From: Dimorphilus gyrociliatus
Lineage: Eukaryota > Animalia > Annelida
NCBI GenBank assembly: GCA_904063045.1
Contig: CAJFCJ010000030.1
Coordinates: forward strand, 1-64,000
Direction of reading: 5' to 3'
DNA: 64,000 nucleotides
Shown: in pieces, positions 1 through 64,000 of the stretch
How the letters are laid out: the number at the start of each line of letters is the position of its first letter
How positions within the stretch are numbered: the stretch's first letter is position 1
Translations under genes and position numbers: made by a program
Notes under the pieces: model-generated
What the model was told of the DNA's origin: nothing
Seen by the model: only the letters and a program-made list of their open reading frames with translations
The model's database searches: none

Positions 1-262
1 TTTATCAATGCATATCTTTATCTAGGTTAGTTTATCAGTAGTGAAGAAAGTACTAATATAGGAAAATAATAAGTTGAAAATGTTTTCAAGAGAAAAATAA
101 TTTGTTATCAAAATGAACTTGTTAAGACGTACAAGTAACTAACAAAGTCAATCACTCGCAATTTCAATCCTTGAATTTACAATGATAAGATAAAACGTTT
201 TCTATATATATAAGTGCCACGTCCGTTCTTATACTTAGTTTAATAATTGATTTCAAACGACA

Positions 263-1968
263 ATGATTGAAACTTTTGAGGATATTTTACACGAGATAGA
301 TCCGTTTGCGTACGCCGCTGAGCGTTACGGATTTGATCAAAAAGACTTATTGGTAACAATTATTATTTAAATTTCATAATTATTTTATCTATTGGGCGTC
401 TAATTTTTTTTTGCAACATTTTCTTTTATGTTTCTTGTTTATTAATTTTTTATTATTGTTTTTTTTTCTATAAACAGCTGCTCGATTTACTACTTCAAAC
501 GACAATGTCTAATTACAATCATATGGGTCAACCTCCAGCGAAGAGACGCTCTTTGGATCCTTCACTGAATTCGCCATTAAAAGAATTGAATGTTCGACAA
601 TCAATGACATCACAATTCCCTTTTGAGAGTAACGCTCCTGTGTTTCCGTACCACGATGATGTCATAAGCAAATTCAACAACGTCAAGAGCCAAAACGATT
701 TTAATTTGAGCGCTGACGTAGCGGACGTTCCCAATCATGAATTGGACGAGTACTTGTGTAAGTCAAGTTACTTAATATATTACATGGTAAATAATAACTA
801 TACCCTTTTATGTTATAGATGGCGCAATAGCTCCTTTAGCTTCAACGTCGGAGAATATTGCATCTCCTGTTCCTCTATCGGTTATCGATGCTGAAGGTAG
901 TGATCATAGTCAGAGTTCTATTGGTTCTATGGGACGCGATAAGAAAAGGGAATCATTGGAGAGTTCGATATCTGGCATATCGTCCGCATCTTATGAGTTG
1001 GAGGAGAACAACAACCAGATGGCGCAAAATGATAAAACAACTTTTCGCTGTAAGATATGCCATAGAGTCATGAAAAGGCTGAGAATTTTCCAGCAACATA
1101 TGGCTAAACATGAAGAAGAAAGTATGGCAACCGGAGGAAGATATCAGTGCGAAAAATGTGGAGAAAGGTTTCCAACAAAAATCTTTAAAAGAGAGCATAT
1201 AATGAGAGAGCATTCAGAAGGAAAGACAAAACTGTTCAACTACCATTGCGATATTTGCAATAGAACTTTTGCACAAAGATCAAACTTGGATGTCCACATG
1301 AGACAGCATACTGGAGAAAGACCTTATAAATGTACGATCTGCTCGAGAAGGTTCCGACAAAAAGCTCATTTAGACAAACATATGGAAAAATTGCACGATA
1401 TTGATGTCCGATCGAATAAATCACAAGCAAGACAATTAACCAAAGTTGAACTTAAGGTAGGCATAGAAATTTATTCAAATATCTTTTCAACATCTTTTAT
1501 TAAACGTCTATTTTATTTCATTTACAGTGCGCTAAATGTTCAGCCGTATTTGAAACTAGATTCAAGCTAAGAGTTCATGAGAAAACTCACGCCTCGTCAC
1601 ATATGCCAGCCGAAACGGCTGTTGCTGCTCCAAATGCTTACGATCAAAGAAACGTTAACTCAATTTATCAACAAACCTATGATTCACAAATCTGGAATCC
1701 TCATCATCGATCTAGGAGCGTAACACCTACAACAGGTTGTCAACAGATTGTTAAAAGCGAATTTCAAAGACCAAATTCTGAGCCTTTGGATAAGAATTAT
1801 TCCTTCCAACCGATTTTCCAAGCACCTCCCAACGGAATTAATACACCTCACTTTACACCTTACGATAATTTTGGTGAAGCAATGAATTCAAGAAGTTTAA
1901 CAAGGCACTTATCAGCTGATAATATCCGTCAACCAACAAACGGATGGGTACCTCCTTTTAGAATGTAA
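263..1968 (+). CDS. C2H2 zinc-finger transcription factor (5 fingers), about 482 aa, 4 exons
   Basis: Exons 263-352, 478-757, 819-1456, 1528-1968 join in frame with GT-AG introns. Fingers: CKICH..HMAKH, CEKCG..HIMREH, CDICN..HMRQH-TGERP-CTICS..HMEKLH, CAKCS..HEKTH. The start could instead be the in-frame ATG at 505. Confidence 0.85.
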
Positions 1969-3058
1969 AAAGAAAAAAGCATCCCCGAAAAAAAAACCCT
2001 TATCAAGAAAACCAAAAAAAGATTGATTCTTTTGAACTTGTATTATAAATTAGTTTTTCTGTATTTATAATTTTTTTCTCTCCTTTTCTGCATTTAATAA
2101 ATGTTTGCTCTTTTTTTTAAATTTAATAAAAAATCCACTTTTTTGAGTTAACTAATACAAAGAAAGGTGTATAGAATACTTTTTAACTTTTATATATCTA
2201 AGAAGAAATAAATAATAGGTCATTTGAGATAAAACTTGACAATTTCCATGTAATTGTTAACATCGATTAGAAATCTATAAAGTTGGCGTTTTTTTACGTT
2301 ATTCTATCGATTAGGTTTACTACATTTACATCACTTATTCTTGTTATTTTTATATAATTTAATAGATACACATCGAAACTAGATTACAATTGAACTATTA
2401 TTAATAAAGAGCAATTGCTCAATCAATTATGATTGATAAATTAGCAGTTGCATGTACAATATCTATAATTATATATATAAAGTTTATATTATTATCAATT
2501 AGATTGAGGACAAAATAAAGGTTATTATCGGCCTTGATGCAATTGCTCTTTTTGTCTTATCGTATAAGTTTATCTTATTTGAGGTCCGAAACTGTGCATA
2601 CAGAGGTCCCGAACAAGGATTGTCGACCTCGGAAAATTTATACCTAAATGTTACATATTATATTTTTTCTACATGGGGAACGTTATATTTCTTGTTATAG
2701 AAGCAAATTATCATAATTTTGCATTTAAAATTAATTTATTACATAATGCAATTATTACTTTTCAATTTGGCAGAAGATGCTTTTGTCTTTTACTTCTTTT
2801 TTCTTTTATGCGAATGTTTTTAAATGATTTCCTTCTTCAAAGTATCCATTTTAATAGGTGTATCATTAAAGTACTTAAGAAATTATGCAAATTTCAAAAG
2901 AGTTTACAACTTTTTCTTTTGAAATCAATTAAGAATTCATTTAATGCTTTTCAATTGAAATTTTTTTATTACTCTTTTCCTATTTGTCATTATTTCCATT
3001 GGCTGTTTTGTTATTGTTCTTTTTCTTGTGAATGTGTGTTTATATGCATATGTATGTA

Positions 3059-3062
<4 letters not shown>

Positions 3063-3109
<47 letters not shown>
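3063..3109. repeat. (TG)n microsatellite
   Basis: Uninterrupted TG run read directly from the sequence. Confidence 0.95.
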
Positions 3110-3112
<3 letters not shown>

Positions 3113-4672
3113 CGTATGTTTTAGGCCTTTGTAAATAAATTATATTAGTTCAATTAGTACAAATATTCTATTGAAAAAATCCTGGAAAAGTATATAAAGA
3201 AATAGTAAAAACCAAGATTGTGGATAATGAACGACTTTTTATAAAAAGAAAATCTAGAAAAGCTGATGCTAGTCTTTACAAATGGAAATATTTAGGGTAG
3301 AAATGTGTTTTAAGTTAGAGAGTAATGGAAGAGCAAACGTTTATTTCACTAAAGGGAATCGAGTTCGCTTAATGTAAAAATAGCTTTCATTATGAAATAT
3401 TATAAATAATAATAATTATTATTACTTTACTGTGATAGTAGCAATTCAAACAAAAATATCTTTTAATTTCTTGTCTAATGAAAGGAGAGGGAAAATAGAA
3501 TAGGAACTTAGTTCTTCAAACTCCTATTAATAGATTTTGCCTCTTTCTCGTTTAAGATGGCGCTTCACAATTCACAATATCGAAAAGCAACGCGTTATTT
3601 GGCACATTCGTAGATAATTGGATGTGAAAAGAAAGGACGATACAGGCTTAAAGTAATCACTTTTAATTTTTAATTATCAATATATTTATTACGCGCTAGA
3701 ATGATAAAGATATGATTATTATTTTCTTACTTTCTTTAATAAACACACAATCAATAAGCACTGTATACACGAAATTTTATGAATCATTTAAAAATAAACG
3801 AATATTTGTTTTCTTTGTTCAAACAATTACGTTCAATTTCTTATATTTCTTTATCTTTTATAGTACTTTCACTGAAATAAAAACAAGTTCGTAAGCGTTA
3901 TTTTTTTGAAATTTTTACAATTAAGCTCCTTTCCCTTTCTCTTTCTCGCTTTTTCTTTTTCTGTCCAAGTCGTTCCCTCCATGCCTCCCTTTCTCCAACT
4001 TCAACCCCCCTGCCTAGCATCTTCCTTTTTTATTATTCCTTTCGTGAAAAATTAACATATGTTTACATAACCGTTCGGGTGGTACATTCAAATAATTAGT
4101 TAATAAATATTTCATTTATGGTAGCGTTGTTTCCATTTATTTAATGTTATTTTAATCGAATTCCATGGATTTTTAACGAGTCTATGGGAAATAACTATAA
4201 TGGTGCTTTCTAGAGATTTAGTTGACTTGGCGATTAAGTACAGTTATATAGAAAGTTATCAATATGTAGTAGTTCGTTTTATAGTGAAACATACATTCTT
4301 TTACTACTTTAAACTGTTAAATGTATGGAGAAACGTTGTTGAGAAAGACTGTAATACTTTCTGAAGGTAGCCTAATCTTGCTACTGTCTCCATCTAACGT
4401 TCATTGAAGGATTATTGTTTTTTCGCCCCCGTACTAGATTAAAAGATTATTGGGTTGATTTTCAAATTAATGGAATTTCATTTTAAATATTTAATCATGA
4501 TTTGTTATGTGTGGCAAATTGTTCTATTCTCTTTTAATGTTTCTTATTGTGCACTTCTCTCGAAACATTGGTAATTGATACTAGACTTTGTACTTCATAA
4601 TTCGAACTTTGCATCCCTCTTTAAATAAAAGCAAGGCATTTGTCGTTTCTGTAACACTGAAAGAGCTTGAAG

Positions 4673-6067
4673 ATGAACATTCTTTCAGTTTCTTTAGCTA
4701 TTCTTATTTTGTCTACGATCACCTCTTCCTATAGAGTGAGGAGGGCGATTGGCGGCAAAGAATTAGATTTAACTGAATGGCCATGGTTAGCTTCCGTTAA
4801 GGTTTTCGAACCTACTTATTACGTCTTAAAATTTATTCCTATTGGAGTATGGCATCATTGCAGTGCAACCTTAATTAGTAAGCAATGGGTACTAACAGCT
4901 GCAGAATGTGTTGAAAGAGACGGGTATGTAATCTACTGTAAAGCGGTTAAACAGCTAAATAGTTTTAGTATATTTGATAGCGAACATATCCTTCTTTAGT
5001 ACAAATTTATTGTGTATTTTGTTATAGGCCTTTATCTATTGCGTTAGTAATGTATTGTTATTATTGTTATTGTTGTTTTTTTTCTTTGAAGAGAAATAAT
5101 GAAAGCAAACCATATTCATATTCGATTGGGAGATGGACAAAGAGAAAAGAGTTTTATGGAAAGGTTAAAGGGTAAATTCTGTAAATACGCTAAATCTCTG
5201 GGAATATGTAATTATGAGGACGTTGAATATTATTTACACGTTAAGCGTGTTATTGTTCATGAGGGATATCAATTTAAGAATGTGAAAAGGGAACATAATG
5301 TAGCCCTACTATACTTGGAGGACAATGTTCCAGCTTTCCCTGATGACAGCGCTCCGCATATAAGTAGAGTTCATCTACATAACGAAGATAACATTTTGTT
5401 AAATAGTGACGAACAGTTTCCGTCCAGTAATGATAAATGTAAATTTGGTGGCTGGGGTAGAATAAATGAGGAAGGAAAGCCTCCGATCAATGCTCACCAA
5501 GTTGATATGCCAATAATCAGTGAAGAGATATGTAATATGAATGTTGATCATGAAATTCAAATTTGTGCAGGTTCCGAAAGCGTTGGAATTCGGCAGGTAA
5601 TTCAAATGTAACACCTTTCTTTTGTTTGAAAGACTGAATGGGTGAATCAACAAACTATGTTGATCTTTCCCAATATTTCCTCTTTTTATGAACATTCAAA
5701 AGCAATTACGTAATCGATGTCAGAGTATTCAATAGATGGTTAGCTTTTATCGGTCAATTCAAGTTAATTAATCTACATTCACCGATCTAATCATCTATTG
5801 TCTAATAGTAGGTCTCATTTAGTGCAATAACCCATTCTTTCGCCTCCCATCTTTATTCATTTATTGTTCTTTTTATTGATCATAAATAAATTTTCTCCTA
5901 TTCAGTACGACCTAGGCGGTCCTTTAATTTGTAGGAAGGATGGCAAGCCTTATCAAGTTGGAATCGGTAGTGACTGGAGAAAGGGAAAGGCGTCTATTTT
6001 TACCCGAGTTTCAGCCTATTACGATTGGATCAAAGAGAATATTATAGAGCACGAAGGATTAGCTTAA
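4673..6067 (+). CDS. Secreted trypsin-like (S1A) serine protease homolog, predicted inactive, about 305 aa, 3 exons
   Basis: Exons 4673-4923, 5092-5596, 5906-6067. Signal peptide, RVRR|AIGG activation-like site, WPWLAS, CSATLI, WVLTAAEC (canonical TAAHC), HNVALL (canonical DIALL), YDLGGPL (canonical GDSGGPL). Confidence 0.9.
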
Positions 6068-6331
6068 ATATGAAAGTAAAGTAAATTACCATAAGAAAGA
6101 ATATTGAACGAGAGAAAATATCAATCGATTCAAAAACTTTCCTCTGTATTAGCCTCTTTTTTCATATTATAAAATAAAGGAATTAAAGCATTAAAACAAT
6201 TTCATTTGGTTAGGGGATTTTCAAGATTGTAAGATTAAGATTATTATTTATTTGTCGGTTAATCTCAAAGCTATTCAGTAATGAAAGGGGATAATTAAAA
6301 AAAAATCTTCTAATTTATACCCTGTACTGAA

Positions 6332-6345
6332 CCGCTAGATGGCAC
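6332..6345 (+). promoter_or_regulatory. CTCF-like motif CCGCTAGATGGCAC
   Basis: Matches the CTCF core consensus. The 15-mer CGCTAGATGGCACGT recurs exactly at 35961-35975. Confidence 0.55.
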
Positions 6346-7195
6346 GTAAAAATGAGAAAACGAGAAAAGTCACCTAATTTTTAGACAAATAGTATTTTGA
6401 TAGATGCTGTAAAGAAATCTCTTAATTTTGTCATATGTTAAAGTTCCATCCTTTTAAAGAATTAAACAGCAGGGAAAAGTTAGATGTACAAAGATATTAT
6501 TTCTTTTATCTTTTCATTTTCTCAATAAGACTGGTTCTCCCTACCCTTCATCCTCCACTACAATCTTCCTCATTCCTCCTATATCTTTCACTTTCTTACT
6601 CTCTTCTTCAGTGCTTTCTCTCTTATTTCTTTGATAAGAAAAAATAGCTAAAATTCTCCATAAATATATTTTTGATTATAGACAATTTTTTTTCATAATA
6701 AACGTCATCAATGAAATTTTGATAACATTTTAAGATAAGTTAAATTTAGCAACAAAATTCCACATCAATACAGCAGATGTTTACATATCTTTTTTTTCCT
6801 TCTTACCTGAAAGGCTGACCTAGGAGATGGTTTAGAGAAAATAGAATATGTATAATTTATTCGCCAATAAGCACTTAATAACTAAAAGTTCCGGTTGTAA
6901 TATACAGGTTTTTTATTTATATAAAAATGATACATAAAATTTGCTATATAACATCCTTTAAGGCACGTTTGTGCGCAATTTCGTGTACAAAACATTATCG
7001 GACGCAAAAGCAGAATATACAGTGGTTCATTATTTATGAACACAATAAAAGAAAAATATAATGAGAAGGTTTATTTATATTTTAATGATAATTAGGAATA
7101 TTGGAAATAAAAGGTTGTGTTTGTGAAACATGAAATTAACCTAGAAAACGGTGATAGAATGGTGGAGATATAGTTAGAGAAAACAATATTATATA

Positions 7196-7229
<34 letters not shown>

Positions 7230-7830
7230 GTATTGTACAAATATAGAGAGGCATATATACTGCGTAATATAAAAAGGCGTCATTTTTTAGATAAATTCCC
7301 TTTTTATGTACAGCAGATATCCTGTTAAAAAGACAAAAATAAAACAAAAAACAAAAAAAGGGGATGAAATGAGGTTTATCCTTTTCCCCATAACTTCTCC
7401 ATCTTCAATCTTCTTCCTCTTAATAAACCTCTTATGTAATATTCACTTCGGATTGTTTTTATTCATCTTGACATTAGAGAAAGACTGTATTAAACTAGAT
7501 AATCCTTTCTTTCTTCTTTTCCTGATGCAATTATAATGTAGAAGATTATAAAAATATATGTTTTGGACAAATTAAGAAAGTAGATATTCCCAAAAAAATT
7601 TTCGTATTTTTGTCACATTTCACTTCACTTTTTTCATAGGAAAATAGCATCAACTTATCAGCTCTTCAGTACTAGGTTGCTGTTTTTTTGTCTTAAATTA
7701 AAGAGAGCCTCCAATTACAGTTTTAAAAGTTACATTTTTTCATTAGGTATTAACCGATATTATTTATACTCTACTTGCTTAATTAATCAAAACTTAATTA
7801 ATGATAAAAATAGAGCTATGATATTATTTC

Positions 7831-9507
7831 TTATTTTATTATTGGCGAATTCCTCTTTAATTTATAGACTTGACTCCTGAGATTTGTCGCTGATGAATGT
7901 GACTCGTTGATTACCAGTTGCCTGCTTGAGAAAAATCTCAAATTATGCCTTAATCTGCTTCTAGTTCTACTTTCCATTCTCCACCAAAAAAATAGTATAG
8001 GTGTAATTATACAGGATAGATAGCCAAAAAGAATAAAAGTCATATAAGACTTATCCATATGTTCTTCATTTGAACTATTCTCGAGTTCTAGATGTTGAAC
8101 TAGTACTACAATGTTAATAGGTAACCAGCTGACACCATAGATTATCATCATAAATGATAAGTATTTTTGGTTTCTTTTTTCGTTATTATCCAGATTAGTA
8201 ACCTCTTGAGTATCATCTTCAGAGGGTGGACCATCTGCTACTCTACGCATAGAAAAGTTAGATAATTCCCTTGCCATCTTTAGTTCCATACTAGTTCTTA
8301 TAATTAAAAATACTTGTAGAGCAAAAGGACAACAATATAATGCTACAAATGAGCCTCGGACAAATTCTTTTGCTTCCAAACTCTAAGTTTTCATTTGATT
8401 TTTCGATTAATGATGGAAAATTTTAATAATTCTCCGTTTCAATTAAAAGAACAAGAATTATTTATATATTAAGATAATTTTTTGGAGAATTTTTAAATAT
8501 TTTCAATCATAAACCGGCTGTAAGAAGCAATAACCAATTGAAGATTTAGGATTTAAATCAGGCACATACTCCGTATACACTGAATATGGTAATACTACGC
8601 AAATCGATATTATCCAGACAACAAGGGCACATAGTGCAGCCGGTAAACGAGGCTCCATTGGGCAAGCAATTAATCTATATCTATCAATTGATAGAAGCAC
8701 AAATGTCAGCATTCCAGAATGCTTCGTAAGATCCTGCATCATGGGCAAGACGTGACATAAAAAGGAGCCCAAAAGGTAACAACTTTTCAATAAAAAGAGA
8801 TGGAAAAATCTTTTAAGCATCACCAGAAATATGCCTATAGATTTAATCTGTATACACCTCATAAAAAACATATAAACCTAATAAATATTCATAAAAGATT
8901 ACTTAAGTATTATTCTCATTAATTAGCATTTGAAAAACATAATAATATGAATCTTTTTTGTTTGTTTTTCCTTTACAAACTAATTGTAACTTTTAGTTGC
9001 AACTTGGGAAAACAAAGTTGAATAAATTTATATCACTTGTAAGAAGAACTAACAATCGAAATATACAATAATATAATAGAAAATGGCAAAATTACATAAA
9101 TAATGTTTGTTTTATGCCTTTTTAAGTAATTTAAAAGAAAGACAGTAGATTGTTGAAAATGAATAAAATAGATTTGTCTTAATTTATCAATTCATTATTA
9201 TTTGTAACTATTCCATCTCTAATTACGTTAGTATCTGGTTCACTAGTGTCAAAGGTAAAACTATTAATAGTTTCAGTAGACCTGCCACAGCTATGTTGAT
9301 GAGGAATACATAAGTTGGATTCTTGAATAAATGATCTTTAACTATCGAATAAATCATCAATACATTTCCAATTGCACCAGATAGAAAAACAATTGAAAAA
9401 ACAGTCAGGAAGAATGGTACAACATGCTGCAAAGAACTTTTAACATCATATTTATCGAAGGTTTCATTCGAACCACTTAAAGCGCATCTTTCAGATGAAT
9501 TATTCAT
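7831..9507 (-). CDS. Rhodopsin-class 7TM GPCR, orphan neuropeptide-receptor type (NPY/PrRP-receptor-like; resembles Drosophila CG32547-type orphans), about 366 aa, 3 exons
   Basis: Exons 9507-9227, 8782-8515, 8382-7831 join in frame. N-terminal NNS/NET sequons, TM1 GN, TM3 DRY, TM4 W, TM6 SWLP, seven hydrophobic segments. The subfamily call is from remembered motifs (LCHVLPMMQD, DRYRLI..P..PRLPA). Confidence 0.85.
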
Positions 9508-10768
9508 ATTTGCATGCTACTATTTCCCTTCAGATAAACCTGTGATAAAAACAGTTGAAAAGTGAAAATATCTCTTCATTAGAAATAATCAATGGATTTA
9601 TTTACTTTTATGTTTTTTTTTATAATTCATTCATTCTTGTTTATTTAATAAATTCTTTGAAAATAGCTTATCGATAATCTCTAATTTTTTGTATTGTTAT
9701 ATAGAACATATAAAAGAGATCTTAAAGAAACTATACTATATATAAATTATTCAAGATCCTAATTTCCAGGAAATAGAATGTATCTACCATAAATAACATT
9801 CATAAGTTAGTAATAGCTTGTAACTCTGGCGTTTGTTAAATTAATTAGTTTATTGATATAACAATACGTTCTCTATTCTCTCTTCGCCGAAAAGATATCA
9901 TATACAATCCAACTCTTATTGACAGAAAAAATGGTATCAATTAGAAAAATGAGTTAAATTTGTAAACAATAATATAAGAGTACAATTCCACTGCTTATAC
10001 TTTTAGCATGTCTGTAACTAGTACAAAAGTAAATACTCTTAAACGCTATAAATACTATTTGACGTCTCTTCTTACGTACTCGAGTTCCGTGAAAAGCCGA
10101 GTTTGCCTTAATTAAAACGTTTCAATTGTGTTGGTTCATTTTCGTTTTCTTTTCTATATTTTGCTTGAAAGAGAATACTAATGGAAACTTTTTTCTTTTC
10201 ATCTATGACTGCCAATAAAGAAATTAATAAAAAATATCTTAAGGCTTACTGATTTAAATGTTATTATCTTTGTTTTGCTCTCTTTTCTCTTCCATTATTT
10301 TATTGCTAAAGAGTCATATTGTTATATTTTTTATATATTATATAGTACTTTGATATTATACTTGTACTATATATAAAAAAGACAATTGCTAAATTATTAG
10401 GAGAGAAAGACGAAGATTTATATTAGTGGAATACACATACAACGCTAATCAGTGATCTTACTAAAAAACAAACCTAAATACTCTATTATCCGTAGATAAT
10501 TACTGAATTAATGAATAAAAAGCCTCTTTTTTCCAGTTAAAATCTCAACTAATAATTAATAAAATCTTTACAACCTCCTTTCATCTATTTCAATGGTTTT
10601 TAGTTACTTTCTTTTATTTCATCAATAAAATTCTAAGAATCTTAAAAGTATAAATCGTCTTTTTATAATTTTTGTTCAGTTGTATTACATAAGCAAAGAT
10701 TAAAGACTTAATGTTTTATTCTTACTTACTTATGTATATAATATACATAAAGAGAGTGAAGAGAGAAA

Positions 10769-10770
<2 letters not shown>

Positions 10771-10794
<24 letters not shown>
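10771..10794. repeat. (GA)n microsatellite; similar GA/CT runs at 11863-11890, 13953-13980, 14146-14194, 18314-18338
   Basis: Read directly from the sequence. Confidence 0.9.
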
Positions 10795-10800
<6 letters not shown>

Positions 10801-11860
10801 AGAAAGAGTATTATGTGAAGTGTAAAGAGAGGGAAGAGTACCATAAATTGATTGAATTGTTTAAGACAGTGCGACCTACAAACTCTGATTAAATAGTCTT
10901 TTTAATACCCATTATCTCAATAAACTTAAATATAACTGGGTATAGACACTTTTCTTTAATAAAAAAGAAACTATATATATAATTCCTAATGTAATTATTC
11001 TGAAATTGCATTTGATAACATGGATAGGTGTTAATGATCTCATTCTTTCTTCTTTTCTATACTCAGCTTTAGCTGCTTAAGCTTTTCTTGTTTTTTTATC
11101 TTCTTCCCCGAAAAACTTCTTCTACAAGTATGCGTCATTGAATTTTTAGTTTTGTATTTAATATAGAAAAATTGTTTGTATGACATTTTATTATCTTTAA
11201 GGCTGGAATACGATATCCTTGTATTTATGATAATTGGTTGCTATTGGAAACGTATTTTTATATAAAAATAAGAAACTTAATAAATCAAAAGTACACATCC
11301 ACTGTATAGAATTTCTAAAAACAAAATAGGAATATTCAGAGACAAAGCTTCTTGCATAGATTATTAACGAGGATACCGTTTAGGAAGGCGCGTCTTAAAA
11401 GGTTTCCATCATAATTGAAAAAAGTCGAAGTAAATTTTCTAGAAGCCTGGTGTTTAATTGAAAAAATGACCCTTAAAAGAGATAGATACAGTCTTAAAAA
11501 GTCTGAATATATATAAAATATCGTTAAATACAGTATAAACATCACCTTTTGATCAGTTTTATATTAATTTCTAACACTAGACTCTTTTATTTATATGAAA
11601 TTTTTGTCTTCTTTGTTTAGCAAGAAAAAAACTAAGAAAACATGTAAAAGTATTTATATTATTTATATTACAATTTACTTCATAGTTTAATAGGAAATGT
11701 TAAACCTTTAAGTGCACAGAAAAGTGAAAAGAAATGACTATCATTACAAAACTAATGATAAATCCATTCCAATTTTATATTCTTGTAATACTATCTTTCC
11801 CTTAATTTATACTTCTCTTTAAATTTACAAATTAAAATGAGAATTTACAACGTGCTAGAG

Positions 11861-11898
<38 letters not shown>

Positions 11899-12669
11899 GA
11901 TGGAGAATGAGAGAGATGCAAAGAATATACTGACAGATAGACAGAAATAAATAGAATAAAAATGATAGCTTTGGGTATTACGTTTAAATGTTTTATACGT
12001 TTTCAGTATACATTTCTGAGAAACTAGACTAAAATATAACAAACAATTGTTAACTACATTCGCTTTTGCCAAATCGAAGTAAAAACTTGTGAAAACAACA
12101 ACGTTAAACAAAAGACAGAGCAGGAATTGACTTTAGTTATAAATGATCCTTAACGTACATTTAGGCGTGTCACGTACCTCACACAAACACGTTGATTAGT
12201 AGATTTTTTTCTTTATTTGTGTGTTTAACAACAAAAGCTACCCTCTCTGATTGAAATCGATAGATCGAGAACATTTAGAAATCAATTTTTCTGATTTTGT
12301 TTTTCATTTTAGAGTGGATACTAAAACAAAGAGAAGGATGGAGAGATTGAAATAGAGATGAGGGCGAGTGAGAAATGGGAGAAATATTATTAAAAAATCA
12401 TTCTATTTTATATCACAGTAATCTAAATATGTCCAAAAAAGCTTAAATTTTTTCCAATAGCTTATAATGTTTATCATGCTAGATAAAGATTTTTGTCTAT
12501 ACTTACTTCATCTCCTAAGATCATAATTACGCAAATGAAAGTGCTTAGAAGAGTTTGATGACTAATTGGTAATTATTATTAGCTACTTTAAGCATTTAAG
12601 TCAGAACATTCTAAACAAATATGCAATATACTATAAATAAATTACATATATGCATATTAATATATTAGG

Positions 12670-13320
12670 ATCATTCGGTAATTTTCATTTGGTTGGCAAA
12701 AGAATAGCCCTATGCTATAAATTCATTCTACTCTAAAAAATTGTTTAACTAACTTCTTTAATGTTATTATTATCCTCAAAAATGGATTCGCTGGTTTATC
12801 TCTTTAGATTTTCCAACAAGATAATAACCCGAAGGGGTCAAGACGAGAGCTATATGAGGGATATTGTAACACAAGTCATCCCAGTTGAAATAATTTTATT
12901 TGTGGTTTATAGTGTGGTTTCTAGCATTTTCATGAAGGAGAATTGAGTTTCTTTGAAGTCTTTTTCGTCAAAGTTTCTTCCTAAGATTGTCCAAAATCTT
13001 GCAATCTATAGTTGAGTTCATACTCTTCAATGTGAATAATTCCTTTCTTATTACAAAAGAATACCGACAGCAGTTTTATCCATAGTTATGTCAGCTTTGA
13101 CTTTTGTAAGAGAAGAGGAATCCTTGTAATAATATTCCATTGACTTTCTTCTGTTCTAGCGATTAAATGAAAGACCCAAGCTTTGTCCCCTGTTACAATT
13201 CTATCTTTACCTAGCTTTTGCTTAAACACTATCTTAATACTGAATGAGTGCTAAATAACTTGAGACTCGTTCCAGATATAGATGTTAAAAACTCTCAACA
13301 ATTTTTATTCTTACTTAGTC
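12670..13320 (-). mobile_element. Degenerate mariner (Tc1/mariner D,D34D-type) transposase remnant
   Basis: Minus-strand translation across stops and frameshifts gives DRIVTGDKAWVFH (13205-13167), FFCNKKGIIHIE, CKILDNLRKKL*RKR, ILLHENARNHT (about 12940-12911), QLG*LVLQYPSYSSRL and LTPSGYYLVG. These match the mariner motifs VTGDEKW, LLHDNARPH and HPPYSPDLAPSDY. No TIRs recognised; boundaries approximate. Confidence 0.85.
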
Positions 13321-14529
13321 TTTTAAAATACTAGGCAAATGAATATTATTTAGCGAAAGAACCTATTATAATCATGTTTATAAACCATAAAACCTTGACT
13401 TGTGAAAAGAATTATAGGGTTGGTTAGGAGTATTATATAAGGTGTTAAATCTAAGCTACAGTACTTAGAAAAGAAAAAAACACTATAAATCAAATGAAAT
13501 TTATTTTTAGATAATAAAACATTAACTCTATATATATTAGTATATATATAATTTTGTAACATATACATTTATGATAACGGAAATATAAATTAATTCAATA
13601 ATTACTAAAATAACTAATATTAACTAATATAATTAGAATACTTAGGAAGAAGTTTTTGATAGAGTTAACTAATTCGATTCTATCTTTCTATCTATAAGTT
13701 TCTTTCTTTTTTTTTATTTTCAATCGTTTTTCAAACTGCAAAGTAAAGTATTAAAACAAAGAAGTTAATTTAGAGAGAGAAAAACCAGCAGGAAAAAGAA
13801 AAATAGATTTAATTTATAGATTATTTCTTTGATTTTATACCTTTTTTAGTTATTTCAATAATAAGGGAAAAGAATGTTTTTTTTGTTGTTGAAATTTTTT
13901 CATTTAAACTCGTTTTTTTCTCTTTCTCCTTTCCTATATTTCTTTCTTCCTGTCTCTCTCTCTCTCCCTCTCTTTCTCTCGCTTTAGGTTTTATTCATTA
14001 AACAATATTTTTTATTGAAAATAGTAAAATGGATCGCAAAAAAGTTTCTTTTTTATTTTCATTTACCCTTTTTAAAAGAAATGAAAGAATAGGAATAAAA
14101 ATGAATTGAATTGATATAAAATATAAAGTATTGTTTTATTGTATTTTCTCTCTCTCCCTCCCTCCCTCTCTCTCTCTCTCCCTCTCTCTCTCTCGTCATT
14201 TTACATGTTAAAAAAAACATATGAGATAACAGCTCTATTTGCCAGAAAATATTAAATGATATATATTAGTTCAATAAATTTATTAATTAATATATTAGAG
14301 TGTAGAGATGATAATTTAATTATAGAAGAGAGATGCTATGGCTTGTTTGTCAAATATTAAATTAATATACCTCAAGTATGATAAACTTTCGTATATTATT
14401 CTTTCCTATAGTCAATTATCAATAAAATGTAGATGATAAACAAACACGTTAGAAAAAAAAAAGATTTTGTAAAAACTTACTGATCGCTCTGCCCTTCCAG
14501 TAGAAAGTACTTACAAATTTCCTCTGTTA

Positions 14530-14543
14530 ACGATAGGTGGCGC
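14530..14543 (+). promoter_or_regulatory. CTCF-like motif ACGATAGGTGGCGC
   Basis: Matches the CTCF core consensus and lies in the long gene-free tract. Confidence 0.5.
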
Positions 14544-15901
14544 TTTTGTAGACCATTTCTTCATTTTATAGTGTGACATTTGCAATCAGAGTTGGCCATA
14601 ATTGAAACAATTAACTGAATGTCGACAGTAAAATTTGTTTGTCATGCTGGGTTCGTTTATTGAAAAGGGTTTCGAATGAAGTCTTCTTCTTCTCCTTTTT
14701 TTTACAGCTACATATCCATTTTCGATTTAACGCAGTATCGTACGAAACTGTTTGTTTTTGTCATATTTAGTATATAATTTATTTTAAAAGGATAATCAGT
14801 AATTTTCCATGAAACTGTCTCTTTATATTCCTTGAAATACTGATTAAATTCTTGAAGATATTTTAAGGGATATTGTTTATCAGCAGTCTATGCATTCATA
14901 GTATAACCTATAGGTGAAAAAACTGATAGAACTTTACATAAATCAACCACGAAATTTGATGATTTTTTTGTTTAGAAGAATTGAGATTATCTACTATATA
15001 TGACTTTATTCAATATCTTGTCACTTAAACATACGATATACGATTGTTTATAGGATTTTTCAGAGATTATTACAATCATCTTCTTCTCTTGTGTATTACT
15101 ATATTGTCGCTTATAAAAATCGGTAAATTGCACATTCATATGGGAGAACTTTTGGTTGAATTCCCAATGCATCGTTGTATATTAGTCGTCTCTCTAATAG
15201 ATTCTATCTACAGTACCGATAAAGTGCTGGTCATTACTCATCTGTTCGCCCCGACGTCCCTTAGGCTCCGATTTTTTCTTTTAACTGCTTGGTTTTTGGC
15301 TCCTCATCAATTCTGTTAGAATGCTATGTCATAAAGTTATTGTATCTATTCAAATAGAGTAACTTTTTTTTCTCTATTGTATACTTCAGTATACTAACCT
15401 TTACATATAAAAAATTATACATCATTCTCATCGCAGAGAAAACTTGCCCTTTTGTCACGGAGGAAGGGATAATTAGATGGATACATAATTCATGTATTTT
15501 TAAATCATTATTAAACTATTTTCCTTCTTATACATCTTTATAAATTTTCTTTCTTGTTATTATATTCTTTGATTTATCTATTTTTTTACTTTAAGGTGAG
15601 TTTTTTACATTCGCCATTTACTATATATATTCAATTTGTGTGAAATATAATCCCTTCTCATATATCCTAATCTATTTGAAATAGATAGTTTACCATACTT
15701 TAAAGACAAACACGTGTATATTAATATTTAATTTTTTATCCCTTTATTTCTATTATTGCATTTCCTTTACATCATTTTTACTCTTTTCCCTACTTTTTCG
15801 CTTCCTACTATACTTCCCATTTCCACCTTTACCTTACTTACCCCCTATATCTTCGATTCCGTAAAGGGTTTTTTTCTGGCCTCCTGTCCATCCCTCTCTC
15901 G

Positions 15902-15958
15902 CTCAGTCACTCAGTCACTCAGTCAGTCACTCACTCACTCACCCAAACACTCACTCAG
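15902..15958. repeat. Compound (TCAG/TCAC)n tetranucleotide repeat
   Basis: ctcagtcactcagtcactcagtcagtcactcactcactcac read directly. Confidence 0.85.
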
Positions 15959-18900
15959 CCTCTCTCCTGACGAAATAAAAGTCATTCTATATTTAGATCG
16001 CGTTTGCCTCATATTCAGGTATTGATGGCAAAGATTTAGAGAAGATAAACAGATTATAAATGAAATAGTATTTTAATATTGAAAGATTACACTTGGTAAA
16101 CGTAGGAATCGTTTAAAAGAAATTGGGGTTAAATATATGCCAAGACCGCTCTCCGCCAAGCAAATAGAATTCATCTTTTAAAAAGGGCAAATTGACTAAC
16201 GGTAGGACTGTTAAGACAGTAAAATGTCAAGCTTTTCGACTACATTATCATAGAAAGAGCTTTAGCGTGTGCCGAAATGAAGACCATACTATATACTGTA
16301 TATTAGTATATATATACAAATTTCAAAACTTAGTGTTTCTAAGTGAAATATACTTAATCATATTAGTTTATAATCGATATATTTATTGTGAAATACTGTT
16401 TAACAGACTATAAAGCTATAGACTGTTCGAATATTACTACTAAGCGAGATAAGAAGCAAAAATATCTCATCTTAAAATTTGCATTCATTCATCAACAATG
16501 AATAACTAACCCAAAAAATTTGACAACTGCTAATCAATATTCTGAACAGCAACTGTTGCAGAAAATGTATTCATTAAATCAGGCTGATTGGCTACATCAT
16601 AAACGGATGTTAAGAAGTCATCAAGAGGTAATAGTTGCTCTCGTCATAGCAACTCAATTTATAAAGACGTCTATATCTTATTCCCTTCAAAGGTGTCGTT
16701 TATTATTGACTATACAGTATCAGCGTCTACAGTTTAAGATATTGTGATTGTTTGAAAACTTCAAATTGCAGAAAGGGCTACGATTTATTTTAATATAGAA
16801 ATACCATACATCGCCATTTTTATAAATGTTGATCGTTTGTTTATATATACAGTAGATGTGTTGTTTAAAACTAAAATCAAAAAAGAAAAACAAGGAGACG
16901 CCCCCGGTTAAATCGATATAATTATATATGAAATTGTATACGAAGATATTAGAAGATTTATATCTTCTCTTATTCAATTAACTATTGTAAAATAAATACA
17001 TCATGTGACATTTTGAAATTGGATAAAATTTCTTTTTGGAAATACTAACTTAAAGAAAATCTTTAGACGAGAAATATCTTTATATTTTCTTTTTAAGTTT
17101 GCATATTTTATTACTTTCTGTATGTAAAGAGGATTTAAGGGATTAGTAAGATAAAGTTATAAATTCTCAATAATCTTTATGAAAGTTATCATGTTTCATA
17201 TTCCAAAAATAAAATATAATACAAGCTCCTTATAGCTTTATGTAAATATTCTCTTCTAGTTAGGTTAATGAAATATGAACATATATTATAATATTTAAAT
17301 AATAATTATGTAAATATTCAACAAAGTTACCACTAGTCTAGTTTATTAATAAGTAGAAGATCTACAAATTTATATACTGTTTATATTCTCTATTATAAAA
17401 AGAAAAGAGAGCGTCTTTCATTGAAAAGACCTTTATTTGTTCCAATAATATTAATATTATACATAAAAAGTCAAATAAATTCATTAACATAATAAAAAAA
17501 ACTCCTCCTTTATAAAGCTATTTAAGAAATAATTAAAAGTCAATTACTTATTGGAATTTAACAATTGCTATTGTTACTACTACGGAAAGAGGAAATCAAC
17601 GTTTTCTCTTAATATAAATATAGCTATTCAATTTCATTATTGGTGACGATAATTGAAATGTTTATTTTTTTTTCTCTCTTCTACACTTATAGGTAATTTA
17701 ATTTACATTTCTCTTAATTTTTACTTTTAATATATTCATATTTCTTTTTATGCTAATTAATTAAATCATTTAATTCTGCTCTTTCTTTTTATTTTCTATT
17801 CACAGGTTATTTACACTTTAATAGGTCATTGATTTCTTACTGTTATTTAAATAATAACTCATTTTTTTTTTAAAATAGAAATAGCCAAAGTATTATTGAA
17901 AATATTAAGAAGCATATATACGAATATATATACTGTATACACTGTACTATATACAAATATGCTATATTTTAATAACGTACATACATGTTGTTATATTGTA
18001 TGTAAGTCATAGGCCTGTTAATGATAATAACAAAGACAAAAGAATTTAATAAGATTGTTGATTTTTTGTTATTTACATTCTAAATTGTGGCTACTTTTTT
18101 TTTAGAAGTAAAAATAATTGAGGTACTTATCAGACTATATCGTTAAAAAATATTGATTATCACTACCATTAGCATTATATCTCATATATAATCTAATAAA
18201 TAAGAGATTCCTATCGGTTTTCGATGGCGTTAATTTCCTCTACTTGATACATAGAAACTATAATCATTTTTTTTTAATACACAGTATTAACTAATATAGT
18301 AAGAGAAAGTGAAAGAGAGAGAGAGAGAGAGAGAGAGAAAAAAAAGGCACAAGACCTTTTTGGTTAGTGTGTGAATGAGATTTTTTGTAAATAGTACGGT
18401 TTTTTTGATTTGATACATTAAATTAGCATAAACTAATTATTCGCATACTATTACTAGATTCCTGTTTGTCACGTACAACTTTAAAGTCAACTATTTACTT
18501 TTAATTATGAGAATCTTTCTCTCCCTCCCTTTCTCTTTGTTTTTGCTTTACTCCCTTATAATCAAATATAAATATTAAGTAAGATATCGAAAAAGAAAAT
18601 ATCCGTCATAATTTTTTATTAAGCCTAAGTTAAAAGTAAAGTTCTATCCTGGCCAGTTATATAAATAGATAGAAATATAAATATTTCTGTCTTTGACGAA
18701 ATTATTCTCTAATAAAATACTAATAAGATTGTAAATAATAAAAAAAAAAGAAAAGCAGCATAAAGTGGAAAACGGAGAAGAAAATCGAAACAGATTACTT
18801 CAATGCTTTACAGACCAATTTCCACCCTCTCTGACCGTCGTTCATAACTTCCTTGCCACCCACCCACCCAACCAACCCTCTCGACTCGTCTTTACTCTTC

Positions 18901-19458
18901 TTGAATAGAAAAGGAGGGTAGTTTAAACAGAGGCAGACTAATATTAAGAAGAGCTCTGAAAAGGCACAAAATATATATCGAGTATATATATATATATATA
19001 TATTCTAGTACAATATATTTATTAAGTAGGCCTATAATTTGGGTACTCGAATAATATAAATGACAACCTAGCAACAACAAATCACTGTTAAGGCATGCTT
19101 AGTCTTGAAAGAATATATTACAGTCGGTCCTGTTGACTTTTACCGTTGACTAGAGATATTCAATATTTAATCTTGTCAACGATAGGACTTTCTACAGTAG
19201 GAAAATTATGAATGGCAGGTTTGTATAGCTGCTTAATTATATATCGAACGAGTTATGACAAACTATGGTGCAACTATAGCAACCACACAGTAGAGTTTGT
19301 CAATAGGGAAATATTCCTTGCTATTAACATACTTGATAAATTGGTTTTCTTCTAGAAGAAAAAAAATCGATTCAAGTATATTTCCTGTTATCAAATTATT
19401 TTAAGCTTTAAAATGATAAGGATTAGCAAAATAGTTTCATATTAGCTATTTATTATCG

Positions 19459-22400
19459 ATGGATCGAAGTTTAAGGTTTGATTTAGAAGATGTTTCCTCT
19501 TGTAGAGACGAAGACGAGGAGAAGATTGAGGATGCTTTACAAGTTCATCAATTAGAAGAACTTTGCTCTAAATTCTCCCTGCATAATCCTCCCCCGGTGC
19601 CAATTAAGTTCGGTTTTGGAAAAAATCCCGTAAAATGGAGAAGACGAGAGCCGGGTTTAGTAAACAAAGAAGAGTTAAGAAAGATGCTTTCTCAAGTTTT
19701 ACCAAAGGGTCATAAGGCTTCCTCCTCAAGACACGCTGATTCCCTATTTGCTAAACTTGATACATCTTGTGACGGTTTTGTCGATTGGAATGAATTATGT
19801 ACTTATGTCCTATTACAATTAAGAGAGAAGGATCTTAGTGATAATGCAGTTGCACCTCCGGTTCATCACTCTCCAAAGATTAAGCATTTATTACATAATA
19901 GACAAGAATCGACAACAAGGATTCTCGTCGCTGAAGCCCCTCTAAAATATATAACAGTTAGTAAAGAAGGTTCCGTAAGTGTTGTTGATGGGAAAACACT
20001 TAAATTGGAGAAGAATACTATTATGCAAAATGATATTAGTGACGCTAACGCACCTAAACGTCGTTTTAAACAATGGGTAAGTTTATTTCTTTTTTCATTT
20101 ATTGCAATAAAGGAAAAAGAGACGCCCTAGGAACGGAATTAATCTATTTTATTACGTAACATTCCTAATCCTTCGGAATATGAAATCAATCTTAAGACGC
20201 CTCCATTAAACTGTTTCCATTTTAAAGATGCCATTACCAAATAAATATGAAACTATCAGGTGACAGATGCTGCGTATTTATCAAATGTGCGGAAATTTGT
20301 TCTGGCAACAACTGGACGAGATTTACGCTTCTTCGATGCTACATCAACATCTTACAACGAAGAGTACGCTGTATACGGACTGATAGACGTCCCATGCTGT
20401 CTTCATTATGAAACAGAGATTGGAAAACCTTCACTACCTTCTACCCTTATGTGGGGAGATGACGCTGGCAATATACATCTCTTTACTTTTCTTAGACCGA
20501 CTAATCAACTCTTCGACGTTGTCTCAAGACCAGGAAGAGGCGTTACGAAGCTATTCTTTAAGGATTTTAACTTTCACACATCCAAGTTTGTAAGTCATCG
20601 AACAATCGATGCAGTCCATCCGGAGGCTGTTAGGAGAATTGCTTACATATCGGATAGCGAGTATATTGTTTCATCTTCCTCAAACCCAAGGTCTGCCGTT
20701 GTGGTTATTGATCCTCACTTAAAAAAGAAAACCTACACATTTAAATTAACTAAGAGTATTGAATGTTTTGCTCTTAGTAAAGTATCGAATGTTTTAGTTA
20801 CAGGCGGTAATGATAGAATAGTCCGCCTTTGGAATCCTTACGTGGTTTCGAAACCTATAGCTGTCTTGACTGGTCATGCTCAAGCAGTTTTAGATGTAAT
20901 TGTACACGATCCTTTGACGTTAATCTTCTCCTATTCTAGAGACGCCGTAGTAAAAGTTTGGGATCTCAGGGAACATATTTGCGTTCAAACGATCAATATA
21001 CATTTCACATGTGTTGCGTATGGTCGCTTACCGGAACATGGCCCTTTCCCACTTAGATTGCATTTGGGACCTCCCCACGATACTTTAGTCGTTGCCTGCA
21101 ATGATTATATGGCACAGATTCGATTAGGCAGACCACCAAGTGCCTCCCGCTATACTAGATCTTCTCACAGCGCTCCCTTAGCAGGTGCCAGATTTAATAA
21201 GCAATTCAACCAAGTTGTGAGTGCTGCAGAAGACTCCAGTTTAGCCGTGTGGGATGTTTTTACCGGGAGGAAGTTACAATTTGTTAGAAATACCCATGGC
21301 AACGAAGAGGTCACTTCGATAACAACTGACAGTAGCGGGAGAAGAGTGGCAACTGGCGCTAGAAATGGGACTGTCAAAATATGGAGTACCCAAACGGCTC
21401 ATCAAATGCATTCGCTAAACCGGATAAGTGATCAGGAAATTACTGGCATAGTTCACTTGCCCACCACAAGGGCTTTTTTAACTGTTGGTTGGAGCCGACG
21501 TCTGACCACGTACGATGACGCTTCGGTAGATACAGCCCAGGTCAGCGGCCATGTCTGGGGGTATCATAACGACGACATATTAGCAGTGAGTCATTCTCCC
21601 CCATCCCTAGTTGCTACAGGCTCTTTTGATGGTGAAATAGTTATTTGGAGTTTAGAAACTGAAGGGCTTTTTGCACGAGTTAGACGACCACGACCAGCAG
21701 GTTTCGGCCCGCCCCGAACACCTTCTTCGAGACCTGCGTCGCGTCGACATAGGCCACAAAAATCCCCATTGACCCCAGCCTACCCAGCTCCAGTTGACGC
21801 TTTACTATTCCTGCAAAAGAGAATACAAGGTCGCTTTAGAAGGTACGCGGCTACTTTGGTTTCTACCGATAGTGGATTAATATATTGGTGGAGAATACAC
21901 GGAACGCCATTACTTAGAGGAAAGCATAAATCTGCTTCCTCAGTCAAGGAAGTTTCTCTTTGTTTGGCTACTGACGATGAAAATAAATATTTAATAAGTG
22001 GCGATTCTGCGGGTTATATCCTCATTTGGAATATAGAGAATTATTTAATAGATAGTACTGAAAATAAATCAAAGAGCCCTGAATTATATAGCTCTTGGTT
22101 AGGTCACAATAGAGCTGTAGTTAGCGTTGACTACGCCGAAATAGAGGATGTTGGTAAATTCGTTGTCACAGCATCTACTGATCATCTGGTAGGCCTTTGG
22201 ACTTTGGAAGGTCGTGCTATTGGTACCTTTGGACAGAAGGGCCATTGGGATCTAATGAAGTTAAAAACTTGGTCAAACATGGAGAAAGAAGAGGAGAATG
22301 TGAGCATTGCCAAAGAGGAGGAAAGAAGCGAAATTAATGAGTTAATAAATCCTAAAAATGAAGAAGAAAGTGTAGAAGAGATCAAGATGCACGATACACA

Positions 22401-22845
22401 AGAAATTAAATCTGCTTCTCCATTACATCCAATAGAGACTAATAATAACGAACAAGATTTACTTTTACCACCAAGAGGGTCTTCTATGGCAAACTACGCG
22501 AGAAGTTCCACGATTCTAGGATTAAGAGTTGAGAGACAATTGTCAAAGGTAACAGACGACAGGGCAACGAGACGAAAGACGGTGGAATCGTTAAATACAT
22601 CGACCGCTGTTCGAATAGGTACTGTCTGTTGTCCCTATCAAGCTTTAAACACTCCTTCCTTGGTCGAAGCCGATAATACGTCGTTGGAATATAAATTAAG
22701 GGAAATTAGTTTGGCAACTTTGAAGCCAGCGTCCGGTGGACGTAAAAGGGAAGGAAGTAGGGTTTCCTTGCATTTACCGGCCATTAAGGGAAGTAGAGGT
22801 CCGGTTTTAGGAAGAAAGTCAAAAACCTCTATTTCTTTAACATAA
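19459..22845 (+). CDS. WDR49: EF-hand + WD40 repeat protein, WDR49/CFAP337-like (WDR64/WDY family), about 1067 aa, 2 exons
   Basis: Exons 19459-20076 and 20260-22845 (phase 0, TGG|gtaagt ... cag|GTG). N-terminal EF-hand LFAKLDTSCDGFVDWNE, WVTD...DLRFFD motif, many WD repeats (LVTGGNDRIVRLWN, GHAQAV, YSRDAVVKVWD, ATGSFDGEIVIWS). Confidence 0.8.
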
Positions 22846-23036
22846 ATATTGAAATATTAAACTGCATATGTTTTTTTTTACATATTTTTTAATTTCATTC
22901 CTAAAGTCTTTCGCAATTTTTTGCAGTATCTTTTTTTTTTACAATAAACAATTGAATATATAAAATTGAAAAGCTAATAATAAAAACATATACACTAAAA
23001 GACTATACAAGCTGCGTAGACTACACAACTTTCATA

Positions 23037-23050
23037 CCGATAGATGGCTC
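23037..23050 (+). promoter_or_regulatory. CTCF-like motif CCGATAGATGGCTC
   Basis: Partial match to the CTCF core, about 190 nt downstream of the WDR49-like stop. Confidence 0.45.
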
Positions 23051-23744
23051 CTTTAACTAGTTAAAATACAAATGAAAAACAAAAAAAAACTATTAAGAAA
23101 AACAGTGTGACATTTCTGTGACAAGAATAAAATGTGTAGTAGAAAGAGAAAAAAACAGAAACATTTATTAAAAGAATTAATAAAAGAAATATAAACATAG
23201 AATAACGTTTAAGATTTTCTACTTTTCTTTTATTCCTTTTTGTTTCTAGTTAAAGTGCTTTTTTAGCAATAAAAAGTAGAATATTCCTATTTAGATATGT
23301 GAATAAATTGAAAGGAAATATATATATATACTGTATATAGGACGCATTCCACAATACAAAACATTAATTCAATCTATAATTGATTTCTCTTTAAGGTTAC
23401 AGTTATAATATATTTAAAAATTGTTTATGCATGATAATAAATATGAATAAGAAGAAGAATAGAAAATTAATAACTTATTAGAAAAAGAATAATATTCTCA
23501 AATGTTCTAGTTTCTTCTCTAGTTTTAATAATGAAAAAACAACATAGGATTTAACTATAGAGATAATGATTTTCTGTATTGGGAATAAGACTATTATTAC
23601 TCATAGATTACGTATAACAATTTCCAATAGAAATTTACATGTAAAGTAAATTTATTCAGTTAACAACTTTGCCTTCTATTTAGAGAAAATTTCTTTTAAT
23701 ACTACAATCCTTTTTCATCATGGTTTTATTTAAACATTAGTTTA

Positions 23745-23778
23745 TATACTGTATATACAGTATATACAGTATACTGTA
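23745..23778. repeat. Four tandem TA-CWG-TA units (TACTGTA, TACAGTA, TACAGTA, TACTGTA) in a TA context
   Basis: tatactgtatatacagtatatacagtatactgta read directly. The same unit is dispersed through the window. Confidence 0.9.
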
Positions 23779-25208
23779 TTTGTATATATTCAACACCGAA
23801 AACTAACTATTAACGATCTTAAATTCTTTGAATAGATAGTTGAACTCTTTATAAAGGCATTAGCTAACAAACCAATTATAAATGCAAAAAAAGAAGGGGA
23901 TATTAGATCTCTTTCTCATTCCTTATAAAAAAACATTCTTTATTCTACCTATCTTTTATTAGAAATAAATTGACATGTTTATTTGTCTCTTTTAAACGGA
24001 CGTGTCCTCCATTTCAACAGAAAAAGACTTATGGGAAAGTTACAAAAAGCTTTAACTATTTTTAGAAAACCTAATTAGGTTAAATTAGTTTTTATTTATT
24101 ATTTAAATATTAAAATCAAGGTAGTAAACCTAAGACGTGCTCGGTACACTTTTTTTGGGGGGATTTGTATTCATTATTCTTTTGAAAGCTATCCTATATA
24201 GAGCATCATACTATCATAGTATATAATATATTGCTACATATAAGGCAATAGAATTTCTCTAAAGACTAATGCATGAAATAGAGTTTTTTTATCAAAACAG
24301 ATAACAATTTCCATGTTCGTATATTAGGAATATAACTTAGTCTAAATTCCTAGACAGGTAATCTTTCCTTTCTAGGAGAAAATTTCGAAAATCGATTATC
24401 AGTCCTGTATAAGTCTGATCATGGCGTTGAGGAGAACTTCATCGAAATCTTACCATAAATGTCTTTTATCAAGATATTCCTGACTTCACTTATTGATAAT
24501 TCTACTCTATTTTTATAAGTTCATCACCTTAAAATTTAGGTTGTGTAATCAACAGTAAAATAGTATTATACAGTAATAAAGGGTATCATTATGATAACCT
24601 TGAACAAATGTCATAGGACGCAAATTAGCATTATCTCCTCTTTGACTTACTTAGAATTGGTATTCTTTTGTTTATCCCAGTCGTTTCTTTACGATTACCA
24701 TAACTACATTCGAAATTAAATTCAGATATTTGTACATGTACTCTATAGATTTTGTCATTGGCATTAGAAGGGTTCTTCAATAAATTTCAGGAGGCTTTTA
24801 TCGAACATATAAATAAAATTCAATAAAACTATTGATGCACTTCGTTATTTATAAAAATATCACATACTTCAAGGTCAATATCTCCTTATTCATCTTACCG
24901 ATTATGTATTAATACCTTGTACAATTAATTTTATTGACTAGTGCACATTTACTAGCCATAGATTGATGTTGCCTTCAATTGTCGCTAATTATTTATAAAA
25001 GAAATAATATCATAATGAAAAATCAATTTACACAATATCTTTCATGAAATCGTAGATTAAACACAAAAAATTTCCCCATAAACTCTTTCACTTTCTTTGC
25101 TATTCTTTTATCTATCAATTCTATATTATAAGATATCTACAATTTCCTTTTAATTAACAATTCAAGTGTGTCACTTTATTAATAAAATAACTTCTTAGTT
25201 TTAAAAGT

Positions 25209-26216
25209 TTATTTTAAATTTTGATATCGAAACTCAAGTTCACAAATATTTATATTAGTTTTTTCATTTATGTAAATGTGAAATTCATCGCTGGCGATTT
25301 CGCAGTCATATTCGCAACTGTTCGTTTCAATTCTCTTGCAAGATTGGTACTTTTGCGGTACTCTTCCAAATAGCATTATATTTTCGCAGTCTCCTCCTTG
25401 TTGTTTAATCGTTAGGCTTTGAACTGAAAATGGAAAGTTTAAAAGTAAGATACTAGAATTTCTTTGCAAGTTAATACAGGAAGTAGAATTCGCATCAAAA
25501 AGAATATTCCAGTTTGTACTTGAACAAAAATCTGAAGTTTCTAAAACATTCACTTTCGGATAGATTTCTTCTTCGCAAATCAAATCTTCCAATGTGTAAT
25601 ATATATATTCATGACTACCATCAATATCCCCAAATGTTACAGCTTTTACAGGTAACCTTTCTTTTTTTACTGCTATTCTACCGTAATCTGTGTATTGTTC
25701 TGTATCGACAGCCTCTGATATTGCGTTACAAGATGTATTTGGCGATCCAGAGATTTCACATACTCCACTTATTAAACAAAGACATCCACCATCTATATTA
25801 CTTTGAAGAGGTATGACAGTATTGTCCCAAAACGTAAATTTCTGATGACTTATATGAGCATTTCTTTCCGTATAGTTAAAAAACTGACGACAATTAAATT
25901 TTGCTTCCTCCATGAACTTGCTCATATCATTATCAGTAAAATTTGAATATGATATAAAATAAGTTTTAGCTGGAACTTGACGAAGATAAGTATTGGGTTT
26001 TGTATTCGGCTTAACAAAGGAAACGAGTGTAAAATTATTTTGAATTTCACAATAAACATTGGCTATGCCACCTTCAGCCAATGGTTGAATAAAATAATCA
26101 CCAGACTCCTTATTCATCCATATAGCTTCGTTGCAATTTTTGTATGTGACTATAGAATCAATAGGATAAAATTGAAAGGCGAAAAGTATCATACATAGAA
26201 GAAGAGACGTATACAT
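25209..26216 (-). CDS. Secreted single-exon protein: CASPR/neurexin-IV-type fibrinogen-like domain plus C-terminal Cys-containing domain, 335 aa (paralog A)
   Basis: The likely start is Met50 of the ORF (MYTSLLLCMILFAF signal peptide). Motifs C.....SGDYFI....VYC, CRQFFNY, CLCLISGVC, TDYGRIAVKKERLPVKAVTFGD..HEYIYYTLEDLIC follow the CNTNAP fibrinogen-like domain pattern. Aligns end to end with 27671-28681. Confidence 0.8.
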   Translation of the reverse strand: MYTSLLLCMILFAFQFYPIDSIVTYKNCNEAIWMNKESGDYFIQPLAEGGIANVYCEIQNNFTLVSFVKPNTKPNTYLRQVPAKTYFISYSNFTDNDMSKFMEEAKFNCRQFFNYTERNAHISHQKFTFWDNTVIPLQSNIDGGCLCLISGVCEISGSPNTSCNAISEAVDTEQYTDYGRIAVKKERLPVKAVTFGDIDGSHEYIYYTLEDLICEEEIYPKVNVLETSDFCSSTNWNILFDANSTSCINLQRNSSILLLNFPFSVQSLTIKQQGGDCENIMLFGRVPQKYQSCKRIETNSCEYDCEIASDEFHIYINEKTNINICELEFRYQNLK

Positions 26217-26449
26217 TTTGAGATTTATATAAAAATGAAGGGTGAAATATATATACAGTATATTTATACATATATATATATATATATATATCTTGAAAAT
26301 ACTTGTCAGATTAATCGTTATATTGAAAAGCTTTTTAACAAACCAAAAACTATTTGATGACAAGCAACTCTTGAGGAATTGTATTTAATCTAACAATGGA
26401 GACTAAAACTTCTTTAATAGTCCTTCTAACAAGGAAATATTGAAAATTT

Positions 26450-27260
26450 ATGACAAACTATTGAAATATCGATTTATCATATCTGTTTAGAAAGGTCTTA
26501 GATTGAAAATATCTTGTTTAAACAGAATATAGGAGTAAACGAATGCTTTTGAATTTATAATGAAAATATGCGTGATTCTATCGTTAAGCAACCTATAATC
26601 AAATAATCCGTATTTTGGGAAAAGACATATCAAGGTACAGGTAGTTAAGTTATCATCGAACAATCAGCTTCAGTGATATTGATAACATGTGAATGAAAAA
26701 TAGGAATATTTAACTTTTGGCATCATTCTTTGACTAACATACCAAATTCCCAAAGTATAAAAATATGGATAGTGTGAGAGATAAAAGTAAAAATAGAATT
26801 TTTTTACTGGTACTCTCTCTTTCTTAACAAGAAAATCACTTGAATCTTTAGAAAAGATGACAGGCGTCACGGTTAGGTGACATTTTGTTAAAGCTGATCC
26901 TGAATTTATATACATATCCCTTAAAGACATCTGCAAATATCATCCTATTTTCTCCAATGTTCATTATGTATGCGATACTATCCTAAAAAGTACATTTTCT
27001 TGTTCACCTATTCCTATTAGTATTTCGATATTTGAAAGACTACCTTCATTTAAATTTACCATCATTTAACAATTCATTCATATCTTCTTCTGAAAAACTA
27101 TCATAATGAGGAGTAAATTTGTGGTAATTTACTGCTATGTATGAATTAGTAATTCCATTGAGTTGTTAGGATGCTTCAATTGAAAATTTTGTTTAACTTG
27201 TAAGTAACATTTATCACTCCACCATCTGGCATAGGCTAAATTAAATAATTTTAAATCGCT
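26450..27260 (-). pseudogene. Decayed third paralog of the fibrinogen-like-domain family
   Basis: Minus-strand fragments YLI*PMPDGGVINV, YDSFSEEDMNELLNDGKFK*R*SFKY, DICRCL*GIC, NSGSALTKC, FLVKKERVPVKKFYF, YFYTL..MMPKV and LFDDNLTTC are collinear with both flanking paralogs but carry many stops and frameshifts. Boundaries approximate. Confidence 0.85.
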
Positions 27261-27670
27261 ACATTATTAATCCTAATAACTTCAATAAAATTTCTATAAA
27301 TTTTCTAATGTTTTCAGTTGAGAGAAGCAAAATAGAAGAAGGCAGATAGAAACCACAAGCATTCTACTTATAAAGTTTAATAAAGTTAGTCAATCCTCTA
27401 AACAATACTTATTGCTTTTGTACAGAAAAATTCTAATTGTGTTGATAGGATTTGCTAACCCGTCTCCAAAGCTTCAGAGTTATAATATTTTCATTACATT
27501 TATAATCAATAATACGATATTTTTAAACTATAAACTATTTAAATGTTATTGTCAAATGTAACAAAGGGCTTCTTCAATGTTCACTATTGTTCCATATTAC
27601 AATGAATTAATAAACAAAACTTAAACTTTCATAAATTGAGTGATGTTTTAAAATCTACATGTCTTCCTGA

Positions 27671-28681
27671 ATGACATTTGGCATAGCAAAAACAACTTCA
27701 AAGACTATGCTTGCTCTTCTACTAGTCTCGTTTACTCTCCTTTCCTGTATTCAAGCAAATGTATTTTATGGTTGCGAAGCTGCTTTAAGAGTTAACCGTC
27801 GTTCAGGAAATTACCAAATTCGAGGGAAAAAGGACGGTGGAATTGCAGAAGCTAAATGTAGGGTTGAAAAATCAAACATAGTAACGGAAATCTATCCTAA
27901 AGCAATTCCGAATACTTTTGTTTCTGGATATCAGGATGCATTCTCGTATGAATTTAAGGTAGATTACGGAAATTTCACCAACAGCGATATGACGGATTTT
28001 CTGAAATCAGTTAATTACAATTGCTATCAAAAATTCAATTACACAGAAGCGAATAGTTATTGGGCTAACAATAAATTTAAATTTTGGGATAATTCAATTT
28101 TTTTGCTGAACGATGCGATCTCAGATGGAATATGCCAATGTGTAATTAGTGACGTTTGCGAAAAGTCTGGAAGTTCACTTTCTAGCTGTAAATCATTATC
28201 TCCTTACACCGACACAGCAGAATATACTGATTTTGGTAAATTTGCTGTTAAAAAGGAAAAGCTACCATTAAAAAAAGTATATTTTGGCGATACAGATAGT
28301 AAAGCAGAATATATATACTATACTGTTCATAACCTCGTTTGCTCTACAACCTCACAACCAAAAGTGAATACATTATATCCTCAATCATGTCTATTAAAAG
28401 TTGAAGACAAACTTTTTGACTTTAATAACAATACATGCTTTGACATTGTTAACAATCTAACAGTAATAAGCTTTGAATTCCTTATGGAAGTACAGGAAAT
28501 ATTAATAACGATAGAAAATGGTGAATGTTCTGATATAACTGTATTTCTTGAGAAGACACTAACAAGTCAATCTTATATAAAGCCCTGTAGATATTTTGTT
28601 AAAACTTCAGCTTCAACTTTAACCTTAATAGTTGAAAAAGTAGGTCTTCAGTTATGCGAAATGGAATACATATATAAATGA
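27671..28681 (+). CDS. Secreted single-exon CASPR-type fibrinogen-like-domain protein, 336 aa (paralog B; start may be Met at 27707)
   Basis: Signal peptide MLALLLVSFTLLSCIQA. Motifs CEAA...SGNYQI, CYQKFNY, CQCVISDVC, YTDFGKFAVKKEKLPLKKVYFGDTD...EYIYYTVHNLVC, LFDFNNNTC, LCEMEY. Confidence 0.8.
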   Translation: MTFGIAKTTSKTMLALLLVSFTLLSCIQANVFYGCEAALRVNRRSGNYQIRGKKDGGIAEAKCRVEKSNIVTEIYPKAIPNTFVSGYQDAFSYEFKVDYGNFTNSDMTDFLKSVNYNCYQKFNYTEANSYWANNKFKFWDNSIFLLNDAISDGICQCVISDVCEKSGSSLSSCKSLSPYTDTAEYTDFGKFAVKKEKLPLKKVYFGDTDSKAEYIYYTVHNLVCSTTSQPKVNTLYPQSCLLKVEDKLFDFNNNTCFDIVNNLTVISFEFLMEVQEILITIENGECSDITVFLEKTLTSQSYIKPCRYFVKTSASTLTLIVEKVGLQLCEMEYIYK

Positions 28682-29051
28682 GATTTTCTGATAGTATTAA
28701 CTAACTTCATATTTGATTATTTGTAATTTATATCTGGTTAAGCTAACTGAATAAAATAGATTTGATATTTATTTCTTATAAATAAGCAGCATTATTTTAG
28801 AAAACAAGAAAAATTTTGATAATAAATGTGAAAGAAATAAAAAAGAAATTATTAAAATTTTGTACAGAGTTCTTTCATTATGAAAATGAATTATAATGAT
28901 AAAGAAGTCTGTTAATCTTCCATGCCTGAAATAAAATTTTTATCCTTGCTTTCAATATCTTTCTTTGTTATTTGTTAATTTATTAAATCCTAACCTGTTT
29001 TATGGAGAATAAAATGATAGTCTAGGTAGAATGTGATAATAATAATATTAA

Positions 29052-29065
29052 ACAATAGATGGCGT
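29052..29065 (+). promoter_or_regulatory. CTCF-like motif ACAATAGATGGCGT
   Basis: Partial match to the CTCF core, downstream of the paralog cluster. Confidence 0.4.
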
Positions 29066-31446
29066 ACTCTAGGTAACTTTCTTTATAATGTATTTATAAA
29101 AAGCGAAAGATTGTCAAAATTCTATCAACTTCAAATGACAGTATCTACCTTTCGTGGACTGGTCATAATAGTTTCTATTTACATATTTTTTATTTTTTAT
29201 TTGAATATTTAAATAGTTTATTGTTTCTTTAATCTAAATCCATTTTTTCATAAATCATGATTGCAATTCTAGTCGGAGATGTGTGTAGCTTTTTCATCTC
29301 TCCCTTTTATTTCTTATTAAACTTTTCAATAATTTTTTCAATTGTCTCCCATAATTTTCAGCAGGTTTCAATTCTCTAAAAAAGACAAGTCAGAAGAGTA
29401 GTAGAACAGTCAAATCTATTGTATTAAAACTCCACTTGATGATCTTTGCCTGGTGGCAAGACGAATATGTATCCAATTAGCATTTTCTCAGCAATAAATA
29501 GTAAAATCTCGTTTTGTAAGAGATTCAAGTACCACATCTTTGTGTTTTTTCGGTATTCTTCATATAAATAAGGTACCATCGAGAAGTAAGGCATTTTTTA
29601 TGTCTTCGTATAAAATAAACATATTTTTTTAATTAATTGAAAGAGTAAAAAAAGTAAAAAGCGCTAAAAATAGGTTTTGCACGAAACCATTCATCCGCCA
29701 CCGATTAAATGTTTCTTTACATGTATTGCAGTAATAAATATCGGATCCTACTTTGTTTTCTCCAACAAAGAGTCAAGTTGTTTTGAATTTTTAGACATTA
29801 AAAGTATATCGCATACTTTCCTCATGTTTATAGTTACATGGTTCATGGAAAATAGCACTCTTACTTATCAAATTGCCTTGGGTAGAGAAAATTAATCCGG
29901 AATAATCTTTCGTATCACTAAGCATGAATTTCTTGCATCAGTGAAATAGGCATGCTTTCCTCAACAACATCCATACTTTGTTACAAAGATTTCAATAGAT
30001 AAATCACACATATGTTTGTATGCAGTAAATTTTGCTGTAAATAGAAATATATGATAATTTAAATCTTTATCAAAAAGTATTAAATATAATTTATTATAAA
30101 AGTTACGTAATGTAAATATTATAGAGAAAATATCTTGACAAAAACTGTGCTTTCATCATAAAATTCAGTCTGTCAAACTGTTACACAAATGCAAAACATC
30201 AATCAATTAGCATAGTTTTCTTTTTCATTTGCTTGTCAAACTCTTATTTGATAAATCTTATCACTTTCCTTTATTTTATGTTTTTTTTTTGTAGGATAAC
30301 TAGATAAATTTATAGATACATTATCAATTAAATAGGTTTTTTCCAAGTAATCTAGATAATCTAGAATGAATTATAGATTAATGTTAATTGTTACAGATTC
30401 CTTAGAATATGTAACATATAATTAATGTATTTTTTTATTATCAAATTTTCCCTCTACGCCCTATGAAAGTTATAATTCATTTTTATGTATTTGATTGTAA
30501 TTGGTTGTATTTCTTTTCGGTAACAATGCCTAATAATTTTCTATTCATTGATAATAATACGCTTTTGTAGGGTTTCCCAATGTTAACTCTCCTTCTTCAA
30601 TATCAACCATTCTTTTAGACGCTACTAGAAGAATAAACACTATTTAAGTACAATATAACCTAAAGATAACTTTGATACTGTATTAAAAAGAGAAAAGTAG
30701 AGATAAAGTGAAAATTATCAACTAAGACAAGAAAGAACTTAACTGTATGTATGGTCTATGTATTGATTATAACAATTTCCATTTTGTTTCTTTTTCATTG
30801 GCAAAAAACATAATTCAATTCGTTTGATTGACACAGCATGATTATTCTTATTAATTTTTTGATAAATACCTATATCTTGCTTATAATAAATCAATACAAG
30901 TGTTTGTAAATTTCAAAATATAAGAAATCAAAAGAAAACCAGATTTCCTCTTCTAGACTAAATAAATATGATAGAATAGATTTACTATATCTATATTTCT
31001 ATTTTTGATTTTCTATTTCTTTCGTCCCGTTTCTTTTCCTTCCTGTAGCTATATTTTTATTTCCTTTTTTGTTTTGTTTCGCAAATTAATGAAAAAAACA
31101 CCCAGGAAGTTAAGTATCACACACCTAAATTATTAAGTCTTATCATAAAGGAAAAACTAATTAATGCAATGGTTATTTAGCTTGTTTTTTTTTTATTGAA
31201 ATGAAATCTAAAGTCAGCATTCTCTTTAATCAATATAATACTATTTACGTATTCTTTTTCTCCTTCATTATCAGATTAGATTCTCTCTTTAATTGAAAGT
31301 ACTACTAAAATCTGGTTATATAGGTATAATCATATATATATATAATTAATATGTTGATGAAGTAACGTTCCTGATATCATAGAATATTAGTCATAAAGTA
31401 ATAAAATTCATATTTTATACATAGTCTCACGCTAGAACATAAGTAC

Positions 31447-31487
<41 letters not shown>

Positions 31488-32247
31488 CTGTAAATTATAC
31501 TGAATATAGCATATTCAGCCACATTTTATTAAATAACATATAGCAGTTAATCAAAGTCAATTTGAATTATTTATGTATTTATTGTGTTTTTATATTCATA
31601 TTGAAGGTCTTATTTTTTTTTCTATGAAATATTAGCTTTTTAAACAGAACTATAATATTTTATGGCGAATAATGGTACACAAACATTTATTCATTGTATA
31701 TTTTATATATATATATATATACTGTATATTTCTCTCATGAATATTAATGAGAAAAAAGTAAGACAATTATGCAAAACAGCTGAGAAGCTAAAACAAAGGT
31801 AATAAATATTCTTCTGTTAATTATTAATTTGATAAAAATAGAAAAGATATGATTACTGTTCTGTGTTAGTTTTCTAAAATACCTTAATAATTTCAGCTTG
31901 TTTTACATCTCTATAGTTTGCTTCTTCTTTCTCTCTCTCCCCCTCTCCCTCTCACAGTCTTTGTTCTATCATTTAATTTAAAAATCTCCAAAATAAAAAT
32001 ATTTTAATTTAAAATAGGCCTTAGATCATTGTAAATTTTGCAAAGAAAAAAGAACTTAAGGTCTAAGCGATACAGCAAATAAAAGAAATTTGCATAATAT
32101 ACTTAGTTAATGTAAAAAAAATAATAAATTTTTTTAATGAAAGTTTTTAGCTAATAATAATATTTTCTTTTTAAATGTCTTTTTTATAATTAATCTATTT
32201 TCATTGGTAAATTTTAACATAAATAACAATAGAATTTAAACGGATAT

Positions 32248-32313
32248 AAGATGGCGCTGTTTTGTAGGAAATCTTCAGAAAAAGAGACGATAACTTGCAA
32301 ATTCAAGATGGCG
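32248..32313 (+). promoter_or_regulatory. Two YY1-like AAGATGGCG motifs, the second overlapping the predicted start codon
   Basis: AAGATGGCG at 32248-32256 and 32305-32313. YY1 motifs are known to lie near the TSS and start codon of housekeeping genes. Confidence 0.5.
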
Positions 32314-35300
32314 ACTGGCCAGGAATCAGGTTAATTTTGTGAATTTTTTACTTCTTTGCCATTATTTTTAGGTGTTATTGCTATAAATAATTACTAAAAG
32401 ACAACTAAGGATGTAGTTTTAGTGTCCATGGGTACTCGTTGCAGTTAAATACAAAAAAGTTATTGTTCAAGTCATCATCTTTGTTCTAGATCTGTAATGA
32501 AAACATTTATAAAGTATTAGTTTTTCATCAATTTCTATGTGAAACAGCTGGCGGCTATTATGTTCCTTGGTATCAGCCACCTGAAGTTAGTCAGCATATG
32601 TTCACGTATGGCAATTACGCAACATCGTTGGCTTCCTCAAGAACGCTTACTCAAGTTAATACCCAACCAGCTGATTTATCAAGAACGAATACACAAAATA
32701 TTATAACTAATGTTTCGATCAACAATTCAAATGCGGTTTGTACCACTTAATAATAGAATTATACCTAAAAATATTTGATTCCTTCTCTAATCTTTCATAG
32801 CAATATCCACACATCGCCAGTACCGCTCAATCGGAAGCGGTTGTTAATCTAACAGCAGTTCAACATAATCAAGATACAAATAATGCCTGGCATCCTTATA
32901 CCCCTCAAACGCCTCTCCTTACACCGTCCGTTAATGCCATCAACTGCTCTGAATTAACAACTATAAATAAAGCAGCTCTTGAGCTGACTCAGGAAAAACA
33001 TGTGCCCATTTCACAAGCGAACCCTGTTGTCTGTTGTGCTTTACCGACTGACTGTTCGCCGAAAAAGTCAGTTAAGCCCCTAAGAGATAATCAACCACTA
33101 CAAGCCGTCCAGACACAACTTTTGTTTTGTTCTTCTTCAGAAGATACTACGGGATTGGATGCTATCGTAAAAGTCGCCTTCAACCAATCCTCATCTAGCA
33201 CATGTACTCCTACTGTATCAACAACAGTTATACCAACTCCGGCTGCAGTTGGTACAAAGTATGATCAAAGTAGTAGTCAGATAGATAACTCAACAAAAAA
33301 TGGTAAGAGGCGTAAAACAACTAAACAAGCTGTTGGTGAATTAAACTGGAAGAGAAATCAGCGAAAGATTCTTAGGAATAGCGGTAAGGCCTATACGAAT
33401 ACTTCTGGCAAGTTAGTGACCGAGAAAAAATTTGCTGAATACGATTGCCGATGTCCGTTAAAATGCGCAGAAAATATACCACTTTCGAAAAGGAAAGCTG
33501 TTTTTGATTCTTTCTGGAATTTAGGTGATTGGGCTAAACAAACTAGTTTTATTCACAGTAATATCGAAGTTATCCAAAAGAAAAGAGCGTATAAAAAAAC
33601 GGAATCCAGGCGAAAATATACAAGAATCTTTAAATTATGTGAAGTAAGAATTTGTAAGAAGATGTTTACTCAAACTTTATCCATTAGTGATTCAAGATTA
33701 CATAGAGCTATTGCTCATAAACGACCTGGGGTTCATCGACTCCCAAAATCTGATTTAAGAGGGAGACATCAGCCTCATAATAAACTGCCTGAAAATATTA
33801 TCGAATCCATAAGAGAACATATTAGAGAACTACCCAGGAATATGGTCAGGGAGGTTCGCCAACAATTACAAGCTGCTACAAAAAAAGTACCCAATACAAG
33901 TGAAATGACAGTTACCCGTTTATACTCCAATTATAAGGCATTCTGCGAGCAACGAGGAATTGCGCCTGCCAAACAATGGATGTATAGGCATACTTTTCAT
34001 ATGGTTGTTGACCCAAGACATATAAATAAATGTACAAGATGTCAGGTTGAACAAAAACGGAAGCTGCGAGAACAAGAAAAACAATGCGCTCAACTACCGG
34101 AATTTGCTGGCCTTATACAAAACACAACTATAGTTTGTAATAAAAACGATGAAGAATCTGCTCAGCCATTAGACTTAACTCATGCTAGCCCTGACGATCT
34201 GATTACTCAAACTATACCCCTATTAGATCAACAACAAGCTTATTCACTACCGGGAACGATACCCTCCACAATGCCAGAACCGGTTCAACCTTTCGCTCAA
34301 ATTCAACCAAATGAAGTAGGTAATCCCAATGCAGGGATATTGTCAGTAGATCTCTTGGCTGAAAATGGTCATGAAATCAAATCAAAGAATAAGAAAGAGT
34401 GTAAGGAAGACAAAGAGAAAATGGAATTTCTGAGAAATATTTTCCAGGATAAAAAGAACAAGCGAAAACTGCTTAGAAATATCGGTGCTTCTTATGTTAA
34501 TTCAGCCGGTCGACTGATCGCCGGCAAGCAATTTAACGAAAATTTCAATTGCAATTGTCCTTTGCATTGCTCGAATAAACTGGACAACGAAGACCGACGA
34601 AGAATATTTGAAGAATATTGGCAACTAGGGGACTGGGACAAGCAAACGGCTTTTCTTCACGAGTCAATTGAAGTAACAAACATCAAACGAAAACAGAAGA
34701 AACCTGATTCAAGGAGAAAGCATACTAGAGTCTTTCGACTATGTGGAGTTAAAGTATGCAAAATGATGTTTATTAATACTTTAGGGATCACCAGTGCTAG
34801 AGTAAATAGAGCCGTTGACCACAAAATACCTGGTGTCGAGGCGGAACCAAAGAGAGATCAAAGAGGTCAACATGCACCTCACAACAAAACAGATCCAGCA
34901 GTTATTCTACATATTCGCAGACATATTCAATGCATTGGAGCTAGCTCTGGAATGGACACGTCGCGAATGTATCAATTATATTATACTGATTGTGAAAAAA
35001 TGAATGTTAAAGCTGCCAAACTATGGATGTATCGCCAAATTTTGAATACTGAATTTCGTGTTGAAAGACAAGCTTACTTAGATGCTCAAAAAGAAGGGAA
35101 ACGCAAAAAGAATGAAGAGGAGGCAATGAGGAACCAAGGAATGACTTCACTACAGTCACAAACACCAAACTACACTCAACAGCATCTCATGCCTTCGAAT
35201 GAACAGCAACAATTCTCTACGAATGCCATTCAACAGCAATCACTCCAGTCGATAGACGGCGTTCAGGTTGTCGTCGACAATAGAATGCCGCAAGAGGTTA

Positions 35301-35464
35301 TTATACCTCAGCAGCGGCAGTTCGAACAGCAGCCGGCTATTGTCGACGCTAACGGCCAACAGCTTAACTATTTCCTACTCTGCACAGCTCCTATTGACGG
35401 ACAGCAGCAAGTTCAACCTCAAGCGAATGAAATTCTTCAAACAGTAGTCCCCTTACATCATTAA
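32308..35464 (+). CDS. Nuclear protein with two transposase-derived Cys-rich DNA-binding repeats and Q/P/T-rich low-complexity regions, about 957 aa, 3 exons
   Basis: Exons 32308-32329, 32548-32735, 32801-35464 join in frame with the 820-aa ORF. Internal repeats at about 33347-33997 and 34451-35060 share RK.LRN.G..Y.N..G, C.CPL.C, F..(F/Y)W.LGDW.KQT.F, CKxMF..TL.I...R, D.RG.H.PHNK and WMYR. No DDE/DDD catalytic core seen. Confidence 0.8.
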
Positions 35465-35959
35465 AAAAAAAACTGAAACTAGTCACAGAAAATTTGTAAG
35501 TAGAGAATTTTCTTTACCAATACTGAAAAAAGATGCATGCCTTTACAGACTCGGTCGATTCTCTTTAAAAATAACTTCAATAAAAATCACTTTGTAATAA
35601 TAAAAAAGTATTTTTTTTCTTTTTTGTTATTTTTTTTAAGAAGTTTTATATTAATATACATTCTTCGTTCAATCTCGTCTTTTCTTTATCAGATTAAGAC
35701 ACTTTATAAAATTGAGTTGTTGTTGTTAATAGGATTGGATTCGAGAATAGCATTCTCTTTTCTCTGTAATGAAGTATTCTTAGTTTGAATTCATTTAAAT
35801 CTCTTCAATTCGTTTGATAAGAATTACGTAAAGTATTAAGCGGAAGTTGGGAAACTTCTTACTATTTGACATAATTTAACAATATAAATATAAACTGTAT
35901 CAAATATATTCTATAACGAACTTTGGAAAAAAAAAGCCGTTTATTACTACCTTCATCAA

Positions 35960-35973
35960 ACGCTAGATGGCAC
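35960..35973 (+). promoter_or_regulatory. CTCF-like motif ACGCTAGATGGCAC
   Basis: Matches the CTCF core and is identical over 15 nt to the site at 6333. Confidence 0.55.
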
Positions 35974-36560
35974 GTCCATCTCCGTAATGTAACAATCTTA
36001 CAATGTAATAGTTCAAGTATTCTAGGAAATTTCTAAGCAAGAATACAAAAACCAGATACAAAGATTTCTGATTATTTTGAGAATAGAAAATAGAACAAAG
36101 GGAAGAGAGAAAGAATAATGAAATACTGTTATTGCTTTAAAATTCGTTTAATAGAAAAAATAGGGAGTGGTCCCTTATTTAATTTCGGTTTTGATTTCGG
36201 ATATTAAACCCCCTTTTGTCTTCGTTATTTAAATACATTGAGGAATAAATTAAATTGAAAGAGAAATTACCGCGTCCAAGTTCATTAGAATTTAGAATTG
36301 TAATTGAACGCCGATTGTCCTGGGAAAGCGGAAATTATAGTCGTCATCTAAAATCCGCTAAATCGTTTTTGCCGAGTGCTTAAGTGATAAAAATTCGGAG
36401 TAATTGGCGACTAATTTAAAGGTCGTAGTAACGTTAACTTTTCAAAGACAATATTACCTTTATAATAAATGATATTTAATTATTTCCGTTAGAACAGATG
36501 CGTTATCTATATTCTGTATATAAATGATGTAGAATCGTTTTAACTACGCCTTTCGGGATC

Positions 36561-37126
36561 ATGAAGTTCCTGGTGTTGTTTGCTATAATTTTTATGTATT
36601 TTAGTCAAGTCCAAGGATTTTCAATTCGGGTAAAGTCTATTTAATAACAAAAATAAGATGATCTTTTACAATCCACTCTATTTTTAGGAAGTCCTGTCAA
36701 GGAAAGACAGCGAAATGAAACGAGATAATGGTAATAAGAATTCCTCAAAACCTGGATGGATCTATAGTAAAATTTAATTATAAAAACTTTTATTACTCGT
36801 GAGAGAAACTCTAATGCTAAATTCTTTCCTCTTTTTTCCTCTATTAACAAGTGATGGGCCATCCAACAACTAAAAGAACAGACGATACCGACGCAGAAAA
36901 GGATATTGAAGGAAAACAACTTCTTCAAGACTTCCTAACCTTCCTTACTTTAAAAAGTAAGCTTTTTAAAATAAAGGAAAAAAAATCATTTAAAAAATAT
37001 TTAAATGAATTAATTAAAAAATAGGAGAAAGAGTGAAAGCTAAAGAATTTTATTACAGAATTTAACCTTTTCCAAACAGATACAGGCCTATTGGATCCTT
37101 GCATGCCAAAACAACCGAATTCTTAA
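36561..37126 (+). CDS. Small secreted neuropeptide precursor with galanin/GMAP-like features, about 99 aa, 4 exons
   Basis: Exons 36561-36629, 36688-36766 (alternative donor after 36730), 36852-36956, 37080-37126. Product: MKFLVLFAIIFMYFSQVQG-FSIREVLSRKDSEM-KR-DNGNKNSSKPGWIYMMGHPTT-KR-TDDTDAEKDIEGKQLLQDFLTFLTLKNTGLLDPCMPKQPNS. Signal peptide and dibasic sites flank one peptide. Absent from the ORF track because the exons are short. Confidence 0.7.
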
Positions 37127-37498
37127 AGGAAAATAAACTTTTTTTTTCAACTATGTGTCCTGTGTAGGCTGATAGAATCTGCAAAATAAATATGTATATA
37201 CATATATACATATATATATATCTACTGTATATATTATATATGTACTAATATATATTTATATTACATCTAATATAAATGTTCAAGTTAAAACGAACATAAT
37301 TATCTTATATAGTTTAGAAATAGGTTAAAAAAAAATAACAAACAAACAAACAGCTTTAATCTTGACGACGTTACGATTCTTTTAAAAGGATTTTAAGAAA
37401 AAGTAAAATTTAAAAAAAGATCTATTTGGGTCCAAAAGTTTCTCTTCTCTCCTTCTACGATCTTCTTGTCATTTTTCTTCATCGGTACATAATTAACA

Positions 37499-39320
37499 AT
37501 GAGATTTAAGACTTTACGATTTCTTCCAATACTATCTATTATAATGATCGTTTGGATATCGAATATATTGAGTTCTAGACCTGAATCAAATAGGGATAAA
37601 TCTATAAAGTGGGCATTATACTACTTCGATAATATTTCTTCAACACCGGCAGCTGAACTAACGAAAGAGCTACCAGAGCCAGATAAATTAGGCAGATACA
37701 GTTACGTACCAATAGAATATAGGTTAGATACGTAATTAACTAATTGAAAAATTCGTTACTTTTGTAGAGGAAACCGTAAAAATTAGTTGTAAAAATAAAT
37801 AGTCTTCTTTGTATTAGATGCTTTTGTAATATAACGAAAAGGAAATTCTCTATTGAATGCCAAAGTCATCCTGATTATGCAAGAGGTTTTAGATGGCTTT
37901 GTAGACCTAACTTAAATTTACTTAGAAAGAAAGAGATGCATATTTCGTGCACTTCTAACAGAAATCAATCTTCTTTATTCGACATACGTCTCTTTAAGGG
38001 TCTAAGCTTTAATATAGACATTGGATACTGGGTTAAGAGTAGATTTTGGATTCACGATTGCTCTAGGAATACTATAGTAATAAACGGTAGAATGAGAAGA
38101 GGTCCAAATAACGAACCACCAATTATTTATCTTAAAAATACCTATTGGCCACCATGCGGTCCATTAACAAACCACGAATTAGACGTAAGCAATAATAATA
38201 TTACGCAATCTTTGTTTTAATCAACAACTGTGTAATAATCTTCTTCTTTTTATATAACCCTAAAGATTTCTTACGAAACAACTTCCAACTTTGCAAGATA
38301 TGTTGAAACTATGATGGTAAATACTGCAGACATTTACAAGGTCGAATTGGAAAGGTTATTCTCTTATTCTTACTGCCATGATGATCTTAAACCAAAATTT
38401 CAATACATTCGAAAGATTTTTATAGAATCTCAAGAAAATTTCAAAAAAGTCTTCCTCTTTATCATTTCAGATAAAACGGTTGAAAGTAATAAAACTATAA
38501 ATAAATCTTATTTAAATTGGGATAAAGTTGAATTAATTAGAATTTACGGCGTTTTATCATTGGAAGCTAATCATTTAAATGATGAATATTTCATTTCGAA
38601 AATTACTAATAAAGTAATCTGTCAGCGTCTAATTTACAATAGGGACGACTGTACGAATAAGGTCTTTATATAATCAGCCTAATTAAGGGGTTTATATTCA
38701 ATTATCTCATTTCTATTTTTAGATTATTAACCTTCTAATCGAAAAAAGTTCGCCTGTTGTACACTCTGCAACATTTGGTTATATAACATGGTGTCAAGAT
38801 AATACTGGATGGTTAATGTATCGTTACGTGTTTGTTGAGTATACATATGTAGAGTTTCAAAGGAGAATGGAATGTTGTGCTAAATCCTGCAGAGTAAGAA
38901 TGGGTAAAGGTAGATTCGAAGATGGATTTTGTAATAAAGTTAGAATTAGGTCAATTTATGAACGTAGATTAAAAATGATCTATAGTAAGGTGAAATTTTC
39001 TCAAAGAGCTTGCGAATACGTTGGCGATTGCAGTAGTTGGTGGAGTGTGTAAGTATATATTTCTTAACAGCAGCAAACTTTTTCAGTATGCACAAAGCGT
39101 TTCTAATGAAAAAAGAAGGAATAAAAAGTGTTTTTTTTTATTTCTTTGCAGCAGGGATACAGTCGTTGCTAGAGACGCCCTTAGTGCTCACCTTGATGCC
39201 AATAGACGAAGAAGGTCAGAGAAGGGGATTTTTTTTAGTTGTGCAACAAGATCAATATTATCTATCTATATATTAATAATGCTACTTGAAATTATAATAT
39301 GTAATTTTACAGTTTTATAA
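37499..39320 (+). CDS. Uncharacterised Cys-rich cell-surface/secreted protein with N-terminal signal/anchor and hydrophobic C-terminal tail, about 493 aa, 5 exons
   Basis: Exons 37499-37722, 37818-38184, 38266-38661, 38723-39048, 39152-39320 link five ORF-track ORFs in frame. The donor at 38662 (GTCTTT) is weak, so exons 4-5 could belong to a separate model. Confidence 0.6.
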
Positions 39321-40163
39321 ACGATTTATTGATATGAATAGCATACAGTTGTGTTTCTTTATGAAAATTTTACTAATCTTACATAAACGATAAAAAATTT
39401 ATATCAATGATGGATGCAAATATCAATAAGGCATCGGAAAAAGACTCCATTTTGCCATTTAAATATTATTCTTATTATTTATATTACACTATCGATTAGT
39501 ATTAATTAATAAGTAAGTAATATATAACTCTAGACAATATATCGTCTATTTTTTATTAAGGACTTTGACTGACTGCAAAACCGGGTTTACTAATATTCGG
39601 CAAAGCCGGATATAAGTCAACCTAAGAGGGGCGAACCGGAAACAAATTACTTCCGATTTATGAGAACCTCGCAATTTGTATCCCCCTCTTCTCTGTGGTT
39701 AGCTTTAGGAAAAGGACTTTTAACATCTGCAGGGAGAAGCTTATAAGCGAATTTTTTATACTTAAAACGTAAAAACACATTATCTATCTCTAAATTAAAG
39801 TGAATTTCACTAGTATTAGAAATATTTAGCATATGACAGCTCCTTAATGGAGGAATAAGATAATTCGACCATAAAGGGCTTTTAAGTAGCTTTTCATATA
39901 GTATGAAAGTTTTAGGCCCTTAAGAGCGTTAGGCATCCTTCGCATTTTTTCACCCAGCTCCGTCTCTATATTTCTCCATTTCTAGCGATTTCACTAAAAA
40001 CTTATATGAATCAGAAATTATCATTTTATTATTCAACGTATTAAATTGTTTGTATTATGACCTTAATTTCGACTAGTAAAATAATAAAATTTCGTCATGC
40101 ACGAATATTCTAAACAGTAATAACGTATATCATACGTAAAATGTAAATAATGTTACATATAAT

Positions 40164-40194
<31 letters not shown>

Positions 40195-40195
40195 T
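40164..40195. repeat. (TAA)n trinucleotide repeat
   Basis: Read directly from the sequence. Confidence 0.9.
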
Positions 40196-40603
40196 TAAAG
40201 TGTATATTATGCTTTTGTAATGATAATAACATTCTTCGTGACTAATCGCATAATCGTGTTTTATAAAAAAAGAACAAACACTTGAACACGACTGTTACGT
40301 ACACTGTCAGCACCAAAAATAAAAAAAAGAAAAAACAAAAGTAATTCTGTTCCTAACATAGGCCTAATCTCTCTAAAACTTAATATAACGCCTGAATAAA
40401 TGCCTCAAAAAATGTATAAGCTATATATACTGTATATATATATAAGATATAACATTTCTATAGACTGTTGTAAAAGGGACGAATTTTTAAAATAAATTTA
40501 ATAAGGAAAAAAAATCAAAGAGGTTTATTTGCCTCTTTTTCTTCATTTCTCTTCCTTCCTAAAATCATTTTCTTAGAATTTTCTTGGTGTTTTTTTTTTT
40601 CTC

Positions 40604-43600
40604 TTAAGGTGGTACGTAGGGAGGTGGTTGACGACTTGGAGCAGGTGGTGAAGGCCTTTGACCAAATGATGAAGTTCCACTGCTAAATGTTGATGGACGC
40701 ATATATCTACCCTGATCAGGATCAGTTTCTGGTGGTTTTTCGTTGGCCAAAATCAGAGGTTTTGTTACTGATTGTGGGTTATCGTCAAGTTCGTCAGCAA
40801 AAATGACCGGTATACCTTTACTCACGAACGTTTGTTTATCGGTTACACTCATTTTACCTTTCCTTTTAGCTCTGTAAAGGATACAAGCAACAATTGCTCC
40901 AAACAGCAGAACAAACGCTATCAAACTTGATGCTATTATAATTGTCAAAGTTGTTTCAGTGGCAGCGGGACGAGGTGGTTTTGTTTTTTCAATCTTATCT
41001 TTTACTACAGCAACTTCTAACGGCTTTAAATCATACCCAAGAGAACATTTTCCAACAGCTTGAAATGAGAATAACTTAATATCCCACGGTCTCATTGCTC
41101 TCAAAAAATCCTTCCTAACAACACAATTTATCATGCCAGGTTCGCAGTCAACCATTTTTAAAATATTTCTCTTAATACGGCGGACAGGACAGGACGTACG
41201 CTTCGACATTTCAGCTATGGAACCATCGATGGAACTATCCCTCCAGGTGAAAAGAACAGAGCCTCTACGAATTTGCAACATTCGAACTGTATTCTCTCGT
41301 TCTTTTGGATGTAAATATTTACTTATTTTCTCTGCCAATTCAACTCGATTTCGACTGCCTCCCAATCTAAAATCTTCAAAATTATAATCGATAACAATAG
41401 AAAATTCGTGAGTTGTATATTCTTCTCGAGGAGCCTTTTCAATATTAACAAAAAATGTAGCATGTGCTACTTTCCCACCCTTATCAACAGCCGACAATAT
41501 ATACCCGATCTTAGCATGATCATCTTCCGTAGGCATACCCCAAAGAGTTTGATTTTCTTCATCTAATTGTAACCAGTGGATCGGGTCTATTTCCCAGTGA
41601 TCTGCACTTTTCAACACTAGCTGTAAATTTCTAGTAGTTCCCTCTTCGATATCAGAGAATGCGTTTTCTGGTATGAGATAACGAAACACCTTTCCAGGCA
41701 TGGCATACGGTAAATCAAATTTGTTAAAATCAGGACCAAGAACTGGGTTATTATTGAAAGGCGTTGTTGTCTTCTGTGTAGTGGAACTTGGCTTTTCTGT
41801 AGAAATCGGGGCAACACTCTCTAGTACAACACTAGATGACATTTCCTCTTCGGTAACAACCGCTGTAGGCCTAATAAGATCGATATCTTCAACAGATACT
41901 GTAGTGCCCAATGTAGTTTTTCTTGTGTGATCGCAATGGTGATGTCGGCATTTGTGAGTACTTGCTGAGCCAGAAGTAGTAATTATTGATGGACTCGTAG
42001 TTGGCCATTCAGGGCCCGATCCTTCGATTTCTTCATTATTTTTAGAAGATACAATATTACCATTTTTATTATTGTGTCTAATTTCTCTCCTCCTCCTTTT
42101 TGATTTCACAACCTTAACATTATTTACGGACCAACCTCGGATATTTCTACCGAGTATTTTAGCTAGAGTACCATTTTTTGCTAGCTCTCCTAAGCTTTCC
42201 AAATATTTTACGTGCTTTGCACGAACTTTCCCACATCCGACACCCCAGGATAGAGCGGTTCCTTTGCCGGCGTCCAATGAGAAAACGTTTCCTGGTCCGG
42301 AAATTAAGGACTCGCCCAGTAATTCAGAATCGTCTCTTCTCAATAAAGAAACATCTCCAGTGGAGATATTCAAATGGTGAGCTAATTTCTTTATTAAAAG
42401 GTAGTCGTTCGAGACCACTTCTTTCTCAACAGCATCTAATACAATTTTAACCATTGTAGATATTTCAGGACAATCGGTTTCGGGTTGAAGGACGGCTATC
42501 GTAAAGACGTCATGAGCTTTTGATGACGACCCGTGAGCATTTACATGGACGAAATGTTGACGGGTGTCTGTTAATTGCGGAACGCCTTGCAAAATTTTCG
42601 AGGTAGCATTGTACTTTAACCATCCCGCAAGAGGGGAAGTGGAATTTTCAGCGGAACGAAACTGAAGTGGAAATAAATGAGTTTTATATTATTTGACGTA
42701 TAGTCAATAAAGTTCAGTTAAATATATTTCGAAAACTCTCAACGAACGTTAATTAACCGACAGATAGTCTTCCGTGATTATGTGCTTTATCAGGCGGAGA
42801 TATTTCAATCATCAAATGATACAATTCTCTCTATATTTCTCATGTTTTTCTATGAGTAAAATCTTTTGAAGTACCTCTTTTGTGAATAGCTAAATAAATT
42901 AGATTTGATATTTCTAGATTTTGAGTATAGAAGAAATTAAATAGACTTATGATTAATATATACATATATGAAAATAGACTGAGAAAGGACTAGACGTTTG
43001 TCAATTTTCTTCAAGGTTACTTAACTTTTTTATGAACAAAGTTGGAAATGGTTTTTTAAAATGTTATCCTTTCGAAATACATAAAAAATAAGTCAAAAAT
43101 CGGAACCGAACTAAAATTAATTAGAGATTTAATTAATATATGGTCAACAATATAAAACCGCTTCCAGATAAAATCGAAGATCGTCCTAAGGGGAGTTGTT
43201 GGCTAGATTAAATCATGTCGGTTGTATTAGAAGATGGGAAACGCCCCAGCACGTTTTGTTTGCTGGGCGAACGAAAAGAGAAAGAGGCAAAATTTACTGT
43301 GCAACTACTAAAGCCATTACAGAATCGTAAGCTCGTAGCACGAACGAATAAACTACTCGGGCCAGCGTAAACATAATTAGAGCGAGAAAGCCGTTGTGGG
43401 GATTAGTCTCGGTCAAAAAAAAAGCCGCCCTGCAATGTAAAGTGAAGGGAGCGTAAGGCAAGAAGGGCAAATTTTCTCGTGTTTGTTCACTTTTAACATT
43501 AGAACACGATACCTAATAAATTTTTATTTGGTATCGTAGAATTAGTTTAAATCTAGTATAGAAAGACGTCTTTCATTCTCAGTTATTTAAACAAAAAGGT

Positions 43601-44194
43601 CCTGCGTCGCCGGCGGCCTTCAAGAAAAATAATATTTATAAACATTTCAAAATACAAAGGGAACTAAAAGGTCTAAATGTTAAACAATTCCCTTAGTATT
43701 GAAATAGAAGGCGTATTATTTCAAATATAAACTGCCTCAAGTAATATCGGCATCATCTTTCAATCGGAAAAAAGCTATAGAAGGATAAAGAGAAAAAGAA
43801 ACGAAATTCATCTATCACCACCCACTACCTCTTATCAAGCCGGAGGGCTTAGCATTTTGGGCATCTTTTTCAGACACCTTCAACGATTCAAATAAAGGAA
43901 AAAAAAACACTTGAAGCAGTTCTCTTCTAGTCTCCTAAGTAGGAACTAACTTAATGTAAACAACTTTTATTACCCATTATAAGAAAAAAACGAATGATTT
44001 ACCTCATATCTTAAGACGTCTCCTTTAAAAGCATCCTTGGGTATTAAAAGTTCAAACAGTTTGCCAACATAAGCCGCCTTATCGGGTACACCCCATAATA
44101 ATTCAACTGGTCCCACATCTCTTTTCATTAAAAACTCATTGCCCCAGCTAGACGCCGCCAGCAAAGAGCAGACGAATAGGATCCTTGCTGCCAT
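40604..44194 (-). CDS. DAG1: Dystroglycan, about 749 aa, 2 coding exons
   Basis: Exons 44194-44003 and 42661-40604. Signal peptide, cadherin-like domain (WLKYN...LQGVP), furin-like KRRRR, Thr/Ser/Pro mucin region, second cadherin-like domain, SEA module with RRGSV cleavage motif, TM helix, RAKRKGKM, TFVSKGIPVIFADEL, terminal PPPYVPP. Confidence 0.95.
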
Positions 44195-45481
44195 TAAGAC
44201 CGGGAAAATTTATGAAAAGAAGAAATGGGAGTCGAGAAACCACTCCAATTGAAGTTTCTTTTCTTCTTTCCAACTGATTCACGACTGTGGCTAATTACTA
44301 TAAACTCCTAAGCATTCCTTTCCCTTTCGCGAAGAGTTGGCCAGTCAGCGGTTGCGCTGGAAAAGGCGGGGAGAAAAAAATGAGGTTAATGCGTAGCAGA
44401 GCTTTTGGCTAACTTCTTATACATAATATATTAATATTATATAAAAAAAGTATAGATACTAAAAATATGTACAAATATAACCAACATGTATATCGCTAAA
44501 ATAGGAAAATATCCATACATTTATACAACAAACATGTTTATATATAAATATATAGAGATAGCTAGATATTATATTGCATACAATTCCTGATTAGAGGATA
44601 GCTTTATAGGAAAGAGAACAATTCGGATGAGAATAAATAGAGCACTCTAATGTCAGCTTATTGTCCAGAAGTAGAAATTTAAGGAATTAGTCTGTCGATA
44701 CACAACTATACGCTGTTATTTACGTTTCACCGCTTATATCGAAGATACTCGATACGTGGAGATAAACACTTCACTAATTAATGGTCATTTTTTTACCGAT
44801 AACCTCGCATCTAACTGTTGTGTATATGTTTTACGCTTGAAAATAACACTTTCCCGTTTATCTATTGTTTTTTTTTTCCTTGTTAATTTATGTCTAATAA
44901 ATTCTTCAGCTTGTTATATAACAACTCATGTCGTCCAAATAATTACTTTAATGATTCAATCGACACGGCAGATGACCTTTACTGATACATAGATTCGTTC
45001 ATTTCCTTTTCATTTATATATCTTAATTCGAATTTCGTCTCCTGCCCTAAGAGACCATTTGGATAAGAATTGAAAAATAAAAGAAAAAAAAACCAAGAGC
45101 TCCTACTACATACAATCCAATATGTCGGGATCTATGTAAAAGGTTTGCTTTATGTAACGCATAAATATTTAGACTGCAAGAAGACGACTACTGAACCATA
45201 AAGACGGCAGCTGGTTAGATAAAAAATATAGATAAGAGACAATATAATTCTATATACTTTACCCTTAATAATGTATTAACGATATCTCTAAGAAATCAGT
45301 TATCCGCGCAATTCAAAGAGAACAGGCACGTGCATTCCGATTATATAATCCTTTATTATACACAAACGCACATTTATTAACAGCAATATACCTTTCGCTA
45401 TTAGACACGAATCGCTTTTTAGTAATATAACGCAGGATGCTGTTTATATCAGGCTACTGCGGTCTGAGCTGCAAATGCTAG

Positions 45482-45516
45482 GTCACGTGACTACAAATCC
45501 TTCAGGTCTGATTGGC
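45482..45516. promoter_or_regulatory. Promoter-like cluster: GTCACGTGAC E-box, overlapping ACTACAAATCC (ZNF143/STAF-like) and reverse CCAAT box
   Basis: ggtcacgtgactacaaatccttcaggtctgattggcc lies upstream of dystroglycan. The assignment to that gene is inference. Confidence 0.5.
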
Positions 45517-45607
45517 CGGCGTTCCGATAGCGATAATGTTCTTTTCACACTGCTAGTAAAAAGAGCAAGAGAGAAAGAATGTGTGTGAGGGTGTATATGT
45601 ACGTGCG

Positions 45608-45609
<2 letters not shown>

Positions 45610-45641
<32 letters not shown>

Positions 45642-45657
45642 TATATATGTTTATGTG

Positions 45658-45702
<45 letters not shown>
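45610..45702. repeat. Two adjacent (TA)n microsatellites; another at 31449-31482
   Basis: Read directly from the sequence. Confidence 0.9.
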
Positions 45703-45705
<3 letters not shown>

Positions 45706-48176
45706 TAGATATTCTAGATATATTGTGTGTGTGGGAGAGAAGAACGATCGATTTGTCCGCGGAACAAACAAAGCGACAGACAATTTAATATAGGTCTATA
45801 CAGTATACCACTTTACAAAAGTAACGGCAAAGAGATAAATAATATATTAAAAAAGAAAGAAACATATAATACACAAATTTATTCCTGTACACGAGTTTCG
45901 CAGATATTATTACAAACTGTGGCCATCATCCGCAGACAAATACTCCAGATTTTTTTTCTTTTTTTTCGAACGGCCAAAAAACATTAAACCACTAACTCGT
46001 TCATATTCGATGTGACGGCAAAACCCTACAGATTTCGCACTAGAAATTAATTTATTCTTAGCACGATGGACGCTTCTTTCTTTCTCTTTTTGTTCCATTC
46101 GCCTCCCCCTTGCTCTCGACCCCCTATCGCCCCTCTCTAGCGCGGGTGTTCGCTCTTTTAAAAAACGAAGTCGATTTTTGACTCCTATGGGATATATTAA
46201 TCCAACGAACCGAAAGGATAGAGAGAAAGGGAATAAAAAGAGAAAGAATGACTATAGAGAGAGTAGGAGGGAAATACGACCGATAAAATACGCAATCGAG
46301 AAATGAAACAAAACGGAAAGAGATTAATCTTTTTGCATTCGCAATCTCATGACTTTTAAAAAATAAATTAGAATAAACTGGCTATATTATAATTTTAGTA
46401 ATTCAAAGCCAATCAGTCATTGGCTGTAAACTAGTCCGTTTTTCAATTATTTTACTTTCTCTTTTCCAAAAAAGATATAAAAAACGAAATTGTTTATATA
46501 AATGAAATATTATAGCTAGTGAAAATATATATTTCCGTATCATTCGAATTGGGTAGAACGCCGATAATCAATTCGGAACGTTCCAATTCAATTATCATTC
46601 AATTACAACCTGTGTACTTGCCTGATAATAGACTATTCTTTATTTTGTATTCTCGTTCATTAAGAAAAAACTATTTAGACATTTTATGTTCCGTGAATAG
46701 TTGAAATATATAAAAACAAAAAAACGAGAAAAAAAAGCACAAACGTTCGTGTTTGCAGCAAACCGAGTAGAAACACTAAAAATTACCATTTTTATGATGG
46801 ATTGTATAAAGACACCTGAACCCTGCCGGTAGTGGTTGTCGAGGGAATTATTACTGCTACATTAAGCCTATAATTTGAAACGAAGGGCAATTTACCGCAG
46901 TTGTATAACAGATTAATATACAGTATATTCAAATACCATTCACATCACTCCAGTGGACAACGTTAGGAAAAAGACGATCACTAGATTGATCAATTGCAAT
47001 ATATCTACATAGAGGAGCAGTTAGCAGAGAGCCTATATTTTGTACTGAAGGAGGAAGAGACAGCAAAATAGGGAATAGATAGATAAGATGAGTGACAAGA
47101 CTTCGCAAAAAGAATCCAGAAACTTATCGTCTTCAACTTTACCACCCACGACGTCACAAACAGAATACATTATTCGACATTAAAAGGGCCTTTTCAACCG
47201 TTATCATGCCTTATTGAACGAATACGAATAAAAAAGGAAAAAGTTAAAAAAAATCCATAATAAACCGACCCGACATTAACGACTCAACATCACGTGCAGC
47301 TAGGCAAACCACGCCAATTTATTGATTCATAGACGGTCCTTAATTTCTTCCAACGTACACACATACACAAGTATGTGTATACCCAACTTACAATCAATTA
47401 TGCTGATAAGCACGATATATCTCCTTAATTATGTGTTATGCGTATATAATAGGCAATAAAATATAGGCCTTATAAAATAGAAAAAGAGGAATAGCTGTAT
47501 CGTTTCTATAACTTCGAAAAACATACAATCGAATAATGACGAAAAGCAATTCTATAGACGCTAAGTCGAATTTAGTCGAATTTGCAATAATACGCTCATC
47601 TTGTTACTAAGCCAACCCTTAATCATACGCCGCTTATCAATCAGCGTAACTTCGATAACCGATTCAAACAGAACTAATAGGAAAAAGAAATGAGATAAGG
47701 TCCGAATTAAAGATTAGCCCTACCCTTTTCCCTTTTTTCTCGCCATATGTTAACCATTCGTTGCACGTGCGAAGCACGTTAAACGCGAGAATAATATACT
47801 GGGAATTAGCGGTGCTTTTAATCTACGTAAAGAATGAAATTTCTTTACTTATACCTATTTTTCTCAGCTTAGCGATATATTTGTAATTATTGGCCAGGCC
47901 GTAAAAAGTGTACAGACCTGAGCAAACGTTTGCCTATAAATTATTCAAATTCTTTTTTTACGAATGTACTTTAGTAAATTAAGCGGGTTGAGAGAGGATT
48001 AACGGGTGACGATTTTATCGCACGGATTTTTTACCCTTAACAACTTTTATCCCACTTATCTTGCTCTCTTTAAACTGATACCAATTAAAGAACAACGATA
48101 ACTTTCGCCAATAAAACGACATTTAAACTTATAAAGAAAGTAATATTTAAAAAGAACAAATTTTATTCGATAGTGA

Positions 48177-48190
48177 ACGCCATCTAGCAG
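48177..48190 (-). promoter_or_regulatory. CTCF-like motif (reverse: CTGCTAGATGGCGT), with ETS-like ACTTCCGG nearby at 48393-48400
   Basis: Consensus matches upstream of the MFS transporter gene. Confidence 0.5.
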
Positions 48191-48808
48191 ACCATCAGTT
48201 TTTTTCTTATTAACGCACCGTTCTCAGATATTTTATATCAGAAGCGATTATACATGATAGATACTACTTTCATAAACCTATTAGTCATAGTTTTAAAGTG
48301 TAAAGCTTACCTTGGCAGCTGGATGATGTCTAGTTTGTTCCGTCAGGGTCGCGTTTGTTACTTTGTCACTGCGAAACTATCGCCCTAGTACCACTTCCGG
48401 AAAATATTTATTTAAATATCTGACATGTAAAAAATAGAGAGGGATATTATTGTTGTAAAAATTGAATTATAAAAAAAATCCGAAAAGAATTTTGCAAGAT
48501 CCGCCAAAATTTAAAAATTATTCTTCGAATATTTTGATAAAATATTCATAAAGGTCTAAGGCGGATTTAAATTATTAACAGATTCAACTGAAAATTTTGC
48601 CACGTTTTTTGACAAACCATGAGTGGGAAATTCTTTTTTAGTTTAATAATTTACTGAAGAACAATACTCGTTAATTGTTAAATCAGGTAAAATACCCACA
48701 TTGTTTACCAGTTTTCATTTCAGATTATAAGCATTTCGTCATTCTTGAGAGAAACAATACTGCGTTTTTAACTTTTTACTTACCATTTATAATCTTAAGG
48801 CAAGAATT

Positions 48809-50628
48809 ATGAAATATCTAGAAACATCACTGAATTCAAGACAGACACTAATATTTTTCATTGCATGTATTGTAACTATTTTAAACTTATGGACAGAAAA
48901 GCAAACCAAACAGGTGGAAGACATAAACAAAAATCAGTTTACTTATTTGACATCTCGCTGTCTTTCAGATTACAGATAGCCAAAAGCACTTGATAAATTT
49001 TCGACATGTTTCTGCAGATATTAATGATGTACTTTCTTTTGAACCATACGCATTCGCACAGGTGATATATATTTATATATATATATATTATTCATTCGTT
49101 AATTTAAGATGGCAGCTTTTTATAAATATTGATTTAATAGATATTTCTGTCATCTATTGGAGATGTTTACAGTGCACGAAAAGCATTATCGTTAATGCTT
49201 TTAGTCTCAGCCACCTCAATGGTTTGTATTCATGCGATGTTACTATTTTATTAAGCTGTCATAAATGCATTCTCTCTTACTATCTTGCTACAGATCGTTT
49301 TCCAACTTTGTATTGTACATTCCATAACAGGAATTGGTTTCCTTATCTTTTTGGCTCGATTTGCTCAAGTAATTGAGAAAAAGATATATTACTCTAATTA
49401 AATTGTAATTTTTCACCTTGAAGGCACTTTCTTGGCCAAATTGCGCGAAAATTCTTTCATCTTGGCTTCCAGATAGAAGCAGAAATCTTATCTTTGGAAT
49501 ATTTGGTAGTTTTATAATCTTTGGTAGCAATATGGAAATCATCCTCCCACGCTCTGTATTCATTTCCAGACAATTAATTTTTATTATATCTCCTACTATT
49601 GTAAGTTCACCAATTTTTATATAAAAGACATTCTTAAAAAGAAATATTCGCCAACAGATGCTCCTTAGTATAATTGTATTCCTTTTCTTCGAGGAAAGAA
49701 ATAAAATATCAATAGATATTCCAAAAAAAGGTTTAATTGTTATTTTATTGAATGGTCTCTCTTAGTATAAACTTTCATTCCAAGTAGCTTTACAACATAA
49801 TACAGAAGGTACGGATAAGATAATCCGTCAGATTAATCCTATTTCTATTATTAATTTAAAGTAAGCCATACTATAATGTTTCGTAGTATCGTATATACTG
49901 TATTTGTTTATTAAATTATCACGTACAGGCTTGTGAAAGAAATATCTTTTGGAATGTTTTGCTTGAAATTTTTTCAGGGTATGATCTTAGGATTAATTTC
50001 CAAAGGGTTCTATTCCAGTCTACCGTTAGTAGTGGGCAGTGCTATTTACTCTGGACTCCTAGGTTTTATTACAGACAGGTTTGTAAAAGTCAGAATAACC
50101 TTTTTTATTAACACTTTATTTTAAGATATTAAACTTTTAGAAAGCTCAAGGGGACAGCTCTAAATGTCGTATCCGCCTCCATGCTTATCAGTTCATTTTT
50201 TCTTGCTAGTTTCTTTTGCACAAGATGTTTTATTCCTTCATCTTCCGTTATATGGTTATCATTAGCAGGTACTACTAGCTTTGGCTGTGATTATTTTCTA
50301 GGTGGATCAATAGCAGCAGGTACGATAATTTAAATTTTAATTAGTTCTAGTTAAATTTAATTACAATAAATTACTTACAGAATTTGGTGAAAAACATAAT
50401 GCTATATCCGGGATTACAGGTATTGTTAATGGCTTCGGCTTTATTGCAACATTCCTTTGGAAAGCACTAAATAGAAGTGTTAAAACTGAATTGTCCTACT
50501 TAGTATCTTTAGCAATGATATTTAATTTACTTGGTAGTGTTATCGTTTTTAAAGCTGATCGTATATTCAACAAGGATAAATCTGAACGGGCTAAAGGCAC
50601 CCGCATTGAAGATTTACCTATCGTCTGA
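48809..50628 (+). CDS. Divergent MFS transporter, SLC37/GlpT (sugar-phosphate:Pi exchanger)-like, about 418 aa, 10 exons
   Basis: Exons 48809-48913, 48969-49061, 49141-49221, 49294-49368, 49424-49600, 49658-49730, 49785-49860, 49929-50078, 50141-50319, 50381-50628 join in frame. Motifs SIGDVYSARK, AQALSWPNCAKILSSWLPDRSRNLIFGIFG, GFITDR, GCDYFLGGSIAAEFG, GITGIVNGFG. Confidence 0.75.
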
Positions 50629-51234
50629 TCACGACTGCGATCTTATCATCTCGTGCTATTCGCTCTTTTTTTTATTGTGCTTATATTATTATTTTTTTTA
50701 TTGTTATTGGACAGGACCGTGGGAAAGGGAAAAAATTGACACTTGATTCTTATAAATGACTTATAAATACTAATAAACATTCATAGCTCTGTTGGTTTTG
50801 ATATTTATTTAAAGAGAAACAGAGATCTGATTTTTCTCACCTATCATGATATAGGATGCGTAGGTGAGAAAATTCTTTAGAAACGACCCAAATTCTTATA
50901 TCCACTAGCGCCTGCTACCAGTAAAAGCAATATTCAGTGCCGTTTATCTGACAAACGCTTACATTTCCCGTCCGTTTCCTTATCGTGCGCCTCTTTATTA
51001 CTGTCTACTTTTCGTTCTCTCTTTCGCCTTCTCTCTTTCCGTTTCTACCATTCAGTGGTTGGCGGAAAGTGGGAATACAGTGGCTGTTAACAAGAATTAC
51101 TTTAAACTAGCGAAAGTTATCCAGAACTTTCAAGTGGTGTTCGATTTATTTCAAATAGTTAGTATTAATTTTGTTTTTTATATAGTATACAAACTATGTT
51201 TCATCATTTGTAATACTATATAATAATAAATTAG

Positions 51235-51678
51235 ATGGACTTGACAGAAGAACAAATTGCGGAATTTAAAGAAGCTTTTTCTTTATTCGATAAAGACGGC
51301 GATGGTTGTATAACAACGAGAGAGCTTGGAACTGTCATGAGATCTCTGGGTCAGATACCGAGTGAAACCCAACTAGAAAAGATGATAAATGAGATTGACT
51401 CCGACGGCAATGGTATAATCGACTTTCCCGAATTTTTGATGATGATGGCTAAGAAGGTGAAGGACACGCCGAGTGAAGAAGAAATGAGAGCTGCCTTTAA
51501 AGTATTTGATCGAGATGGTAATGGGTTAATTTCAGCTTCTGAGCTACGTTACGTTATGGCTAATCTTGGTGAAAAAATGACTGACGAAGAGGTTGATGAA
51601 ATGATTCGCGAGACTGATTTAGACGGTGACGGTTTCGTTAATTATCAAGAGTTTGTTGCCATGATGTATCCTTCCTAA
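51235..51678 (+). CDS. Calmodulin-like protein, 147 aa, intronless CDS
   Basis: Four canonical EF-hand loops ([48 protein letters not shown]). Many substitutions relative to canonical calmodulin, so a paralog rather than CaM itself. Confidence 0.95.
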
Positions 51679-52190
51679 ATTATTGAAGGAGAAAAGAACT
51701 GTCTTTGAAAATCTTATTATCTATTGTATTATTCTCTTTCTATATATCTATCTGTTTTTCTTTTCAATTATTTTAGTTGGATTTATTTGTCTATCTGGAT
51801 TTGCTTCTTTCTAAACTCTTTTAATTGTATGAAACGAAAAAAATAATGCTGACAACGGAAAACTCCGCATTACATATTCTTAGTTAAACGTGATCTTTTT
51901 CTTTACATAGCAATCAATCATATTCTAGACGTCTCCTCGCGCCATACGTCCTTCGAACAATCAATGATCGAATCGCAAATTCGTTTTTGGCAAAAAAGAA
52001 TTAAAGTAGAATAACTTTATGAAAATCGCTCCACAACTTATCTTGTTTCAACGTAACGGGTCAAAAAGGGTCTTTACGATAACGGAAAGCACTCATAATA
52101 CAATAGACACTTTATAAAAATTATTCAATTTGTACACTTTTTAAGTTAAATAAAACAAGAAAGATAAAATGTTTTTATATAAGAAAAAAG

Positions 52191-55100
52191 TTATCGCGCT
52201 TTTTTCTGATGTCTTGATCTGTATATGTCATTTGTAGGAGGAGCTGTAGTTGTGTCCTCATCGCTGTCGTCATTTTCTTTTACTACCACCTTTCTCTTTC
52301 TTCCTGAAGCTATGTCTATAGATAATTGAGTCCCTGGATCAACTTTATTGACTGTTACGGTTTCGCCATTTGTTACACCTCCTGCAGTCAAAAACAAGTT
52401 ATTAATCAAGCATTTAAGTTTTAATAGACTTACCATCTGGAACCGGAATCATCATCATGTGTTCCATAAATTTTTCCATAACAACAAATGGTCCCTGGAA
52501 ACTTTCGGGCGGAGGTAGACGTTGCAAAAGATCACAGGCAGACGACGGAAGTGAAAAAACGCCAGGAGGATGAATAGCAGCTCCAAAATCTATACGTGCC
52601 AAGATTATATTATTTTCCTAAATATACAAAATTCGAAGACTTACGGGAACGTTTTGGTTTAAATGGAATGAAGCAGGTTAAATCAGGTCTTGCATAACTT
52701 TTTTCCGCTCTTCCTTCTTCTTTTTTAATCGTATCCGATTTATCAGCAATTATAGAAGAGTGAACAACATGATTTGATCTATCTTGCTGTTGCTATAAAA
52801 TTGATGGTAATATAATCAATACTGATAAATTTAGAGCATTGAAACGGTTACCGTATATCCTAAACAACGTAAAGATTGTGAATCACATGGTAATAAATCT
52901 AAGTACTTGTATCGATCAACTAGAAGAGCTGTTTCCCTGCCTTCATATTCCTATTTATAAAAAAAGCAAAGTTAGCAAGTAATTACACCGTAAAAATTAT
53001 CTGACCGATTGTAAAACTTGTGCCCGACGTTTCTCAACTTTTCTCATTGAAGCCATATCTCCGACAGTAGATTCAAAATGCAGGAATTTATTCCATATTT
53101 CACTAGAAATACTTACAAGTTAGATCAATTATAGCAATAAATTCAATAAGCTTACTGGGATTTTGAAGAATCAAGTTGCTGCAAAACTCTCTCATATAAA
53201 ACACGAGTATTGTTGTCCTCATTTAAATGCGACATGAAATCCAAATACATGCGTACATAATCAGGATTTGAGAAAAATTTTTTCAAGCCCAATTCAAAAA
53301 TTTTGAAAGCGACACTCTTGTCTTTGTTACAAAAGTATTCCATGTCAGCAGCAACGATAAAAATATGATGACTAATTCGCGCGTCCTCCCTTGCTAGTTT
53401 AAAAACGTTTCGGGCGGATTTAATTCCTTCAGCTCGCCTGCAGAACCTCATGTACATAATGTATGGAAGTGTAGGGTTACAGTCCGGTGTATCAATAAGT
53501 CTCTTATAGATCGAATGAACTTTATCATGCTTATTCCGATTCTGTTTCCATTATTTAAGGAACAACACATAGGATTTTTGAATGATATTAAAAAATTTAA
53601 ACAAACCTCTTCAAAATCAGCATAAGCACAAAAAAGTAGGGTATTCTTTTTCAGCACACCGCTAATTGCTCTTTCGTACATCAAAGCTGCCTCTTCAGAA
53701 AACGTTCTACCAGATTGTTGGTCACCCTTTTCGATAAGTAGTCGACTGGCTTCTTCAAGATAAGCTGCTGCATCAAGCCAAATATTGGGATAATGACTCA
53801 GACACAATAAACATTGCTCGTAGGCGAACATAACTGAAAGTATGAATAAAATGTTTTATTTATCCTTAACTTCCACGTAAAGAATCAGATCTCTGTCCGT
53901 GATCTTTCCAAATTACCTCTTTTTGTGCAGAGAATTTTATCTTCAGTTCTCAGTGGATTGTTCTTTTCCCAGATTATATATTTTTTCCATAATTCAACCT
54001 TTAGAGAAATTTCCTTAGTTGCTCATGATAATTCTACAACAAAAATGTTTGATTTACCTGTTTTTGCTCTTCGGGTATATTTTGCGGCGGTACAGATGGT
54101 GCATTCCTGTTAATTCCCTTTGTTATTGCTTCTAATTCCTTACTAACTCTTTTTGCATTCATATAGTCACGTCCTCTTTCTTCTTGCATCTTTTTTGCCA
54201 GTATTGGATTTAAAGCCTAAATAGCAAAACATTTTCGTCATTTGCAATCAAAAATTTACTATCTGACTGATAAAAAAATAAGAAGGAAATAAATCAAATG
54301 ATTTCAATTAGTCGAAAGGGTTCAACAAAAACTTAAAAAGAGAGATTCTATTAGATTAATTGAAAAGAAGAGAAATTGAGATATCTCAATGAGCAGTTAG
54401 AGAAGATACCGAAGAAGGATAGCGGTATGGAAGAATTGATTGTAGGGATAAAAATAATTCGGGAATATTCGAGTAAACTAGAATTCATATAAGAAAAGGA
54501 TAAGCTTTCTTTACATTTGAAAATTAGAAATATTTTGACAAACAAACATTTGTTACATAATTTACCTGTTCCCAAATACAATATTCCTTCCATAATTGCT
54601 CAATATGACTCAGAGGAGTAATGACTCCTTTTTGATAAATCCTTCTTACAGCCGTTATTCGTTGATTCTCAGCATAAGATCCTACAGCCTCTCTACAAAT
54701 TTAAAGAATGTAGTTCAAATAAACTTGTATATGTAAAACAATTAATTCTTCAATTGCAGCAGATTTTATTTTTTTTTTTGATAATTTGATGACTTATGCA
54801 AATAAGAAAATTATGTTGCATAAGTCATTTCGTACTCCGGTAGAGGGAGCTATCGGTAATAAGCTAGTTGCGTGTTACTTACACAGATTTTAAAAATCTA
54901 ATATAATCACTCCAGATTGAAAACGAATTTATATCCATTCCGATTTTTTCCAGTGCAAAGTCGTAAGCCTGAGCCATTTTTTCTCTGTTTAATTAATTAT
55001 GACGCAAATTATTCTTTTCTCGTTTAATTATCTATGAATTTTTTTTAAAGAATTTTTACACACCGGAAAGATGACAATTTCATCTTTGTTTCCCTAATAT

Positions 55101-57552
55101 AATTTAAGTACGTCTTCCACAAGTCTATATTTAAGACTTTCACTAGACAGCGTTGAAAGAGCTGTATTGAATTATTATCATAAATTTACTTAAAAAATTA
55201 GCCTTTAGGTAAAATTTTATTATTTTTGTATAGGCGACTATACCTTTTCAACTTTTTCGAAATTATGGCTTCTCATCTGTAAAAAGAAGGTTGAAAAAAA
55301 AAATCTACATTTATTGTCCTCAAATCAGATAAAAAAACTTTTGTTACTTTGTGAAATAAATTTAAAAAGGAATTAATAAAGTAGTTTACAAATTTAATAA
55401 AATAAAAAAAAAGGGAAAACAGTAAAATTTTTTTGATTAAAATGTAATTCAATCATCTTATCTTATCACATTGAAAAATTTGGTTTAGATTTAGTGATTT
55501 CAAAAAGGTAAAATGCTACTCTAAACAAAAAGTTCCTTTGTACGTTTGAGTATCTTGAATATGAATATTTACCTTTTCTATAAAAAGGAATTGAAATATT
55601 TTTGGCAAAATATTCAGGATTTAACCGGTGAAGAATAATACAATTCTTTTACTTGTAGTTGTTAACTCTAATGGAAAAATAATCATCTAATGCTAAATGA
55701 CTTAATAAAGCGCAGTGATCGCCTTTCCAGCCTATTTATTTTTAATTACACGCATTCTGACTGTTATTCACCCTACATTCTCTTCTCTAGTAAAAACATT
55801 TGAGCAATGCTTGTATGTTTCACACTTCTTCATTAAAAAGAAAGATTGACTTTTATAGCCAGTTTGTGGTTGCAAAGAAATTATTATATTGTTCAGCTTA
55901 AGAAGATATTCGAATAACATCAAAGAAATCAAGGAAAAAATCTTCAAAAGATTGAATATTTTTGGAAAATAAACACTGGGGCACCTTGTATAACAAGAGG
56001 TAAAAGCATTCAAGAAAGGAAGTAAAACGATTATAAAGTCATAAAGGAAATAGATATGCAACGCGGTAAAATACGACGCGGCAATTACACTTCAAGCCAG
56101 CTTTATCGTTCATTTTTGAAGATCGAAATAAAACAGCCCGGATATCGAAAATTCTTATTTATCGAAATTTAAATCGAAACAAATTACAGTCGATGCATTA
56201 TGGCTGATAAGCCGGTTATTTTTCTTAAACATATTTAAGAATGATAAATGCACTATTTAAATTTTAAATATCATTTGTAAGAGTATCCTCTTGAAGAAAA
56301 CTGCTTTTCAAAAGACATTTGCGTACATTCGAGGTTTGACATAAAAAAGAGCTACTACTTGCAGCGTATTATAATATAGAACAATTAAATAGAAGCTCCC
56401 TAAAAGAAAAAGTTTTGTCAGCAAAGGAGAATTATTTTTATGAGAACAGCCAATGGCTTTCGATCAGGATTATATTTTGGAAATTTAGCAAGCACTTAAT
56501 GGAAAATTTTTGGAAAACCAAATTGCCTTTACATAAAAGTAGTAAATTAATCCGACTATGAAAGAGAAGTAGCTAGTTTTCCCATTTTCCTTAATATAAG
56601 AGACTAAGAGTAATCCGTTACAAAAAATATTGAAACATACCATAAACAATTAAAGAATAATAAGTGGGAAAAAAATCGAAAGGGAGGTTTTGCCACATAA
56701 AGAAGTAGGATAGAAATTCATTTTCACCATTCACGAAAGAGTGAAGAAATACAGTATTATCTTTACAGTTTTAATATACTATACATTGTTTGGGTTACGC
56801 GAAGTAAAGTTGAATCATGAGCACGTTGCCAAATCGATGGAAAATATAAGCGACACTTATCTTTCCGATTATCAAGAAAGTCTATTGATTTAAGAAATTA
56901 TTTCCATAAAAAAATTTTAGGGAAAGATTAGGGTATATATGGTCAACTAGAGAATGAGCTTCTCTCATTCGCACTGCAACGAGGTATACATTTCATCCAT
57001 AAGTCTTTAATTCAATATGTTCTATGCAATTACGTTGACAAGTACATAAAACAATTTCGTCTCAAAATCTCAGTAACGCCTTAACGCTTTTCGAGCGTCT
57101 TCATCAACTTCATCAAGTCTACGCCTACACTGCTCAATTATTTTGCCTACTTTAAATTCCACACAATACACTAAAACCCAACCTCATGTTCAATGTACAT
57201 CTTCCAATAGCGGCCACAATTCGGAAACTGTACGACAACTCTTTCATATATCTTCCTAGCATCTGCAATATTCTTCGTCTGAGAAAGATGATATTTTTCA
57301 TTAGTCTTTTTTCGTTGAACTAATTTAACCAGGGCAGTCCGTTTTCATTTACCTGAGCATCACGGACTAAGACATTCCATGCGTCAACGTCGTATGGAGA
57401 CGTGCCTAGGCGTCTCTCCGCTTTGACTGTTTTATCAGCTATATAACCAACTTCCTATTATCAGAAAATGATTAGAGATGTGCTAAGGTAGATAGAAGAT
57501 TTACCTCTGGTGGCAGCAGGGCCGCCCCTTCGGATTTAACGCTTCCGTCCAT
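52191..57552 (-). CDS. CSTF3: Cleavage stimulation factor subunit 3 (CstF-77/suppressor of forked), about 716 aa, 16 exons
   Basis: Exons 57552-57505, 57454-57353, 57278-57183, 55276-55244, 55161-55064, 54984-54883, 54692-54566, 54216-54058, 53998-53917, 53833-53607, 53541-53156, 53102-53006, 52950-52852, 52792-52645, 52589-52434, 52381-52191 join in frame. HAT-repeat motifs [49 protein letters not shown]; C-terminus [10 protein letters not shown]. Confidence 0.95.
54837..54850 (+). promoter_or_regulatory. CTCF-like motif CCGGTAGAGGGAGC inside a CSTF3 intron
   Basis: Consensus-like match in a 190-nt intron, larger than most introns of this gene. Confidence 0.35.
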
Positions 57553-57627
57553 CAACTGCATTAATATAATAGTTTAATGAACCAATTTATGCGTAATTTG
57601 GTATCTTAATCAATAACTTCTAAAAAA

Positions 57628-57639
57628 TGCGCATGCGCA
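57628..57639. promoter_or_regulatory. NRF1-type palindrome TGCGCATGCGCA in the CSTF3/SYF2 bidirectional promoter
   Basis: Perfect NRF1 consensus within the 606-nt interval between the two divergent start codons. Confidence 0.7.
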
Positions 57640-58158
57640 TGATAAGATCATTCGGTTTGTCAACTACACGTAACTTTTTTAATAAAACGATAAAATTAAT
57701 ATCAATCTAATATAATACATTCTGATTGACATATAATCGATTAAATTACTTCTGTACTCGCTTTACTACCGCTGGTTTAAGATCATTTCGTGATTCAATT
57801 TAGAATCAGTCGATTTGTATGGTATACCTACTGATTATAAAACGATTGATATTTTTTATTATAAAAAAATAAAATGAAATAAGAAATAGTTAGATATCAA
57901 ATAAATTTTTCAATGTACCGTTTATTTTTCTCAAATTCTAGAAAATTAAAGCAGAACAGCAGTTATTTGAAGAAAAATTCTCTTCCAAACTTGGAAGATC
58001 CGTACAAAATGGCAGTTCTACACAATTTTAGCGAGGAGCGGTATTCAACTCTTAAACACATGCCGAAACATCAGACCAGACTCTCGGACCCGTCTTAATT
58101 GAAAACTGGTTAACTCTGTAATATTTCACTTAAATTCGTAAAACATACGAGAGTAAAT

Positions 58159-59200
58159 ATGGCAGATGTAAGTCGCAAAATTTATTTTTTCCTTTTTTAT
58201 ACTATAATCAGTTGACTAGATGATAACTTAAATAATCGTTATAATTGTTATATACAGAAGTCCAAAGATTCAACGAGAGAACAGCGTATTGCCCGCTTAA
58301 GACAGCTTCAGATGAAACGAGTAATAATTTAAATTTCTGTTGCAAAACACATTTACTAGAGCTTTTGTTTAAAATTTAGAATGAAGCCAGAAAAATGAAC
58401 CATGTTGCTGTTGTTGAAGAGGATAAAATGAAAAATCTTCCCTCAAATTGGGACGCAAAGAGAAAGAAGGTTGATTGGGAGGATACCGAAGAAGAAAGAA
58501 GAAAGGTAAGCACATACTCTAATCACTGTACAACCTATCAACAAAAGTGATCACAGGCATGTGAGGAACGCGGTATGTCTTATGGTCGTGTCAAAATGTT
58601 GGAACTATCCGCTGAAGATGCTGAAAGAAAAGACCTAAAAAAACAGAGAAAGAAAAATCCAGATGAAGGGTTTTCAAGTGAGTTTTTTACAAGTAAATAT
58701 TTATCTAAATAATATTGTCATGTACAACTTGAAGGTTTTGAACAATCTACATTTCGTCAATATTCACGATTGACACGTCAAATGAAACCTGACTTCGAAG
58801 AATATGAAGAAGAAAAAACGAAACTGTTAGTTAAAATTCGTAATTTTATTTGTTTTAAGTATTTTACTTTTCAGGGGAGATGCCTTCTATCCGGGAACCA
58901 ACACTCTTGGCGTATTGAATCATAAAGATAGTAAAGAGGGGATAGACAGGATGGTGTCAGATTTGAGTAAACAGTGAGTTCTTATCTTGATGCATAACTT
59001 TTTTTTATACAAGGAACAAATCTTCAATTCATAGGCAAGAAAAGAGGCAGAAATACAGCAGGAGAAGAGTTCATGATGATGACGCTGATATTGATTATAT
59101 CAATGATAGAAATGCTAAATTCAATAAGAAACTAGAGCGATTTTACGGAGAACATACAGCCGAAATTCGACAGAACTTTGAGCGTGGTACAGCTGTATAA
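58159..59200 (+). CDS. SYF2: Pre-mRNA-splicing factor SYF2, about 224 aa, 7 exons
   Basis: Exons 58159-58167, 58258-58320, 58380-58505, 58557-58677, 58735-58825, 58875-58973, 59035-59200. Motifs [51 protein letters not shown]. Confidence 0.95.
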
Positions 59201-59637
59201 TCTCTAACATCTCATATTTTACTCCGTTACGGACATTTGTTTTTATAATTGATCATTGGTGTACATAGTATACATGCGGATTGCAATAAACAATGTTAAA
59301 AGTGTAAGAACTAAACTTGGCGCCATGCACAACTAAATATCACTAAGCACCTATTTCTTAAAGGCATTCATTCTCTGGTAGAAATAAATGATAAGGTTCA
59401 AATGTAAAAGAAATACATAAAGTTGTTTACAGACGGGATATACGTATACCCCGGGACATCAACAGTCTGTTATATCTCTAAGGTGCAGACTATTTTCTGT
59501 TCCATATCAAAAGATTTAGTGAAATAGACTATTTACTATTATACATTGACAAGAAAAATTGTGAACTTTTATCAAAGTAAAATTGATATCTGAAGAATCG
59601 CTATGATGAATTAACCAGCTGAAAAAGAACATTTGAA

Positions 59638-59675
59638 TTTGGCGCCCATCATCACATGATGATCATCACGTGACT
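59638..59675. promoter_or_regulatory. Motif cluster upstream of MRPL28: TTTGGCGC (E2F-like) and TCACGTGA E-box
   Basis: tttggcgcccatcatcacatgatgatcatcacgtgact read directly. The function is inference. Confidence 0.35.
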
Positions 59676-60021
59676 ATGTTTTATTTCATTTTGGCAGCTT
59701 TTCTGATTAAAAATATATAATAATTGACTTTTTAAATAATTTATACCTTTCCTATATTTTTAATTTTTTGAAGCAATCTTATTTGCAAGAATATTTTTTA
59801 CATATTTCTGACCTAAGTAAAGGACGTTTAAACCGAGTCGATTTCCTGACACAAATCGTTGTTTTTGCTGTAAATAATTAGATACAATCGATAAAATAAA
59901 TACACTCAGGTAATAATTTTACAACATTTTGATTAGAAAATATATAATTGCATGCCAAGGTATCATTTGAAAGAAATAATTGATGAGAATCTTCTAATAT
60001 CGCCTTCTGTTAGGTTCAAGC

Positions 60022-60825
60022 ATGCCTCCAAGGATCGATCACTTAGCAAGTAGATATAATAATGACTTTGCCAAATTAGTAAAAGGAATATGGCCGTGGA
60101 ATAAAGGTGTTAGATCTAGATTTCCAGATCACTATAAAAGGCGTTATTTGGAATCTTTCGTAAGACAGCCAGAGCCAATTAATTGGATACCTAAAACAGA
60201 CAAATATAAAGTAGATGAATGGGGACATTCAACCAGAATAATTAATTACCCAATACCGTTAACTTTCCCTTTAGAGGCACATAAGGGTATTTGGGGAGGA
60301 GAAGGTATAATTGACGGTCTTAAATCAAAGAATAACCGTCCCGATAAACCTCGCGCACCTTTTATATCATTACCGAAATTGGAAAGACACGTTCTCTATA
60401 GTGAAATTTTGGATAAGTATATGGCAATTACAGTTACTCGTAGGACATTGCTAAAAATTGATGAAGCGTACGGTTTCGATCATTATATTTTGAAAACCCC
60501 GGAAAGTGATCTTGTATCAAACCTTGCTATGAAATTAAAGCAGATGTTATTGCATAAAATTGCTAAGAAGGAATTGTCACCTACGCTATATGAGAAATAT
60601 AAACAGTACGAAGTGCCTATTGAGGAGGCTGAATGGGTTGGTCTAACAATTGAGGAAGCCGAAGAAAAGCAAATTAAATTGGAGGAAGATCGAACAAAAA
60701 AGCTAACAAGACCTATGAAAGAATATTTCCTACAAGAATTAATAAAGAAGCTAAAAAGCGGTGATATTGAAGATATTGTTACAGAAGAGAAAAGTTGGAC
60801 TCAAAAACTTAATCCCTTTGCATAA
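60022..60825 (+). CDS. MRPL28: Mitochondrial ribosomal protein L28 (bL28m), 267 aa, intronless CDS
   Basis: Motifs HKGIWGGEGIIDG, LYSEILDKYMAITVTRRTLLKIDEAYGFDHYILKTP, AEWVGLT. Probable 5' UTR intron 59910-60015. Confidence 0.93.
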   Translation: MPPRIDHLASRYNNDFAKLVKGIWPWNKGVRSRFPDHYKRRYLESFVRQPEPINWIPKTDKYKVDEWGHSTRIINYPIPLTFPLEAHKGIWGGEGIIDGLKSKNNRPDKPRAPFISLPKLERHVLYSEILDKYMAITVTRRTLLKIDEAYGFDHYILKTPESDLVSNLAMKLKQMLLHKIAKKELSPTLYEKYKQYEVPIEEAEWVGLTIEEAEEKQIKLEEDRTKKLTRPMKEYFLQELIKKLKSGDIEDIVTEEKSWTQKLNPFA

Positions 60826-62556
60826 AAATTTGATATAATTTGTTTTCATAGGCGTCTGTTTTGTTGAAACATCCTGGTTATTACTTTTAAATCTGTTTTT
60901 GAGTGTAAGAAATATTTGCGGCGGGCAGGCCTTGTAACTTTGATGTTGAATCGCCTAGTCATATACACCTGGCGAGGTCAATTGTGAATGGGGGTATAAA
61001 AAGAGTAAAATTGACCGCTTCGTATTCCCCTCGATGACCCGGAAAGGTACCGAACACTTGCTTAATCGCATAAGTGGATATCATTAGTACCGACTACAAA
61101 ATTGTTCCTTTCAATTTTCTTTCCCTTTTTTTTCCTTTTAAATTTATTACTCCCTATGATCAATATCTTTCGCCGTAGCAATCTTTTCGCACGCATAGAC
61201 ATATATACAGCATATATTTATCTATTTATATATAACTTTATATTTCTTTTAAACTACTTAATCATTCCTCTACCTAAGCCACAAGTGCACGTACTCAGCC
61301 TTTGAATTTTTAAATAGAATGAATTTTAAGACGCAGTTCTTTTCGACCGGATATTAAAGGTTGTCTAATAATGAAAAATATGCCGTACTGTAATTCAGGG
61401 TTCGGAGAGGAGAAAAAATTATTGGCCTAAATAGGTACTTCAGCGGGTGGTTTTTCACGCAGTTGTAGTTCTTTTTCCGACACGCGAACAATTTGACATC
61501 TCCAATAAATACATACATTCCATTAAGGAGAATTTATTCATATATTCCCGCTATTGGGAATTTTTTATTTGACATTTTCATTTAAATGGAACGACATCAG
61601 ACACTAACCTCTCGGTTTACAGGCGGAGTAACAAAAATGCTAAAGATTTCTTTGAATAGGAAAAGTAAATTATTAACGAACAGATTATTCTATATTTAAA
61701 TTGCGTTAATATTCATAGTCGCCCTCTTGAATTTTTTAAGAGCTGAACAATAGGATATAAGAAATAATCCCTTACGCATCCTCTTTTTGTCATTGGAATT
61801 GCCTAATCTTCTTTTCACATTTTTCACTCAACAGATTTTTTGAATGAACGAAAAAAGAAAACAAAAATATGTTATTTGTCCAGTCCAGCGAATTGAAATG
61901 TATCGATTTCTATTTTTCCAGGCATAATAAGATTAAAAAGCTGGAAAACAATATTCTCTTTAATGTGAAGGCGACGCTCATTCAGATATTATTTACATAA
62001 TAAACAATCGTTAGCCGACAAAAAGTTATTTTTTATGCAAATTTGAACAGTAATTAACTCTCGGTGTTCAAAATTAAAGAAAGTAGTATGCAACGTGACG
62101 ATTTTGACTGTGTACTGATGTGTGTTTAAGGAGAATTACTTTCATTTTTAACATAGTTCGCCAAAATTTAGGCCTAATTTAGCACTTTTCTCACAATTTT
62201 TTATTGAAAACTGCAGATAACTCTGCGTTAAATTCATCTGAGTCAATCGTAAAGAAAATATTTCCAACACCGATTGACCGACTGACCCCGAAGGCCCGAA
62301 GGAGAAAACTACTCAATTAGGGTTGCTCGCAATAAATCAGGCCTATACACCCTACTACAAACTCTACAACTGAGTTACTATCATACTTTTTGCTATTTGC
62401 TACCCGTTATGGTTACGTATTTCAACAAATACAAGTTTTAATAATTCAAAATTTGCCCCTATTCCTTTTGTGGAGGGTCTACGGACGAACGGACGTTTAT
62501 TTATTTATAAGCAGCATTTGATAAAAAAGAATCTTCACCCATTAATCTTATTACAA

Positions 62557-62595
62557 GCGCCACCTACAAAGAGATGTTGAAGCGCTACCTATCGG
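62557..62595 (-). promoter_or_regulatory. Tandem pair of CTCF-like motifs (reverse: TTTGTAGGTGGCGC and CCGATAGGTAGCGC)
   Basis: GCGCCACCTACAAA at 62557-62570 and GCGCTACCTATCGG at 62582-62595. Confidence 0.5.
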
Positions 62596-62901
62596 TGAAG
62601 CGAACTTGCGATAAAATCGGTTTTTCAGCTCAGTGCTCTTCAATTAGTCCCGTTAAATAGACGATGTAGGCAAGAAGGACGGATTCTTTCTCCGAAAGTT
62701 TTTTTTATTTTTGTACCCAAATTTCTTAAAGAAATATAAAGGAATAACGAAAGGATATCTTGGAACAACACGTTTTGTTCTATTCGTAAACATTTGTTCA
62801 TATATGTATATATCGATGTATATATACATATGCACATAGAGAAGATTCTTTGAAGAAAAAGTTCATGATAGTTCCCGGCCTCTGTGCTGCTTCGCTGTAG
62901 G

Positions 62902-62944
62902 ATGCCGATTCTATGGTTGATTGTAGTGGCTATTGGACTCTGTA
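62902..62944 (+). CDS. Probable first coding exon (signal peptide MPILWLIVVAIGLC) of a secreted/membrane protein continuing downstream
   Basis: ATG, 14 mostly hydrophobic codons and a perfect phase-1 donor A|GTAAGT. Downstream exons not established. Confidence 0.4.
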
Positions 62945-64000
62945 GTAAGTTAATTGTTTTTTATTATAGTAGAAATAATAAAACGAACAGATTTGAACAA
63001 CTATAAAAACAAGACGTTAAGTAGTCTAACGACGTGCTTATCGCGTAACGCCTTACCGGTCTATTGCGCTAATTTACCTATTTGATTATGTATGTATTTC
63101 ACTAATTCCTTTCTACTCGGATTTTTTGTTCCATAATATTTTTTGCGTAAATGAACAAAGAGATGAAAGATAAGGAAGCCGACTTTTATCAAGTACAAAA
63201 AAAAAATTTTAATTAGTTATACATAATTAAAATGTATGATTCTTTAATGGTGATTTCAAATATGATATTAAATTTTAGTACATCAACGGCCGAGAACACC
63301 AGCTAAGTACATTACGTTCTCTTTGGCCTATATACTTGACACAACAATCACCCCTAGAGCAGGCGTTCTGATGGCTGAACACATTATTGTACGGGTTATT
63401 CAAGCGTTTTTTTCTCTTTTTTCTTCTTTCAAATACGTACCGTTTTCGTATGTCCTTATATATATATAAAAGTGTATAAAGCTTAGGCTTTTTATGACTG
63501 TTACCGTGCGTTCAAGAATAGCACCCGAATTGAATGAGAATGATTAAGATTTCTCTCTCCTCCTTTATTATTTCTGCAGAAAGAAATTATAACAAAGAAA
63601 AAATTGGAATGTAAATATCCACATTCCCCAAACTTTTCCTATAATTTTCCAAGTGTTTTTCTACGAGATGAGTCGGCAGCACTGCTCTAGCTTATTTTTA
63701 CTTATTTAGCAAGTTGAACCGTGAAATGGCAATAGAAAGCGGGGTATTTCTCATTTAAGGGGGTCGCATGCTGCGTTTGGCAGCCTCGTTTATACATCCA
63801 GCAAGAAGTGGGATCGAAATGAACCCCTATTTTGTACTTTAAAAAAAAATTCCTTCAATCCTCAATTAATATTTTCAACTTTGTATAAAGAAGAAATTAA
63901 GATATGATAATTGTCATTATTATTTCTGTTTAGATTCTTTGAGAGGGTGTGTTTTTTTTAATTAAGCGGTTTTTAATTGGAGTTTATACCTGACTGTGAT

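Follow-up and report, generated by a model that had tools for sequence, protein, structure and literature searches.

The miniature annelid Dimorphilus gyrociliatus possesses a real, expressed and unannotated gene for a secreted neuropeptide precursor of 99 residues. The gene is probably homologous to the one that encodes the vertebrate galanin/GMAP precursor (GAL), although divergent from it. A protostome galanin-type precursor had been proposed in a first-pass annotation of this DNA, and that reading is now supported, with caveats, by a GAL profile HMM and its shuffling controls, by a match to the Pfam GMAP family and by the positions of the introns. The 21-residue mature peptide of the precursor (the 21-mer) is itself not a canonical galanin. 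No earlier report of a protostome galanin/GMAP-type precursor was found in the full-text literature, nor was a paper that prints the sequence of this precursor. All positions given below refer to the window, that is, the whole 64-kb stretch of contig CAJFCJ010000030.1 (assembly GCA_904063045.1) that was analyzed, which has a G+C content of 31%. A 336-residue open reading frame of the window is annotated on that contig at matching coordinates, and 21 kb of the record are identical to window positions 17671-38681. The G+C content, the compactness of the genes and the marine RNA runs are consistent with D. gyrociliatus. The public annotation of the contig has no genes called in the 10 kb between 28682 and 38681, and the list of neuropeptides published for D. 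gyrociliatus does not include the precursor. The gene is therefore both unannotated and uncatalogued there.

The gene is located on the forward strand and consists of four exons (36561-36629, 36688-36766, 36852-36956 and 37080-37126, the last being the coding part), with GT..AG borders throughout. The spliced open reading frame of 300 nt encodes 99 amino acids and is closed by a stop codon. In order, the introns are of phase 0, 1 and 1, and the final base of exon 2, like that of exon 3, is the first base of a codon that the following exon completes. Exon 1 encodes the signal peptide (residues 1-19) and the first residues of the N-terminal propeptide, and is followed by a 58-nt phase-0 intron (36630-36687). 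Exon 2 completes the propeptide and continues with the KR site at 36718-36723 and with 14 residues, DNGNKNSSKPGWIY, from the N terminus of the mature peptide. The second intron (36767-36851; 85 nt, phase 1) splits the mature peptide, the end of which (MMGHPTT) is found in exon 3 together with a second KR site (36872-36877), an acidic spacer and QLLQDFLTFLTLK. The third intron (36957-37079; 123 nt, phase 1) splits the codon immediately following the K of FLTFLTLK, and exon 4 supplies NTGLLDPCMPKQPNS and the stop codon.

The splice joints of the gene were read from public RNA contigs aligned to the region 35600-38400. The contig of run X10 is identical in sequence to the window and has a depth of 374. 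Run X11 represents a variant strain, whose coding differences amount to one synonymous change and one Glu-to-Asp replacement, and run X1 is a marine metatranscriptome. The joints 36629/36688 and 36766/36852 are present in all three runs. The joint 36956/37080 is present in X10 and X1; the X11 contig stops within exon 3. The four small exons that had been predicted to splice in frame to a precursor of about 99 residues, with phases 0, 1 and 1, are thus confirmed at each of the three joints by spliced RNA. Two donors, after 36730 and after 36766, had been considered for exon 2. The RNA contigs use 36766; the donor after 36730 is used in none of the runs.

Read from its N terminus, the precursor is predicted to comprise a 19-residue signal peptide, 14 residues of propeptide, a first KR site (residues 34-35), the 21-mer, a second KR site (residues 57-58) and a C-terminal peptide of 41 residues. 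The KR-flanked 21-mer, the acidic spacer and the segment QLLQDFLTFLTLK-NTGLLD, all described from the sequence earlier, are present. Judging from established prohormone processing, the signal peptide would be cut off after VQG, a site predicted from the hydrophobic core, a V at position -3 and a G at position -1. Prohormone convertases would then cleave both KR sites, and a carboxypeptidase would trim the basic residues. The predicted 21-mer, DNGNKNSSKPGWIYMMGHPTT, is encoded at 36724-36871 in a region broken by intron 2, and ends seven residues after its Tyr (YMMGHPTT). It is predicted to be released in a non-amidated form because the KR that follows is not preceded by Gly, and its G-W...Y-M-M-G-H-P core would lie behind a 10-residue N-terminal extension, so that GW is not at the N terminus of the released peptide. 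Human galanin is also non-amidated. The second product would be the 41-residue C-terminal peptide, which is acidic and amphipathic and carries the FLxFLxLKxxGxLD GMAP core and one conserved Cys. The GMAP-like core, QLLQDFLTFLTLKNTGLLD, is encoded at 36917-37096 in a region broken by intron 3.

Three genomic copies of the gene from close relatives (L001, L002 and L003) were reached via P0001 and P0002, two near-identical exon-3 open reading frames from Logan and ENA metagenome contigs. The coding sequence differs from that of L001 at 21 synonymous and 6 non-synonymous positions, giving a pN/pS of 0.07; identity to L001 is 84-95% in the exons and 65-72% in the introns. The 21-mer is invariant in L001 and L002; the part of it that exon 3 encodes is unchanged in L003 as well. 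Both KR sites are invariant wherever they are readable among the relatives, and the GMAP-like core is invariant in three lineages. The precursor coding sequence is under purifying selection: the low pN/pS and the intact frame in the compared lineages show that selection acts on the protein. The second intron varies considerably in length, being 345 nt long in L001 (4654-4998 of that sequence) and 85 nt in the window. The extra sequence is common to L001 and L003, and the intron has either shrunk or grown between close Dimorphilus-like lineages.

When the precursor is compared with all 24,736 Pfam models at E<=10, its sole match is GMAP (PF06540), with an E value of 0.0023 and a score of 18.5 bits, the curated cut-off being 25. 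The match spans about 20 residues, aligning precursor residues 75-94 to profile positions 30-51 of 61. Galanin (PF01296, with the conserved N terminus GWTLNSAGYLLGP) and Spexin (PF15171, NWTPQAMLYLKGAQ) have no match in the precursor at E<=10. A local GAL HMM was built from 100 full-length sequences out of 120 tetrapod and coelacanth galanin precursors that were fetched. It recognizes residues 72-92 of the annelid precursor with a score of 12.7 bits (E 5e-6, for one comparison). This score is reached by one in 100,000 shuffles of the whole sequence and by none of 100,000 shuffles of the tail. Shuffling within the hydrophobic and non-hydrophobic classes, which keeps the amphipathic pattern, produces the score in 2 of 100,000 cases. 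The best score in the rest of the AT-rich window, examined as 2,514 six-frame chunks, is 4.7 bits. The GMAP-like segment therefore stands far above shuffled amphipathic helices, the control by which the likeness was to be judged.

The profile comparison program hhalign gives a similar result, with a local P value of 2.3e-5 and a probability of 76% for an alignment that covers residues 72-92. The global hhalign alignment is collinear, bringing together the signal peptides, K-P-G-W and K-R-G-W, Y-M-M-G and Y-L-L-G, the KR sites, the acidic spacers and the cores. The tetrapod core reads R-T-(I/V)-(I/M)-(E/D)-F-L-(T/S)-(F/Y)-L-(H)-L-K-(E/D)-(A)-G-A-L-D. Of the 14 positions that run from D/E to D, the annelid core agrees with the tetrapod consensus at 11, among them the near-invariant F, L, L, L, K, G and D, and the register of FLxFLxLKxxGxLD with GMAP is as it had been proposed. 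A loose likeness of YMMGHP to YLLGPH had been noted at the same time. Y-M-M-G aligns to Y-L-L-G; PF01296 is not matched, and the spacing from W to Y is different. All that is kept from galanin in the 21-mer is G-W, Y, two hydrophobic residues and G.

The introns provide a second line of evidence. The genomic loci of rat and barn-owl GAL each have one GT..AG exon solution that reproduces the annotated protein, and the two genes share four coding introns, of phases 0, 1, 1 and 1. The same exon layout has been described for human GAL in a review (PMC12811797). The first GAL intron, of phase 0, is found after residue 27 and before (T/A)KEKR; the first annelid intron, also of phase 0, is found after residue 23 and before the KR at residues 34-35, and thus corresponds to it in position class and phase. 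The second GAL intron is a phase-1 intron in galanin codon 14 (GWTLNSAGYLLGP/H). The annelid mature peptide is likewise divided by a phase-1 intron, which follows Tyr (GWIY/MMGHP), whereas that of the vertebrates follows Pro (GYLLGP/H). In the hhalign alignment the annelid intron is four codons upstream of the vertebrate position. The mature peptide of spexin is likewise encoded across two exons (PMC6593056). The third GAL intron, of phase 1, lies in the N-terminal part of GMAP and has no counterpart in the annelid gene, in which the spacer is much shorter.

The fourth GAL intron is of phase 1 and lies within the codon that immediately follows the K of FL(S/T)(F/Y)LHLK. The last annelid intron, of the same phase, interrupts the codon after the K of FLTFLTLK. 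The borders are AAA G/gt..ag/AG in both rat and barn owl and AAA A/gt..ag/AT in the annelid, and the last intron is therefore at an identical position and in an identical phase within the aligned motif. By our estimate, the chance that one of three introns in 299 positions falls on that exact nucleotide is about 1%. This match is evidence independent of the sequence score. The GAL phases, which had been proposed to equal those of the annelid gene, hold for both the rat and the barn-owl genes. As to positions, the claimed equivalence is exact for the intron after FLxFLxLK and stands for the phase-0 intron after the signal peptide, but the intron in the mature peptide, although of the same phase, is displaced by four codons.

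In its overall plan the annelid protein resembles preprogalanin, having a signal peptide, a short propeptide, a basic site, a GW peptide, KR, an acidic spacer and an amphipathic core. The two share the core (D/E)FL(T)FLxLKxxGxLD, and in each a phase-1 intron divides the mature peptide, at positions four codons apart. The differences are also considerable. The annelid precursor is shorter, 99 residues compared to about 117-124 in preprogalanin. The peptide core is GW-I-YMMGHP, whereas that of galanin is GWTLNSAGYLLGPH, the spacing from W to Y being five residues shorter in the annelid. The pair of residues before GW is K-P instead of the K-R of galanin, and the 10-residue extension precedes GW in the annelid only. 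Finally, one coding intron of the vertebrate gene is missing. In GALP a galanin-like core is found behind an N-terminal extension, which recalls the annelid 21-mer, and spexin has a W...Y-L-K-G skeleton. We know of no GMAP core in the precursors of either spexin or GALP.

The allatostatin-A (AstA)/buccalin precursors are similar to the annelid protein in being secreted protostome neuropeptide precursors, the products of which are possible ligands of the same receptor group. They contain many short peptides ending in Y/F-x-F-G-L/I-amide (PMC12509031). The annelid gene, in contrast, encodes a single peptide that is predicted to be non-amidated, has no FGL/FGF motif and carries a GMAP-like tail. 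The AstA precursor of D. gyrociliatus in the published catalogue is a multi-copy protein with repeated ...KFAGFGKR units and is the product of a separate gene. Both genes therefore coexist in the species.

At the receptor level, buccalin/AstA is treated as the protostome counterpart of galanin signaling, although the ligands have no similarity, and orphan KISSR-like receptors exist in lophotrochozoans (PMC12509031, PMC5818035, PMC11004728), one of them in Aplysia (PMC12509031). Felix et al. proposed that the AstA receptors share an ancestor with the kisspeptin receptors and that lophotrochozoans have separate GALR-like genes (PMC4489612). Because the tail motif and the intron positions of the annelid gene match those of vertebrate galanin/GMAP, a galanin-type gene may exist in protostomes beside AstA. 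A step further, which falls somewhat short of an even chance in our judgment, is that the galanin/GMAP precursor gene is older than the protostome-deuterostome split and survives in annelids beside allatostatin-A. If the gene does predate that split, AstA/buccalin would not be the peptide-level orthologue of galanin, and a galanin-type ligand would remain to be matched to the GALR-like or orphan KISSR-like receptors of lophotrochozoans. A GAL-type gene beside AstA in an annelid offers a concrete candidate for that ligand, and receptor pairing makes the question testable. It is possible, if rather doubtful, that the 21-mer acts on a G-protein-coupled receptor of the galanin/allatostatin-A/kisspeptin group. 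The 64-kb window contains no receptor gene.

The function of GMAP in vertebrates is, to our knowledge, still poorly understood, and the annelid gene suggests that it is GMAP that has been conserved from ancient times. If the gene is indeed older than the protostome-deuterostome split, the part of the precursor with the deepest conservation, and hence with functional importance, would be the GMAP core and not galanin. The GMAP-like helix might be retained because it is bioactive in its own right, as a second peptide, or because it assists sorting or processing. In a stronger form of this argument, the gene is a GAL homologue in which conservation and function belong to the GMAP-like C-terminal peptide and not to the GW peptide. 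The helix might then serve in sorting or processing, as a ligand or as an antimicrobial, and the 21-mer may have no action on galanin-type receptors. The GMAP core is indeed the only part of the annelid precursor that sequence-profile methods align to the vertebrate proteins, its sequence does not vary among the three annelid lineages, and the spacing of the galanin pharmacophore is not retained. Antifungal activity and weak galanin-receptor binding have been reported for GMAP in a review (PMC12811797) and also count in favor of the GMAP-like peptide as the functional product. However, the 21-mer is just as invariant where it can be read, and the KR sites that flank it are conserved, so that we consider this restriction of function to the C-terminal peptide unlikely.

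Homology to GAL, whichever product is the functional one, has to be weighed against the improbable alternative that the precursor is a lineage-specific (dinophilid) orphan, whose C-terminal amphipathic helix has an accidental or convergent likeness to GMAP and whose intron matches by coincidence. The similarity extends over about 20 residues and is below the curated Pfam threshold, the mature peptide is not recognizably galanin, and many windows were scanned, which entails some multiple testing. Given the many windows, peptides and families involved, the sequence score and the exact intron, if taken alone, could have a chance origin. Relatives of the gene were found in Dimorphilus-like DNA only. 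A word-indexed search of 5.8 billion proteins with exon 3 and a full-precursor profile returned only the close-relative open reading frames P0001 and P0002, and an exhaustive search of 1.84 billion proteins with exon 3 alone returned one of these two and two low-complexity acidic matches. Scanning JGI metagenome contigs with exon 3 gave no matches, and the ESM Atlas gave only noise with exon 3 and only generic chordate neuropeptide clusters with rat GAL when the Galanin-domain clusters were left out. These protein and metagenome searches thus revealed no homologue beyond the three close Dimorphilus-like lineages. The blank is weak evidence, because such searches are poorly suited to short (34-99 residues), unannotated, intron-split eukaryotic genes. 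The neighbors of the gene in the window, a WD40 protein, dystroglycan and CSTF3, are presumably not neighbors of GAL in human, and we take 64 kb to be too short for macrosynteny. Against the orphan origin, a sequence score of this size arises by chance in 1-2 of 100,000 shuffles, those that keep the amphipathic pattern included, and the intron is on the exact vertebrate nucleotide, for which the chance is about 3 in 299 by our estimate. Collinearity with GAL extends, furthermore, to the GW...YxxG peptide with a basic site on either side, to the division of the mature peptide and to the phase-0 intron after the signal peptide. A chance origin is unlikely because these further features accompany the score and the exact intron.

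Transcription of the peptide gene starts from a TATA promoter of its own. The TATA box, TATATAAA, is at 36517-36524 on the forward strand, the mapped 5' end of the cDNA being 29 nt downstream of it. The transcription start and the 15-nt 5'UTR occupy 36546-36560; an adaptor abuts position 36546 in an X11 contig, and we take it to be a template-switch (SMART-type) adaptor and hence the mark of a capped 5' end. The 81 nt of promoter and 5'UTR (36480-36560) are 100% identical to those of L001, compared to a difference of about 35% at synonymous sites, which suggests that this stretch may be a densely constrained regulatory block. At the 3' side the RNA contigs reach 37165 (X1) and 37181 (X10). A candidate poly(A) signal, AATAAA, is present at 37185-37190 and an earlier one at 37132-37137; either may be used.

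Upstream of the promoter, on the same strand, is an 820-codon open reading frame (33002-35464). The X10 contig is unspliced and continuous from this frame into exon 1. An X11 contig has a loose end at 36533 that matches positions 35473-35495 of the window exactly, which gives a joint of 35495 to 36533. The corresponding alternative intron (35496-36532, GTAAGT..AG) connects the 3' end of the upstream frame, at position 35495 and 31 nt past the stop codon, to an acceptor 28 nt before the ATG of the precursor. The upstream frame and the peptide gene could be joined by read-through or belong to a shared transcription unit. The continuous X10 contig and the spliced X11 contig might be taken to mean that the four exons do not form an independent gene but belong to the upstream transcript, as exons that are alternative or 3' untranslated. 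This is extremely improbable, since the gene has a dedicated TATA box, a capped cDNA 5' end at 36546, a fully conserved promoter and an intact frame with a pN/pS of 0.07, and a contig that runs over two genes is no proof of a single transcript.

Rfam and tRNA scans of the 64-kb window gave no matches. The annotation-empty interval 28682-38681 holds the 820-codon open reading frame as well as the peptide gene, and that frame is conserved in L001 as a called gene of 830 amino acids. A single uninterrupted open reading frame of 662 codons (40604-42592), on the opposite strand and 3.5 kb beyond the peptide gene on its downstream side, covers most of a dystroglycan gene; it matches Pfam DAG1 and, just under the cut-off, the alpha-dystroglycan N-terminal domain 2.
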